Part shown: piece by piece, positions 1 to 64,000 of the stretch
Position numbering within the stretch: position 1 is the first letter of the stretch
Layout: every line of letters starts with the position of its first letter
Source of the DNA: Nannocystis bainbridge
GTDB lineage: Bacteria; Myxococcota_A; Polyangia; Nannocystales; Nannocystaceae
Length of the DNA stretch: 64,000 bases
Reading direction: 5' to 3'
NCBI RefSeq assembly: GCF_028368995.1
Contig: NZ_JAQNDL010000001.1
Location: 2,816,001-2,880,000 of the forward strand
Program-made: the position numbers and the translations under genes
The notes under the pieces: model-generated
The model's database searches: none
What the model was told of the DNA's origin: nothing
The model's input: the letters and a program-made list of their open reading frames with translations, nothing else

Positions 1-315
1 CTCGCCGATCTCCCCGTCACGAGCGATCCCCTCGGCACTTCACCGCTCTCCGCCGAGTCCCCCGCCAGCGACGATTCGCCGCCGCAGCCCCTCGCCGATC
101 TCCCCGTCACGAGCGATCCCCTCGCTACTTCACCGCTCTCCGCCGAGACCCCCGCCAGCGACGATTCGCCGCCGCAGCCCCTCGCCGACCTCAACGCCCC
201 GAGCGATCCTCTCGACACCGCACCGCTCTCTGCCGAGTCTCCCGCCGACGCCTTACCGCTCTCCGCCGAGTCTCCTGCCAGCGACGATTCGCCGACGCAG
301 TCCCTCGCCGATCTG
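1..315 (+). repeat. In-frame 90-bp (30-aa) tandem repeat
   Basis: Units start at 1, 91 and 181 (ctcgccgatctccccgtcacgagcgatcccctc...gacgattcgccgccgcagccc), then a degenerate copy. Confidence 0.9.
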
Positions 316-3300
316 CCCGCCGCCTCGACCGGAGACGAAGACCTTTCGACTCCATCCCTCGAAGCTCTCACGATCGATCTCGATGCCGATCGAGAAGCAT
401 CCCGAGTCCTCGACGCCCTCGACAACAGCGACGTCCAATCCCCCGTCGCGCCCGACGATCCACACGCCGCGCAGAGCCTCGGCATCGACACCGATCCCTC
501 CATTGCGCCGGACGACCGAACAGCTTCGAGCGCTCACCACCCTCTCGGCATTTCCCCGCCCGCTCCCGCCGACGACCTCGCAGAAGTTCCTCGACCTGCC
601 GATTCCGCGGCAACCGCTCCTACCCCAGAGCCCGCGCACCCCGGCGATTCTTCCGCCCTCCCGCCGGGCGACGAACCCCCCTCCCGCCTCTCCGCCATCT
701 CCCCCCCGCGGCCGCCTCCGCACCGCGAGACGCCCCCTGCTCTCCCCTTCTCGGCCGTTCCGCCCGACTACGCCGACGACGAAGCATCGAAGCCTGGCGA
801 CTCGCTCACCTCCCTGACCAGCCTCGCCGCCCACGACCTGAGCCGGCCCTCGCGCCCCGCCGAAGCCACGGACCCCGCCGATTCCCTCACCGCCATCGGC
901 CTCCCTGCCGATTCCCTCACCGGCTTGCAATCGCACCACCTCGAGGCCGTCGACGCTTCCGCCTCCCTCGACCCGGCTGACTCGCTTACTGCCATCGCCG
1001 AGCTCGAGTCCAGCGATTCCGGCGCCTACGCGTCCCTCGACGCCGAAGCTCTCCCCAGCGCCCCCCCCGACTCGCTCACCGCCCTCGACCCCGCCGGCGC
1101 TGCCATCTCCTCGAGCGACCCCGCCGCCTCGCTCAACCCGGCTTCACCCGCCTCCAGCGACCCCCTCCCGAGCGAACCCTCCGACTCGCTCCCTGCCCCC
1201 GACAGCGCAGCCGACTCTCCGAGCGACCCCTCCGACTCGCTCCCCGCGCTCGCCTCCCAACATTCCGCCAGCCCCCCTCTCTCGAGCGACCCGCCCGACC
1301 CGCTCCTCGCCTCGCACGACTCCGCCAGCGCCGACTCGCGCCTCTCATCTTCTTCGCCAGAGTCCTCGCCCGGCGTCCTCGCCCCCCTGCCCGCCGCTCC
1401 CCGCGAATCACACGAACCCGCCAGCGCCTCCTCTGCCTCGCACACCGCCCCGTCCGACGCGACCCCCCTCTCGCGCCTCCTCTCGGCCGCCCTGCCCCCG
1501 CAGGACCCTTCTCCTGCCGAGTCCCTCACCTCTCTCGCCGTCCTCGACGACGACGACGACGAAGGCGACCCTGAGACCCCGACGCCGCCTCCGCGGCCCG
1601 CCCGGCTGCTCTCCTACCTCATCGACGAAGACGCCGACGAATCGACCGCCCCTCCGCGCCTCGAATCGACCCTCGCCGCCCCCCAGCCCGATCAATCGAT
1701 CGTCAGCGACGCCGCCCATCGCTCCTCCGATCCGCCTCTGCTCGTCCAGCCGCCGATGTTGCCCGCGCTCGAGGACGCAGCCCCCCTCTATCGCTTGAGC
1801 GCCCCCCCACAGCCCGTCCAGGACGGCCCGCTGATCCTCAGCATCCCCCTCGTCGATCTCACCGCGACTGCCACTGCTCCGTACGGCGACGACGCCCTCC
1901 TCGACGACGCACGCGCCGCCCCACCCGGGCCCGCCCCGCGCCCCGAGTCACGGCCCTCCGTCCGCCAGCCGCCGCGCCCGCCCTCCGCCGGAGCCCCGCG
2001 CGCGACCTCTCGCCCCGCCTCCGCCCCGCTCCCCGAAGCCCCGGTCCCCGGAGCCCCGCGCGCGACCTCTCGCCCCGCCTCCGCCCCGCTCCCCGAAGCC
2101 CCCGCCTCCGCCCCGCACCCATCCTCCCATTCCCTCGGCACCACCATCACCACCGAGTCGCAGCCCGCCCCCGAATCCTCGCCCTCTCCCGCCCCCGTCG
2201 ATTCGCCGGCTCAGCCTCAGCCCTCCCGCGAATCGCTCGACTCCCACGATTCCACCCCCCAGCCACCGCCCACCGAATCCTCGAGCCACGATTCGCCGCT
2301 CGCCTCGGCCCTCCCGCGCTGGTCCGCCCCTCACCTCATCCCCTCGCCGGTCCCGCTCCTCACCCCCACCACGCCGACCGGCGCCCCCTCCGCCTGGATC
2401 CTTCCCCACCCGATCCTCGCCAAGCCCGGCCCTGCAGGCCCGCTCCCGCCGATCACCAATCCGTACCCGCGGCCCTTCATTCCGCCCGGCACCCTCGCTG
2501 CCATCGGTCTAGCCAATCGGCCCGGCCCTGCCGTCATTCCCGGCGCTGGCCCGACGCACACCCCACAGCCGCTCGTCACGCCGATCGTCATTCAGCAGCC
2601 TCCCGCGCCCCCCGAGCCCACCGCCCTCCCCGACCTCGGCCTGCTCACCCCTCCCGAGCCCGACGCCCCGCGCGGCGAGGCCCCTTCTCTCGTCCCCGAG
2701 CTCGAAGTCCTGCTGCGCGACGCCGCCATCCCGAGCCCGCGCCGGCGCGAGGGCTCCGCCCCGCTGGTCGCCCCCGCCCGCCGCGAGCCCTCGAGCGCCC
2801 ACGCCGTCCCCACCTCCCTCGCCCGCCGCGAGCCCTCGAGCGCCCACGCCGTCCCCACCTCGCTCACCCGCCGCGAGCCCTCGAGCGCCCACGCCGCTCC
2901 TGCCCTCGTCCCCACCCTCGACGCCCTCGAATTCGACTCGCCCGGCGGCCCGCGCCCCAAGCGGTCGCTGCCCAACCTCATCCCCGAGCCTGGCACGCCG
3001 ATCACCGTCAGCCTCGACCGCCCGCTCGCCGACATCCCGCGGCGCGCCTCGCTGCTGCCCAACCTGATCCCCGAGCCCGGCGCCACCACCCCGCAGCCGT
3101 TCGAGCGCCCCCTGCTGCTCTCGGACCCTGCCCGCCGCGATCCGCCCGCCGGCGACACGCCTGTCCCCAGGGACATATCACCTGTCTCTCGGGACATCCC
3201 GCTCGTCCTCCGCGACACCTTGCTCGACCCGCGCGAGACGGTCCCTGGCCCCCGCGACACACCTGTCCTCAAGGACATCTCATCCGCGCCCACGCAGGGC

Positions 3301-5418
3301 CTCCCGTCCCTCCTGCGCATGGGCCTCGCCGTCACCCAGCCCGCCGCCGTCAAGCCTGCCCCGGCCCAGCCGACCAACCTCCCGCCGCCTCGCCTGCCGC
3401 CGCTGCGCCTGGCCCCGAGCACGCGCGACCGCTGGCTGAGGCTCGGCGTCGTGCTCGCCGCCCTCGCCTTCCTCGGCGCCGTCGCCTCGCGCCTCCTCTT
3501 CCGCGGCGACGCGGCCGGGGTCGAAGGGCGCGCTGGCGATGCACCCCCCGCCGAGCCGCCCAGCCAGCCCCCGCCCGCGCCGCCCGTCGTCCCGCCCGAG
3601 CCGCGCGAGCCCGCCGTCGTCACCCCGCCCGCGCTCGCTCTCGGTGATTGCCCCGACGCCCCCGATCCCGCGATCGGCCTGCTCGTCGCCCCCTTCGCCC
3701 CGCTCGCCGGCGAGCCGCTGCGGATCTTCGCCGCCACCCTCGCCGACGACATCTCGCTCGACCTCCACCTGCTCGCCCCTGACGCCCCCGGCCGCGCGCT
3801 CGACGTGCGCGTCCACCTCGGCACCCCGTCCTCCGCCGTCGCCGAGTACACCCCCGCGGTCGCCGGCGAGTACACCGTCGCCGTCGTCCGCGACGGTCGC
3901 CCCGTCACCTGCTCCAAAGTACAGGTCCTCACCGAGCCGCCGCAGCGGCCCCCGTTCGCCGCCAAGGGCCGCGCCTGGGCGGTCGAGCGGGCCTGGAGCC
4001 CCGCCGAGGAGGCCCTCTACAGCGCCTGGGTGCGCCAGCTTTTCACCGCCGACCCCGCCGGCCTCGCTCGCCTCGACGTCGCCACCACCGACCCCGCGCG
4101 CAACCTCCTCCACGACGCGCTCGGCCTCCGCGAAGATCGGGCCGACAACCCGCTCGCCCTCCGCCTCGATCCCGACGGCGCCGACCTCCCCTACGTCGTG
4201 CGCGCCTACTGGTCGTGGAAGCGCCGGCTCCCGTTCGCCTATCGCAAGTGCCAGCGCGGCGGCGAGGGCAAGGCTCCGCGCTGCGGCGAGGCCCGCACCA
4301 ACCTCGAGCCCGGCTCCGGCTTCACCATGCCCGCGACCGAGCTCGCGCGGGTCCAGCGGTTCCTCCACCGCAACCTCGGCTGGGGCGTGCACGCCGGCAA
4401 TCCGCGCACCGCCGTCACCGACTCCGTCTCCGATCTCTACCCCGTGCGCCTCGACCATCGCGGCCTGCGACCCGGCGCCGTTTATGCCGACCCGTACGGC
4501 CGCGTCTTCCTGATCGTCGACCTCGTGTCCGCTCACGGCGACGGGCCCGGCGCGCTGCTGGCCGTCGATGGCGGGCCTGACGGCAGCATCGTCCCGCGCC
4601 AGTTCTGGGAGGGCCTGTTCCTGTGGGACACCGCGCCCGAGCATGGCGGCGTCGGCTTCAAGCAGTTCCGCCCGGTCGTGCGCCAGCCCGGCGGCGGCCT
4701 GGTCCAGCTCGACAACGCCGCGCTGCTCGAAGCACCTGACCTCGGGGACATCTGGACCGGCCACGCCGAGCTGGCCGGCACCGCCTTTTACGACGCCGTC
4801 ACCGCCCTGCTCGAGCCGCCGCCGTGGGACGCCTCGCGGCGGCAGCGCGAGGCCGTCGCCGCCTTCGCCGAGCTCGCGCGCGAGCGCATCGACCCGGTCG
4901 CGCGCGCCGCCGAGTTCGCCCGCGATCGCAAGCGGGCGATCGCCATGCCGAAGGGCTGGCAGGTGTTCGAGGCCACCGGCGCGTGGGAGAGCTACTCGAC
5001 CCCCGGCCGCGACCTCCGCCTCCTGCTCGCCCTCGACGTCGTGCGCGGCCTGCCCGACCGCGTGCGCGAGCGACCCAACCTCTACGCCACCGACGGCGAC
5101 CCCGAGGCCCGCGCCCGCGCCCTCGAAGGTGAGCTCGAGGCCCTGCTGCGCGACCCGCAATACGCCATCACCTACACCCGCAGCGACGGCAGCCCGTGGA
5201 CCCTCCACCTGCGCGACCTCGTCGACCGCGAGGCCGCGCTCGAGGCCGCCTACAACCCCAACGACTGCCCCGAGCTGCGCTGGGGCGCCCCCGAGGGCAG
5301 CGACGAGCTCTCGACCTGCAGCTTCCGCGCCCCCGCCGACCAGCGCGCCCGCATGAATGCCTATCGCCCCTGGCTGCACGAGCGCCGCCCGCCCCTGCGC
5401 GGCGACAAGAAGCCCTGA
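1..5418 (+). CDS. Very large protein, 5' end outside the window: Pro/Ser/Asp-rich low-complexity N-terminus, one TM helix, C-terminal extracytoplasmic domain of unknown function
   Basis: Frame 1 is open from base 1 (LADLPVTSDPLGTSPLSAESP...) into the 925..5418 ORF, so the start lies upstream. TM segment LGVVLAALAFLGAVA at about 3440-3500. Globular C-terminal part has WSPAEEALYSAW, ADLPY..RAYW.WK..LPF, YADPYG and YNPNDCPE.RWGAP motifs. Confidence 0.8.
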   Translation, partial: LADLPVTSDPLGTSPLSAESPASDDSPPQPLADLPVTSDPLATSPLSAETPASDDSPPQPLADLNAPSDPLDTAPLSAESPADALPLSAESPASDDSPTQSLADLPAASTGDEDLSTPSLEALTIDLDADREASRVLDALDNSDVQSPVAPDDPHAAQSLGIDTDPSIAPDDRTASSAHHPLGISPPAPADDLAEVPRPADSAATAPTPEPAHPGDSSALPPGDEPPSRLSAISPPRPPPHRETPPALPFSAVPPDYADDEASKPGDSLTSLTSLAAHDLSRPSRPAEATDPADSLTAIGLPADSLTGLQSHHLEAVDASASLDPADSLTAIAELESSDSGAYASLDAEALPSAPPDSLTALDPAGAAISSSDPAASLNPASPASSDPLPSEPSDSLPAPDSAADSPSDPSDSLPALASQHSASPPLSSDPPDPLLASHDSASADSRLSSSSPESSPGVLAPLPAAPRESHEPASASSASHTAPSDATPLSRLLSAALPPQDPSPAESLTSLAVLDDDDDEGDPETPTPPPRPARLLSYLIDEDADESTAPPRLESTLAAPQPDQSIVSDAAHRSSDPPLLVQPPMLPALEDAAPLYRLSAPPQPVQDGPLILSIPLVDLTATATAPYGDDALLDDARAAPPGPAPRPESRPSVRQPPRPPSAGAPRATSRPASAPLPEAPVPGAPRATSRPASAPLPEAPASAPHPSSHSLGTTITTESQPAPESSPSPAPVDSPAQPQPSRESLDSHDSTPQPPPTESSSHDSPLASALPRWSAPHLIPSPVPLLTPTTPTGAPSAWILPHPILAKPGPAGPLPPITNPYPRPFIPPGTLAAIGLANRPGPAVIPGAGPTHTPQPLVTPIVIQQPPAPPEPTALPDLGLLTPPEPDAPRGEAPSLVPELEVLLRDAAIPSPRRREGSAPLVAPARREPSSAHAVPTSLARREPSSAHAVPTSLTRREPSSAHAAPALVPTLDALEFDSPGGPRPKRSLPNLIPEPGTPITVSLDRPLADIPRRASLLPNLIPEPGATTPQPFERPLLLSDPARRDPPAGDTPVPRDISPVSRDIPLVLRDTLLDPRETVPGPRDTPVLKDISSAPTQGLPSLLRMGLAVTQPAAVKPAPAQPTNLPPPRLPPLRLAPSTRDRWLRLGVVLAALAFLGAVASRLLFRGDAAGVEGRAGDAPPAEPPSQPPPAPPVVPPEPREPAVVTPPALALGDCPDAPDPAIGLLVAPFAPLAGEPLRIFAATLADDISLDLHLLAPDAPGRALDVRVHLGTPSSAVAEYTPAVAGEYTVAVVRDGRPVTCSKVQVLTEPPQRPPFAAKGRAWAVERAWSPAEEALYSAWVRQLFTADPAGLARLDVATTDPARNLLHDALGLREDRADNPLALRLDPDGADLPYVVRAYWSWKRRLPFAYRKCQRGGEGKAPRCGEARTNLEPGSGFTMPATELARVQRFLHRNLGWGVHAGNPRTAVTDSVSDLYPVRLDHRGLRPGAVYADPYGRVFLIVDLVSAHGDGPGALLAVDGGPDGSIVPRQFWEGLFLWDTAPEHGGVGFKQFRPVVRQPGGGLVQLDNAALLEAPDLGDIWTGHAELAGTAFYDAVTALLEPPPWDASRRQREAVAAFAELARERIDPVARAAEFARDRKRAIAMPKGWQVFEATGAWESYSTPGRDLRLLLALDVVRGLPDRVRERPNLYATDGDPEARARALEGELEALLRDPQYAITYTRSDGSPWTLHLRDLVDREAALEAAYNPNDCPELRWGAPEGSDELSTCSFRAPADQRARMNAYRPWLHERRPPLRGDKKP
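1989..2104 (+). repeat. In-frame 60-bp duplication (GAPRATSRPASAPLPEAP x2)
   Basis: Near-identical sequence on the lines starting 1981 and 2041. Confidence 0.9.
2775..2897 (+). repeat. In-frame 45-bp repeat x3 (RREPSSAHAVPTSL)
   Basis: cgccgcgagccctcgagcgcccacgccg occurs three times at 45-bp spacing. Confidence 0.9.
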
Positions 5419-5437
5419 GGCCGCGCCGACCGGCTGA

Positions 5438-5910
5438 GCGCATGTCCCATAGGACATGTTTCATTGAACATGCTCGATGGGACATCGACGCCGCGCCGAC
5501 GCCGGTACCTGTGCGTCCGCGCGGCCGAATCCCCTGCGACTTTTTTTAAAGAAAATGCCCGATTGGACATGTCACCCACGCTGCCCGACGCCGGCACCCG
5601 TGCGTCCGCGCGGTCGAAATTCCCTGCGACACGCTTTATAGGACATGCTCGATGGGACATGTAAAACACTGGCCGACGCCGGCACCTGTGCGTCCGCGCG
5701 GCCCAATCCCCTGCAACATTCTTCAGAAAATGCTCGATTGGACATGTCACCCACGCTGGCCGGCGCCGGCACCTGCGCGCCCTCGCGGGAGAATTCTCCT
5801 TCAACATGTCTCCTAGGACATGCTCGATGGGACATATAAAAAACCCTGGCCGGCGCCGAACCTGCGCGCCCGCGTGGTCGAATCCCATCACATGTCCCCT
5901 GGGACATCGC
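5438..5910. repeat. Intergenic degenerate tandem array, about 87-bp period, five units, containing phased GGACATGTCC-like decamers
   Basis: atgc(t/c)cgat(g/t)ggacat recurs near 5470, 5555, 5645, 5730 and 5820. Each copy is followed by a gccgacgccggcacctgtgcgtccgcgcggccgaatcccctgcgac-like cassette. Confidence 0.9.
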
Positions 5911-6231
5911 CATCCGACAAGCCCTCGAGGTCGCCGCTCGCGAGCCGCTCCCGCCGGCCCGCCGCTCCAGCCTCGACGCGCGCCTGCGAGCCGTCCGCGA
6001 CCGTCGCCGCGCCGCCGGCCGAACCGCAGGTCACCCACCCATCATTCTCCCGCGCGCGAACCCACTCCCCCGAGCCCCCGTCGCCGAGCGATTTCGTCGC
6101 CGCGCACGTCTCCACTCGTGCAACCGTCAATCGGCACACCGTTCCGCGCGCCCGCGCCGGCTTCCGTCACGCCCTCCTTCCTGGCACCCTCTTAAAAAGT
6201 AACAAGCATACGCGCCTGGTAGGAGGCCGCC

Positions 6232-7290
6232 GTGTTCGACTCTGTCGTCCTCGACATCGCCATCGGACTGATCTTCGTGTTCCTCGCCACCAGCCTGGCG
6301 ATCACCGCCGGCAACGAGCTGCTGGCCTCGCTCTTCAAGTGGCGCGCCAAGGACCTCGCCGCCGGCCTGCGCCTGCTCGTCGGCCGCGAGGACGGCGAAG
6401 CCCGGACCGGCCAGCCCGACATCACCCGCGCCCTTTATCAGCACCCGCTGCTGCGCGGCCTCCACCGCGACGCCGCCACTGGTGGCGACAGCAAGGCCCC
6501 CTCCTACATCCCGCCGCGCATGTTCGCCATGGCGCTGCTCGACATCGCCTTGCGCCCGGCTGACGGCACCGGCCAGCTCGTCGCCGGCAACATCGCCGAG
6601 ATGCGGGCCCAGATCGAGTCGAAGCGCCCCGAGCTCGGCAATCGCGTCACCGACACCCTGCTGACATTCGTCAATCACGCCGAGATCGACGCCCGCACCG
6701 CCGTCAACCAGCTCGACCATCTTCAGCGCGACGTCGAGACCTGGTTCAACGCCGGCATGGGCCGCGTCAGCGAGGTCTACCGTCGACGGGCCCAGCTGTG
6801 GAGCACCCTCCTGGCCTTCTTCTTCGTCGCCGCCCTCAACCTCGACGCCATCCGGATCACCCGCTCGCTCGCCAACGACCCGGTCCTCCGCGCCTCGCTC
6901 ATCGCCCAGGCCACCGAGGCCGTCAAGCAGGAGACCCCGCCCGCGCAGCCCACCCCGGCCGCCGCCCCGCCGCGGGCCGGTCTGCCCAGCGCTCCCGCCG
7001 AGACCGCCCCCTCGGCCACCGCCGGCGCCTTGCGGCAATTGCAGACCGACATCGGTACCATCAATCAACTGGGCATCCCCGTCGGCTGGGAAGACAACCC
7101 GCCCCAGCCCAGCACCTGGTGGTGGATCAACAAGGTCCTCGGCCTGCTGCTCACCGGCCTCGCCGCCTCGCTCGGCGCCCCCTTCTGGTTCGACGTGCTC
7201 AAGAAGGTCAGCAGCCTTCGCGCCGCCGGTCGCATGCCGCCCCCGCCCGACACCACCAACCCCCGCCGCGATCCACCCGACCCCGCCTGA
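6232..7290 (+). CDS. Hypothetical multi-pass membrane protein
   Basis: GTG start with AGGAGG just upstream. N-terminal hydrophobic helix LDIAIGLIFVFLATSL, PSYIP motif, C-terminal GLLLTGLAASLGAPFWFDVL. Confidence 0.85.
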   Translation: MFDSVVLDIAIGLIFVFLATSLAITAGNELLASLFKWRAKDLAAGLRLLVGREDGEARTGQPDITRALYQHPLLRGLHRDAATGGDSKAPSYIPPRMFAMALLDIALRPADGTGQLVAGNIAEMRAQIESKRPELGNRVTDTLLTFVNHAEIDARTAVNQLDHLQRDVETWFNAGMGRVSEVYRRRAQLWSTLLAFFFVAALNLDAIRITRSLANDPVLRASLIAQATEAVKQETPPAQPTPAAAPPRAGLPSAPAETAPSATAGALRQLQTDIGTINQLGIPVGWEDNPPQPSTWWWINKVLGLLLTGLAASLGAPFWFDVLKKVSSLRAAGRMPPPPDTTNPRRDPPDPA

Positions 7291-7331
7291 ATCGACGCGC
7301 TCGTGAGCCCCCCACCCCGCGGAACCAACGC

Positions 7332-8009
7332 ATGACCATGTCGCCCCTCTCCCGTCCGTGGCGCCACCTGCCGCTCTTCGCGTGCGTGCTGGCCGGCTGC
7401 CCGCAGGTCTACACCCAGGGCACCACCACCGAGGCCGGCACCTCCACCGGCGAGCCCGCCACCACGGAGCCCGCCGACCCGAGCGCCAGCGGTACCACTC
7501 TCGGTTCGACCGCCGGCGAGCCCACCACCACGACCACCGGCCCCGTCGACCCCACCACGGGCGAGCCCGCCACCACCGACGAGCCCGCGACGACCGCCAC
7601 CTCCACCACCGGCGACGACACGACCACCACCGGCACCACCGGCACCACCGGCGAGCCCGACCCGGGCCTCATGGGCGAATGGGGCCACGCCTGCGAGAGC
7701 GACGACGACTGCGCCGCGATCCTCGGCGACAAGGCCGTGTGCATGACCGACATCCTCGGCTTCTACACATTGCCCGGCGGCTACTGCACCAAGGAGTGCA
7801 CCCTCCCCGACGCCATGACCTTCTATCAGCCCGGCAACCCCACCTGCGCCCCCGATGCCATGTGCATCGGCGCCTCCGGCTACTTCGAGGCCTGCGCCAT
7901 CGAATGCACCGAGAACAGCCAATGCCCCCGCGAGGGCTACGAGTGCCGCCTGCTGCCCCAGATCGGTCAACCCGGCGACCCGCTGTTCTGCCTGATGATC
8001 GACGAATGA
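7332..8009 (+). CDS. Lipoprotein with Thr-rich linker and Cys-rich C-terminal domain
   Basis: Signal and lipobox LFACVLAG-C, long T/G/E linker, then C-x-S-D-x-D-C...GGYCT...C-x-E-x-S-x-C pattern. Confidence 0.85.
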   Translation: MTMSPLSRPWRHLPLFACVLAGCPQVYTQGTTTEAGTSTGEPATTEPADPSASGTTLGSTAGEPTTTTTGPVDPTTGEPATTDEPATTATSTTGDDTTTTGTTGTTGEPDPGLMGEWGHACESDDDCAAILGDKAVCMTDILGFYTLPGGYCTKECTLPDAMTFYQPGNPTCAPDAMCIGASGYFEACAIECTENSQCPREGYECRLLPQIGQPGDPLFCLMIDE

Positions 8010-8220
8010 TTCTTCAAATAATGCTTCCCGCTGGCACGGCGCAGGCTCCCTGCATCTCGCCATCGTTCTGCCTGATGATCGACGAATGATCCTGTAGTCC
8101 ATGCCTCCGCCTGCATGGCGCAGGCTCCTTGCATCTCGCCATCGTTCTGCCTGACGATCGACGAATGATCCTGTAGTCAATGCCTCCGCCTGCATGGCGC
8201 AGGCGCCCTGCATCTCGCCC
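7985..8220 (+). repeat. Three tandem copies of a 79-80 bp unit that starts with the last codons of the lipoprotein gene
   Basis: gttctgcctga(t/c)gatcgacgaatgat begins at 7985, 8065 and 8144. Each unit ends ...gcaggc(t/g)cc(c/t)tgcatctcgcc. Confidence 0.92.
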
Positions 8221-8359
8221 TCTCGTGTCGACGGACACGCGCGGAATCGGTGACCCGGTCGATCTTCGTGCATCGTCGGCGTCGGCGCGGCACGACCCGG
8301 GCGCCCCGATGCCAAATCGGCGAGATGCGGGTAGCCTGCTCGCCGTGCTGCCGACGCGC

Positions 8360-9805
8360 ATGGTCCTGGTGCTGCCCACCGTCCTCGTGCTCGGCTGTGC
8401 CTTGTTCGCGGGGCCAGGGCCGGCGGCGGTCCCTTCCGAGCCACAGCCGGCCGCACCGGAGCCCGGCCCGGCGCCGCCGGTGAGCGCGACACCGGCGGCC
8501 CCCGCCGAGGCCCCGCCAGCGCCCGAACCGGTCGAGATTGCCGCGCTGCGGGCGGCGCTCGGCCAGACCGCGGAGAGCCCTGCGGTGCGCGAGTTGGTCG
8601 AGCGTATGGGCGCGCCGATCGTCGGCGAACTGGGCGGCGACTCGACCCACATCTTTCCTGCCCACGCGGTGGGCCTGCGATTCGGCAGCGACGGCCGGGT
8701 CCTCGAGGTGGCGCTGATCGGCCCCCGCGACGCTCATTCAGGCCATTATCGCGGAGCTCTGCCCGGCGGCCTGCAATTCGGCATGCCCGCGTACCTCGTC
8801 GCGCGCAGCCTCGGCGTCGAGATCCCCAACCGCGAATACGGCCGACGCGACGACACCCGCCTGATGCGGCCCGCGATCGAGGGCGGCCGGACCTTCCGCG
8901 CGCACGGCCTGCGGGTCCGCTTCGATCGCAAGGACTGGGCGCTCGCGGTCGTCTTCCTGCTCCCGACCGCCGCGCCCGGCAGCGTCCACCTCGACGACCC
9001 GATCGTCTTCCCGGGCGAGGAGTCGGGCCTGCGAGGTCTGCGGGTCTACTATCACCTCGGCGTCGGCGCTTCACCGACCTGCGAGCCCTTCGACGTCGAG
9101 CTCCGCCTCACGGGCCCGTCGGGCGCTCCGGTCCGCGCTCGCCTCCCGCCGCGCCGCGCCCGGCCGGCCGTGTTCACCGCCGTCGACGAGCGCGTCCCGT
9201 GCCGCGACGAGGACCGCATGATCTTCGTGCCCTTCGGCGACCTCGATCTGCCGCCCGGCCCCCACGCGCTGAGCCTGCAGCTCGCCACCCGCCCGGCGAA
9301 AGACCGCACGCCCCGGAGCGCGCACGTCGGCGCCGCCGAGCTCCGCACTTCGGCCGAGTTCGAGATGCCCGCCGTCGCCCTGGTCCGCCTGCGAGTCAGC
9401 CGCGCGGAGATCCAGCGCGAGGTGTTCCGCCGCCGCAACACCGCCGCCGCGCTCACCTTCGGCGTCTCGGCCCTCTTCTCGCGCCCCAAGCTCGGTCCAG
9501 ACCCGTTCTGGGTGCTCGTCGCCGGTCGTCACCACCACCGCTCGAAGGCGCGACGAAGCACCTTCTCGCCGCGCTGGACCGAGCCGACCGCATGGTTCCC
9601 GCTCGCCGAGGGCGACTCGTTCACGCTCCACCTCGCCGACGAGGACGTGGGAGACAACGAGCCGCTCGCCAAATTCAGCGTCAGCCTCGACCAGCTGCGC
9701 GCCGCCGTCCGCGACCACGCCCCGCTGTCCGCGGGCTGGGTCGAGCGCCTCGACCTCGACGGCTCGGAGATCCGCGAAGCCGGCGAGCCCGCCCCGCGCC
9801 GCTGA
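8360..9805 (+). CDS. Exported hypothetical protein with a possible C-terminal C2-like domain
   Basis: Hydrophobic N-terminus MVLVLPTVLVLGCALF (alternative ATG at 8309), Pro-rich linker, C-terminal PDPF...RSK...TFSPRW...LHLADED...DNEPL. Confidence 0.7.
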   Translation: MVLVLPTVLVLGCALFAGPGPAAVPSEPQPAAPEPGPAPPVSATPAAPAEAPPAPEPVEIAALRAALGQTAESPAVRELVERMGAPIVGELGGDSTHIFPAHAVGLRFGSDGRVLEVALIGPRDAHSGHYRGALPGGLQFGMPAYLVARSLGVEIPNREYGRRDDTRLMRPAIEGGRTFRAHGLRVRFDRKDWALAVVFLLPTAAPGSVHLDDPIVFPGEESGLRGLRVYYHLGVGASPTCEPFDVELRLTGPSGAPVRARLPPRRARPAVFTAVDERVPCRDEDRMIFVPFGDLDLPPGPHALSLQLATRPAKDRTPRSAHVGAAELRTSAEFEMPAVALVRLRVSRAEIQREVFRRRNTAAALTFGVSALFSRPKLGPDPFWVLVAGRHHHRSKARRSTFSPRWTEPTAWFPLAEGDSFTLHLADEDVGDNEPLAKFSVSLDQLRAAVRDHAPLSAGWVERLDLDGSEIREAGEPAPRR

Positions 9806-9865
9806 GCCGTGCCGTCGCCGACTCGTGACCGCCGCGCCCGACCTGTGTCACCATCGCGGCTCGCC

Positions 9866-10717
9866 ATGCCCGCCGCGTTCGACCGCCTCGTCGTCCTCGA
9901 CTTCGAGGCCACCTGTGACAACAGCGACCCGCCCGTCCCGCAGGAGGTGATCGAGTTCCCCTCCGTGCTCGTCTCGCTGACCGATCGCGCCGTCGTCGAC
10001 AGCTTCTCGACCTTCGTGCGCCCCGTCCACCACCCCACGCTCAGCGCCTTCTGCACCGAGCTCACCACCATTCGCCAGGCGGACGTCGACCCCGCCCCCG
10101 TGTTCCCCGAAGTCCTCGCCGCCCATCGCGCCTGGCTCGAAGGACATGGCCTCTTCGACAGCCAGGGCCGCGAGCGGTTCGCCTTCGTCACCTGCGGCGA
10201 CTGGGACCTGCAGACCATGCTGCCCGTCCAGTGCGGCGCCAGCGGCATCCCGATCTCCGCCCTGCCGCCCGTCTATCGCCGGTGGATCAACATCAAGAAG
10301 GTCTTCCTCGCCGTCATGAAGAAGGCCAAGACCACCGGCATGCCCGCCATGCTGCAGGCGCTCGGCCTCGAGCTGCAGGGCACCCACCACCGCGGCATCG
10401 ACGACTGTCACAACATCGCCCGCCTGGTCTTCGCCCTCGCCGACCGCGGCGCCCGCTTCGACCTCACCGGCAAGCTGGCCGCCTCGCACTACCCCGAGCT
10501 CGCGCTCGACCTGCAGTGGGGCGACCGCGTCGAGCGCGTCTTCCTCAAGAAGCGCCACCTCGCCAGCCTGCTCGGCCTCGCCAGCGGGGTCTTCCACGCC
10601 CGCATGGTCCGCGTCCTCGGCCCCGACGGCGCCGCCATCGAGGACGACGACCCGCTCGCCGAGCTGCCCCCCGAGTCGCGCCTGCGGGTCCTCAGCGCCC
10701 GCGACCTAGCGACATGA
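9866..10717 (+). CDS. ERI-1-like DEDDh 3'-5' exonuclease with a short extra C-terminal domain
   Basis: ExoI VLDFEATC, EVIEFP, FCTELT.I.Q..VD.AP, ExoII CGDWDL, ExoIII HHRGIDDC.NIA. Confidence 0.9.
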   Translation: MPAAFDRLVVLDFEATCDNSDPPVPQEVIEFPSVLVSLTDRAVVDSFSTFVRPVHHPTLSAFCTELTTIRQADVDPAPVFPEVLAAHRAWLEGHGLFDSQGRERFAFVTCGDWDLQTMLPVQCGASGIPISALPPVYRRWINIKKVFLAVMKKAKTTGMPAMLQALGLELQGTHHRGIDDCHNIARLVFALADRGARFDLTGKLAASHYPELALDLQWGDRVERVFLKKRHLASLLGLASGVFHARMVRVLGPDGAAIEDDDPLAELPPESRLRVLSARDLAT

Positions 10718-10775
10718 CCCCGGGGACATGCTTCATCGAACATGCCCGATCGAGCATGTTCACGAGAACATGTCG
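10710..10775. repeat. 14-bp-phased decamer array (5 units)
   Basis: CGACATGACC 10710, GGACATGCTT 10724, GAACATGCCC 10738, GAGCATGTTC 10752, GAACATGTCG 10766. Confidence 0.9.
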
Positions 10776-10794
10776 CTTCGACCATCCCCTCGCC

Positions 10795-11304
10795 ATGACC
10801 GCCTCGCCGACCCGCTACGCCTACGTCGGCCCGCCGGAGCTCCGCGACCGCGCCCGCGGCGAGCCCGGCGCGGTCATCGACACCGCCGCCGCGCTCGAGC
10901 GCTGGCTGAGCGCCGACTCCGACGCCGGGCGCGAGAGCCTCACCTACGTCGTCGACCTGCAGGGCCGGCTGCGCGTCGCCCCGCGCCGCTCCGAGCACAT
11001 CGACTGCGCCGGCGGCGACGCCGTGCTCGCCGCGGGCGAGCTGCGCTTCGCCCGTGGAGCCGACCGCCGCCTCGTCGTGCGCGAGGTCAGCAATCAATCG
11101 ACCGGCTACTGCCCCGACCCCGACTGCTGGCCCGCCGTCGCCGCGGCGCTGACCGCCGCCGGGATCGACCACCCGCCCGGCTTCACCCTCGCCTTCGTGT
11201 TCCGCCGCTGCCCCGCGTGCGCGCAGATCAACCTCGTCAAGGACGAATGGTTCGCGTGCGCCGTCTGTGACGCCGAGCTGCCGCGCGCGTGGAACTTCGC
11301 CTGA
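10795..11304 (+). CDS. Hypothetical protein with a C-terminal Zn-ribbon
   Basis: ATG at 10795. Motifs YAYVGP, APRRSEH..CAGG..VLAAGE, VSNQSTGYCPD, CPAC...CAVC. Confidence 0.8.
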   Translation: MTASPTRYAYVGPPELRDRARGEPGAVIDTAAALERWLSADSDAGRESLTYVVDLQGRLRVAPRRSEHIDCAGGDAVLAAGELRFARGADRRLVVREVSNQSTGYCPDPDCWPAVAAALTAAGIDHPPGFTLAFVFRRCPACAQINLVKDEWFACAVCDAELPRAWNFA

Positions 11305-11320
11305 ACCCCCCTTACAAAGA

Positions 11321-14188
11321 TCACCGCAGCGTCTCGGCCGTGACCGCGATCGTCTCCCCGCGGCCGAGCGTCAGCTGCAGCGTGCGACCGCTTGGCACCG
11401 TCGTCAGCTGGCGAAACAGGTGGGACCCCGGCCCCGACACCGCGTGCCCATCGACCGCCGCGATCTCGTCGCCGACGCGCAGCCCGGCCCGCCCCGCAGG
11501 ACCCTCCGGCCGGACCAGCGCCACGATCACCCGCCTCGCCGCCGGCGCCTGCTCGCGCGGCGCCGGCGCCACCGAGAACCCGAGGTCGCCCGCCGGCCGA
11601 TCGGCCGGGGCGCGCCGACGGGCCATCGCGATCGGCGCCAGCTCGATCGTACCTGTCCCTTCGAGCAGCACCGGCACCCCGGCGATCGCATACTCGCCGC
11701 TCTGGTAGTCGTGATTGACCGGGGTCACCGACACCACCGCCGGTCCGGTCGTCGCGCCCACGACCTCGAAGCTGCCCTGCGCATCGGTGACGCTGCGCGA
11801 GCCCATTCCGACGGCCAGCCCACCCTGCGCCGGGGCCACGCCCACCGACATCCCGACCACCGGCGCGCCGGTCTCGACGTCGACCAGGCGACCGCGCACC
11901 GTCACCCGCGGCGCCAGCACCAGGGCGATGTCGCGGCGCACCTCACCCGCGGCCAGCGTCACCGTCGCCTCGGCCGCGCCCTCGCTGGACTCGGCGCGCA
12001 GCGAGTACGTCCCCGGCCCGAGGCCCGCGAGCGTGAAGCGCCCCTCCGTGCGGAAGAACTCGTCGTCGCCCCAGCCGCGGCTCTGGGCCTCTCTGGCCGT
12101 CACCTTGACCCACTCCGGGGCGCCGCCGCCGGCGATCCGCACGCTCCCGCCGATCTCCCCGGTCGCGGGGATCGTCACCACCGCCGTGCCGCCGAGCGCC
12201 ACGTGCTCCACCGTCCCCTGCCCCGGCACGTCGTGCCGCGACGCCGTGATCGTATAGCTGCCCGGGGGCAGCCCGGACAGCTCGAAGCGGCCCTCGCCGT
12301 CGCTCAACGTCGGCTGCTGCGGCGCCATCACGTACGAGCCCGAATCCCCCGGCTCCGCCTCGCGCAGCCAGTCGAGGAACGCGTCCGCCACCGGCTCGCC
12401 TGAACCATCGACCACCTGCCCGGTGATCCGCCCGTCGCGCGTCTCGACCACCAGTTCCACCTCCGTCGCCGCGCCGGCCCGGACCTCCACCGAGACCCCC
12501 AGCGCGTCGCCGAGCTGCTCTCCCGCCCGCTTCAGCGGCCGCGCGTCGATATACGCCGTCGCCCGATACTGGCCCGGCAGCACCCCTTGCACCGCGAAGC
12601 GCCCGTCGTCGCCAGTCTCCTGGCTGCCGCCGCTCTGGGCCCCGCGCAGGCTCACCGTGGCTCGCGCGACCGGGCGGCCCGCGCCGTCGATCACCTTCCC
12701 GCGCACCTCGCTGCCCTCGGCCAGGCGGATCTCCACACCCTCGACGTCGCGCCCCTCCGGCACCTCGACCGGCACGCGCGGCGGCGGCGGGCGACCTGGC
12801 CCAAAGGACACCTCGAGCGCGTACGCACCCGGCCTCATCCCGCGCAGGTGAAAGCTGCCGTCGGCCGCCACCGCCGCGTCGCTCGCCCGGCCCCTGCCGG
12901 ACGACGCCCCCTGCGAGTGCGCCAGCACGGCCTCGGCCGGCGCCCCCGCCCCGCGCGCGTCGACCACCCTGCCGCGGATCGCCTGCCCCGCCCGCACCGG
13001 CCAGCGCACGCCCTCGATCGCCGCCTCGCCGACCACGATCGCCTCGTAGCTGTCCTCGGGGACATATCCGGCGCACTGCACCTTCACCGCGTACATGCCC
13101 GGCAGCAGCCCACGCACGGTCACCTCGCCGTCGACCTCGACCCCTGCCGACGCCGAGCGCCGCGTCGTCGGCTCCGACAGCGACACCGTCCCCTCCTCGC
13201 AGCTCGCGCCGCCTGGCCCCACGATCTTGCCGCGCACGGATGTCGCCGGGTGGACGCGGATCGTCACCGGCGTCGAGGTCTCGCCGATCCCCACATACAC
13301 CTTGTCCTGCGCCATCCCGGTGTACGCGTCCGCCTCGACGTACGGCTTGAACATCCCTGGGCGCAGCTGACCGATGCGGAAGTTGCCGTTCGCGTCGGTC
13401 GTCCCCTGCGGCGCGCCGCGTTCGGCCTTGACCGTCGCGTCCGCCACCGGCAGGCCGTCCGACGCACGCACCACCCGGCCGACCAGCACCGCCTCCGGCA
13501 ACAGCTTGAAGTGCGCCGTCTGCCCCGGCACCGTCACCCAGTCTCCGCCCGCCGCGTAGTTCTCGGCCAGCGCCGTCACCCCCTGACGGCCGGGCCGCAC
13601 GTAGAGCACGAAGCTCCCGTCCGGCCCCGAGAAATCGACGCTCCCGCCGGTGCTGACGATCGCCCCCTCGATCTCCCCGCCCGACACGTCGGAGACCGTC
13701 CCGCGCAGCTCCACCCCACCTGGCCACAAGACCAGGTCGATGCCACCCAGCTGCTCCGCCGCGCGCACCGTCACCGAGCCCCCCTGCGCCTCGCCGTGCT
13801 GGCCCGGCAAGTAGCCGCGGGCGCTCGCCGCGACGGCGTGGCGCCCCGGCACCAGCCCCGTCAGTCGATAGCCGCCGTCGGCCCGCGAAAGCTCGCAGCT
13901 CGGCACCCAGTCGCCGGCCCGCGCCGGCCCGGCGCGGTGGACCGTCGCGCACACCCGGGCGCCCGCGATCGCCCGCCCCTTCGGGTCGCGCACGCGCCCC
14001 GCGATCGCCGTGGGCGCGCCGAGAGGTGCCGGCGTCGGCGCGTGAAATGTCCTCGGGGACATGTCCTCGAAGCCATGTCTCTCGACACCCGCCTCGCCCG
14101 CCGGCTCGCCCCGATCGCAGCGCCACCACGCCCACACCGCCACGGTCACCGTCGCCGCCAGGATCAGACTCCGCTTGCGCACCCGCAC
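11321..14188 (-). CDS. Membrane-anchored protein with multiple carboxypeptidase-regulatory-like (transthyretin-like) domains and a C-terminal PDZ domain
   Basis: N-terminal TM; repeated G(R/K)V.D..G.P(V/I)A.A.V...TD..G.F...GL.PG.Y units; C-terminal GPAGRAGLRVGDEIAAVDG. Confidence 0.9.
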   Translation of the reverse strand: MRVRKRSLILAATVTVAVWAWWRCDRGEPAGEAGVERHGFEDMSPRTFHAPTPAPLGAPTAIAGRVRDPKGRAIAGARVCATVHRAGPARAGDWVPSCELSRADGGYRLTGLVPGRHAVAASARGYLPGQHGEAQGGSVTVRAAEQLGGIDLVLWPGGVELRGTVSDVSGGEIEGAIVSTGGSVDFSGPDGSFVLYVRPGRQGVTALAENYAAGGDWVTVPGQTAHFKLLPEAVLVGRVVRASDGLPVADATVKAERGAPQGTTDANGNFRIGQLRPGMFKPYVEADAYTGMAQDKVYVGIGETSTPVTIRVHPATSVRGKIVGPGGASCEEGTVSLSEPTTRRSASAGVEVDGEVTVRGLLPGMYAVKVQCAGYVPEDSYEAIVVGEAAIEGVRWPVRAGQAIRGRVVDARGAGAPAEAVLAHSQGASSGRGRASDAAVAADGSFHLRGMRPGAYALEVSFGPGRPPPPRVPVEVPEGRDVEGVEIRLAEGSEVRGKVIDGAGRPVARATVSLRGAQSGGSQETGDDGRFAVQGVLPGQYRATAYIDARPLKRAGEQLGDALGVSVEVRAGAATEVELVVETRDGRITGQVVDGSGEPVADAFLDWLREAEPGDSGSYVMAPQQPTLSDGEGRFELSGLPPGSYTITASRHDVPGQGTVEHVALGGTAVVTIPATGEIGGSVRIAGGGAPEWVKVTAREAQSRGWGDDEFFRTEGRFTLAGLGPGTYSLRAESSEGAAEATVTLAAGEVRRDIALVLAPRVTVRGRLVDVETGAPVVGMSVGVAPAQGGLAVGMGSRSVTDAQGSFEVVGATTGPAVVSVTPVNHDYQSGEYAIAGVPVLLEGTGTIELAPIAMARRRAPADRPAGDLGFSVAPAPREQAPAARRVIVALVRPEGPAGRAGLRVGDEIAAVDGHAVSGPGSHLFRQLTTVPSGRTLQLTLGRGETIAVTAETLR

Positions 14189-14328
14189 CTCCGAAACACG
14201 GGGCAGCCTACGAGCGCGCCCGACGGCGCGTCAACCCGATCGCGAGGCCGCTGCCCTCGACATCCCCGCGATCCATCGTGTGGGTCCATACCCGGCGCTC
14301 GGTCGTCGCATTCCGGGTGTGCGGACCG

Positions 14329-14375
14329 CGACATTTTGTCGACCCTCGCTCCTCACGAGTCACGACATTTTGTCG
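14329..14375. promoter_or_regulatory. Pair of identical palindromes CGACA-TTT-TGTCG, a putative transcription-factor operator or enhancer
   Basis: CGACATTTTGTCG at 14329-14341 and 14363-14375, 34 bp apart, upstream of the 14188 start. Confidence 0.5.
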
Positions 14376-14435
14376 ATCCTCGCGAGCCACGAAGCCGCAG
14401 AGACCCCGGGGGCTCTCCCACGTCGAGCTCCGCCG

Positions 14436-15419
14436 TCACCCCGCCACGAGCGCGGCGATCTTCTCGCGCTCCGCGGCGTCGGGCATGCGGCCGAACCCCG
14501 CGCGCACGTTGTCGGCCATGTGCTTCGGCGAGCTCGTCGCCGGCAGCGGGCAGTGCACCGCCGGGTGGCCGAGGATGAACTTCAAGAACAACTGACCGAA
14601 GCTCGTGCACTCGAGCTCGGCCGCCCATTCGGGCAGCGGCTGGCCCTTCACCTTTGCGAACAGCGAGCCGCCGTCGAACGGCCGCATCACCAGCACCGCC
14701 ACCCCCAGCTCCGCCGCCGTCGGCAACAACCGCTGCTCCGCCGCGCGGACCGCCGCCGAGTACGGCAGCTGCACGAAATCGAGGGGCTCGCGCCGCAGCA
14801 CCCGCTCGAGCTCGTCCAGCCCCGCCTGCGTATAGTGCGTCACCCCGAGGTAGCGCACCCGCCCCGCGTCGCGCAGCCGCTTCAGCGTCGCGATGTGCGC
14901 TTCGAAGTCGAGCAGGTTGTGCACCTGCAGCAGGTCGAGCTCGTCCGTCCGCAGCAGCCGCATCGAAGCCTCGATCTGCGCCGCACCCTCCGCCCGCCCG
15001 CGCGTCCACACCTTCGTGGCCCAGAACGGTCGCGGCGGCGCACCTGTCTCTGCGACCAGGTCACCCGCGACCTCCTCCGCCCGCCCGTACATCGGCGAGC
15101 TGTCGATCACCCGCCCGCCCGCGGCCGCGAACTGCCGCAGCACCTCGCGCAGCGGCGCCCGCTCGCCCGCGTCGGCGCCGACGTCGAAGGTCTGCCAGGT
15201 GCCCATGCCGATCACCGGCAGGGCCTCGTGCGTGCGGGGATGAGCGCGCGTCTTCATGGTCGTGTCTCCTGACTTCGGTGCATCCATGAGCGGCGGCTCG
15301 CTCGTCGCGGGCGGCATCACGACCGATGCCCGCTGCTCGCCCGCCGGATCGACCTGTCCTTTACGACAGCCAGCAACGAGCCCGCCGGCGACCCCGAGCA
15401 GCGCGCGACGGCTCAGCAT
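14436..15419 (-). CDS. Aldo/keto reductase with a Tat-like signal
   Basis: MLSRRALL...AGC, IGMGTW, IDSSPMYG, ATKVW, DLLQVHN, LGVTHY. Confidence 0.92.
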   Translation of the reverse strand: MLSRRALLGVAGGLVAGCRKGQVDPAGEQRASVVMPPATSEPPLMDAPKSGDTTMKTRAHPRTHEALPVIGMGTWQTFDVGADAGERAPLREVLRQFAAAGGRVIDSSPMYGRAEEVAGDLVAETGAPPRPFWATKVWTRGRAEGAAQIEASMRLLRTDELDLLQVHNLLDFEAHIATLKRLRDAGRVRYLGVTHYTQAGLDELERVLRREPLDFVQLPYSAAVRAAEQRLLPTAAELGVAVLVMRPFDGGSLFAKVKGQPLPEWAAELECTSFGQLFLKFILGHPAVHCPLPATSSPKHMADNVRAGFGRMPDAAEREKIAALVAG

Positions 15420-15459
15420 GCCGCAAGCCTACGGGAGCCCACGCGCCCTCGCAACCCGC

Positions 15460-16173
15460 TCAGCGGCCACAGCAGGCGTCGAAGCGCGCCGGTGCCAGAT
15501 CAAAGTCGTCGCACACCCCCTCGGGCGCGCACGTCCCCGCCGGCGCCCCGTCGACCTCGCAGGCGCACGAGACCGCGTCGCACTCGAGGCGGCGGCTCGG
15601 CGCCTCGAGGCACTCGTCGACGAACACGCAGCCGTCCGACGGCTCCTCGCCGCCGAACTCTTGAAAGATCGCACAACCATCTTCGCCGTACCGGCACCAG
15701 TCCACCGCGTTCTGAAAGTCCTTCCAGCACGGCGACGCCTCCGACTCGAGCGACTCGCAGGTGTTGGTCGCAAAGCACTCGACCGTCAGCCCCCAGTGGT
15801 GCACGCACTGCGTGCCGCTCACCTGGTCCGGCTGACACGGACAACCATCGAACACGCCGTCGAGCCCGCAGGCGACCAGGCGATCGCAGAACTGCTGGCA
15901 CAACACCTCCGGATCGTCCTCGAGGCCCGAGGTGCTCGCCGTGCTCGCCGTGCTCGCCGTGTCCGTCGTGCTCGCGGTGCTCGTCGTGCTCGTCGGCTCG
16001 CCCTCGCTCGTCGTGCCGCCCGTCGACACCCCGGAACCCGAAACCTCTGTCGGGTTCGGAGCGCCGGTCGCGTCGGTCGCCGTGGACGCCGCCGCCTGGG
16101 TCTCCCCCTGCGGGTCGCCGTCTTTGTGCTCGCAGGCGAGCATCACCACCCAGACCAGCCAGCTTCGTCGCAT
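15460..16173 (-). CDS. Lipoprotein with Thr/Ser linker and Cys-rich domain
   Basis: MRRSWLVWVVMLA-C, T/S-rich linker, many paired Cys. Confidence 0.75.
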   Translation of the reverse strand: MRRSWLVWVVMLACEHKDGDPQGETQAAASTATDATGAPNPTEVSGSGVSTGGTTSEGEPTSTTSTASTTDTASTASTASTSGLEDDPEVLCQQFCDRLVACGLDGVFDGCPCQPDQVSGTQCVHHWGLTVECFATNTCESLESEASPCWKDFQNAVDWCRYGEDGCAIFQEFGGEEPSDGCVFVDECLEAPSRRLECDAVSCACEVDGAPAGTCAPEGVCDDFDLAPARFDACCGR

Positions 16174-16261
16174 TCCCCAGGATGACACGCCTGCAGACGC
16201 CAGCCAATCGCGACCGCGCCCGGTGTAGTGTCGCAGCATCGCGAACACGCGCCCAGACACC

Positions 16262-18505
16262 CTGCCGCCGCTCGAGGACCGGCCGGTCCGGTGGGTCGGC
16301 CGGATCATCGACGGCCGCTACCGGATCGTCGAGCTGCTCGGCGAGGGCGGCATGGGGGCGGTGTACGTCGCCGAGCACCTCAAGCTGCACAAGCACGTCG
16401 CGCTCAAGACGATCCGGGCCCAGTTCGCCGCCAACAGCCAGGCCGAGGCCCGGTTCACCCGCGAGGCCCTGGCCACCGCGCAGCTCGATCACCCGCACGT
16501 CGTCAGCGCGATCGACTACGGCCATTTGCCCGAGGGCGGGGCCTACCTGGTGATCCAGCTGGTGCGCGGTCACAGCCTGACGAAGCGGATCCAGCAAGGC
16601 CCGCTGCCGTGGCAACAGGCGTGCAAGCTGGGCGCCCAGATCGCCGACGCCCTCGCGGCCGCGCACGGCCTCGGCATCATCCACCGCGATCTCAAGCCCG
16701 ACAACATCCTGCTCGAGCCACGCGAAGGCGACGATTTCCACGCCCGCGTCCTCGACTTCGGCATCGCCCGCGTGCCCGCCCGCGAGGGCACCGGCACGAT
16801 CGCCGGCATCGGCCGACCGATCACCCGCATGGGCGCGGTCGTCGGCACGCCGGGCTACATGGCGCCCGAACAGGCCGTCGGCGAGAAGGTCGACACCCGC
16901 GTCGACCTCTACGCGCTCGGCGTCATCCTGTGGGAGGCGTGCACCGGCCGCTATCTGTGGGACGCCGAGGCGCTCACCGACCTGTTCGCCGCCCAGCTGT
17001 CGACCCCTGCGCCCCACCTGCACGCGGCGACGCGCCGGGAGATCCCGCCACCGCTCGCGGCGCTGGTCAATCAATTGCTGGCGCGCAAGCCCGGGGAGCG
17101 ACCGGCCAGCGCCGCCGCCGTGCGCGACGAATTGCGACGGCTGGCCCTCAGCGCCGAGGTCGACCTGATCCTCGCCGCCAAGCCCGGCCCCGGGTCCGCG
17201 ATCGCCACACCCGTGCCCGCCGGACCACCGGCGGCAAAGGCCTCACCCGCGGCGAATCCCGTCACTCCACCCCGCGGCATCGCTCCCCTGGCGAACGTCA
17301 CGCCCGCTCGCAACATCGCCGCGAGCCCCGTGACTCCCCCGCGCGGCCTGGCGAGTCCCGTCAATGCCCGCGGCCCCGCGGCGAGCCCCGCCTCTCCCTC
17401 TCGCAACGTCGCCCCGGCCCGGGACGCCGCGGTCACTCCGCCCCGCGGCATCTCCCCGCTCGCAGCACGCGGGGCCCCCGTCCCTCCCGGCGTCTCGTCG
17501 ACTCCGCCCGCCGCGGCGAGCCGCCTCACGCCTCCCCGCGGCATCTCGCCCGTCGCCGCCCGCCCCGCGCCGGCGACGAGCCCGACACCCGCCCGCGCCG
17601 CCGGCCCCTCCGCCTCCCATCCCGTCGTCACCGCCGGCCCCTCCGCCTCTTATCCCGCCGTCGGCAGCCCCACCATCGTCGGCACCACCGCCGCCGCCCA
17701 TTCCGGCGGCAACCCCTCCGCCTCCTATCCCGCCGTCGGCGGTCCCAACATTGGCGGCGGTCCCAACATTGGCGGCGGTCCCTCCGCCTCCTATCCCGCT
17801 GTCGGCGGTCCCGCCATTGTCGGTACCACCGCCGCCGTCAGCAATGTCAGCACCTCCGGCGCCGCCGCCTCTGCGCCCGCGACCGGTGCCCCCGCCAGGG
17901 TCAGCCGCGCCACTCCCCAGCCGAAGTCCGTCGCCACCGCCACGGCGATCCCTCGCATCGTCTGGCTCGGCGGGCTCATCGGCCTCGTGCTGATCGTCGT
18001 CACCGTCTTCGTCGCCACCGACCTGGCTGGCCGGGAGGACAGCTCCATCGCCGCAGCCGCCGCGCCCGTCGTCGCCGCTGGCGGCACGACCGGCGATCCT
18101 GCCTCGCCGGACTCGCGCCCGCGCTGGGCCGCGCTCGAGGCCCAGCTCGCCGAAGTCCCCGAGCTCTACGTCGACCACGCGCGGACCTTGTTGACCAGCG
18201 ACGACGCCCGCGCCCGCGAGCGCGCCGGCACGGCCATCGCCCTCGCCCCGCCCGAGGACAAGCCCACCATCCCCGAGTACCTGCGCAACCTCGCATGGTT
18301 CGAGCAGGTCACCGAGTGCGCCCACAAGCGCCCGATCCTCGACAAGATCCGCGACGCCGGCGACCCGCGGGCCCTGCCTGGCCTGCTGCGCATCGCCGCC
18401 ACCCCGCCCGGCGACTGCCGCGTCGGCACCATGCGCTTCGAGTGCATCGAGTGCCTGCGCGACGAGCTCGCCCGCGTCATCACCCGCTTCGAAGCTCGGC
18501 CCTGA
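16262..18505 (+). CDS. Hanks-type Ser/Thr protein kinase with Pro-rich linker, TM helix and C-terminal extracytoplasmic domain; start codon uncertain
   Basis: GRYRIVELLGEGGMGAVY, VALK, HRDLKPDN, DFG, GTPGYMAPE, D.YALG, TM at about 17955-18015. The frame is open from 16229, but its first ATG (16352) lies inside the Gly-loop. Confidence 0.9.
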   Translation: MPPLEDRPVRWVGRIIDGRYRIVELLGEGGMGAVYVAEHLKLHKHVALKTIRAQFAANSQAEARFTREALATAQLDHPHVVSAIDYGHLPEGGAYLVIQLVRGHSLTKRIQQGPLPWQQACKLGAQIADALAAAHGLGIIHRDLKPDNILLEPREGDDFHARVLDFGIARVPAREGTGTIAGIGRPITRMGAVVGTPGYMAPEQAVGEKVDTRVDLYALGVILWEACTGRYLWDAEALTDLFAAQLSTPAPHLHAATRREIPPPLAALVNQLLARKPGERPASAAAVRDELRRLALSAEVDLILAAKPGPGSAIATPVPAGPPAAKASPAANPVTPPRGIAPLANVTPARNIAASPVTPPRGLASPVNARGPAASPASPSRNVAPARDAAVTPPRGISPLAARGAPVPPGVSSTPPAAASRLTPPRGISPVAARPAPATSPTPARAAGPSASHPVVTAGPSASYPAVGSPTIVGTTAAAHSGGNPSASYPAVGGPNIGGGPNIGGGPSASYPAVGGPAIVGTTAAVSNVSTSGAAASAPATGAPARVSRATPQPKSVATATAIPRIVWLGGLIGLVLIVVTVFVATDLAGREDSSIAAAAAPVVAAGGTTGDPASPDSRPRWAALEAQLAEVPELYVDHARTLLTSDDARARERAGTAIALAPPEDKPTIPEYLRNLAWFEQVTECAHKRPILDKIRDAGDPRALPGLLRIAATPPGDCRVGTMRFECIECLRDELARVITRFEARP

Positions 18506-18697
18506 GGGCGGCCGCCACGCTCAAGCCCGGCCGCGAGAGCAGCGGCCACCCGCGAGGCGCTCGAGCTGGTCACCTGACCGCCGCCGGCTCCAGGGCCGCG
18601 AATTCACGGCTTTCGCCGTCCAGCGCCATTCACGCCGTGCACCACCGCACGGCCCGCGCGGCGCCTCGCCGCCGCGGCTCGGGTAGTCTCCGCGCCC

Positions 18698-20320
<1,623 letters not shown>

Positions 20321-20448
20321 GCCCGACCGGCGTGACCGTCGCTGCCGGCGGTCACGCTGTTCGCCCGCCGCCTGCGCGCCCGGCCCGCTGCCTGACCGTT
20401 CGGACAGGACACGAAGCCGGACCGCCGCCCGGCTCTACCTGACTCGAT

Positions 20449-20500
20449 GGACATGCCCCTGAGGGCATGTCCGATCGCACCTGTCCGTCGGCACATGCCC
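20449..20500. repeat. 14-bp-phased decamer array (4 units)
   Basis: GGACATGCCC 20449, GGGCATGTCC 20463, GCACCTGTCC 20477, GCACATGCCC 20491. Confidence 0.85.
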
Positions 20501-20529
20501 CGACGTTCAGGCGCCCGCGCCGGTCGGCT

Positions 20530-21339
20530 TCAGCCGCAGCTCTCGACGACCACCACGTTCTCGGCGCTGCAGTAGTAGTTGTCGCCGTTCGGCATGCAGC
20601 AGCCGATGCCGTTGACCGCCGTGTCGGGGCTGCACGGGTCGCCCTCCGCTGCGTCGGGCGGGCAGTCGATCGGGTTGACGCCGCCCGGGTCTTCGCCCGC
20701 GCCGCCGCAGCCGTAGTACTCGAAGCTCGCGTCCCAGCCGCAGTTGCCGTACGCCCCGCCGGTGGTCTCGGGCTCGGTCGTGCCGAAGGTCGTGTCCGGG
20801 TCTTCGGTGGTGACCCAGCCGGTGCTCGGCTCCGGCTCGGTCGAGCTCGCGCTCGTGGTCGAGCCGGTGCCGCCGCAGGCCGGCTCGTCGGGGAAGATCG
20901 CCCCGTAGCTGGCGAGCCCGTCGGCGCAGGCCTGAAGACACTGCTCCGTCACTTCGGGCGTGGCCCAGCACGTCCCCTCCGGCCCGTAGGCCATCTCGAT
21001 CTCCGCCAGCGAGTCGGGGTTGATCGCGCCGACGCACAGGATGTACTGCGGACAGTCGCCATACTCCCCGGTGGTCCCGGTGGTCCCCTCGGTCGGGCCG
21101 CCGGTCTCGGTCACGCCCGAGGTCCCGGTGCCGCCCTCGGTCGGGTCGCCGGTCGGGTCGCCGCCGCTCGGGTTGCCGCTCGGGTTGCTGGTCGGCCCGC
21201 CGCTCGGACCGGCCGAGGCCGTGAGGTTGCCGATCGTGTCGAGCGGGTCCTTGCTTTCGCCGCAACCGACGAGCGTCGCGGACACGACCAGGCAAGAGAC
21301 CAAACCAGCGAGGGGACGAGACAGGGACGCGGGGGACAT
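20530..21339 (-). CDS. Lipoprotein with Thr/Gly linkers and Cys-rich modules
   Basis: LVVSATLVG-C lipobox and two Cys-rich modules separated by T/S/E linkers. Confidence 0.8.
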   Translation of the reverse strand: MSPASLSRPLAGLVSCLVVSATLVGCGESKDPLDTIGNLTASAGPSGGPTSNPSGNPSGGDPTGDPTEGGTGTSGVTETGGPTEGTTGTTGEYGDCPQYILCVGAINPDSLAEIEMAYGPEGTCWATPEVTEQCLQACADGLASYGAIFPDEPACGGTGSTTSASSTEPEPSTGWVTTEDPDTTFGTTEPETTGGAYGNCGWDASFEYYGCGGAGEDPGGVNPIDCPPDAAEGDPCSPDTAVNGIGCCMPNGDNYYCSAENVVVVESCG

Positions 21340-21541
21340 CGACGGCGCTTCTACCAAGCACATCCGCCCCTCGCAAGCGCCGGCGGGGCCTCGCCGGGTC
21401 CTGGAGCCTTTGCCGGCCGCCGGACCGGACCTGTCCCGAGAGACATCTGACAGTCGCGCCTGGCCGCCCACCGCCCTTACCAGCGACAGGCCGCCCCGCC
21501 CGGGCCCGCGCGGTCGCGCGAGCCCGCGGGCAGCCGCCCCG

Positions 21542-22714
21542 TCAGGGCGTGCAGTAGGCGACCGTGCGACCCGCGTACTCGGTCGTCGCGCAGCCCGAGT
21601 AGCCCGCGGCCACGCAGTCGATCATGCCCGGCTGGTCCCACTCGCAGAACGAGATCGTCGCGCCGTCGCAGCTCTCGGGCCCATCGAGCTCGCACTGCGT
21701 GTTGACGAAGCCGCACGAGGCCCCGCCGGCGAACGGCCCCGCCTGCACGTAGCCGCAGCCCTGCCCGAGCGGCTCGACCGTCGCGCAGTCGCGGCGGCTC
21801 AGCTGCCCGCCGGCGCACGTCTCGAGCACGTCGCCGTCGCACTCCTGCGAGAAGAAGTCGCACGGCTCGCCGGTGCCGATGCAGGCGGTCGCGTTGCGCA
21901 TCGGGTCGAAGCCGCAGGTCTCGCCGGCGATCGTGAACCGCTGCTCGCCGTCCTGGCCGTTGATGAGCACGAAGCCGTTCTGCGTGCGGCAGTCGACGCG
22001 CGACAGGAACCCGTCCGGGTCGCACTCGATCAGCACGGCCGGGTCGTCCGGGTCGCACTTGGCCTCGGTCACCCCGTACTCGCACGGCTCGAGCCCGCAG
22101 CCGGCCCAGATGTCGACCCCGCACTGCTGCCCCGCCGCCGCGCAGTCGATCGCGGCGATCGGCGCGCCCTCGAAGTCGCAGGCGACCCACTGATCGCTCA
22201 CGCACAGGCTGTCACCCGGCTTGTCCTTGCAGGCGTCCGCGTGTGCCTCGGGCGGGGGCGAGCAGGCCCGCACCGTCGCGCAGTCGGGCGCCGCCAGCTT
22301 GCACTCCATCGCCTCGATCGACATGCGCATCGTCCCGGTCGACGACCACGTCCACGGCACCTCGAGCGCGTGCGCCAGGCAGGCCTGCAGCCCCATCGGC
22401 GTGCCGCCGTCGGCCTCGCAGGCGTTGATGCGCAGGCAGTCCTCGACCCGCGGGTCGGTCTCGGGCGGCCCCTCGCTCGTGCCCTCGCTCGTGTCGCCGC
22501 TGGTCGGCGCGCCGGTGGTCGGCTCGGTCGTGCCCTCCGTCGTCGGCCCCGTGGTCGGCCCGGTCGTCGGCCCGCTCGTCGAGCCGGTCGTCGACGCGCT
22601 GTCCGTCGTCGCGCTGTCGGTCGTCGCCCCGCCGTCGGAGCTGCATCCGGCCATCAGCGCCCCGCCGAGCGCGAGGGCCACGAAACTTCTATGTACATGC
22701 CAAGAACGCTGCAT
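21542..22714 (-). CDS. Cys-rich lipoprotein
   Basis: LALGGALMAG-C, Thr-rich linker, repeated C-D-G-x(3-5)-C modules. Confidence 0.85.
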   Translation of the reverse strand: MQRSWHVHRSFVALALGGALMAGCSSDGGATTDSATTDSASTTGSTSGPTTGPTTGPTTEGTTEPTTGAPTSGDTSEGTSEGPPETDPRVEDCLRINACEADGGTPMGLQACLAHALEVPWTWSSTGTMRMSIEAMECKLAAPDCATVRACSPPPEAHADACKDKPGDSLCVSDQWVACDFEGAPIAAIDCAAAGQQCGVDIWAGCGLEPCEYGVTEAKCDPDDPAVLIECDPDGFLSRVDCRTQNGFVLINGQDGEQRFTIAGETCGFDPMRNATACIGTGEPCDFFSQECDGDVLETCAGGQLSRRDCATVEPLGQGCGYVQAGPFAGGASCGFVNTQCELDGPESCDGATISFCEWDQPGMIDCVAAGYSGCATTEYAGRTVAYCTP

Positions 22715-22895
22715 GCCGCGAGGGTTAGCACGGCGACCTCGCGCGGCCACGTGACGATTCCGCCGCATGCCGCGGAGCGAGCTTGCGATTGCTCTCGCCC
22801 CGCGGGGCCGCCGCCGCGATCCGTCACGCCGAAGCGCCGCGATGTCGCACCCGATCCCGCACCCGCACCTGCGGAGCCTCCCCGCGTGCTCGCAA

Positions 22896-22947
22896 GGACA
22901 TGTCCCCATCGCCATGTCCCTATCAACATGTCGCAACGGTCATGTCG
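22896..22947. repeat. 14-bp-phased decamer array (4 units)
   Basis: GGACATGTCC 22896, CGCCATGTCC 22910, CAACATGTCG 22924, GGTCATGTCG 22938. Confidence 0.85.
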
Positions 22948-23121
22948 GTCGCGCGCGAGCGGTCGCGGGCGCGGCTGGGCGCCGGCCCGGGGGCGCGTTC
23001 GGGCGCCAAAGCGCGCATGACGCCCGTTTCCGCGCCCGCCGCGGCAAGGTTACCCGTCGGCCGTCGATCCGGAATACCCTCATCGTGGTCGGCCGTTGTC
23101 CGCCGACCGAGCGAGGCGACG

Positions 23122-25449
23122 ATGGCCACCCCAGGCGAATCTCCCAGCCCTCCGCCGCGCAGTCGCGGCCGCCGGGCCCTCTCGATCACCGCCCAGTTGC
23201 TGCTCGGCCTCGGCCTCGGCGCCGCGCTGACCGAGGTCGCCTTCTCGGTGCGAGACGGCGGCGCGTTCCCCCACGTCAATTTCTACGTCGCCGACCCAGA
23301 GCTCGGCGTCCGCCTCGAGCCGGGCGCGACGATGGAGTTCCGGCTCAAGCCCAACCCCTCGACGACGATCCACGTCAACAGCCGCGGCTACCGCGGCGAC
23401 GAGTGGCCGGCGCCCGGCGGCGACGAGGTGATCGTGGTCGGCGACTCGCAGGTGTTCGGCCTCGGCGTCGACGACGACCGCACCTTCGCGGCCCAGCTCG
23501 CGCAGCTCAGCGGCCGCCCGGTCGTCAACGGCGGCGTGCCGACCTACGGGCCGCAGGAGTACCTCGCGGTCGCGCGCGAGCTGCTGGCCGAGCGTCAGGC
23601 CAAGACCGTCGTGGTCGTCCTCAACTTCGTGAACGATCCATTCGAGATCGATCGGCCCAACCACGAGCGCCACGCGGTGTGGGACGGCTGGGCGGTGCGC
23701 AGCGAGACGGCGCCGGCGAGCGTCACCCAGTTCCCGGGCCGCAAGTGGCTGTTCTCGAAGTCGCACGCGTTCTACACCCTGCGCCGCTGGCTGCACGCGC
23801 GCGGCACCGTGAAGATCCCCGAGGACTCCGAGCTCGGCAGCCCCGTCGACGCCGGCACCCCCTCCGAGGGCGGCCTCGACGACCTCGTGCTCGCCAGCCG
23901 CTCCGCTCGCGCCGCCGCCGACGCCGAGCATCAGACCGCCGTCGCCGCGCTCACCAGCTCGCGCACCCGCCTCGACGACCTCGACAAGCAGCTCACCGAC
24001 CAGCGCGTCACCATCGACCGCAAGCTCGCCGCCGCCAGCGACGACGGCAAGCTCGGCAGCTTCCAGCTCGAGGTCGCCCGCGGCAAGCCCGGCGACATCG
24101 TCCGCGAGGACTACGGCGAATCGAGCCGTTCGGTCCAGGTCACCGCCAGCCTCATCCGCCAGGCCGCCAAGCTGCGCAACGACCAACTCGCCGCCCAGCT
24201 CAAGAAGGAAGAGAAGGCCGGCAAGACCGAGCTCCAGGACCTGATCAAGGCCGAGGCCGGCCTCGTCGCCGAGCAGCAGCGCCTGCGCAAGCAGATCGCC
24301 GCCGGCGTCAAGCCGCCCGGCCGCCCGCCGTCGCGCTTCCACGACTACCTGCAGCAGTTCAAGGCGATGTGCGACGAATACGGCGCCGAGCTGGTGGTGG
24401 TCGCCCTGCCGATCGACGTCCAGGTCGACCCCGGCGAGTGGGCCAAGTACGAGGTCCGCGACGCGCCCGACATGCAGGACTCGCTCATCTTGCTCGACGA
24501 CCTGGTCGCCGACGCCACCTCGCTGGGCCTGCGCGCGCTCGACGTCACCGCCGCCCTGCGCGCGGCCCAGCCCGGCGCCTTCCTCGATCACGACATTCAC
24601 ATGACCGCCAAGGGCCACGCCGCGTTCGCCGTGGCCCTCGCCGATCGCCTCGAGACCGCCCTGCCGGTCGCGCTCGAGGCCCCGAAGGACGGCCTGCCGC
24701 CCGGGCGCTCGTTCGTGCCGACGGCCGCCGAGTGGCCGGCCGCGCCGGAGGTCAAGGTCAGCGGCTCGACGGCGCTCGGCTGCTCGACCCAGATCGAGCG
24801 CGAGTGGTTGCGCGTGCAGTGCCGCCGCCGCGCCGCCGGCGACCGCTTCGGCGGCGTGGTGGTGAGCGAGGGCGCGACCCCGGCGACGATGGCGATGCGC
24901 ACGCTCGACGGCCTGTCGCTGGTCACGCCGCTGACCGTCGGCGAGCCGCTGACCGCCCGCTTCTACTGGAAAAAAGAGGTGCACGATCTGCAGATCCGCT
25001 GGCCCGCGGGCGAGGACGGCAAGCCGCGGTTCGCCGGCGAGTTCGTCAAGGCCGAGCTGACGATGCCGCCGGCCGACGCCGCCGCCGAGGCCGCGATCGC
25101 CGGCCTGTGCGCCTGCCACCAGCAGACCCGCAAGGAGCAACTGTGCGCCCAGGCCGGCAAGCTCGACAACGACTACGAGGACTACGCCTACGACTGCAAG
25201 GACGTCTGCAGCGACCTGTGGGGCGATCCTTCGCTGATCGCCGCCTGCACCCGCGCCCACCCGGCGGACAAGGACTGCGCCGCCCGCCTGGCCTGCGTCC
25301 AGAACGACCCGCTGTTCGCGCCCGCATGTCCCGAGGGACAGATCCTCGCGTTCGCCAGCAACACCTGCCGGAGCCCCTGCGACGAGGCCCACCCGTGCCA
25401 GGAAGGCGCCCGCTGCATGCCCTGGCACGGCGGAGGCGTGTGCCTGTGA
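23122..25449 (+). CDS. Membrane-anchored SGNH/GDSL-hydrolase-like protein with a coiled-coil insert and a Cys-rich tail
   Basis: N-terminal TM, VNSRGYRG, block I VVGDSQVFG, NGGVPTYG, block III FVND, block V DIHMT.KGH. Confidence 0.8.
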   Translation: MATPGESPSPPPRSRGRRALSITAQLLLGLGLGAALTEVAFSVRDGGAFPHVNFYVADPELGVRLEPGATMEFRLKPNPSTTIHVNSRGYRGDEWPAPGGDEVIVVGDSQVFGLGVDDDRTFAAQLAQLSGRPVVNGGVPTYGPQEYLAVARELLAERQAKTVVVVLNFVNDPFEIDRPNHERHAVWDGWAVRSETAPASVTQFPGRKWLFSKSHAFYTLRRWLHARGTVKIPEDSELGSPVDAGTPSEGGLDDLVLASRSARAAADAEHQTAVAALTSSRTRLDDLDKQLTDQRVTIDRKLAAASDDGKLGSFQLEVARGKPGDIVREDYGESSRSVQVTASLIRQAAKLRNDQLAAQLKKEEKAGKTELQDLIKAEAGLVAEQQRLRKQIAAGVKPPGRPPSRFHDYLQQFKAMCDEYGAELVVVALPIDVQVDPGEWAKYEVRDAPDMQDSLILLDDLVADATSLGLRALDVTAALRAAQPGAFLDHDIHMTAKGHAAFAVALADRLETALPVALEAPKDGLPPGRSFVPTAAEWPAAPEVKVSGSTALGCSTQIEREWLRVQCRRRAAGDRFGGVVVSEGATPATMAMRTLDGLSLVTPLTVGEPLTARFYWKKEVHDLQIRWPAGEDGKPRFAGEFVKAELTMPPADAAAEAAIAGLCACHQQTRKEQLCAQAGKLDNDYEDYAYDCKDVCSDLWGDPSLIAACTRAHPADKDCAARLACVQNDPLFAPACPEGQILAFASNTCRSPCDEAHPCQEGARCMPWHGGGVCL

Positions 25450-25491
25450 CGGCAGACGCGTCGCCAGCCGGCGCGGCGGGGTTGGCCGTTT

Positions 25492-25742
25492 GGGCATGTC
25501 CCGAGGGACATGTGCCGCGCAACCGCGCTCGGCTCGTGACATTATCCGAAGGACATGTCCCACGGGACACGCCATACCTCGGCAACCCGCTTGCAGGGCA
25601 CGTCACACGCGGCACCGTCGTCATCGATGGACATGTCCCGAGCGACATGTCTCCCGAATCATCCCGCGCTCTCGCGCCTCGCCCCGGCTCCGGCTCCCCG
25701 CGCCTCACATTCCCCAGCGGACATGTCCTTGTAGACATGTCC
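25492..25742. repeat. Cluster of short 14-bp-phased decamer arrays
   Basis: Phased pairs at 25492/25506, 25551/25565, 25629/25643 and 25719/25733. Confidence 0.85.
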
Positions 25743-25762
25743 CGCCGCCCCCGGAGCCCGCG

Positions 25763-26470
25763 ATGAGCCGCGACCTCACCGGCTTCCTCGCCCGCCTGCT
25801 CAGCCCCCTCGCCTGGCGCGGCCCGACGCGCAGCGCTCGCAAGCTGTACGCCTTCGCCCTCGCCGAGCAGGGCAGCATGCTCGACCTCCGGCTCGCCGCC
25901 GCGCGCACTCCTTCGCCGGCGCGGGCGGCCGCCTACCTGCGCCACGCCGACGACGAGGCCCGGCACGCGCAGATGTTCGCCCGGCGGGCCGCCAGGCTCG
26001 CCGGTGAGGCCGCCCGGCCGTTCGTGCTCCCGCCGCTGCGGGCCGACTCCGAGCGGCTGTTCGAGCTGCTCGGCGAGCGCGAATTCCTCGCCTTCGTGCA
26101 CGTCGGCGAGGAGCGGGCCCGGCGGCAGTTCGAGGCCTACGTCACATGGTTCAAGGGACAGGCGCGCGACCAGGACGCCGCCCTGTTCGAGACCATCCTC
26201 GGCGACGAGCGGCGCCACGGCCGTTACACCCGCGAGCTGCTGTTCGAGCTCGCCGGCGACCTCGAGGCCCGCCGGGCCCTGCGCCGCGTCGGCCGCTGGG
26301 AGCTCGGGCGTCGGTGGCTGCGCGCCGGCCGGTTCGTCGCCGAGCGCGTCTACCTCGTCCTCACCCTCGCCCTCTACGTGCTCGCCGCCCCGCTGGCCCT
26401 GCTCGTCCGCCTGGTCCGACCGATCCGCCCCGGCCTGCGCGCCGAGGGCTCCCGCATCCTGCCCGAGTGA
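25763..26470 (+). CDS. Ferritin-like (diiron carboxylate) protein with a C-terminal membrane helix
   Basis: FALAE...DEARH and VGE...DERRH (E...ExxH twice); C-terminal YLVLTLALYVLAAPLALLVRL. Confidence 0.8.
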   Translation: MSRDLTGFLARLLSPLAWRGPTRSARKLYAFALAEQGSMLDLRLAAARTPSPARAAAYLRHADDEARHAQMFARRAARLAGEAARPFVLPPLRADSERLFELLGEREFLAFVHVGEERARRQFEAYVTWFKGQARDQDAALFETILGDERRHGRYTRELLFELAGDLEARRALRRVGRWELGRRWLRAGRFVAERVYLVLTLALYVLAAPLALLVRLVRPIRPGLRAEGSRILPE

Positions 26471-26477
26471 TCGCCTC

Positions 26478-28183
<1,706 letters not shown>

Positions 28184-28187
<4 letters not shown>

Positions 28188-28450
28188 CCGCGCATGATCG
28201 CGGTGCTCGCGTCGCTCGTGAGCGAGAGGACCCCATGACCGCGCCCGTCGTGACCCGTCCGCCGCGCCCCGGCCTGCTGCGCCGCCTCGCCGCTCGCCTG
28301 CGCACCATCGGCGGCCTCATCCTCCATTTCCTCCACCCGGCGAGGTTCGTGCTCGCCCCGCTGCTGATCGTCCTGCTGCTCGCGGGCGTGCTGCTGTGGC
28401 TCACCGGCGGCCTCGCCTACGTGGCCCCGTTCGTCTACACGCTGTTCTGA
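28184..28450 (+). CDS. Small membrane protein, DUF5989/SxtK-like
   Basis: Hydrophobic core and the characteristic C-terminus APFVYTLF. ATGA overlap with the carbamoyltransferase stop; second in-frame ATG at 28235. Confidence 0.85.
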
Positions 28451-28511
28451 TCCTGGAAACCAGGACGCTCCCGCTTTCCGCTGGCGCAACTCACCGACTG
28501 ACGCCAAGCCG

Positions 28512-29075
28512 TCAGACCAGGCGATAGATCGCGTGGCGCAGCGGGCGAATCAGCTGGATCATCGCCTCGTCGCCCTTCAGCAGCGCCGCCGCCGTCAGGC
28601 ACGCCTCGGCCAGCACCACCTCGACCAGCTCGGGCGACAGCCCCAGCTGCTCACCGACCGCCCGCACCCGCGAGCGCTCGGCCGGCGACAGCCCGTCGAG
28701 GGCCGCCAGCAGCGTCCCGCCCGACAGCACGTAGAGCGCCAGCGAGCTGTGTGGCTGCACCACCTCGGCCACGTGCTCGGGCCGCACCTCCGACACGTCG
28801 AACGCCAGCAGGTGGCGCTGCGCCACCTCCGGCAGGCCGTGGCGGTCCATCAACCGCTTCAGCCCCGTGACCTCCGCGCCGCTGACCCCGTCGGCCGCCG
28901 CCATGTACTTCGACAGCAAGATCAGGTGCAGCTCGGTCTCGACGCTGATCTCCGCCCCCAGCCCGTGGACCGCGTGGTCGCGGACGCTGAGCTCGACGTT
29001 GCGGTACGTCTCGTCGTCGAGACCGTCGATTAGCTCCTGGACCGACGCCAGGATCGGGTTCGTCGCCGCGTTCAC
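28512..29075 (-). CDS. Hypothetical helical protein, TerB-like
   Basis: Two ADG(V/L)S.AE-type half-repeats (AAADGVSGAE and AALDGLSPAE...QLGLS). Confidence 0.65.
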   Translation of the reverse strand: MNAATNPILASVQELIDGLDDETYRNVELSVRDHAVHGLGAEISVETELHLILLSKYMAAADGVSGAEVTGLKRLMDRHGLPEVAQRHLLAFDVSEVRPEHVAEVVQPHSSLALYVLSGGTLLAALDGLSPAERSRVRAVGEQLGLSPELVEVVLAEACLTAAALLKGDEAMIQLIRPLRHAIYRLV

Positions 29076-29175
29076 GCGGTCCGTTTATAACCCACGCGTT
29101 CGCCGGCCCGCATGGGGGTCGCGCCGCCGGTCGGGCGCGATCTCGTCCGCGCCGCGTTCCGCGGCGAGCTCGACC

Positions 29176-32100
29176 TCAGCGCTTGAGCCGGAACATCCCC
29201 GCCGGGGGCGCTGGCGCCGGTGCAGACGCGCCGTTCTTGCTGCCGAGAAAGGCCTGCGCCGACTTGTTGTCCGGATCGATCTTCAGCACCCGCTGATAGT
29301 AATCGGCCGCGCGGTCGTAGCGGGTCATCGCCTCGTTGACCTGGGCCAGCCCGAGCAGCGCCGTCAGGTTGCGTTCGTTCGTCGCCGCCATCAGCTGCTC
29401 GAAGTACACCTCGGACTGCGGGAAGTCGCCGATCGTCTTCAGCCCCTGCGCCAGGCAGCGCAGCGCCTCGACCTGGAACGGCTTCTCTGCCAGCACCGCT
29501 TGCAAGATCTTCGCGCCGGCCTCCGCGTCGCGCGCCCGCACCTGGAAGCAGCCCTCGTCGATGCGCTCCTCGATCGTCTTCTTCCGCTTCTGCCCGACGT
29601 TCGGGCTCTGCGGCGGCTTGTCGATCGGCTTGGCCGTGGTCGCGCCGGTCGCCTTGCCGGCCGTCCCGGATTCGTCGGGCAGATCGTGCTCCGGCCCGCC
29701 GGTCGTCGTGCCCGCGGTCGTGTCGCTCGCCTCCGCCCCGGCCGTCGCCTGCTCGGGCGGCTTGTCACCGGCGGGCGTGCTCGTCGCGTTCGTCACCGTC
29801 GCCAGCGGCGGCGCCGGATCTTTGGTCTCGAAGCGCGGATCGTCCTGCTTCGCCGGCTCGCGGTCCGGCACGTCGCGCTTGCCCTCGCTCTCGATCTCCG
29901 TCAGACCGCGCGCATCGTTGGCCCCGCGCTCGCCGTCCTGCGCCGCCTCGCGCAGGCTCGGCCCTGCCAGCTGCAGCACCAGCAAGATCAGCGCCGCGCT
30001 GGCGCACAGCCCCAGCAATGCATAGACCCCGCGGCCGGGCGCCGCCGCGATCGGCACCGACGGCGGCGTGACCTGCGACTGCGTCGAGGCTCGCTCGTGA
30101 GGCGAAGGGGCTCGTGCCTGCGCGAGCGTCTGCTCGTGCATCCGCGCGGCCCCCGTGGGCGCGTGCAGGATCCGTTCGGGCGCCTCGATCTCCGCGCCCG
30201 TCACCGTCAGCTCGTCCCTCGCCATCTCCGCCGCCGTCGCCTGCACCGCCGTCGCCGACAGCGCCGCCGTCGTCAGCGTCTCCTCGTTCGTGCGCGCGTC
30301 GTCGTCGTCGAGCTCCGCCTGCCACGCCCGCCTCGCCGCTTCTTTGCGCGCCGCCAGCTCCGCCCGCTCCGGCCGCTCCGGCCTCATGGCTTCGCTGCGC
30401 GCCTCGGGCTCGAGCTCGGCCTTCTCCACTCGCCCCGGCTTCATCGGCGCGGCCGCCATCGGTCCTGCGGCCACGGGCGGCGGGCTCGTCGAAGCCGCGA
30501 TCTCGCGCGGTCGGGCCAGCGGCGCCGACTTCACCGGCGGCGGTGCGCCCTGGGCCCGCGCGGGCGTCACGGGTCCTGCCGCCGCCAGCGGCCCCGACTC
30601 CGGCAGCGGCAGCGTCGCGAACATCGCCGTCCACGTCGGCGCCATCTCCTGCTGCTTCGGCGGCGGAGCCGGCGACCGCTCCTCGCTGTCCGCCCACGCC
30701 GTCGCCAGCGCCTGCGTGAACTCGGCCGCCGACGTGAAGCGGCGCTCGATCTCCCACGCCACCCCCTTCTTGAGCACGTCCTTCAGCAGCCCCCCGCAGT
30801 GCAGGCGGTCGATGAAGCGGTCGGCGTCGCGGACCACCTCGAGCGGCAGCTCGGCCCCGTGCAGCCCGAACACCGCCGTCATCGCCAGCCCGTAGATGTC
30901 GGCGCGGTGGTCGGCGTCTTGCGGTCGGTTCAGCACCTCGGGCGCCGCGTAGATGAACGACCCCATCGGCCCGGTGCGGGTCGAGCCTGGCGAGTCCTGT
31001 TCACGGACCAGATCGAAGTCCGTCAGCTTGGCCGCGCCGACGTCGCCGAGCAGCACGTTCGACGGCTTCACGTCGCGGTGGACCAGCCCGCGCGCGTGCG
31101 CGTGGACCAGCGCCTGTCCGACCGCGACGATGCCCGCGACCACCTGGTCGTGCGTCAGCTTCCGGTCCAGCACCGCCTCGTGGAGCGTGCCGCCGGCCAT
31201 GTACTCCATCACGAAGAAGTGGCGGCCCGCCTCCTCCCCGTACGGCTCGAGCACCTGCACGATCGCCGGGTGCTGCAGCTCCGACATCTTCCACGCCCCG
31301 CGGAAGAAGCGGTCGCGGCGGGTCTTGTCCTCCGCGAACTGCCCGTGCAGCACCTTCAGCGCCACCTCGCGCTGGTTCCTCTCGTCGCGCGCGTGCCACA
31401 CCGTGGCGAACCCGCCCTGCCCGATCTGCGCGATCAGGCGGTAGCGGCCGCGGCCCAGCACGTCGCCCTCGCGCAGCTGCGCCCCCTCGCGAAACTCCCG
31501 CTTCAGCGCCGCGATCTCGATCTCGACCTCGGTCGTCGCGCCGCCCTCGTCGCTGAGCTGCTGGCGCTTCGTCAGCGCCACCTCGAGCTTGCGGCCGAGC
31601 GTCGCCTTCGCGCCCGCGACCTTGAGGTCGAGCGGCCCGCCGGTCCCGAACACGCGCGCGTACACCTCGTTGCGGAACGGGTCCATCCCGCGGCACAGGC
31701 CCGTCAGCTGCAGCTCCTGGCGGTCCGCCTCGCCGAGCTCCTCCCCGTCGACCAGCCGGCGAAACAGCATCGCCAGGCGGCTGTCCTGCGTGACCAGGCG
31801 GAAGATGTTGTAGAAGTGGATGTTGCGCGGGCTCTCGGCGACGATCGTCGCCACCACCGCGTCGACATCGCTGGCGTCGAGCTTCTTGGCCCCGCGGGCG
31901 GCGCGGCTCCACAGCGCCTCGAACACCAGCTGGCACAGGAACACCGAGCCCCCCGTCAGCTCGAACACCCGCCCCACCAGGTCGGGCCCCGCGAACGCGC
32001 CGGCGGTGGCCAGGTACGACGCCAGCTGGCTGACCTGGGCCGTCGAGAGGTCCTCGAGCGCGATCTCGATGGCGACGTTGAACGGCGACCAGCGCGGGTC

Positions 32101-32625
32101 GGAGATGAAGCGCGACGAGTGGGCCGCCCCGGCCAGCACGAACGTCAGCCGCAGCAGCGCCTCTTCGTGGGCGCGCAGGTTGAAGAAGGTCCGGATCTTG
32201 CTGAAGATCTGCTCGCGGCACTCGACGTGGAGGAGCACGTCGATCTCGTCGACGAAGATGATGAGGCGGCCGGGGTACGCGGTCAGCCAGGCCTTGAACA
32301 CGTCGCGCGGTTCGCCCTTGCCGATCGGCGCCGGGTCGAAGTTGGCGCTGCGGGCCACCTCGTGCAGGAACTGGCGCCAGAAGTCGTCGTACGAGCGGAC
32401 CACGAACGGCGACAGGTCGACCAGCGCGCAGCGAAACTCCGGCGCCGGCAGCGACGCCATCGTCCGCGCGATCAGGCTCGACTTGCCGCTCTGCCGCGGC
32501 GCCGCGAAGTACGGGTAGTACTGGTTGTCGCGGATCTGCTCGACCAGCTCGGCGTCGGCGCCGCGGCGGATGTACGCCTTGCCGGCGAACGCTCCCGCCG
32601 CCCGGTACGGGTTATCGACCGTCAC
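29176..32625 (-). CDS. AAA-like (AAA_35/STAND-type) ATPase - Ser/Thr kinase - TM - TPR fusion
   Basis: GTG at 32625 overlaps the upstream stop. YIRRGAD, Walker A APRQSGKSS, Walker B IFVDEID, SPFNV; kinase IGQGGFATVW, HRDVKPSN, DFD, YAAPE; TM VYALLGLCASAALILLVL; TPR AADYYQRVLKIDPDN. Confidence 0.9.
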   Translation of the reverse strand: MTVDNPYRAAGAFAGKAYIRRGADAELVEQIRDNQYYPYFAAPRQSGKSSLIARTMASLPAPEFRCALVDLSPFVVRSYDDFWRQFLHEVARSANFDPAPIGKGEPRDVFKAWLTAYPGRLIIFVDEIDVLLHVECREQIFSKIRTFFNLRAHEEALLRLTFVLAGAAHSSRFISDPRWSPFNVAIEIALEDLSTAQVSQLASYLATAGAFAGPDLVGRVFELTGGSVFLCQLVFEALWSRAARGAKKLDASDVDAVVATIVAESPRNIHFYNIFRLVTQDSRLAMLFRRLVDGEELGEADRQELQLTGLCRGMDPFRNEVYARVFGTGGPLDLKVAGAKATLGRKLEVALTKRQQLSDEGGATTEVEIEIAALKREFREGAQLREGDVLGRGRYRLIAQIGQGGFATVWHARDERNQREVALKVLHGQFAEDKTRRDRFFRGAWKMSELQHPAIVQVLEPYGEEAGRHFFVMEYMAGGTLHEAVLDRKLTHDQVVAGIVAVGQALVHAHARGLVHRDVKPSNVLLGDVGAAKLTDFDLVREQDSPGSTRTGPMGSFIYAAPEVLNRPQDADHRADIYGLAMTAVFGLHGAELPLEVVRDADRFIDRLHCGGLLKDVLKKGVAWEIERRFTSAAEFTQALATAWADSEERSPAPPPKQQEMAPTWTAMFATLPLPESGPLAAAGPVTPARAQGAPPPVKSAPLARPREIAASTSPPPVAAGPMAAAPMKPGRVEKAELEPEARSEAMRPERPERAELAARKEAARRAWQAELDDDDARTNEETLTTAALSATAVQATAAEMARDELTVTGAEIEAPERILHAPTGAARMHEQTLAQARAPSPHERASTQSQVTPPSVPIAAAPGRGVYALLGLCASAALILLVLQLAGPSLREAAQDGERGANDARGLTEIESEGKRDVPDREPAKQDDPRFETKDPAPPLATVTNATSTPAGDKPPEQATAGAEASDTTAGTTTGGPEHDLPDESGTAGKATGATTAKPIDKPPQSPNVGQKRKKTIEERIDEGCFQVRARDAEAGAKILQAVLAEKPFQVEALRCLAQGLKTIGDFPQSEVYFEQLMAATNERNLTALLGLAQVNEAMTRYDRAADYYQRVLKIDPDNKSAQAFLGSKNGASAPAPAPPAGMFRLKR

Positions 32626-34760
32626 CGGTAGCTCTCCTTCTTGCGCACCCGCGCCGCCAGGTCGGCGTCGCTCGCCCCCGCCGCCTCGTCCTTCCACAGG
32701 TTGAAGCACAGGCACTGCGCCGGCTTCGGCAGCATCCCCGTCCGCTCGCGGATCGCCGCCCGCTCGCGCAGGACCACCGCCTGCGAGCGCGGCGGCAGCA
32801 GGGCCAGCAGCCGGTCCAGCTCGGCCTCCGAGAACGGCCGCAGCTCGACCTCCGTCCAGTCGCCGAGGTTCGGGTTCGACAGCTCGAAGCTCGCCAGCAC
32901 CTCGGCGATCGGGTCGCGCGTGGTCACCACCAGCCGCAGCGCCCCGCCCAGCTGGGTGACCACGCGGTACAGCGCCGGCACGAACCGCTGCGCCACCTCG
33001 GGCGTCAGCCCGCCGAACTCGTCGAGCGTCAGCAGCAGCGGGCGCTGGCCCGCCGCGGTCTGGATCTCGCGCCAGCCCTTGAAGCTCTGACCATAGGCGC
33101 GCCCGACCTCGGCGAAGAACTCGTCGAGGAACAGGTTCACGTCGTCGACCCGCATCATCTGCAGGTCGAGCAGGCACACCGCCGCGCCGGTCCCGGCCTG
33201 CCACGCGCGGTCGGCCCGCAGCAGCAGGCTCGACTTGCCGATCGAGAAGTCGCCGCGCACCACCACCACCTGCGCCCCGTCGGCCAGCGCCTCGGCCAGC
33301 GCCGCGTCGGCCGCCCGCGCCACGTACGAGCGCGCCGCCAGCCCCAGCATGCCGGCCTTCTGGAACGGATTGGTCCCGGGGGACATGCCCGATACGACAT
33401 GGTCCGAAGGACCTGTCCTCACGGGCATGCCTGAAGCGACCTGTCCGTTTGCACCTGTCCCCGAGGACACGTCCGCGATGCCCGCGGGCGTGACCCCGGG
33501 CGCGCACGCGGCCTCGGCGTGGGTCCCGAGCAGGGCGGCGATCGACCCGGCCGTGTGCGACGACGAGGCGTCCGGCTCGACCGGCAGCACGATCGGCCGC
33601 AGCCCGCTCTCGCCGGCGAAGAACGGCCCGCTCTCGCCCGCCCGCGCCCCGCTGTCACCGGCCGCCCGCGCCCCGCTCACCCCCGCCCGCGCCCCGCTGT
33701 CGCCCGCCGGGTGCGCCCCGCTCACCCCCGCCCGCGCCCCGCTGTCGCCCGCCGCCCGCGCCCCGCTGTCCGTCGACTCCGCCAATCGCTCGGCCAGCCG
33801 CGGCAGGAACGCGTGAGCATCGATCCCCTTGTAGAGCACCACCCGGCCGAGCTCGATCCCCGGGCGCAGCGCCTCGAGCAGGCGGCTCGACCCGCGCACG
33901 ATCGCTGCCTCGTCCTCCGGATAGAACGCCCACGCGATCTTGATCGGCGCCAGCCCGCCGCGGATCGTCGCAATCAGCGAGCGCGTGAACACGTCGTCCC
34001 AGCCGCTGTAGCCGAGCACCACCAGCGTGCGCGCGCTGATCAGGTGGGCCAGCGACGCCGACAGCTTGGGCCGGTCCTGCCCCAGCTGCGCCGGCGTGTG
34101 CAGCGTGTCGGTGCGAAACCAGTCGCCGTGGAAATGGACCACCAGGCAGCCCTGGCCGTCGACGCCCGACAGGCTGCCGTCGCCGTGCAGCGCCGTCATG
34201 TACGCGCGCCCGCCGGCCCGGCGCACGCTGATCGACACCAGCGGGTCGAAGTTCGAGGTCAGCACCAGCGGCCGGGTCGCAGCCGGCGCGCGCGCCAGCA
34301 CCTGCCCGAGCGCGTCCGCGGCCGGCGGCAGGTGCCAGCCCTCGACATCGTCCTCGAGCGCGCGGCACACCTCGTGGTCGTCGACCACCCGCGGCGGCGC
34401 CGGGAACCGCGGCGAGGGCCGCCGCGCCAGCAGCACCGCCTGCCGGATCACCGCGTTCGCCACGTCCTGATCGCGCGTGCGCAGCAGGTGGCGAAACGCC
34501 GCCTGGTAGCGGTTGTGGGGCTCCTTCTCGAGCGCCGCCTCGAACCGCTGCAGCTCGCTCGGCCGCTGATACTCGCCGCGGATCAGCGCGATCACCCCGT
34601 CGACCCGCGGCACCCCCGGCTCGCCCGCGCGGACCGGGGCCGTGATCGCCGAGCCCACCAGGTACACCAGCTCGTGCGGCCGCGCCGAGAGCCGGTCCAG
34701 CAGGTCCTCGTCGCTCGCGAACTCGGGCGCCATCTGGCCGGCGAAGGGATCGGCGGGCAT
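32622..34760 (-). CDS. SIR2-like (SIR2_2) domain fused to an AAA-like ATPase
   Basis: LVYLVGSAIT, VLTSNFD, VHFHGD, LVVLGYSGWD; C-terminal YVARAAD, GDFSIGKSS, LTLDEF. Confidence 0.85.
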   Translation of the reverse strand: MPADPFAGQMAPEFASDEDLLDRLSARPHELVYLVGSAITAPVRAGEPGVPRVDGVIALIRGEYQRPSELQRFEAALEKEPHNRYQAAFRHLLRTRDQDVANAVIRQAVLLARRPSPRFPAPPRVVDDHEVCRALEDDVEGWHLPPAADALGQVLARAPAATRPLVLTSNFDPLVSISVRRAGGRAYMTALHGDGSLSGVDGQGCLVVHFHGDWFRTDTLHTPAQLGQDRPKLSASLAHLISARTLVVLGYSGWDDVFTRSLIATIRGGLAPIKIAWAFYPEDEAAIVRGSSRLLEALRPGIELGRVVLYKGIDAHAFLPRLAERLAESTDSGARAAGDSGARAGVSGAHPAGDSGARAGVSGARAAGDSGARAGESGPFFAGESGLRPIVLPVEPDASSSHTAGSIAALLGTHAEAACAPGVTPAGIADVSSGTGANGQVASGMPVRTGPSDHVVSGMSPGTNPFQKAGMLGLAARSYVARAADAALAEALADGAQVVVVRGDFSIGKSSLLLRADRAWQAGTGAAVCLLDLQMMRVDDVNLFLDEFFAEVGRAYGQSFKGWREIQTAAGQRPLLLTLDEFGGLTPEVAQRFVPALYRVVTQLGGALRLVVTTRDPIAEVLASFELSNPNLGDWTEVELRPFSEAELDRLLALLPPRSQAVVLRERAAIRERTGMLPKPAQCLCFNLWKDEAAGASDADLAARVRKKESYR
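33367..33474. repeat. 14-bp-phased decamer array inside the SIR2-AAA coding linker
   Basis: Decamers at 33381, 33395, 33409, 33423, 33437, 33451 and 33465, plus a degenerate one at 33367. Confidence 0.9.
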
Positions 34761-35332
34761 CGTGTCACCCGAGAATACCCCACGCCGGGCCACCGCCCCC
34801 GCATGACGGAGGCGACAGCGAGGGCCGCGGCCGGGTGCAGCAACCCGGCCGCGCCGCTTTCCCGTGCGATTCCGCCCCGCTCGCCCGAGGCCGCCGCCAG
34901 GCCCGCCGCGCCCTCCCGGCCGCCCGGGCGGCCCGCGCTTCCCCCGTCGCTGCCTCGCCCACCTCGCCGCTCGAGTCCGGCGAGGCCCCGCGATCTCGCC
35001 GCGAACGGGCACGACCTCCGACCGCAGCCACCGGCGTGAGGCCGCGAGCCGCCGCGCCCGCCCCGCGCCTCTCGCCTGTCTATTCATACATGTCCAAAAG
35101 GCCATGACAATCCCTCACGCCACCTCGCCAACCTGTCCCCAAGGCCATGACACTCGCTCCCCGCGCTACGACATTCGCTCATGGCCCCTGACCGAAAGAC
35201 ATGGCCCGAGAGTCATGTCGACCGCGACGCCGAAGCGCGCCCCCGGAGCGGGCGCGCGCCCCCCGGCGATCGGGCTTCCCCCGCGCGAACGCCTCTGCGA
35301 CGATACCCCCTTCGGAGGTTCAATTTTTAAAG

Positions 35333-37006
35333 ATGGTCCACGTATTCGGATTTTCGCGTCGTCCCTCGCTCGCCCTCGCCTCGCTCGTGAGCGCGACGCT
35401 GACGGCCTGCCCCGCCGAGCCGGGCGACACCACCGCCAGCGACACCGGCACCGCCAGCGACACCGGCACCGGCGACACCCTCGAGCCGACCTCCACCGGA
35501 AGCTCGACCGAAGCGCCGACCACCGGGACCACGACCACCGACGGCACCAGCACCACCGGTGAGCCCGACCCGACCCGCATCGAGCAGATCCTCGCCGCGC
35601 TCGACCTGGCCATGTACGCCTGCCCCGAGCGCGTGTGGCCGGACGTGCAGGCCAGCTACCGCGCCAGCCAGGTGCTGCTGGCGTCGGTCGAGGAAAACCG
35701 CGCCTGGCTATGGAACGACCAGCTCGGCGAGGGCACCCCGCCGAACGTGACCGAGGGCCCGCTCGACAGCTTGCCGCCGGAGTGGTCGTCGACCTTCAAC
35801 GTCGGCACCCTGCAGGGCGCGCCGACGCTGGGGATCTCCCTCGACATCACGGCCGCGCACAACGCCACGCTCGAGCAGGCGGGGATCGAGGTCTGGCCCG
35901 ACTGGGCGATCCTGCTGAGCTTCCACGAGGGCTTTCATTTCCTCAGCGCGCAGAGCGACTGGAACGTCGGCAACGGCAGCCGCACCGCCCCGTACCCCGA
36001 GCCGTGGCAGCCGCGCTACCTGCGGGCCGCGCTGCTGCACGCGCTGCTCGCCGCCGTGCAGGGCGACGCCGACGCGCTCGCGGCCGCGGCCCACTGGCAA
36101 GCGCTGCTGCAGGCCGATTTCGCCGCGGAGCTGGCCGCGGGCCGCCGCTACGAGTGCACCGAGGGCAGCGCCGAGTACGCCTCGTTGATGATGAGCGCGC
36201 TGGTCGAGCTCGGCTGCGACGCGACGGACGCCGACCTGCTCGAGCTCGCCCGCTCGCGCGCCGACGACGGGCTGTTCCTCGGCATCGAGCAGTACGATCC
36301 GGGCCGCGAGTTCTACGACCTCGGCGTGCTCGCGGGGCTGCTGCTGCGCGGCCAGCAGGCGCCCGGATGGGAGCTCGAGGTCGAGGACGGCACGCCCCCG
36401 GTCCAGCTCGCGCTCGCCGGCGTGGCCCCGGCCCCGCAGCCCGACGACCCCGCGCTGCAGGCCAGCGTGCAGGCGGTGGTGGCGGCCCGCAACGAGCAGC
36501 TCGGCGCGGAGATCGAGCCGATGCTCGAGCACATGCAGAGCCCCGAGTACACCCGGATCCCCGTGTCCTTCAACTGGATCGCCGGCTCCTTCCGGGTCGG
36601 CGGCTTCTACTACCTGGCCGACGACCCCGCCGAACCGGAGGTGCTGCTGACGTTCTCGGCCGAGCTCGATCCACCCTCGGGCGTGGCGATCTCGGTGTCC
36701 CAGATGACCGCCCTCACCGGCGTGTCGACCCCGTGCGCGCTGGCGGCCGGCAACGCGATCGTGCTGACGATCCCGACCGCCGACCTCCAGGTCGCCGCCG
36801 ACAAGGCGACCGCCGCGACCGCGAAGCTGACGTTCGCCGGCCTCGAGGTCGAAGCCACCACCGACCTCGAGGGCCTGCCGTGGCTGTGCCCGACCGACGC
36901 CGGCGGGGCCGGCTACGCCCCCGCCGAGCCCAATCCCGTGCTCGACGAGCTGCGCGCGCAGGCCCACGCCCCCGGCCACCCGCTGCGCCCGCTGCTCGGC
37001 CGCTGA
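35333..37006 (+). CDS. Lipoprotein, putative zinc metallopeptidase (gluzincin-like)
   Basis: VSATLTA-C lipobox, HEGFH motif and downstream EGSAEY. Confidence 0.75.
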   Translation: MVHVFGFSRRPSLALASLVSATLTACPAEPGDTTASDTGTASDTGTGDTLEPTSTGSSTEAPTTGTTTTDGTSTTGEPDPTRIEQILAALDLAMYACPERVWPDVQASYRASQVLLASVEENRAWLWNDQLGEGTPPNVTEGPLDSLPPEWSSTFNVGTLQGAPTLGISLDITAAHNATLEQAGIEVWPDWAILLSFHEGFHFLSAQSDWNVGNGSRTAPYPEPWQPRYLRAALLHALLAAVQGDADALAAAAHWQALLQADFAAELAAGRRYECTEGSAEYASLMMSALVELGCDATDADLLELARSRADDGLFLGIEQYDPGREFYDLGVLAGLLLRGQQAPGWELEVEDGTPPVQLALAGVAPAPQPDDPALQASVQAVVAARNEQLGAEIEPMLEHMQSPEYTRIPVSFNWIAGSFRVGGFYYLADDPAEPEVLLTFSAELDPPSGVAISVSQMTALTGVSTPCALAAGNAIVLTIPTADLQVAADKATAATAKLTFAGLEVEATTDLEGLPWLCPTDAGGAGYAPAEPNPVLDELRAQAHAPGHPLRPLLGR

Positions 37007-37092
37007 GCCCGAAGGCACGGCTCCGCCAGCGAATCGCAGGACATGTCCCCGAGGACATATCCTTCGATTCGCCCGGATCCCCGTCCTCTGTT

Positions 37093-38280
37093 TCACGCAG
37101 GTTCGGGCAGATCGAGCTGCTCCTGTCGGGCCCAGCGGGCGATGATCTGCAGCGGCAGCCCCGCGGCCCTGCAGTTGGCGAACCCGCGGATCTGCACGAT
37201 GCGCCGCGTCTGTGGTTCGACCTCGATCGTGAACCGCGACTGGGGCGCTCCGTCGCGGCCGGCGCTGCGCAGCGACCAGATGCTCGAGATCCCGCGGACG
37301 CAGCGTCGCACGTAGGTCCCCACGCAGTGGCGCAGCGCCCGGCCCTCGGCGCGCAGCACGTCGCTCGAGAGCAGCTCGCCGATCTCCCACTGCAGCACCT
37401 TCGGATCGCCGGTGTCGTCCGCGAGCACCAGCCCCGCCCAGCCCGCGGCTCCCCACGTCCGAAACGCCCGGGACCCCGCCGTTTGCTCGCGCAGGCGCGC
37501 CAGCGCCTGCTCGCGCCGCCAGCCGCAGACCTGCATCCACATCGTATTGGCCGAATTGCCCGAGAACCGCGGCACCGCGGAGCCCTCGCCTTCACCGATG
37601 TACGTCGCCCGCAGGTACTGCACGATCGGCCCCACCTGCTGCACCGCGAGCTCGTCCCAGCGGCGGATCATCCACTGCAGCGCCTCGCGCCAGAATGCGC
37701 CGTGGCGCAGATCGGTCGCCAGCTCCGTCTGCAACACCGCCGCCACCAGCTCGGGCTCGGCCTCCAGCGCCAGCAGCTCGGCCCGGCGGATCGCCGCGCG
37801 CACCGGCAGGTCCGCAGGTGATTTCAGCAAGATCCGCTCCATCTTGCGCGTCAGCTGCAGCGGCAGCCCCGTCAGCTTGCGGAACGCCCGCCCGCCCGCG
37901 TGTTCGATGAACCACCCGCGCTCCTCGTCGCGGTCCGGCGAATCGTCGCCGAACCACGCCGAGGCCATCATGCGCGGCACCGGGTAGCGTCCCAGCAAGT
38001 GCTGCGCCAGCGAGTGAATCAACGCCTTCGGGTGGCCGCGGCCGCCCTGCCAGGTCTCGACCGGCGCCCCGTGCCATTCATGGAAGCGGGCCAGGTTGAC
38101 GATCGCCTGCACCGCCGCGGCCCCGCCGTCCAGCAGGTTCGAGACCTCGCTCGCCACCCACAGCACCCGCGCGAACACCTGTTGCGCCGCCAGATCGGCG
38201 CGCAGCGCCGCGAAACCATGACTCACCGCATGATCGACCGCCCGTCGCGCGTGGCGACGGAAACAAATCCTATTGGACAC
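37093..38280 (-). CDS. PcfJ-like domain protein
   Basis: GTG start with GGAGAG upstream; C-terminal L.AEG.AL.HCVG.Y...C..G.SSIWSLR...TIEV...IVQIRG.AN. Confidence 0.85.
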   Translation of the reverse strand: MSNRICFRRHARRAVDHAVSHGFAALRADLAAQQVFARVLWVASEVSNLLDGGAAAVQAIVNLARFHEWHGAPVETWQGGRGHPKALIHSLAQHLLGRYPVPRMMASAWFGDDSPDRDEERGWFIEHAGGRAFRKLTGLPLQLTRKMERILLKSPADLPVRAAIRRAELLALEAEPELVAAVLQTELATDLRHGAFWREALQWMIRRWDELAVQQVGPIVQYLRATYIGEGEGSAVPRFSGNSANTMWMQVCGWRREQALARLREQTAGSRAFRTWGAAGWAGLVLADDTGDPKVLQWEIGELLSSDVLRAEGRALRHCVGTYVRRCVRGISSIWSLRSAGRDGAPQSRFTIEVEPQTRRIVQIRGFANCRAAGLPLQIIARWARQEQLDLPEPA

Positions 38281-38510
38281 ACGACTCTCCCTGCGCGCGG
38301 CCATCACCGCGCGCCGTACGAACCGACGATTCGACGCATCGTGTGCAGGCGTACCGATTCGGGCGTCGATGCTGCGCCGGCCATTCAAGGCGCGCGCAGC
38401 CGACCCAATCGTCGCCGATCGCCGCAAAAGCGGCGCTCACGACCCGTCGAGGACCCTTCGTAGGACCGGCGCCGCGCCCCCTGAACGAGGTCGAGCGCGA
38501 TCAGCCGGTC

Positions 38511-38531
38511 TCAGGAGAACCGAACGAACAT
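38511..38531 (-). CDS. Putative leaderless 6-codon upstream ORF (MFVRFS)
   Basis: ATGTTCGTTCGGTTCTCCTGA starts 7 nt downstream of the -10 hexamer. Confidence 0.4.
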   Translation of the reverse strand: MFVRFS

Positions 38532-38537
38532 CCCGGG

Positions 38538-38566
38538 AGAATGCATGCACCCCCCACCCCTGTCAA
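38538..38566 (-). promoter_or_regulatory. Sigma70-type promoter TTGACA-N17-CATTCT
   Basis: Perfect -35 (38566-38561), 17-nt spacer, -10 CATTCT (38543-38538), pointing toward the PcfJ-like gene. Confidence 0.6.
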
Positions 38567-38841
38567 GCATCCTTCGCCGATGGGCGCCCCCGCTCACCGC
38601 ATCCGCATCCGTCGACCGCCCGTCCACGCCACATGTTCCAAAGGACATATTGCTGATTCTCGCCATGAGCGTCACGGCTCCTCGCCGCGATCGACCCCCG
38701 AGCGATGCGCATCGTCTTCACCAGGCGTCGCCCGTGCGACCCACCCCGCCCACAGGCACCCGCACGATCGCCGCACCAGGATGCGCCGATCTGCGAACTG
38801 CGACGTGCCGCCCCTGCGCCGCTGATGCTACGTTCGCCGCG

Positions 38842-40350
38842 ATGCCTCGCCTCGCCCTCGCGACCCTCGCCCTCCTCCTCGTCGCTTGCGGCGACGACCC
38901 AGCGACCTCGACCGGCGACACCAGCGGCCCCGGCCCCTCGAGCGGCGCGCTGACGACGGGCACCGGCGGCGACGACCCCACCGGCACCACCACCGGCACG
39001 AGCAGCGACCCCGTCACCACCACCACCGGCACCATCACCACCGAGCCCGGCACCACCACCGGACCGGCCACCACCGACGCTCCCGTCACCGGCACCACCA
39101 CCGATCCGGGCACCACGGGGCCGGACCTCGAGACCGACGGCACCACCGCCACCACCGAGCCCCTGCCCGACCCGATCTGCACCGACCCGCCCGCCTGCGC
39201 CGCCGTCGCCCCCGCCGCCACCGAGCATCACCTCGGTCTGCTCGACGGCTGCGCCTTTGCCCTCGCCCCGAACGACTTCGCGGCCGGCATCGCCCGCGCC
39301 GACGCCCTGCTCGCGCGCACCGGCACGGCCGTCGACATCGAAGCCGTCCTCGGTCAGCTCAACCGCACCGGCGTCCCCGGCCTCTCCGCCTACCAGGCCG
39401 ACCGCATGAAGAACCACGACTACGTCGGCTTCCGCTGGGACGCGGGCGACGGCGCCGTCGACTACTGGTACCCGCAGGGCATCACCGGCTCGAGCGACGC
39501 CCGGGCCGATCACGAGATCGCCGGCAAGCGGCTCCTGTTGGTGTCCTGGTACCACAAGATCGAGCTCGGCCCGAACGACCCGCCGGCCAAGGGCGTGCGC
39601 CTCAGCCTGGTCGACATCACCGACCTCGACGCCATCCGCTACCGCCACCTGCTGCTCGTCACGCCGACCGGCGACGGCCCCGACGTCAATTTCGTCGCCG
39701 CCAACACCAAGAGCGGCGACGCCCTGCACGCCGGCGGGATCGCCTGGGTCGGCGACCGCCTCTACGTCGCCGAGACCTCGGCCGGCTTCCGCGTCTACGA
39801 CATGTCGCGGATCTTCGAGGCCACCGCCACCGACGACGACGCGGCGATCGGGATCGCCGGCGGCGAGGTCAACGCTCACAGCTATCGCTACGCGGTGCCC
39901 GAGATCGGTCGCTACGCCCTCACCGCCGACTCGTGCAAGTTCCGCTTCTCCTCGGTCGCGCTCGACCGCAGCGCCGACCCGCCGGTGCTCGTCACCGCCG
40001 AGTACCAGACCGACCTGACCGGCCGCCTCGCCCGCTGGCCGATCGACCTCGCCAGCGCCGCGCTGGTCGAGAGCGGCGGCCATGTGTTCGCCCACGACGC
40101 CGCCATCACCGGCCAGTCCCGCACCCAGGGCGCCGTCACCTACGAGGGTGTCTATTACATGTCGTGCTCGAGCCAGGCCCAGCAGTGGGGCCGGCTCTAC
40201 CGCAACCTCCCCGACTCGACCAGCGAGATCACCGCCTGGCCCGACGGCCCCGAAGACCTCTACGTCGAGCGCGACCTCGAGCTGATCTGGACCGCCGCCG
40301 AGCACCCGAACAAGCGCGTCACCCTCGGCATCCCCATGCAAGGTTACTGA
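38842..40350 (+). CDS. Lipoprotein with Thr-rich linker and a beta-rich domain of unknown function
   Basis: LALLLVA-C; WYPQGITGSSDA, LVSWY, KGVRLS.VD, YRHLLLV, HAGGIAW, GPEDL. Confidence 0.85.
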   Translation: MPRLALATLALLLVACGDDPATSTGDTSGPGPSSGALTTGTGGDDPTGTTTGTSSDPVTTTTGTITTEPGTTTGPATTDAPVTGTTTDPGTTGPDLETDGTTATTEPLPDPICTDPPACAAVAPAATEHHLGLLDGCAFALAPNDFAAGIARADALLARTGTAVDIEAVLGQLNRTGVPGLSAYQADRMKNHDYVGFRWDAGDGAVDYWYPQGITGSSDARADHEIAGKRLLLVSWYHKIELGPNDPPAKGVRLSLVDITDLDAIRYRHLLLVTPTGDGPDVNFVAANTKSGDALHAGGIAWVGDRLYVAETSAGFRVYDMSRIFEATATDDDAAIGIAGGEVNAHSYRYAVPEIGRYALTADSCKFRFSSVALDRSADPPVLVTAEYQTDLTGRLARWPIDLASAALVESGGHVFAHDAAITGQSRTQGAVTYEGVYYMSCSSQAQQWGRLYRNLPDSTSEITAWPDGPEDLYVERDLELIWTAAEHPNKRVTLGIPMQGY

Positions 40351-40352
40351 TG

Positions 40353-40418
40353 GGACATGTTATCCAGGACATGCCGCAAAGGGCATGTCCCCGCGGGCAT
40401 GCTCCTCGGGACATGTCC
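40353..40418. repeat. 14-bp-phased decamer array (5 units)
   Basis: GGACATGTTA 40353, GGACATGCCG 40367, GGGCATGTCC 40381, GGGCATGCTC 40395, GGACATGTCC 40409. Confidence 0.92.
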
Positions 40419-40545
40419 TGAACGCCGCCCGGCGCCGTCACCCTGGCGCTCGGCCTCCCAGCCGCCTCGCTTCGGCCCGCGACGGCCCTTGCTTCGCAGA
40501 TGCGCACCTGTCCCTTCGGACAGACGCATCCTGCACACTGCAGCC

Positions 40546-41277
40546 TCAGTTCGCCTGGGCGCCATCGAGCATGTCGGCGACGATCGCGTCGGCCGCGGCG
40601 GCCGGGTCGGGCGCGCCGAGGATCGGCCGGCCGACCACCAGGTACGCCGCCCCGTCGGCGATCGCCTGCCCTGGCGTCATCACGCGCTTCTGGTCGCCGA
40701 CCTCGGCCCCGGCAGGGCGGATGCCCGGCACCACGCAGGCGATGCCCGGGGCCGCCGCGCGCACGCCGGCCAGCTCTTGCCCGCTGCACACCACCCCGGC
40801 GCACCCGGCCGCGCGGGCGATCGCCGCCCGCATCGCCACCAGCTCCGCCGGCGCGCGCGTGTGCCCGGCCTCGGCGCAGGCGGCCGCGTCCTGGCTGGTC
40901 AGCACCGTCACCGCCAGCACCCCGAGCTCCGGCCCCGCCTCGGCGACGCACGCCTTGAGGTGGGCCAGCCCCGAGCCGGCGTGCACCGTGATGAAGCGGC
41001 AGCCCAGCGAGCGCGCCGAGCGGATCGCCCCGCACATCGTATTGGGGATGTCGTGAAGCTTGAGGTCGAGGAAGATCTCGAGCTCGGGCACCTCGCCGCG
41101 GAGCCGGCGCACCACGTCCGGGCCCTCGGCCACGAACAGCTCGAGCCCGACCTTCAGCATCCCGACGTGACCCTGCAGCGTCTGCGCCGCGGCCACCGCG
41201 GCCCGCGCGTCGGGCACGTCGAGCGCGACGATCAGGCGGCGGCGCAGTTCGGACTCGGAGGCGACGGGCAGCGGCAT
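40546..41277 (-). CDS. pyrF: Orotidine-5'-phosphate decarboxylase
   Basis: LIVALD, KVGLELF, FLDLKLHDIPNT, VTVLTS, PGIRP, DQKRVMTP, VVGRPI. Confidence 0.97.
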   Translation of the reverse strand: MPLPVASESELRRRLIVALDVPDARAAVAAAQTLQGHVGMLKVGLELFVAEGPDVVRRLRGEVPELEIFLDLKLHDIPNTMCGAIRSARSLGCRFITVHAGSGLAHLKACVAEAGPELGVLAVTVLTSQDAAACAEAGHTRAPAELVAMRAAIARAAGCAGVVCSGQELAGVRAAAPGIACVVPGIRPAGAEVGDQKRVMTPGQAIADGAAYLVVGRPILGAPDPAAAADAIVADMLDGAQAN

Positions 41278-41324
41278 GGGCGGCGATCTAGCAAGCGCGC
41301 CGCAGGTGTTGCAAGCTCGCCGGC

Positions 41325-42476
41325 GTGCGTGAAGATCCGCATCGCGTCCTGTTCGACCTCCTCGAGGACGGCGTCCGCGCCGGCCTCTACCCGGGGTGCG
41401 TCGCCCTCGTCTGGCGCGACGGCGCCGAGATCTACCACGAGGCCCACGGCGACCTCGGGAGCCACGAGGGCGCCCCGGGCTACCTGCGCGCGGTCAGCCG
41501 CGACACCGTCTACGACCTCGCCTCGCTGACCAAGGTCCTGGCCACCACCAGCCTCGCCGCCCTGGCCGTCGCCGAGGGCCGGGTCGAACTCACGACGCCC
41601 GTCCCCGCCGAGTGGGATCGCGCCTGCCCGGGCGCCACGCTGGCCCACCTCCTGTCCCATAGTTCAGGTCTGCCCGCGCACCGCGAGTTCTTCGTCGACC
41701 TCAAGCCCGGCCGCCCCGAGCGGGTCCTCGACCGCATCGCCGCGACCGCGCCCGAGTACCCGCTCGGCACCAAGGCCGTCTACAGCGACCTCGGCTTTAT
41801 GATCCTCGGCGCCTGGCTCGAGCGCCTGTTCGGCCAGGCCCTCGACCGCCTGTTCGACGACAAGATCGCCTGGCCGCTCGACCTCCACCGCGGCGACGTC
41901 CCGCGCATCGGCTTCCACCGCCTGCTCGGCGCCCGCGGCCCGTCGTCGGCCCAGCAGCACCGCGTCGCCCCGACCGAGGTCTACGACCCCGCGCTGCACC
42001 CCGACGGCGTGCCCAGCTGGTTCGCCTGCCGCGCCCCGGTCCGCTGCGCCCACTACGAGGTCCACGACGACAACGCCTTCGTCATGAGCGGCGTCGCCGG
42101 CCACGCCGGCCTGTTCGGCGAGGCCGCGGCGGTGCTCGAGCTCGCCCGCGCCTGGCTCGACTGCACCCTGCCCGGCCTCGACGCTCGCACGCGAGATGTC
42201 TTTTGGACCCTGTCCCAAGTACCAGGTTCGACGCGACGGCTCGGCTGGGACAGCCCGACCCCCGACGGCAGCGGCACCGCCGCCGACGTGCTCTCGCCCC
42301 ACGCCGCCGGCCACACCGGCTTCACGGGCACGACCCTGTGGATCGACCCGAGCCCGCCGGACGGCCGCGGCCCGCTGATTGCGATCTTGCTGACGAACCG
42401 GGTCCACCCGACGCGCAACGGCCCGCCGATCTTGCAGCTCCGCCAGCAGTTCCACCGCGCCGCCGTGCGCCTGTGA
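41325..42476 (+). CDS. Serine hydrolase, beta-lactamase class C-like family
   Basis: YDLASLTK (SxxK), LLSHSSG, YSDLGF, VHDDNA, GHAGLF, GHTGFTGT, LTNRVHP. Confidence 0.9.
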   Translation: MREDPHRVLFDLLEDGVRAGLYPGCVALVWRDGAEIYHEAHGDLGSHEGAPGYLRAVSRDTVYDLASLTKVLATTSLAALAVAEGRVELTTPVPAEWDRACPGATLAHLLSHSSGLPAHREFFVDLKPGRPERVLDRIAATAPEYPLGTKAVYSDLGFMILGAWLERLFGQALDRLFDDKIAWPLDLHRGDVPRIGFHRLLGARGPSSAQQHRVAPTEVYDPALHPDGVPSWFACRAPVRCAHYEVHDDNAFVMSGVAGHAGLFGEAAAVLELARAWLDCTLPGLDARTRDVFWTLSQVPGSTRRLGWDSPTPDGSGTAADVLSPHAAGHTGFTGTTLWIDPSPPDGRGPLIAILLTNRVHPTRNGPPILQLRQQFHRAAVRL

Positions 42477-42588
42477 GCGCGAGTCACCCGCCGCAAACGG
42501 CCCGCCGAACGCGGCCGCGCAGACCCCACGAGCGGCCCGCCGTCCCCTCTTCACCCCAGCCCGCGGGCGTGCGATCCTCCGCGCCACG

Positions 42589-43098
42589 ATGCCCGTCCGC
42601 CGCGCCGTCCCGTTCGCCCTCGCCCTCTTCATCACCACCGCCTGCGGCGGCGAGGCCAAGAAGGCCGAGCCCGAGGTCAAGGCCGCGGAGCCGGCCAAGC
42701 CCGCCGAGGACGACGCGATCGCCAAGCGTCGGGCCGAGCGCGAGGCCAAGGCCAAGGCCGAGAAGGACGCCGAGGACGCGCGCGTCGCCGCCGTCGCTGC
42801 CCTGGCGACCCTCCCGCCCAAGCTGCCGAAGGACATCAAGAAGGCCTGCGACGCCGTCGCCGACGCCCAGCTCAAGTTCTTCGAGCGCATGTACGAGGGC
42901 GCCGAGCTCGACAAGCTCAAGGCCGCCCAGGGCACCCAGCGGCCGATGACCGTCAGCGGCTGCACCGGCCTCGGCAGCCTCGAGGCCGCCGCCTGCCAGG
43001 TCGCCGCCCTCGACGCCGCCACCGACAAGACCCTCAAGGCGTCGATCTCCGACATCATGCGGGTCTGCATCGAGAAGTACGCCAAGCCGGCCGGCTGA
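42589..43098 (+). CDS. Lipoprotein, hypothetical
   Basis: ALALFITTA-C lipobox, K/E/A-rich helix, four further Cys. Confidence 0.85.
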   Translation: MPVRRAVPFALALFITTACGGEAKKAEPEVKAAEPAKPAEDDAIAKRRAEREAKAKAEKDAEDARVAAVAALATLPPKLPKDIKKACDAVADAQLKFFERMYEGAELDKLKAAQGTQRPMTVSGCTGLGSLEAAACQVAALDAATDKTLKASISDIMRVCIEKYAKPAG

Positions 43099-43408
43099 TC
43101 GCCTGTCCCTTCGCACCTGTCGCAAGGGACATGTCCCTCGGGCCCGCTCAGCCCGAGGACCACGAGCGCGCGCCGCCGCGTCGCTCGTGGCGACATCGCG
43201 CCCCTTCTGCGGTCGTCGCCCGCCCCGGCACGACGCGCGACTCGACCGCCCGGACCGACGCGCACACGCTGCCCGGCCCCGAAGAGCACCGCGCCTCCGC
43301 CGGGTCATGTCCCGCGCACACGGCCCCGGAGCCCACGCGACCCCTGTCGCCCCGACCCGCGCGCCTGCGCCCGCGCGCGGCCCCTCGCTGGATGCTACGC
43401 TCCCGGCC

Positions 43409-43813
43409 ATGCACGACCTGCGCGACGTCGGCGGCACCCCCGGAGGTCTCCCCGTCTTCCTGCTCGGCCTCGGCATGGTGGGCGCCGGCGCCTACTTGCT
43501 GCTCAACCAGGTCATGGTCCACAGCGGCTACTGGGGCTTCTGGGGCGACAACACCTTCGGCCTGACCCTCCTGCCGCTGCTGTTCGGGATCGGCTTTTTG
43601 TTTTACAGCGCGCGCTCGTTCTTCGGCTGGGCGCTCACGGGCCTCGGCGCGGTCTTCATCTTCGTCGGCATCATCGCCAACCTCGAGATCCATTTCCGCC
43701 CGACCACCCTGTGGAACACCCTCGTCATCCTCACCCTGCTGGTGGGTGGCCTCGGCCTCGTGTTCCGGTCCCTGCGGCCGATGCGGGCCCGCCCTCGCGG
43801 CCGCGCGCATTGA
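43409..43813 (+). CDS. Small multi-TM membrane protein
   Basis: GGTPGG start motif followed by four hydrophobic segments. Confidence 0.85.
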   Translation: MHDLRDVGGTPGGLPVFLLGLGMVGAGAYLLLNQVMVHSGYWGFWGDNTFGLTLLPLLFGIGFLFYSARSFFGWALTGLGAVFIFVGIIANLEIHFRPTTLWNTLVILTLLVGGLGLVFRSLRPMRARPRGRAH

Positions 43814-43845
43814 CAGGGCGGGCGGCCGCGTGGTGCCATCGCTGC

Positions 43846-44403
43846 ATGGCCCCGCCGCCCTTACTGCCTACGACGCGCCTCTACGCCTGCCCCGCCTGCC
43901 GCGAGCACATCAAGTCGGACACCTCGAGCTGCCCTCACTGCGGCGCCGAGCTGCACCGCGAGGGTCGGCTGGCTCGCGCCGCCTCGGCGGTGATGGTGAC
44001 CCTGGCGCTCTCGGGTTGCCCCGACAAGGGCGACGACACCATGGGTGGTAGCGACTCGAGCACCGGCAACACCACCTCGGGCACGGACACCGGCACCGGC
44101 ACCGACACCACCACCGGCAGCACCACCGAAGGCAACTCCGGCACCATGACCGAGTCGCCGACCTCGGCCGAGCCCGAGTACGGCGTGCCCGCCACCGACA
44201 CTCTCGGCACCACCACCAACACCACCTTCGAGCCCGACTACGGCGTCCCCGGCACCACCACCGAGAACACGACCGAGACCACCGAAGGCAGCACCACCGA
44301 CGACACCGACACCGCCACCGTCGGCGAGCCCGAGTACGGCGTGCCGCAGACCAACACCTCCCTCGAGCCCGACTACGGCGTCCCCGGCACCACCGGCGCG
44401 TGA
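43846..44403 (+). CDS. Zn-ribbon lipoprotein with four EP(E/D)YGVP motifs; putative radical SAM substrate
   Basis: CPAC...CPHC, hydrophobic stretch with LALSG-C, then AEPEYGVP, FEPDYGVP, GEPEYGVP and LEPDYGVP in a Thr-rich chain. Confidence 0.85.
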   Translation: MAPPPLLPTTRLYACPACREHIKSDTSSCPHCGAELHREGRLARAASAVMVTLALSGCPDKGDDTMGGSDSSTGNTTSGTDTGTGTDTTTGSTTEGNSGTMTESPTSAEPEYGVPATDTLGTTTNTTFEPDYGVPGTTTENTTETTEGSTTDDTDTATVGEPEYGVPQTNTSLEPDYGVPGTTGA

Positions 44404-44413
44404 CCGCCCCGAA

Positions 44414-44547
44414 GGACAGGTCCCAAAGGCCCTGTCCTTCGCCACATGCGCGCACGGACATGTTCTGAACATCCGTCGCACGCGCCTGCCCGATCGGACA
44501 TGCTCCTCGCAGCATGCCCCCGAGGACATGGCCCTCGGGGCATGTCC
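44414..44547. repeat. Two 14-bp-phased decamer arrays
   Basis: Decamers at 44414/44428/44442/44456 and 44482/44496/44510/44524/44538. Confidence 0.9.
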
Positions 44548-44557
44548 CGAACCATCC

Positions 44558-45814
44558 TCACCCCGCCAGCACGGGCAGCCGCACCGTCGTGCGCGGCGGC
44601 GCCATGTCCCACGGCTCCTCGACGATCTCGTACTGGCCAAAATCGTAAGGATCGCCGGGAGCGGCCTGGCGCAGGACCACCCGCTCGCGCAGCCCCTTGC
44701 GCTTCATCTGCGCCGCCCGGTAGTAGCAGAACGGATTGTTGCCGCGCTTGCCGATCGCGCTGTGGGCGGTGAACGAGCAGCCCGCGCGGCACACCTCCGC
44801 GTAGTAGCAGGACTTGCAGAAGCCCCACAGCTCGTCCGTCCCGCGCTCGCGGGCGAACGCGATCTCCGGCGCGTCGTTCCAGATGTCCTCGATCGCCGCC
44901 GTCTTCACGTTGCCGCCGGTGTACGGGGCCGTCGGCAGCGACGGGCAGCCCTTGATCGTCCCGTCGGACTCGATCCCCATCACGAACTTGCCGGCCGAGC
45001 AGCCCTGCCAGTAGCTGTCGGGCGAGCCCGGGCGGGTGCGCAGCAGCTGCTCGTGCGGCCCGAAGTAACCGAGGTTGTTGCCGAGCCGCACGTGGAACGC
45101 CCGCTCCCACGCGATCCCCTGCGCCGCCGCGCGCTCCTGGCACCAGCGCTGGATGTCGGCCAGCGTGTCGATCACCTCCATCACCATGTACGGCTCGAGC
45201 AGCCAGTCCGGGCGGTCGGCCGCGCGGCCCATCGGCGCCGTCATCTGCGCTCGCCACACCGCCACCCCCGCGTCTGCCAGCAGCTCCGCCGTCTCGCGCA
45301 GCACATCCTTGTTGAGCCGGTTGATCTGCGAGTTCGAGGTCACCAGCATGCCCGCCGCGCGGGCGTTGCGGATCCCCTTCAGCGCCGCCGCGTGGCTCCC
45401 CGGGCTCGCGCGCAGCGTGTCGTGCGGCCCCTCCGGCCCGTCGACCGACACCCCGATCGCCGCCAGCCCTGCCTCGCGCAGCTTGCGGCAGCGGTCCTGC
45501 GTCAGCCCGCGGCCGCCGGTCTGCATCGTCACGCGGATCCCCGCCTGCGTCATGTGCTGGATCAGCCGATAACAATCGCCGCGCAGGTACGCCTCGCCGC
45601 CGATCAGCGTCACCTCGCGGCTGCCGAGGCGCACCAGCGCGTCGGCCACCTCGAGCAGCTCCTCGGTGTTCAGCTCGTCCGGTCGCGCGTCGCCGGCTCG
45701 CGACCCGCAGTGCGCACATTCGTGGTCGCAGCGCAGCGTCGTCTCCCACACCACATAGATCGGCCGCGGCCGCATCAGGTCGTCGGGACGCAGCGCGCGT
45801 GCAGGCGAGTTCAT
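44558..45814 (-). CDS. Radical SAM/SPASM peptide maturase, PlpX (splicease)-like
   Basis: VVWETTLRCDHECAHCGSRAG (CxxxCxxC), IGGEAYLR, GNNLGYFGP.E, SPASM WQGCSAG...GIESDG.IKGCPSL and CKSCYYAEVCRAGC...NNPFCYYR. Confidence 0.92.
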   Translation of the reverse strand: MNSPARALRPDDLMRPRPIYVVWETTLRCDHECAHCGSRAGDARPDELNTEELLEVADALVRLGSREVTLIGGEAYLRGDCYRLIQHMTQAGIRVTMQTGGRGLTQDRCRKLREAGLAAIGVSVDGPEGPHDTLRASPGSHAAALKGIRNARAAGMLVTSNSQINRLNKDVLRETAELLADAGVAVWRAQMTAPMGRAADRPDWLLEPYMVMEVIDTLADIQRWCQERAAAQGIAWERAFHVRLGNNLGYFGPHEQLLRTRPGSPDSYWQGCSAGKFVMGIESDGTIKGCPSLPTAPYTGGNVKTAAIEDIWNDAPEIAFARERGTDELWGFCKSCYYAEVCRAGCSFTAHSAIGKRGNNPFCYYRAAQMKRKGLRERVVLRQAAPGDPYDFGQYEIVEEPWDMAPPRTTVRLPVLAG

Positions 45815-46045
45815 GCCGCGATGCTACCCCATCGCCTCGCCGCTCGCCTCGGGTCGCGGATCTCTGTGCGTCTCCAGGAGCGGCATCGCAAGCGCGAGCC
45901 CGGCCATGTCTGGCGCCGCCCATGCAGCGAAGTCGGGGGCGCAGCACCGCGACCTCGCGCAATCACACCTCCTCTCCCTCCACGTGGCGAGCACCGCCCT
46001 CGCTACCGCGAGCTCGCCCCCGCGACATCGACGTCGTGCCGGCGC

Positions 46046-47212
46046 TCACCCGCCCGAGTCGGCGTCCTCGGCGTCCGGCCCGGGCGGGGTCGCGTCGTCG
46101 AGATCATCCAGATACCCGTGGGGCAGCGCGACCTTCTGCGGCGGCCCGCTCTTGCCGCGCACGATCTGGGCTGCCGCCGGGAACGGCTCTGTCGGGTCGA
46201 CTTCGCCCAGCAGCGCCCGCAGCTCCGCCAGTCGACTCGCCTGCATCAGCTTCGGCACCACCGGCGCCGCGCTGACGAACCCCAGCGTGTACCAGCGCGC
46301 GTGCTTGCGGAACGCCGCCATGGCTGGCTCTTCGGACATCCACGCGCACAGCCGCTCCGCGTGCTCCAGCATGATCGCCCACACCTCGCCCAGCGTCGGC
46401 GGCGCCGGCGGCGGCGCGCCGGCGAACGCGGCCGCCAGCTCCGCGAACAGCCACGGCCGACCCAGGCAACCGCGCCCCACCACCACCCCGTCGCAACCTG
46501 TCTCTCGGACCATGCGCAGCGCGTCGCTGGCCTCCCAGATATCGCCGTTGCCGAGCACCGGGATCGTGCGCACCGCCTGCTTGAGCGCCGCGATCGCCTC
46601 CCAGCGGGCCGAGCCCGAGTACAGCTGCGCGGCCGTCCGCGCGTGCAGGGCCACCGCTGCGCAGCCCTCCGCCTCGCCGATCGCCCCCGCCTGCAGGTAC
46701 GTCAGCAGCGACTCGTCGATGCCCATGCGGAACTTCATCGTCACCGGCACCGGGCCCGCCGCCTTCACCGCCGCTCGCACGATCGCGCGCAGCAGGTTGG
46801 GCTTGACCGGGATCGCCGAGCCGCCGCCCTTGCGCGTCACCTTGCGCACCGGACATCCGAAGTTCAGGTCGATGTGATCGACCCTGCCTTCGCCGACCAG
46901 CACGCGCACGGCGCCGGCGATCGTCGCCGGGTCGACGCCGTAAAGCTGCAGGCTGCGCGGCGACTCGTCGGCGCCGAAGTCCGACAGCTGCAGGCTGCGC
47001 GCGTCGCCGCGCACCAGCGGCCCCGCCGTGATCATCTCGCTGACATACAGGCCCGCCCCGAAGCGCCGGCACAGCGCGCGGAACGGATAGTTGGTGATGC
47101 CCGCCATCGGCGCCAGCACCACCGGCGGCCACACGCGCAGCGGACCTAACTGCAGCGCCGACGCATCACCCGCCTCGCGCCTCGCCTCCGTCGTCGTCAC
47201 GGCCGCGCTCAT
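46046..47212 (-). CDS. dusB: tRNA-dihydrouridine synthase DusB family
   Basis: VLAPMAGITN, SEMI, IDLNFGCP, KFRMG, LHART, GNGDI, VVGRG.LGRPW. Confidence 0.9.
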   Translation of the reverse strand: MSAAVTTTEARREAGDASALQLGPLRVWPPVVLAPMAGITNYPFRALCRRFGAGLYVSEMITAGPLVRGDARSLQLSDFGADESPRSLQLYGVDPATIAGAVRVLVGEGRVDHIDLNFGCPVRKVTRKGGGSAIPVKPNLLRAIVRAAVKAAGPVPVTMKFRMGIDESLLTYLQAGAIGEAEGCAAVALHARTAAQLYSGSARWEAIAALKQAVRTIPVLGNGDIWEASDALRMVRETGCDGVVVGRGCLGRPWLFAELAAAFAGAPPPAPPTLGEVWAIMLEHAERLCAWMSEEPAMAAFRKHARWYTLGFVSAAPVVPKLMQASRLAELRALLGEVDPTEPFPAAAQIVRGKSGPPQKVALPHGYLDDLDDATPPGPDAEDADSGG

Positions 47213-47325
47213 ATCACAGCGCCCTCCTCTCCGCACCGCGCGACGCGCACGGGGCCCACGTAGGTGGCGTGCGGTGATACATCCACCGTTGACGGTCCGC
47301 GCCGGCCGCGGTCACGATACGCCCC

Positions 47326-48408
47326 ATGAGAATTGAATTGATGGCCCGGGAAGCCGCGTTCGCGCTCCTGCTCGCGACCGCCTGTGGCGGCAGCAACAAC
47401 ACCACCGCCGGCGTCGACGGCACCGACACGCAGGCCAGCACCACCGACACCAGCGGCGCCACCGCCGGCGATCCGACCGGGGGCGTCAGCGACAGCGAGA
47501 CCGGCACGCCGACGACCACCGCCGGCAGCAACTCTGCCAGCGACAGCGACGCCACGGCCACCACCGGCGAGACCGCGTCGACCGGCACCACCTCGACGAC
47601 CAGCGAGACCGGGCCCGACACCACGACCTCGACCACGTCGCCCGCGACCACCGACACCACCACCACCGGCGAGACCGCGACCACCGACACCACCACCATG
47701 GGCGTCGAGGACACGGACACCAGCAGCACCACCGACGGCGGCTCGACTCTCGGCACCACCGAGCCCGACACCACCACCGGCGACCTCCCGTGCGGCACCG
47801 TGCTCAAGGCGACGATCCGCGACTTCGCCTTCTCGCACCCCGACTTCGAGAAGTACTCCGGCAACGGCGCCTACCTCGGCCTCGTCCAGCAGGACCTCGG
47901 CCCCGATCAGAAGCCCGTCTACGCCCACCCCGGCCCGACCCCGCAGACCAGCGGGCCGGCGGCGTTCGCCCAGTGGTACAACGACGTGCCCGGCGTCAAT
48001 CACACGTTCCAGGTCGACCTCCCGCTCACCGAGGTCCAGCCCGGCATCTACCAGTTCGCCGACAACACCTTCTTCCCGGTCGACAACCTCGGGTTCGGCA
48101 ACGAGGGCCAGCCCAACAACTTCGCCTTCACCACCGAGATCCACACGACCTTCTTCTACAACGGCGGCGAGGTCTTCACCTTCACCGGCGACGACGACGT
48201 GTGGGTGTTCATCAACGGCAAGCTGGCCCTCGACCTCGGCGGCCTCCACTCCCAGTTGCAGGCCTCGGTCAACCTCGACAACAGCGCGGCCGCCCTCGGC
48301 ATCACCAAGGGCATGTCCTACTCGCTCGACGTGTTCCACGCCGAGCGCCACACCAACGAGTCGAATTTCCGCATCGACACCACGATCGCCTGCTTCGTGC
48401 CGATGTGA
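47326..48408 (+). CDS. Fibro-slime (PA14-related) domain lipoprotein
   Basis: LLATA-C, Thr-rich linker, IRDF...HPDFE, FFP.D, NFAFTTE, FTFTGDDDVWVFING.LALDLGGLH, FHAERH. Confidence 0.92.
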   Translation: MRIELMAREAAFALLLATACGGSNNTTAGVDGTDTQASTTDTSGATAGDPTGGVSDSETGTPTTTAGSNSASDSDATATTGETASTGTTSTTSETGPDTTTSTTSPATTDTTTTGETATTDTTTMGVEDTDTSSTTDGGSTLGTTEPDTTTGDLPCGTVLKATIRDFAFSHPDFEKYSGNGAYLGLVQQDLGPDQKPVYAHPGPTPQTSGPAAFAQWYNDVPGVNHTFQVDLPLTEVQPGIYQFADNTFFPVDNLGFGNEGQPNNFAFTTEIHTTFFYNGGEVFTFTGDDDVWVFINGKLALDLGGLHSQLQASVNLDNSAAALGITKGMSYSLDVFHAERHTNESNFRIDTTIACFVPM

Positions 48409-48503
48409 CCGCAGCCTGGCCGAACGAGCATGTCCCCCAGGACATGCTCGCCAGGACAGCTTATTTCACCGGCCGTCCCCCGCGCGGGCGCTCGCGCTCG
48501 CGC

Positions 48504-49223
48504 TCACGGCTGGTACTGCGGCGCGAACGAGGCCGCGAAGTCGGCGATCGGGTGCTCCCAGATCGCCATCGTCAACGCCGGCCCGACCACCTTGAAAAAA
48601 TAGGTCTCGCCCTGGTGCTCGACGATCGCCGCCATCATCCGGTAGTTGGGGTCGTCGTAGCGCTCGTTCTCGGCCCCCGCGACCGGGGCCGCGTAGGTCC
48701 CCGCCATGTCGGCCAGCGTCACCGCGAGCGGCCCGCGGACCATCTCCTGCACGCGCACCTGCTCATCTGCCAAGGGCGCCCCCGAGGCCGTGACGAACTG
48801 CGCCTGCCACTGGCGCACGTACGCCGTCGGCTCGACCCCCGCCGCGGCGAAGCGCGAGACCTCGAGGTGCGCGTCGCCGCCGGGCCCCGACAGCGTGAAC
48901 CCCGGCCCCCCATTGGGCCCGGCGCCGGGGGCCGCCAGCCACTCCACGGGCACGCGGAAGAACAGCCGGTCGACCGCCTCGACGCGCGTGCGACCGCTGA
49001 TCTCGATCTCCCGGGCGTCGATCGCCGGCCGCGGCGTCCGCGGGTTCATGCCCGGCGGCGGCGAGGTCGTCGGCGGCCGCGGATCTTTGTAGGACGACGC
49101 GCGGGTGTCGAGCGCCGCCACCACCGCGAACGGATCGGCCTGCCGCTCCGACAGCACCGGCGGCTCGCGCTGGCAGGCGACCAGCACGAACGCGACGAAC
49201 CCGAGCGAGAGACCACGCGCCAT
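48504..49223 (-). CDS. Lipoprotein, hypothetical
   Basis: FVAFVLVA-C; W..QF and AAIVE....YFFK.VGP motifs. Confidence 0.8.
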   Translation of the reverse strand: MARGLSLGFVAFVLVACQREPPVLSERQADPFAVVAALDTRASSYKDPRPPTTSPPPGMNPRTPRPAIDAREIEISGRTRVEAVDRLFFRVPVEWLAAPGAGPNGGPGFTLSGPGGDAHLEVSRFAAAGVEPTAYVRQWQAQFVTASGAPLADEQVRVQEMVRGPLAVTLADMAGTYAAPVAGAENERYDDPNYRMMAAIVEHQGETYFFKVVGPALTMAIWEHPIADFAASFAPQYQP

Positions 49224-49337
49224 CACGAGCTCGAGATAGCAAACACGGGGCCGGCGACAACCGAACTGGGCCGCGATGCCGGCGCGCAATCACTTCGCCT
49301 TGCCGCCCGCGCGACCCGTGCCACCAGGCCCGGTCGC

Positions 49338-50111
49338 GTGTTGTGGATCGGCACCTCGGGCTGGCAATACGACGATTGGCGCGGCCGCTTCTACCCCGAA
49401 CGCTCGCCTGCGCGGCTATGGCTCTCGCACTACGCGGCTGCGTTCCGCACGGTCGAGCTCAACAGCAGTTTTTATCGCCTGCCCGCCGGCGACACCTTCG
49501 CCGCCTGGGCCCGCGACACGCCCGCCGACTTCGTGTTCGCCACCAAGGCCAGCCGCTACCTCTCGCACATGAAGCGGCTCCGCGACCCCGAGCAGCCGGT
49601 CGCGCGCTTGCTCGCTGCCGCCCGTCGCCTCGGCGCCAAGCTCGGCCCGGTGCTGGTCCAGCTGCCGGCGACGATGGCCTGCGACCCCGACCGCCTCGCC
49701 CACCTGCTCGCCGTGTGGCCCGACGACCACCGCCTCGCGCTCGAGCTGCGACACCCGTCGTGGTTCACCGCCGATACCTACGCCGCGCTGCGCCGCCATG
49801 ACGTCGCGCTGTGCTTCACCGACGTCGACGGTCGCCCGCAGGGCCCGCTCGAGCGCACCGCCGACTGGGGCTACGTCCGCCTGCACCGCGGCACCGCCGC
49901 CCCGCGCCCCTGCTACGGCGACGGCGCGCTGTCCTCGTGGATCGTGCGGATCTCCCAGCTCTACGCCGACCGCCGCGACGTCTTCGTGTTTTTTAACAAT
50001 GACCCACGCGCGTGCGCCGTCGCCAACGCGGCCCGCTTCGGCCGCCTCGCCGACACAGCCGGCCGCCACCGCACCCGCACCCCCGAAGCGCGCGACGTCA
50101 CGCCCGGCTGA
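49338..50111 (+). CDS. DUF72 domain protein
   Basis: IGTSGWQY, TVELNSSFYRLP, KASRYLSH, LVQLP, ELRH.SW, YVRLH, FFNND. Confidence 0.93.
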   Translation: MLWIGTSGWQYDDWRGRFYPERSPARLWLSHYAAAFRTVELNSSFYRLPAGDTFAAWARDTPADFVFATKASRYLSHMKRLRDPEQPVARLLAAARRLGAKLGPVLVQLPATMACDPDRLAHLLAVWPDDHRLALELRHPSWFTADTYAALRRHDVALCFTDVDGRPQGPLERTADWGYVRLHRGTAAPRPCYGDGALSSWIVRISQLYADRRDVFVFFNNDPRACAVANAARFGRLADTAGRHRTRTPEARDVTPG

Positions 50112-50231
50112 GCGCGACCGCGGACCCGGGCATGCGCGTTCTTTCTCGGCTCGACCTGTCCACCGGCCCGTGCGACGCGTACGATGGCCGCGTCGCCGCG
50201 CGCGTATCCTCTGCCCCCGAGGACATGTCCC

Positions 50232-50825
50232 ATGAGCCAGATCATCATCGCCGACGCTGACGGCGCGATCGTCGAGTACGACCCCGGGTTCCTCGACCCG
50301 GGTCCGCGGTCGGCCCTGCTCGCCGAGCTGGCGCAGGTCCAGGACCGCTTCGACCGCGACCGCGTGCGCATGTACGGCAAGACCCTCGATTCGCCGCGGC
50401 TCGTGTGCGCCTTCGGCGACGACGGCCTGCACTACCGCTACGCCGGCGTCGACCGCACCACCCACCCGTGGCCGCCGCACCTCCGCGCCGCCCGCGACCG
50501 GATCGCCGACCTCTGCGGTCACCCCTTCAACTACGCCCTCGTCAACCTCTACCGCGACGGCGACGACTACATCGGCTGGCACGCCGACAAGGTCAGCGAC
50601 CTCGCCCCCGGCTCGGCGATCGCCAGCCTCAGCCTCGGCGCGGCGCGGCCGTTCCAGCTGCGCCACAAGCAGCAGGACATCGAACACGAGGTCCTGCTCG
50701 CGTCCGGCAGCCTGCTGGTCATGCGCGGCACCACCCAGCAATTTTACAAGCACGCCCTGCCGCGCCGGCGCGGCGTGACCGAGTCCCGCTTCAACGTCAC
50801 CTTCCGCCACGTGCGCGCGTCGTGA
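50232..50825 (+). CDS. AlkB-family 2OG-Fe(II) dioxygenase (ALKBH2/3-like)
   Basis: FNYALVNLYRDG.D.IGWHAD, IASLSLG, GSLLVMRG..Q..YKH, RFNVTFR. Confidence 0.92.
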   Translation: MSQIIIADADGAIVEYDPGFLDPGPRSALLAELAQVQDRFDRDRVRMYGKTLDSPRLVCAFGDDGLHYRYAGVDRTTHPWPPHLRAARDRIADLCGHPFNYALVNLYRDGDDYIGWHADKVSDLAPGSAIASLSLGAARPFQLRHKQQDIEHEVLLASGSLLVMRGTTQQFYKHALPRRRGVTESRFNVTFRHVRAS

Positions 50826-50831
50826 GCCGTA

Positions 50832-50973
50832 ATGTCTCTCTGAACATGTCTCTCTGAACATGTCTCTCTGAACATGTCTCGATAGACGTGTTCGATAGGA
50901 CACGTCACATACCCCGCGCCGCAAGGTCGGTGCCAGACCAAAGGCCGATCGACATGATCATCGGGACATGTCT
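50832..50973. repeat. Perfect 14-bp tandem repeat (atgtctctctgaac x3) continuing as a phased decamer array
   Basis: GAACATGTCT at 50842, 50856 and 50870; AGACGTGTTC 50884; GGACACGTCA 50898; a further pair at 50950/50964. Confidence 0.92.
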
Positions 50974-51417
50974 CATGCGCCGCCTCGTGCGCCCCGCCGG
51001 TCTCGCGGACGGCCCTGCGAGGTACGTACGCCTCGCAGGGCCCGTCGCCGCGAGCTCGTGCCCGCGAGCGTGAGTGCGGGTGCCTCTGCTGAACGCGGCC
51101 GAGCTCGCCGCTTCCTCCGCATCGCCTGACGCTCGCGGACCCCACCGCTGCGCCGCCAAGGGCCAGCGAACCCCGCGCCCACGCGCTGCCCGGGCCGCAT
51201 CGACGCGCCCAGCCTTCCGCTTCCGAATCACGCCAGACAGCACCTCCGCGTGCTTGAGCTCGCCGACCTCGTCCTGCGCGAGTGCGACGCGCCGCGACGG
51301 CCGGGCCAGATCTGGCGCGAGCCTCTGCCCGCTTCCTGGCGAATTACCGGCAGTTGTGGAATCGCCCGGGCGCTCGGCTGGACGAATGGCCCGAGCGCCG
51401 GCAGAAAGCCTAGCACC

Positions 51418-52305
51418 ATGACCCGACCGGATGATTCTCAGGACCGAGAGATCGAGATCGTGCGCGTGTTCGACGCCCCGCGTGAGCTGGTGTTCGAGAA
51501 CTGGACCCGCGCCGAGAACCTGCGCGAATGGTTCGCGCCTCCGGGCTACACCACCACCGACAGCGAGGTCGACGCGACCCCCGGCGGCGCCTGGCGCGTC
51601 GACTACCGCTCCGACCGTGGCGCGCGGTACAGCGAGCACGGCCGTTTCATCGAGGTCTCGCGGCCCGATCGGCTGTCGTTCACGTTGACACAGGTCAGCG
51701 AGCAGAGCGCGGGTCCCGAGACCACCGTGACCCTCGGGCTCACCGAGCTCGGCGGGACCACGCAGATGCGCTTTCACCAGACCGGCTTCGAATCGGCGGA
51801 GCGGCGCGACGGCAACGCCGAGGGCTGGTCCGGCTGCTTCACCAAGCTCGCGCGTCACCTGGTCGGCCACCTCGGCACCGCGGCCGAGCTGCGCGCGCTG
51901 TTCGAGGCGTGGTGGCGCGCCACCGCGGCCCGCGACCTCGAAGCCTCGATGACCCCGATCGCCCGCGGCGTCGTCTCCTACGAGCACGCGGCCCCGCTGC
52001 AGGTCGTCGGCGCCGACGCGGTGCGCGAGGTGTGCCGGCGCGGCTTCGAGGCGACTGAGGGCGACCTGCGCTGGGACGTGCCGGACCTGCAGATCCACGT
52101 GTCCGGCGACCTCGCCGTCACTTGGGGCCTCGATCGCGTGCAGACCCAGCAGCCGGGCCAACCGCCGGTCGAGAGCTGGTCGCGCGGCACCCGGGTGTTC
52201 AAACGAGTGGGCGGCGCGTGGCAGCTCGTCCATCAACACGTCTCGCTCCCCTACGATCCCGCGACCGCCCAGGCCAGGCTCGACCTGCGCCCCGACGATG
52301 GCTGA
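51418..52305 (+). CDS. SRPBCC (AHSA1-like) plus SnoaL/NTF2-like fusion
   Basis: RVFDAPRELVF..WT...L..WF and GW...F..L in the first half; SRGTRVFKR..G.W.LVHQHVS.P.D in the second. Confidence 0.88.
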   Translation: MTRPDDSQDREIEIVRVFDAPRELVFENWTRAENLREWFAPPGYTTTDSEVDATPGGAWRVDYRSDRGARYSEHGRFIEVSRPDRLSFTLTQVSEQSAGPETTVTLGLTELGGTTQMRFHQTGFESAERRDGNAEGWSGCFTKLARHLVGHLGTAAELRALFEAWWRATAARDLEASMTPIARGVVSYEHAAPLQVVGADAVREVCRRGFEATEGDLRWDVPDLQIHVSGDLAVTWGLDRVQTQQPGQPPVESWSRGTRVFKRVGGAWQLVHQHVSLPYDPATAQARLDLRPDDG

Positions 52306-52428
52306 CGACGCGTCACGCGGCGGATCACCGCAAGAAATCGCTCTCGGTAATTGCCGGACCGCCCGCGCGCGAGCACCCGACCTTGGTCGGATGTTCGCCG
52401 TCGACGAACTCGGACATATCGACCGAGC

Positions 52429-53022
52429 ATGAGCCAGACTTCGATCCCCGGTTATACCTACGGCACCCCGCAGGTCGCGCCTTCCCCCGTCACCGACGCC
52501 GAGTTCGCGCTGCTCAAGCAGACCGTGCTGCTCGGCGAGGACGACCTCCGCTCCCTGCGCATGGCCGGTGACGTGCTCGGCGAGCAGATCGAAGCGATCC
52601 TCGACGTCTGGTACGGCTTCGTCGGCGCCCACCCGCACCTCGTCCACTACTTCAGCGGCGCCGACGGCCGGCCCGACCCGCAGTACCTCGGCCGCGTGCG
52701 CCTGCGCTTCGGCCAGTGGATCCGGGACACCTGCGCCGCCCAGTACGACCGCGCCTGGCTCGATTACCAGCACGAGATCGGCCTGCGCCACACCGCCGCC
52801 AAGAAGAACCGCACCGACGCGGTGAACTCGGCCGCGCCGCAGATCCACCTCCGCTACCTCATCGCCTTCATCGTCCCGATCACCGCCACCATCAAGCCTT
52901 TCCTGGCCAACAAGGGCCACAGCGCCGCCGACGTCGAGGCGATGCACGCCGCGTGGTTCAAGGCCGTGACGCTGCAAGTCACGCTGTGGAGCGAGCCCTA
53001 CGTCGCCGCCTCGGTGTTCTGA
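52429..53022 (+). CDS. Protoglobin-domain protein
   Basis: IPGYTYG, ILDVWYGFVG..PHL..YF, RF.QWI.DT, WLDYQHEIGLRH...KKNRTD, AWFKAV.LQV.LWS.PY. Confidence 0.92.
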   Translation: MSQTSIPGYTYGTPQVAPSPVTDAEFALLKQTVLLGEDDLRSLRMAGDVLGEQIEAILDVWYGFVGAHPHLVHYFSGADGRPDPQYLGRVRLRFGQWIRDTCAAQYDRAWLDYQHEIGLRHTAAKKNRTDAVNSAAPQIHLRYLIAFIVPITATIKPFLANKGHSAADVEAMHAAWFKAVTLQVTLWSEPYVAASVF

Positions 53023-53204
53023 TCCGCTCGCGCATCGGCGATGCGACACGTAGGATTAGGCCGCGCCGCCTGCTCCCCGACTTTCGGGCGAGTGCGACGA
53101 ACGGTGCATTCGCCCACAGGCCAGGACCATAACGACAGCAGGCGTGTCTGGGTCGATTCGCGACACGAATACGCGGAGCCATTCAGCGCATGGGGGCGAG
53201 CCGC

Positions 53205-54374
53205 TCACTCGCTCTTCGGCGCCAGCCGGAGGATCTTCGCGTTCTCCTTGTCCGTCAGCACATAGACCAGCCCGTCGGGCCCTTGCGCCACATCGCGGAT
53301 GCGCTGGCCCAGGTCGCCCAGCAGGCGCTCTTCGCCGACCACGCGGCCGTCCTCGAGCTCGAGGCGGCTCAGGTGCTCCTCGACCAGCGCCCCCACGAAC
53401 AGGTCGCCTTGCCAGGCCGGGAACGCCGCGCCTGTGTAGAACATCGCCCCGCTCGGCGCGATCGACGGCACCCAGTAGTACTTCGGCTCCACGAATTCGG
53501 GCGCGCTCGACTCGCCGTTGCCGACCGGCGAGCCGTCGTAATCGACCCCGTAGCTGACGCGCGGCCACCCGTAGTTCTTGCCCGCCTCGGGCAGGTTGAC
53601 CTCGTCGCCGCCTTTCGGTCCGTGCTCCACCGTCCACAGCGCGCGGGTCTCCGGGTGGATCGCCGCCGACTGGATGTTGCGGTGGCCGATCGACCAGATC
53701 TCCGGCAGCGCGCCCGGCTCGTCGACGAACGGGTTGTCGTCCGGGACCGAGCCGTCGCCGCGGATCCGGACCACCTTCCCGAGGTGATTGTCGAGCGTCT
53801 GGGCCTGCTCGCGGGTCTCGTCGGTGAAGCGCTCGCCGAGGCCGACGAACAGCGCCCCGTCGTCCGCCACCGCGATCCGCGAGCCGAAGTGCTTGCCGTT
53901 GGCGAACGTCGGCAGCTGGCGGAAGATCACCGACACATCCTCGAGCCGCGGCGTCCCCTCGAGCACGAGCGTCGCCGCGGCCACGCTGGTGCCCGACCCG
54001 CCCTCGCGCGGCTCCGCGAAGCTCAGGTAGATCCGGCTCGAATTCGCGAAGTCGTGGGCCAGCGCCACGTCGAGCAGCCCGCCCTGGTCCTGGGCGTACA
54101 CCTCCGGCACGTTCGCCAGCGGCTCCGACAGCGCCCCGTCGAGCCCGACGATCCGCAATCGACCTGGCCTTTCGGTCAGCAGGATGCGCCCGTCCGGCAG
54201 GAACTCGAGCGCCCACGGACGGTCGAGGCCGACCGCGAATTCCTCGACGCGGAACTCCGCGGTCTCGGCCGGCGTCGGCGCGTCGGTGAGGTCGCTTTGC
54301 GTGGCGTTGCAGGCGACGAGCAGCGTGAGGACGGCGAGCGAGCGGCGCGTGAGAGACATCGGCAAAGCGAGCAT
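53205..54374 (-). CDS. PQQ-dependent aldose sugar dehydrogenase (GSDH family) lipoprotein
   Basis: LTLLVA-C, GLDRPW..FLPDG..L.TERPG, QGGLLDV, HFGSRI, GHRN.Q, EHGP.GGDE, NYGWP, RIRDV.QGPDG. Alternative start at 54359. Confidence 0.93.
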   Translation of the reverse strand: MLALPMSLTRRSLAVLTLLVACNATQSDLTDAPTPAETAEFRVEEFAVGLDRPWALEFLPDGRILLTERPGRLRIVGLDGALSEPLANVPEVYAQDQGGLLDVALAHDFANSSRIYLSFAEPREGGSGTSVAAATLVLEGTPRLEDVSVIFRQLPTFANGKHFGSRIAVADDGALFVGLGERFTDETREQAQTLDNHLGKVVRIRGDGSVPDDNPFVDEPGALPEIWSIGHRNIQSAAIHPETRALWTVEHGPKGGDEVNLPEAGKNYGWPRVSYGVDYDGSPVGNGESSAPEFVEPKYYWVPSIAPSGAMFYTGAAFPAWQGDLFVGALVEEHLSRLELEDGRVVGEERLLGDLGQRIRDVAQGPDGLVYVLTDKENAKILRLAPKSE

Positions 54375-54791
54375 TGGAGATGCCGCCCGACCGGCAAGCG
54401 CGAGCCCCTCGTACGGGGGCAGGCCCGGTTCCTCGCGCTCGCCGCGGGGCTCGCGTGCGGCCGCGGTGCACGCGCTGCGGTCGCCCGGGCCCCGCGCGCA
54501 CGCGAGAGCCGGACTCTCGCAGCCGAGATCCCCCGTCCCGGCCTGAGCCCCTGCTCGACGGCGACGTCTCGGCCCCCGCGCCCGCGTCTGCCCCCGAACA
54601 CCCCCCAGCGCCGCGCGAACGGCCCCTTTGACGCTCCCCGGTCTGCGTCGGACGAGCGCCTGCGGGCGCACGCACGACCTGTCCTTCGGGACATCCTCCC
54701 CCGTGCGCGCGGTCGGCTTCGCGCTCGCGCTCGACTTCAAGCGCGCGCCTCACGTTGACCTCGCTCGCGCTCCGCCCTACCGTCGATCGTC

Positions 54792-55964
54792 GTGACGCGC
54801 GCATTTCGGCCCTTGAACTTGGTTCTGTGCGTCTTCGGGGCGACCGCCTGTGCCAGCGGCGAGGACCCCCAGAGCACCGGCTTCACCAGCGCCCAGGTGT
54901 CGGGTTCGATGTCGATGGCCTCGTCGATGCCTGCGACTGACGGCATGGGCTCGACCTCCAGCCCGTCCAGCGGCAGCGAGGTCACCGGCGAACCCGTCAC
55001 TACCACCGACGCCACCACCGACGCCGACACCGACGAGCCCGTCACCGGCACCACCGGCACCACCGAGGCCACGGCCAGCGCCGGCACCGGCGGCTGTCCC
55101 GACGGCAGCCTGTTCTGCCCCTGCAACGACGACGCCACCTGCGACCCCGGCCTCGCCTGCGAGGACGACCTGTGCGTCCCGGAGTCCGAGGCCGTGTGCG
55201 GCGACGGCATGCTGGCCGGCATGGAGGAGTGCGACAACGGGGCGGAGAACGCCGACACCGCCACTTGCAAGGCGAACTGCACCCTGCAGAAGTGCGGCGA
55301 CGGCTCGCTCGGCCCCGGCGAGGCGTGCGACGACGGCAACGCCGTCGACAACGACGCCTGCTCCAACGCCTGCATCGCCGCCACCTGCGGCGACCTCGTG
55401 GTCCAGGTCGGCGAGGCCTGCGACGACGGCAACGCCGACAACACCGACGCCTGCATCAATTGCCAGGCGGCCGTCTGCGGCGACACCTTCATCCACGCCG
55501 GCGTCGAGCAGTGCGACGACGGCAACGCCAACGGCGGCGACGGCTGCAGCGCCTCGTGCCAGGTCGAGGCGCCCCAGTGCGGCGGCAACTTCACCACCGG
55601 CTGGTGCCCGCAGAACGGCACCAACCAGCAGTTCACCCGCTGCGAGAGCGTGTCGAACGGCAACAAGACCTGCAACAACCCGTTCATCAAGTACGGCACC
55701 GTCGAGAACGGCGTGCCCGCGCAGCACGGCGGCAACGACTTCAACGCCTGGTGCGTCCAGCTCGGCTTCTCCGGCTGGAGCGGCCAGGTCGGCTACGGCA
55801 GCCGCCCGTGCGACCCGCCGCAAGGCCGGCTGTTCGGCTGCACCGGCTACGACGAGGTCGCGTGGCACTGGTGCGACTGGCAGGACGGCAACTGGCTCAA
55901 CGGGGCGCTGAACTACCACCAGTGCAACGACGGCACCCAGATCTCCTCGATCACCTGCCAGTGA
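54792..55964 (+). CDS. Lipoprotein with Myxococcus Cys-rich repeats (DUF4215-like)
   Basis: FGATA-C and four CGDG/CGD...E.CD(D/N)G....D.C...C repeats. Confidence 0.9.
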
Positions 55965-55980
55965 TTCGAAATATCCGCGA

Positions 55981-56018
55981 GGACATGTCTTTATAGACAT
56001 ATCCTCTCGAACATCCAG
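55981..56018. repeat. 14-bp-phased decamer array
   Basis: GGACATGTCT 55981, AGACATATCC 55995, GAACATCCAG 56009. Confidence 0.75.
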
Positions 56019-56386
56019 ACGATAGCGGGGCTCTACCTCGCCGACATCGCCCCGCTGCGCTCGCTCGCGTGGTTGGTCGGCCACGGCGTCAGTTGTATCC
56101 GTACGATGAACCGCGTCGTGACGGGACGGCCGCGCTCGGACTACACCGGCGGGGCGTGGTCGGCGAGCGTGACGGCGCGGGAGATGTTGGCGGCGAGACG
56201 CTGCTGAGTGTCCTCGTGGTCGGGGTCTGCTTCCAGAAGGCGGGAGCCAGCTCAACCCCAAGCGCGACGCCACGACCCACGGCTCGGTGACCAGGGGCTT
56301 CGCTACCTTGAGGCATCCGCCGCCCTCTTGACATTCATTCTGCCCGTGGGCGACCCTCTGTGCGGGCCCGAGACCAAAGAGAGAAC

Positions 56387-56791
56387 ATGCCACTTTTCTG
56401 CAAGACTCTGATCGTTTCCCTGCTGCTCGCATCCAGCTCGCTGTTCCTGATGCCGGCGTACGGCGCACCCGCCCAGACCCTCGACTCGGCGCTGTCGGTG
56501 CACGAAACCGGCCCGCACGGCCCCGCCCCCCGCGCTTTCGGCGAGGAACGCGTCTCGCCCGCAGTGCTGGACGTCGGGGCGGGCTTGGACCTGGCTGTTG
56601 CCGCGGGCGCAACGCCGGCTTGTGGAAAAAATGAGGAGTACAAAGAATGTGGTTCAGCGTGCCCCCCCACGTGTAAAGCTCTAAATCCGGGGCCATGCAC
56701 TCAGCAATGCGTGAGCGCCTGCTTCTGCAAGTCGGGGTTTGTCCGGAACCAGTCGGGCAAATGTGTACAACCCCAAAAATGCCCCAAATAG
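56387..56791 (+). CDS. Secreted protein with a C-terminal TIL (trypsin-inhibitor-like Cys-rich) domain
   Basis: Signal peptide; CGKNEEYKECGSACPPTC...PCTQQCVSACFCKSGFVRNQSGKCVQPQKC has the 10-Cys TIL spacing. Confidence 0.88.
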   Translation: MPLFCKTLIVSLLLASSSLFLMPAYGAPAQTLDSALSVHETGPHGPAPRAFGEERVSPAVLDVGAGLDLAVAAGATPACGKNEEYKECGSACPPTCKALNPGPCTQQCVSACFCKSGFVRNQSGKCVQPQKCPK

Positions 56792-57024
56792 GCGCAGTAG
56801 GTGCAGACAGAGCACACGACACCGGAGGAGTCCCGCTGGCGCGCGGTTCGGGAGCACCTTCATGCCAACGCGGGACCTTCCACGTAGCGCGCGCCACCAA
56901 GGTCTCAAAGCCAGCGAGTGCGCTCACCGGGGCACCCGGCGACCCGCTCCCCGGGTCGGTCCGCTAACCACACCGTACGTAGCCCACCCACGCATTCCAG
57001 ACCGAATCTCAAGAGGAGAGAACA

Positions 57025-57417
57025 ATGGAGTCACGAATCGACGCACAAGCACTCATCGATACCATCATCGCGAAGGCTCAAAAACTCCTTGACGCCCTGG
57101 AGCGTCTATCCACGACAGCGGTCGGCGGCGCAGTGCCAGATGTACTCCGACACCTGGAGTCTCACATTTCGGAACTCCTATCTCTCATGAAAGAGGTCAC
57201 CAGCCTCCAAGGCGCCAGTAAACTCCTGGATGAATTAAGAAAAATCGTCCATTGTTTTCAAAACGTGGTTACCCTCGGACTAGCAAACCTCGGCGACCCG
57301 CAAGAACTCAGGCAATCGATAGAAGATACGATCAAAGATATATTAACCACCAACAAGGATCTCCAAGAGGATCTGGAGAACTTATTAAAACATCTAAACA
57401 CAAAACAGCAAGCTTAG
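57025..57417 (+). CDS. Hypothetical helical protein with atypical (AT-richer) codon usage
   Basis: AAGAGGAG RBS and an amphipathic helical sequence; many A/T-ending codons, unlike the neighbours. Confidence 0.7.
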   Translation: MESRIDAQALIDTIIAKAQKLLDALERLSTTAVGGAVPDVLRHLESHISELLSLMKEVTSLQGASKLLDELRKIVHCFQNVVTLGLANLGDPQELRQSIEDTIKDILTTNKDLQEDLENLLKHLNTKQQA

Positions 57418-57825
57418 ACCGGAGCGTCCCGGGCTCGAGATGCGGCACGGGTGCCGGCGAATTCGCTCACCGAGGCCCATCGCACCGCTCGTCCAGGCCG
57501 TCGCGCGCGAACAGCGAGCCCAGCCTCCAAGAGGCCTGGTAGCGCCTCGAGGCCGAACTGATCACGACGCGGTTCGTCGCGCGCTCACGTCAGTTTGGCG
57601 CTGCTGCGCGGCCCGGCCTGGCTGTGAGCCTCGGCCTCGCCGACCCTCATGCCCCCGCGAGCGCGACCACGAGGACGCACTCGCCCACCAGGGCGCGTGA
57701 CGACCTGCTCACCTCGCCGTGACGCGGCGCCGCTGCGCTGTGACCGACATGTCACCGCATTCTTCACGCGAGATCCTTATGATGCTCGCCGCGCCGGCCT
57801 GTCCGGCCCGGTGGTCGATTCTCTC

Positions 57826-59523
57826 ATGCATCATCCTCGCTGCATTCACTCTGTCCTCTCGTTCGTCGCCAGCGGCGCGCTCGCGTTCATGCTCACCGGC
57901 TGCGAGGACGGCGACGACGACGCCGTGCTCGCCCGCGCCGGCGGCCCGGTGAGCGTCAGCTTTCAGGACGGCCAGGCCCCGACCAGCAGCTACGCCGGCA
58001 CCCGCGACACGATGCTCGACGGCGACTCGCCGAGCGCCACGCACGGCACCGACACCGCGCTTTCGGTCGAGGCCGACACCGAGCTCGTCGCCCTGCTGTC
58101 GTGGGATCTGAGCGCCGCGATCCCGACCACCGCCGTCGTCGAGTCCGTCACCATCACGCTCGAGATCTCCGACAAGAGCCCGGAGGTCTTCTCGCTGTAC
58201 GAGGCCAGGCGCGCGTGGAACGAGGCGAACGCGACCTGGAAGGTGTGGAACACCGGCAGCAACTGGCAGACTGCGGGCGGCCACGGCGCCGCTGACCGCG
58301 GGAGCGTCGCTCTCGGCTCGTTCTCGGCGGCCGACACCGGCGCCGTCACTTTCTCGCTCAACGCCGCCGGCGTCGCGCTGGTCCAGCAATGGGTCGAGAG
58401 CCCCGCCAGCAACCGCGGCTTCTTCCTCGACGGCGCGGGTACCAGCAATCGCCTCGAGTTCCGAGCCAGCGAGTACGGCACCAGGGCCAAGCGCCCCAGG
58501 CTGACCGTGACCTGGCACGAGGCCGACGCCGGCGACACCGACGGCGCGCTCGACCCGACGCCCGGCAATTACAAGCAGAGCTGCGACGGCTCGTTCGCCG
58601 TCGCCCTCGACGGCACCTACTTCCTCGACGGCAACGACGAGAATCAGGGCCTGCGCGTCTACCGGCGCGGCGCCGACGCCAACGCCGCCAGGACGATCGA
58701 CGTCTCGGCGAGCATCGGGCTGTCGAGCTCCGACGAGGCCGACCTCGAGGACGCGGCGCGGATCGGCGACCGGATCTACGTCGTCAGCTCGCACGGGCGC
58801 AACAAGAGCGGCAAGCTCGAGCGCATGCGCTATCGGTTCTTCGCCTTCGACGTCGCCGGCGCCGCGCCGAACGTGTCGCTCTCGACCGTCGGCTACACCT
58901 CGAAGCTGCTCGACGACATGGTCAAGGCCGCCAACTGGCTGACGCCGAACGCCAGCGTGATCGCCACGCTGGCCGCCGCGACCAACCTGAGCAAGACCAC
59001 CGACGCCGACCTCGCGCCCAAGCTCGGCGGCGCCAACATCGAGGGCCTCGCCTGGCTGCCGACGCCGCAGCGCCCCAAGCAGCTGGTGATCGGCTTCCGC
59101 AACCCGCTGCAGGGCACCGACGCGATCCTCGTCACCCTGCTCGACGCCGACGCCGCGCTGAGCGGCGCCGTCGCCCAGTTCGGCGAGGCGGTCCTGCTCG
59201 ACCTCGGCGGCCTGCGCGTGCGCGGGATGACATGGTCTCCGGCGCACGCGGCGATGCTGATCCTCGCGGGGCCGAAGGACGGCACCGCCGGGCCGTACCG
59301 CCTCTACAAGTGGAGCGGCGTCGCCACCCAGGCGCCGGTGCTGGTCCACGACATCACCTCGTTCCCGACCAACTCGGGGCCCGAGAGCGTCGTCGTCTAT
59401 CCCGGCTCCCACGACGTGCAGATCGTGTTCGACCAGGGCGAGCACCCGATCGACGGCAAGATCTGCAAGGACAATCCGCTCTCGAGCCAATTCTTCAGCG
59501 ACGCCATCGTCCACGTCCCGTAG
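57826..59523 (+). CDS. Lipoprotein with a DNRLRE/CBM96-like domain and a DUF3616-like beta-propeller
   Basis: FMLTG-C; FQDG....YAGTRDT, W.E..ATW, LVQ.WV..P..N.G, ASE.....RPRL.V; then DLE.AA.IG.RIY..SSH.RNK, NIEGLA, IGFRNP, LDLGG. Confidence 0.8.
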   Translation: MHHPRCIHSVLSFVASGALAFMLTGCEDGDDDAVLARAGGPVSVSFQDGQAPTSSYAGTRDTMLDGDSPSATHGTDTALSVEADTELVALLSWDLSAAIPTTAVVESVTITLEISDKSPEVFSLYEARRAWNEANATWKVWNTGSNWQTAGGHGAADRGSVALGSFSAADTGAVTFSLNAAGVALVQQWVESPASNRGFFLDGAGTSNRLEFRASEYGTRAKRPRLTVTWHEADAGDTDGALDPTPGNYKQSCDGSFAVALDGTYFLDGNDENQGLRVYRRGADANAARTIDVSASIGLSSSDEADLEDAARIGDRIYVVSSHGRNKSGKLERMRYRFFAFDVAGAAPNVSLSTVGYTSKLLDDMVKAANWLTPNASVIATLAAATNLSKTTDADLAPKLGGANIEGLAWLPTPQRPKQLVIGFRNPLQGTDAILVTLLDADAALSGAVAQFGEAVLLDLGGLRVRGMTWSPAHAAMLILAGPKDGTAGPYRLYKWSGVATQAPVLVHDITSFPTNSGPESVVVYPGSHDVQIVFDQGEHPIDGKICKDNPLSSQFFSDAIVHVP

Positions 59524-60029
59524 CTCGCGGCCGTCCCCGCCCTCGCCCGAGCTCTCGCGGCCCATGTACGCGCTCGCCCCCACGACGTGAGCGGGTCTGC
59601 AGACTGGGGCATCGCTCCTACGACATGTCCCTCGAGACAGGTCCAGACCCGCAGCCCGAGAGGCGTCTTGCGTGTCATGATTGCGGCTCTGACAGCGCGA
59701 AGCGCACGTCCGAGCCGGAGCGTCCACCGAGTAACGACCCTGCGAGTTTCGATCACCGGTTTCGCGTCGGCGCCCCGTGAGGTCCTCGCGACGGCCGGCG
59801 AATCTCCGCCCAGGCGGGCCGCCAGGCCCCCCTGCAGCCCCTTTCAGCGCGGACGCGTGCGGCGAACCTCTTGCGCCCGCGGAGCAGCCGGCGTAAGGAC
59901 GATGGTGCCCCTGTGATGGCCGATTTCCGGCCGCCCGGAGCTGCGACGTGTTTCGCTCGCGGCTCTGCGCGTGAGGACGTATCGCTCCTCGCGCGCCGGC
60001 ATCCCCTCGCTGCATTCGAAGGTTCTGTC

Positions 60030-61697
60030 ATGACGATCCGCCCGCTCCGCATCCTGACCAGCCTCGCCCTCCTCGTGCCCGCCTGTTACGGCGACGACCA
60101 GCCCGCCGACAGCGACGCTGATGTCGGCGCCGACTCCACCGCCGGGGACGAGGCCGCCGGCGACGAAGAGGTCCCCGAGATCGATCCGGGCACCCAGGTC
60201 GGCGGGCTCGACGACGAGTTCCGCGACGCTGCCGACGAGTTCGGCGTGCCGATGCCGATCCTCCAGGCCGTCAGCTACGCCGAGACGCAGTGGCAGATGA
60301 TCGTCGGCGAGGCCGAGTTCGAGGGCCAGGAGCCCGCGTTCGGCGTCATGGCCCTGCGTGGCGAGCACCTCGGCCTCGGCGCCGGGCTCATCGACGCCAG
60401 CCTCGACGAGGTCAAGACCGACCGCCGCAGCAACATCCGTGCCGCCGCCGCGGTCCTGCGCAGCTACGCCGACGACCTCGAGATCGACCGCGACGACCTC
60501 GGCGCGTGGGCCCCGGCGATCGCTTCGATGAGCGACATCGCCGTCGAGGACGCGCTCATCAATTACATCCACCACGACGTCTACGGCGCGATCCAGGGCG
60601 GCATCACCGTGCTCGACCTCGCCGGCGCGCCCGCGGCCCAGCTGAGCCCCGAGGCCAGCGTCACCCCCGATTTCGCCAGCCCGAGCGACCCGACGCTCGC
60701 GGCCGGCCCCGACTACAGCGGCTCGATCTGGCGCCCCTCGCCCAACTACAGCGCTCGCCCCTCGGGCACCGTCGGCAAGGTGAAGATGGTCATCATCCAC
60801 ACCTGCGAGGGCAACTACTCCGGCTGTTGGGGCTGGCTGGCCAACTCGCAGTCGGGCGTCAGCGCCCACTACGTGGTCAAGGAGGACGGCTCGGAGATCT
60901 CCCAGCTCGTCCGGGAGTCGAACAAGGCCTGGCACATCGGCGCGACTTACGACTGCGACCTCAACGGCAAGCAGGAGTGCGCGCTCGAGGGCTACAACTG
61001 CAACAACTTCACGGTCGGCATCGAGCACGCCGGCTTCGCCAGCCAGAAGACCTGGAACGCGAACCTGATCAACCAGTCGGCCAAGCTGACGTGCGACATC
61101 AGCAAGGCCCACGGCGTCATCCGCGACAAGTACCACATCGTCGCGCACGGCAAGCTGCAGCCGGCGACCCGCACCGACCCGGGCGCGAACTGGCCGTGGA
61201 CTTCCTACATCAGCAAGGTCAACGAGTACTGCGGCGCCCAGCCGCCGGCGCCGAACCCCAACCCGGTCCCGTCGGGTGAGATCGTCGTCGACAGCAACGC
61301 CTCGAACAACGACCCGGCCAAGGCCAAGATCACCGTGTCGGCCAACTGGACCTCCACGGCCAGCACCCCCGGCTACTACGGCAGCGGCTACTGGTTCGCC
61401 AACACCGCGCCGATCTCCGACGGCGCCGAGTTCTCGTTCTACCTCGCCGCCGACGCCACCAAGACGATCGACGCCTGGTGGACCTCCGGCACCAACCGCT
61501 CGACCGCGGCCCCGTTCGTGGTGTTCGACAGCGCCGGCACCAAGGTCGGCACCGTCAACGCCAACCAGCAGGTCAACGGCAAGAAGTGGAACCAGCTCGG
61601 CGCGTTCAAGTTCAAGAAGGGCTGGAACAAGGTCGTCGTGTCCCGCTGGGCCGCCGAGGGCTTCGTCGTGATCGCCGACGCCATCCGCGTCCGCTGA
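60030..61697 (+). CDS. N-acetylmuramoyl-L-alanine amidase (Amidase_2) lipoprotein with a C-terminal golvesin-like domain
   Basis: LLVPA-C; SPNYS.R, VIIHTCEG, SAHYVV, AWHIG, GIEH, IVAH, TDPG; C-terminal VNQQ.NG..W..LG.F...VVIADAIR-type motif. Confidence 0.92.
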   Translation: MTIRPLRILTSLALLVPACYGDDQPADSDADVGADSTAGDEAAGDEEVPEIDPGTQVGGLDDEFRDAADEFGVPMPILQAVSYAETQWQMIVGEAEFEGQEPAFGVMALRGEHLGLGAGLIDASLDEVKTDRRSNIRAAAAVLRSYADDLEIDRDDLGAWAPAIASMSDIAVEDALINYIHHDVYGAIQGGITVLDLAGAPAAQLSPEASVTPDFASPSDPTLAAGPDYSGSIWRPSPNYSARPSGTVGKVKMVIIHTCEGNYSGCWGWLANSQSGVSAHYVVKEDGSEISQLVRESNKAWHIGATYDCDLNGKQECALEGYNCNNFTVGIEHAGFASQKTWNANLINQSAKLTCDISKAHGVIRDKYHIVAHGKLQPATRTDPGANWPWTSYISKVNEYCGAQPPAPNPNPVPSGEIVVDSNASNNDPAKAKITVSANWTSTASTPGYYGSGYWFANTAPISDGAEFSFYLAADATKTIDAWWTSGTNRSTAAPFVVFDSAGTKVGTVNANQQVNGKKWNQLGAFKFKKGWNKVVVSRWAAEGFVVIADAIRVR

Positions 61698-61762
61698 GAT
61701 CCTCGAGCCATGTCTCGAAGGCCAGGTGCCCACGCGGGCGCCTGGCCTTTCGTACATGTCGC

Positions 61763-62590
61763 TCAGGTCATCTTCACGGGTCGCCCGAGCCGGGCCCGCA
61801 GCGCCGGCTCCTGCATGACCACGTGGCTCGCGCCCATGGTTGCGAACACTCGCTCCCCGGCGCGCACGCGGTCCGACAGCAGCTCGACCACCCAGGCGTC
61901 GCGGGCCTCGCTGGTGTGCCGGCTCGCCGCGTTGGTGAACGCCGGCGTCCGCTCGAACACGGGGTCGAACCATTCGCTCGGCACCTCGTTCCAGCTGCGA
62001 AGCGGCGGCAACAGCCGCTCGCCCGCCGCGGCCAGCGCCGCCGGGTCCGCCGGGTCCGTGATGCCGGTGGTTTCATGAAAGTGCTGAAGCACCTCGGCGA
62101 GCCGCGCCTCGTCCATCGCCGCGCCGGCGCGCGCGCGGTGCTGCGGCACCTGGCGCAGCGCGAAGAACACCAGGATCTGCTCGTCGGTGAAACCGGCCCG
62201 CCGCAGCGCCTGCACCTGCGCGGGCATCGACGGCTCGATGCTCGCGGCCGGCACCCCGTCACGCGCCGCCAGGAATCGCACGACTCCGGACTCGCCGAAT
62301 CCCCCCGCCGCTGCCGTCATCGAGGCCAGCACCGGCGGGTCGCCGCCCTCGTTGAACGCCCGCGTCGGCCCGAACTCGGCCCACAGGTGCCCGATCTGCG
62401 CGACCTGCCGATCGTCCTGGCTATAAATGTGCGCCGCGCCGAAGAACAGCAATCCGCCCCGGCCCCGGGTGAATCGCAGCACGTAGGGCGCCTCGTGCTC
62501 GACCTCCGCGTACTGCGAGTGCGAGAGGATCTGCCCGCGCCGGCAAGCGGCGAGGCCGGCGAGGAGCAGCAGGGCGCGACGGGAGAGCAT
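61763..62590 (-). CDS. Hypothetical Tat-type lipoprotein
   Basis: MLSRRALLLLAGLAA-C; FFGAAH, NEGG, RD...MGASH (TraB/PrgY-like flavour). Confidence 0.7.
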   Translation of the reverse strand: MLSRRALLLLAGLAACRRGQILSHSQYAEVEHEAPYVLRFTRGRGGLLFFGAAHIYSQDDRQVAQIGHLWAEFGPTRAFNEGGDPPVLASMTAAAGGFGESGVVRFLAARDGVPAASIEPSMPAQVQALRRAGFTDEQILVFFALRQVPQHRARAGAAMDEARLAEVLQHFHETTGITDPADPAALAAAGERLLPPLRSWNEVPSEWFDPVFERTPAFTNAASRHTSEARDAWVVELLSDRVRAGERVFATMGASHVVMQEPALRARLGRPVKMT

Positions 62591-62774
62591 GCGCGATCCT
62601 AGCAATCGCCGTGCCGAGGAATTGCCAGGACCTCCGACGCGCGGCGCTCGTCGTCCCTGACGAAATGCCCGCGGCCGCCCGCGGGCCATGCCCTCTCGAC
62701 AATCGCCGCTCCCATCCCCGACGATCGAAGCGTCGGTCGGCGACGGCGCCGCGAGGACGCCGTCGCCGAGCCGC

Positions 62775-63845
62775 CTATTTGAACTTCTGCGACGTCTTCG
62801 CCTGCTCGAGCGCGATCTCCTTGACCGCCGCGAACGACGTCGAGTTGGAGGCGCCGTCGATCGCCTTGATCGCCAGGTCTTGCGCCTGCTTGAGCGCGGT
62901 CGCCAGCTGCTTCGAGAGCTCGAGGATCTGCTCGTCCTGCTTCTTGCTGGCCGCCTCGAGCTCGCCGATCTTCAGCTCCTGGACCTTCTTGCGGCCCTCG
63001 AAGTCCTTCTGGGCCAGGTCCGAGGCGATCTTCGACTGCCGGCGCGCGATCGCCATGCCCTCGGCCTCGGCCTTGTTGGTGGCCGCCTCGAGCTCCTTCG
63101 GATAGGCCACCGCCTTCGCCTTGAGCTCCGCGTACTCCTGCTCGCGGATCGCGATCGCCTGCTCGCGCTCGTTCCACTGGTTCGTCTTGACCTCCTGCAG
63201 CCCGTCGAGCTCGGCCTGCAGGCGCTTCTTCTCCTGCGTCAGCGCGTCGGCGTCGGCCGTGCGCCCGCGCGTCGTCGCGTAGCCGTACTCCTCGGCCTCG
63301 CGCGTGCGCGCCAGCTTGCCGGCCGCGTCGGCCTCGGCGACCGAGCGCGTGCGCTCGTCCTGCTGCTTGCGCCAGCCGGTCTTGCGCGCCTCGAGCTCCT
63401 CCTCGACCTTGCGCTTGCGGGCCGCGAACGCCTCGTCCGCGCTGCGCTGGGTGTCGAGGTAGCGGCGGACCAGCTCGCGCGTGGTGTCGTCGCCGACCTC
63501 GATCGCGTGCAGCGCCTTGAGGTGCTCGGTGTAGCCGGTGATGTCCGCGCGCAGCCCCTCGAGGCGGCCCGACTCGCGGAGGAGGTGTTGCTGCAGCGTC
63601 GACGAGGCGTCGCCGAAGCGGGTGCGGATGCTGTCGAGGTCGCGGGTCAGGTCGTCGAAATTCACGGCGGTGCTCTCCTGGGCGGCGGCGGGGGCGGACG
63701 GTGCGGACGGGGCGGCCTCGGGGGCCGGAGCGCGGCCCGGCTTGCCGGCCGCGCTGCGCTCCTTCAGCTCCTTCAGCTCCTGGGCCAGCTCGCCATAGCC
63801 CTCGAGGATCTCCTGCTTCGTGCTCTTGCTGGTGAACGTCTTCAT
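62775..63845 (-). CDS. Long coiled-coil protein
   Basis: KSTKQEILEGY.EL start, heptad-rich body, C-terminal ALKQAQDLAIKAIDGAS. Confidence 0.9.
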   Translation of the reverse strand: MKTFTSKSTKQEILEGYGELAQELKELKERSAAGKPGRAPAPEAAPSAPSAPAAAQESTAVNFDDLTRDLDSIRTRFGDASSTLQQHLLRESGRLEGLRADITGYTEHLKALHAIEVGDDTTRELVRRYLDTQRSADEAFAARKRKVEEELEARKTGWRKQQDERTRSVAEADAAGKLARTREAEEYGYATTRGRTADADALTQEKKRLQAELDGLQEVKTNQWNEREQAIAIREQEYAELKAKAVAYPKELEAATNKAEAEGMAIARRQSKIASDLAQKDFEGRKKVQELKIGELEAASKKQDEQILELSKQLATALKQAQDLAIKAIDGASNSTSFAAVKEIALEQAKTSQKFK

Positions 63846-63855
63846 GGCGCGCGCC

Positions 63856-64000
63856 TCACTTCCTGGCCGAGGTGCCCTCGATGGCCTTCTGCGCCAGGCC
63901 CTGGGTCTGAGCCAGCGCGGCCGTCAGCTGCGCGTTGAGTTCGGCGAGCTGGGTCCGCCCCTTGTCGATGCGGTCCTCGAGCGCCTTGATCTTCAGCTCG
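63856..64000 (-). CDS. 3' end of a paralogous coiled-coil protein (truncated by the window edge)
   Basis: ...ELKIKALEDRIDKGRTQLAELNAQLTAALAQTQGLAQKAIEGTSARK* aligns with the C-terminus of 62775..63845. Confidence 0.8.
   Translation of the reverse strand, partial: ELKIKALEDRIDKGRTQLAELNAQLTAALAQTQGLAQKAIEGTSARK

Follow-up and report, generated by a model that had tools for sequence, protein, structure and literature searches.

Two convergent genes lie at positions 43,846 to 45,814 of the window, by which we mean the whole 64,000-nucleotide stretch of Nannocystis bainbridge DNA that was analysed. Their sequences confirm what a preliminary description of this DNA had reported: a 185-residue protein with a zinc ribbon, a lipoprotein-type signal and four EP(E/D)YGVP motifs, P0001, is encoded opposite a radical SAM/SPASM enzyme, P0002. 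The features of this locus, given with their coordinates in the window, are as follows.

43846..44403, plus strand: putative precursor gene P0001 (185 aa), with a zinc-ribbon leader, a lipoprotein-type signal, a Thr/Gly/Asp tail and four xYG sites
43852..43881, plus strand: residues 3-12 (PPPLLPTTRL), kept across the orthologue group (alignment A2) and predicted to contact the enzyme
43888..43941, plus strand: zinc ribbon, residues 15-32 (CPAC-x10-CPHC), with four invariant Cys
43966..44019, plus strand: positively charged n-region, hydrophobic core and lipobox L-S-G-C58, residues 41-58
44170..44190, plus strand: xYG site 1, EPEYGVP, residues 109-115 (Tyr112)
44230..44250, plus strand: xYG site 2, EPDYGVP, residues 129-135 (Tyr132)
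44326..44346, plus strand: xYG site 3, EPEYGVP, residues 161-167 (Tyr164), modelled against the enzyme barrel
44365..44385, plus strand: xYG site 4, EPDYGVP, residues 174-180 (Tyr177)
44404..44557, no strand: gap of 154 nt between the convergent stop codons
44558..45814, minus strand: gene of the splicease-like radical SAM/SPASM enzyme P0002 (418 aa)
44804..45001, minus strand: SPASM domain, residues 272-337 (Pfam match), with auxiliary Fe-S cysteines
45707..45730, minus strand: radical SAM cluster motif C29-x3-C33-x2-C36, conserved without exception across the 79 sequences of alignment A1

Orthologues that share the initial MAPPPLLP support the ATG at 43846 as the start codon of P0001, and at the related locus L010 the reading frame opens just 11 codons 5' of the same Met. 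Since the two genes are convergent, they cannot share a transcript; promoter- or terminator-like sites were not found between 43000 and 46300, where such a scan is uninformative at 72% G+C. The neighbours of the pair belong to other families and include the housekeeping genes PyrF and Dus. As had been noted earlier for this DNA, the neighbouring genes comprise no adjacent protease, transporter or RRE gene, and they include neither a PlpY-like small gene adjoining P0001 or P0002 nor a PCAT gene near the pair.

All five P0002-type copies in the genome have a neighbour built from a zinc ribbon, a hydrophobic segment, a Cys and a tail, and such a neighbour, termed partner in the following, was also present at 17 of 20 further enzyme copies from other genera. 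Automated detection placed a partner at 45 of 61 enzyme copies and at 48 of 80 species-representative loci of Myxococcota, in varied orientations, and in other classes of the phylum at least 10 of 12 loci possess one. The co-occurrence of both genes in other genomes, on which the preliminary description had staked its proposal, is consequently widespread, and the gene pair is not a chance adjacency. The best 80 loci retrieved with the enzyme alignment all stem from Myxococcota or, in a few cases, from Acidobacteriota, and none is cyanobacterial. About 11 close orthologues (L082-L084, L088, L090, L092-L097) have no partner within 2 kb; in genome G016, the EPEYGVP-type partner sits on a different contig.

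Spliceases are radical SAM enzymes that excise tyramine from the protein backbone. P0002 matches the Pfam models Radical_SAM (PF04055, 78 bits) and SPASM (PF13186, 33.2 bits), and its residues C272, C290, C333, C336, C342, C346 and C363 are invariant among the 79 sequences of alignment A1. Among NCBIfam families, P0002 scores best against TIGR03913 (419.3 bits over model positions 2-392 of 477) and against TIGR04103, the nif11-class maturase 3 or PlpX family (416.9 bits, E 6.7e-125), while the third-best family follows at 157.8 bits, about 260 bits under the top two; both top scores lie beneath the curated cut-offs of 591.75 and 725 bits, respectively. The TIGR03913 cut-off is passed in none of 151 Myxococcota genomes and in none of 14 control genomes. 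P0002 shares 44% identity with an annotated TIGR04103 enzyme from Nostoc and 46-47% with TIGR03913 enzymes of Azospirillum, a range that matches the 43-48% separating it from the paralogues of its own genome.

A quick tree search, which relied on references from a plasmid collection and on the Nostoc enzyme, annotated rather than assayed, as the single TIGR04103 reference, unites P0002, this Nostoc enzyme, the TIGR03913 references and all ribbon-partner enzymes in one clade with an SH-aLRT value of 100; the order of lineages inside this clade has no resolution, and the tree does not place P0002 within TIGR04103. The fit to the splicease clade claimed in the preliminary description is supported by the top-scoring families and by the well-supported clade, with the reservations that the scores fall below both cut-offs and that a sister position to the spliceases was not recovered. 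With 97 bits, SkfB is the PDB entry that best matches the enzyme profile, and no similar complex has been solved.

The ribbon cysteines C15, C18, C29 and C32 of P0001 recur without exception in a set of 49 diverse partners, as does the lipobox cysteine C58. For the ribbon, the best Pfam match (PF13248 and relatives) reaches 23.7 bits versus a gathering threshold of 27. The L-S-G-C58 sequence following the hydrophobic segment fits the lipobox [LVI][ASTVI][GAS]C, and the residue directly preceding the Cys is G, A or S in all 51 partners in which this Cys was found (53 unique partners). The 40-residue extension ahead of the lipoprotein signal of P0001 is atypical, and a folded ribbon preceding such a signal is unusual. 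Nif11 or NHLP leaders (Pfam, NCBIfam) and DUF1843 (Pfam) were not matched by P0001, and NCBIfam offers no family for the partner proteins, which gave just weak generic zinc-ribbon and lipoprotein matches. In our full-text searches (the splicease-type survey of Scott 2022, Chem 8:2659, excluded), no paper describing myxobacterial ribbon-lipoprotein precursors was found.

Ribbon and lipobox Cys aside, the sole conserved feature of the hypervariable partner tails is a Tyr followed by Gly or Ala. This holds for 98 of 103 Tyr residues in these low-complexity tails (87 G, 11 A), in which G and A together have a share of 0.237, and the tail consensus reads E-P-[DE]-Y-G-V-P. When the complete 11-Mb genome was searched in all six frames for stop-to-stop frames of at least 40 aa, ten of these contained P.YG[VIL]P, and more than one copy is present only in P0001, which has four; the motif thus exceeds what chance would give. 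A thioether (sacti-type) link from Cys58 or a ribbon Cys to Tyr was rejected because the number of YG sites per partner varies from 1 to 5 while the Cys count is fixed; sulfation or phosphorylation of Tyr in the acidic EPEYG context was set aside as well, since it would leave the dedicated radical SAM neighbour unexplained.

The motif types of the partners and the residues flanking the Tyr vary in step with the enzyme clades of the quick tree. Some Myxococcota partners carry MALYGLPP or PLYGLP; the Nif11 precursor adjoining the TIGR04103 enzyme of Nostoc ends ...GSIALYGLPPELF, with the core ALYGLPP being of the same motif kind, and the DUF1843 peptides encoded next to TIGR03913 enzymes have ...RMLYGGA and ...IKPYGVA at their start. 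The splice tags derived from PlpA are PIRPLYGLPI and PIRPGYGLPI (Table 1, PMC10533398).

The enzymes of Azospirillum, Ralstonia and Aureibacter carry a fused ribbon of the same C-x2-C...C-P-[HF]-C type at their C-terminus, and that of Tropicibacter carries one at its N-terminus. The C-terminal part of the TIGR03913 model gives weak matches to 10 of 49 partners. The enzymes with a fused ribbon have separate small xY[GA] peptides adjoining them. For the complex of P0001 with P0002, three predictions gave ipSAE values of 0.89, 0.90 and 0.90, and the best of three controls scored 0.00; in a calibration with neither ligands nor user alignments, 116 of 157 solved complexes attained that mark, as did 2 of 215 mismatched pairs. 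At least 47% of the contacts are shared between the runs, and the partner has a pLDDT of 43-46, so that its fold is uncertain. The predicted interface comprises partner residues 3-8, 10, 12-14, 18-21 and 30, together with 161-168 (EPEYGVPQ); its most confident contacts fall on the ribbon region, and in the best run the third EPEYGVP site is modelled against the enzyme barrel. The suggestion of the preliminary description that the ribbon acts as a recognition element gains support from this prediction and from the fusion of the ribbon to the enzyme in relatives.

Among known systems, the type I spliceotides (PlpX/PlpY/PlpA and PcpXYA of Pleurocapsa) likewise combine a radical SAM/SPASM enzyme with a precursor motif of the form P-x-Y-G-h-P. 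They differ from the Nannocystis pair in their Nif11/NHLP leader, which is replaced in P0001 by a zinc ribbon and a lipoprotein signal, in possessing a Y protein, whose gene is not found adjacent to P0001 and P0002, and in the residue preceding the Tyr (X), which is Met or Leu there and Glu or Asp in P0001. The four sites of P0001 are moreover placed within a low-complexity protein tail, and the locus has no PCAT or protease gene nearby. Binary spliceases that work without a Y protein, with a leader helix as activator, do exist according to PMC11414181, in which AlphaFold2 puts the XYG motif in the active site. The binary type II systems of Rheinheimera (RhaX/RhaA, RcsX/RasX) resemble our pair in having two components, no Y protein and an N-terminal precursor element that binds or activates the enzyme. 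In the Rheinheimera systems this element is an alpha-helix of the peptide leader, whereas in P0001 it would be the zinc ribbon with the Pro-rich N-terminus, and the products of the type II systems are small secreted peptides.

TIGR03913, the GDL motif peptide-associated maturase of Azospirillum, Ralstonia and Aureibacter, shares with our pair the adjoining x-Y-[GA] peptides and a ribbon of the same kind. There, the enzyme itself carries the ribbon at its C-terminus, whereas in the Nannocystis pair the ribbon resides on the putative substrate P0001; the TIGR03913 substrates are DUF1843 peptides, cytoplasmic-looking, helical, 56-64 aa long and with the Tyr near the N-terminus. PqqE/PqqA and MftC/MftA are systems in which SPASM radical SAM enzymes modify the Tyr of a small ribosomal precursor; they differ from the P0002 system by an RRE/PqqD-type partner, another motif and another chemistry.

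Our main reading is that P0002 is probably an enzyme of the tyramine-splicease type and P0001 its dedicated substrate, spliced before export and freed of its leader by signal peptidase II. From the computed pairing, recurrence, motif conservation, clade membership, ribbon fusions and model docking, we infer how the Tyr is modified, how the chain is exported and processed, and what it does, in the following way. In the cytoplasm, P0002 would bind the N-terminal stretch of P0001 and its zinc ribbon, an accessory module that is fused to related enzymes. The disordered tail would be threaded with its EP(E/D)YGVP sites into the barrel of P0002, which would remove the tyramine part of the Tyr at each site. 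The modified chain would subsequently be exported via its lipoprotein-type signal and lipidated on Cys58, and the cut by signal peptidase II would remove the ribbon leader, which would account for the lack of a dedicated protease or exporter gene in the vicinity. A 2023 review of leader-removing proteases mentions neither signal peptidase nor lipoproteins.

The putative product is a lipid-anchored flexible chain bearing electrophilic ketoamides, most likely serving as a covalent trap or inhibitor of Ser or Cys proteases with a preference for Glu/Asp; the remaining pairs in this genome would present different residues at that position. PMC11626197 reports that the ketoamide is required for protease inhibition.

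The same enzyme-substrate pair might carry out another chemistry on the Tyr, such as a C-C or C-O crosslink, a beta-hydroxylation or a cleavage without re-joining, which we consider rather unlikely. Room for it is left by the scores of P0002 under the cut-offs of both nearest families, by a quick tree that does not place it within TIGR04103 and by the SPASM enzymes PqqE and MftC among its weaker NCBIfam matches (88.9 and 104 bits), which treat Tyr differently. Y-A and Y-S variants occur among the partners (the latter in L144 and L153), given which the chemistry may be non-uniform across them, and PMC11626197 states that RcsX, a characterised splicease, left a DYG site unmodified, so that acidic X residues may be poor substrates. 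Against this, PqqE- and MftC-like families trail TIGR04103 and TIGR03913 by over 300 bits, and P-x-Y-G-h-P is the motif of known splice tags and of the Nostoc precursor; a PqqE-type link between Glu and Tyr cannot be general, since the Glu at position -3 is not kept in other partner types.

An improbable alternative casts the zinc-ribbon protein as a membrane tether or regulatory subunit that would bring the radical SAM enzyme to the membrane to act on some other substrate. The ribbon does belong to the enzyme itself in relatives, the most confident predicted contacts fall on it, and four partners (L115, L133, L144, L153) have a ribbon and no Y[GA]; against it stand the Gly or Ala after nearly every tail Tyr, the flanks that change with the enzyme clade, the separate xY[GA] peptides adjoining fused-ribbon enzymes, and a model that puts one YG site on the enzyme. 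That a cofactor-maturing radical SAM enzyme merely happens to sit beside an ordinary myxobacterial lipoprotein is strongly disfavoured. The convergent orientation, the housekeeping neighbours, the frequency of Thr/Gly/Asp-rich lipoproteins in the window and the heme-related SPASM families among the weaker matches of P0002 would suit such a coincidence, but it is contradicted by the pairing of five of five genome copies, by its recurrence in varied orientations at related loci and by the complex score of 0.90 versus 0.00 for the controls.

Returning to splicing as the preferred reading, we tentatively extend it to the phylum, as a possibility that we hold with less conviction. Myxococcota may possess a family of self-contained splicing systems, with up to 7 pairs per genome, in which the ribbon, a domain of the enzyme itself in sister lineages, has moved onto the substrate as a docking or activating leader, and in which the housekeeping lipoprotein route of Sec, Lgt and signal peptidase II would export the product and remove this leader. 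The results would be lipid-anchored ketoamide proteins of the envelope, whose X residue (Glu/Asp here; Leu, Met, Val, Lys, Thr, Ala or Cys elsewhere) might set which protease is trapped.

To our knowledge, tyramine splicing has so far been described in small secreted peptides and in engineered proteins. The likely natural substrates here are lipoprotein precursors, each with its own enzyme. If this is true, backbone-edited electrophilic residues would be a native and regular part of the bacterial envelope, in contrast to secreted peptide natural products, a recognition module would have swapped between enzyme and substrate during evolution, and leaders would be removed by signal peptidase II with no need for a dedicated protease. 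The enzyme-motif pairs would supply orthogonal splice tags for protein engineering, and the ketoamide sequences of the pairs would form a set for testing as protease inhibitors.

A minor observation concerns the expression of the pair, for which metatranscriptome matches give a weak hint that we do not count as evidence: carry-over of DNA is possible, and many short matches at 44080-44120 reflect low complexity. Contig X17 (250 nt) matches 44078-44321 with three other letters and three gaps. Contig X20 (619 nt) matches 44607-45178 with 38 differences and thus stems from a relative.

The candidate precursor P0001 and the radical SAM/SPASM enzyme P0002 are encoded by convergent genes with a stop-to-stop gap of 154 nt, in a window of 72% G+C within an 11 Mb genome. 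Both genes were found as the preliminary description had claimed, and so were the ribbon, the lipobox and the four EP(E/D)YGVP motifs of P0001. The features, read from the sequence for P0001 and from Pfam for P0002, are as follows:

43846-44403 (+): P0001, 185-residue open reading frame, candidate precursor
P0001, N-terminus (+): short and Pro-rich
P0001, residues 15-32 (+): ribbon CPAC-x10-CPHC
P0001, up to Cys58 (+): charged segment, then a hydrophobic one that closes with L-S-G-C58
P0001, tail (+): Thr/Gly/Asp-rich, with EPEYGVP at residues 109-115, EPDYGVP at 129-135, EPEYGVP at 161-167 and EPDYGVP at 174-180
44558-45814 (-): P0002, 418-residue radical SAM/SPASM protein

When the entire genome was read in all six frames, the pattern P.YG[VIL]P turned up in 10 frames, and only the frame of P0001 carries it more than once. 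The pair is surrounded by PyrF, a beta-lactamase-family protein, Dus and lipoproteins without a family; inspection of these neighboring genes revealed no protease, transporter or RRE gene, in line with the preliminary description. Directly upstream of the precursor gene, 43187-43813 (+) encodes a small multi-pass membrane protein without a Pfam family. Two lipoproteins, 38545-40350 (+) and 47326-48408 (+), carry a long Thr/Gly/Ser/Asp-rich linker after the lipobox Cys; the first has a 300-residue C-terminal domain without a Pfam family, the second a PA14 domain, and neither contains an xYG motif.

Among the NCBIfam families, P0002 scores best against TIGR03913 (GDL motif peptide-associated maturase; 419.3 bits, cut-off 591.75) and TIGR04103 (nif11-class maturase 3; 416.9 bits, cut-off 725), followed by heme b synthase with 157.8 bits. 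We take TIGR04103 to be the PlpX family. Since the two high scores fall under both cut-offs, P0002 is by its sequence a member of the wider TIGR03913/TIGR04103 clade and stands outside both curated families. PlpX itself is assigned to IPR026482 (PMC11002830). Only 28 residues precede the CxxxCxxC motif of P0002, Pfam detects no RRE-like domain in it, and a profile search of solved structures returned distant radical SAM enzymes only, with SkfB as the best (97 bits). Among the best 80 loci listed, its nearest named relatives are those of Nannocystis pusilla (97%) and N. exedens (94%).

The pairing of such an enzyme with a ribbon- and lipobox-containing partner recurs widely. Four more enzyme copies (43-48% identity) are present in the N. 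bainbridge genome, and a neighbor of P0001-like build with Y[GA] in its tail stands at all five, the tail motifs including TYAGPDE (three times), FYGGCP, IYAAPD and LPYGAPP. Homologues at E <= 1e-60 occur in 32 of 41 related genomes, with up to seven copies each. A partner adjoins 17 of 20 further copies from other genera (it is absent at loci L054, L066 and L067) and 45 of 61 copies under a stricter automatic detector, which overlooked some partners that are evident on inspection (L027, L030). Run on a separate collection, this detector flagged a partner at 48 of the best 80 loci (species representatives), and L087 adds one more that is visible by eye; about 11 close orthologues among these 80 have none within 2 kb. 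Four others of the 80 (L115, L133, L144 and L153) have a ribbon partner that lacks Y[GA]. Among the 61 copies, two inserted genes separate enzyme and partner by about 1.6 kb at L009 and L014. Of 12 loci from other classes of the phylum, at least 10 have a partner; MALYGLPP, PLYGLP and AMYGAPP are examples of the motifs there. The orientation of the pair varies (convergent, or tandem on either side), and it is therefore adjacency, not an operon, that is conserved. Enzyme homologues of 44-46% identity also occur outside Myxococcota, in Acidobacteriota MAGs (L135, L137, L143), where the detector, applied to the surrounding 2 kb, registered no partner with a ribbon. Often a tandem pair of partner genes follows a single radical SAM gene (L015, L017, L041, L048, L060, L065), and at L104 there are five; since ribbon, lipobox and xYG sites are present in each of these partners, a single enzyme may serve several substrates.

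Among 49 diverse partners, invariance is confined to the four Cys of the ribbon and the one closing the hydrophobic segment. G, A or S precedes the latter in 51/51 partners in which it was found (53 unique partners), a feature that was not a built-in criterion of the counting script. In the low-complexity tails, whose overall G+A share is 0.237, Tyr is followed by G or A in 98 of 103 cases (87 G), counts that include close relatives, are non-independent and derive from a set selected for at least one Y[GA] per partner. The consensus around this Tyr is E-P-[DE]-Y-G-V-P, with Y-A and Y-S variants. Partners of P0002 orthologues at least 64% identical carry xYGVP sites separated by freely variable linkers. 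In quick trees, supported by SH-aLRT only, the clades of the enzyme correspond to types of partner (YGVP; CYG right after the lipobox; KYGGP; PLYGP; TYAGP; LPYGAP; Cys-rich); the same trees give no settled branching order inside the enzyme clade.

Co-folding of P0001 and P0002 with enzyme and partner alignments, three 4Fe-4S clusters and SAM gave ipSAE values of 0.89, 0.90 and 0.90 (best of three controls, 0.00), which express the model's own confidence and are not a measurement. Of 157 solved complexes 116 attain that mark, as do 2 of 215 mismatched pairs, a calibration that holds only roughly here because our own alignments and ligands were used. Contact agreement between runs was at least 47%, with a partner pLDDT of 43-46. 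Confident predicted contacts on P0001 comprise residues 3-8, 10, 12-14, 18-21 and 30, i.e., the N-terminal stretch and first ribbon knuckle, together with residues 161-168 (EPEYGVPQ) of the tail; the enzyme contributes the ends of strands close to the SAM cluster (20-24, 69-71, 96-98, 159-161, 186-190), the conserved stretch 245-257 and parts of the SPASM domain.

Annotated reference enzymes were drawn from plasmid records by tblastn. The 'nif11-class peptide radical SAM maturase 3' of Nostoc sp. C057 is 44% identical to P0002; its gene is preceded by a Nif11 precursor with the C-terminus ...GSIALYGLPPELF and followed by a 71-residue gene. The published PlpA splice tags PIRPLYGLPI and PIRPGYGLPI (PMC10533398) share the pattern P-x-Y-G-h-P with P0001-type sites. 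An Azospirillum TIGR03913 enzyme (46-47% identical to P0002) has three DUF1843 peptides ahead of it, starting ...RMLYGGA, ...IKPYGVA and ...RPMYMAT, and DUF1843 peptides of Aureibacter start with VLYAAG, PMYAAS and QPYGAG. With such neighbors in Myxococcota, Nostoc, Azospirillum and Aureibacter, every lineage of the clade, as judged from sequence, therefore adjoins x-Y-[GA] precursors. A ribbon of the P0001 pattern (C-x2-C...C-P-H-C) is located at the C-terminus of the Azospirillum, Ralstonia and Aureibacter enzymes and at the N-terminus of the Tropicibacter enzyme; its fusion to these relatives marks the ribbon as a putative accessory module of the clade, carried on the substrate in Myxococcota. 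This alternation parallels spliceases, which are reported to be bound and activated by a leader helix or Y protein that can likewise be fused to the enzyme (PMC11414181). On a Tropicibacter oceani plasmid (L163), the ribbon-radical SAM gene lies in a gene run that also encodes a second radical SAM protein, a phosphotransferase and two peptidases, one trypsin-like and the other of the M23 family; no precursor was identified in it.

These data lend themselves to a model in which the ribbon of P0001 would dock on the enzyme in the cytoplasm, its YG sites would be spliced to Glu/Asp-derived ketoamides, and the modified chain would be exported and lipidated, signal peptidase II cutting off the ribbon leader. 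Lipoprotein export and signal peptidase II, as proposed, would thereby account for the lack of protease, transporter or RRE genes nearby. The product might serve as a lipid-anchored protease trap, the least secure step, suggested by the ketoamide being reportedly needed for protease inhibition (PMC11626197). A point from the same source counts against the model: the splicease RcsX leaves a DYG site unmodified. Further points against are the scores of P0002 under both cut-offs and the unsettled branching, the Y-A/Y-S variants, some orthologues without an adjacent partner, the convergent gene arrangement, and the atypical N-terminal extension of P0001 ahead of its signal.

Spliceases and their wide distribution are already known; Scott et al. 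(2022) are credited with 27 characterized and 939 predicted systems from 189 genera. We found no description of a zinc-ribbon or lipoprotein-type precursor in the literature searched, a prior listing by Scott et al. (2022) being possible, and a 2023 review mentions neither signal peptidase nor lipoproteins in its treatment of leader removal.

A Cys-rich partner type (G000:C1:910094-911152 and C1:1324985-1325722; L052, L053, L064) has a single F/I-Y-G/A site followed by a large C-terminal domain with 15-29 Cys, and one such protein weakly matches the NCBIfam model for MXAN_6577-like cysteine-rich proteins (E 7.1e-5). In a more distant radical SAM clade, 38-41% identical (L034:2611-3858 (-), L036:2691-2996 (+)), the partners have no zinc ribbon; one contains CDDGIDNDGDG...C repeats with Y[AG]xP after each, and the other ends in ...PPYGAPDYGAPVYGF.
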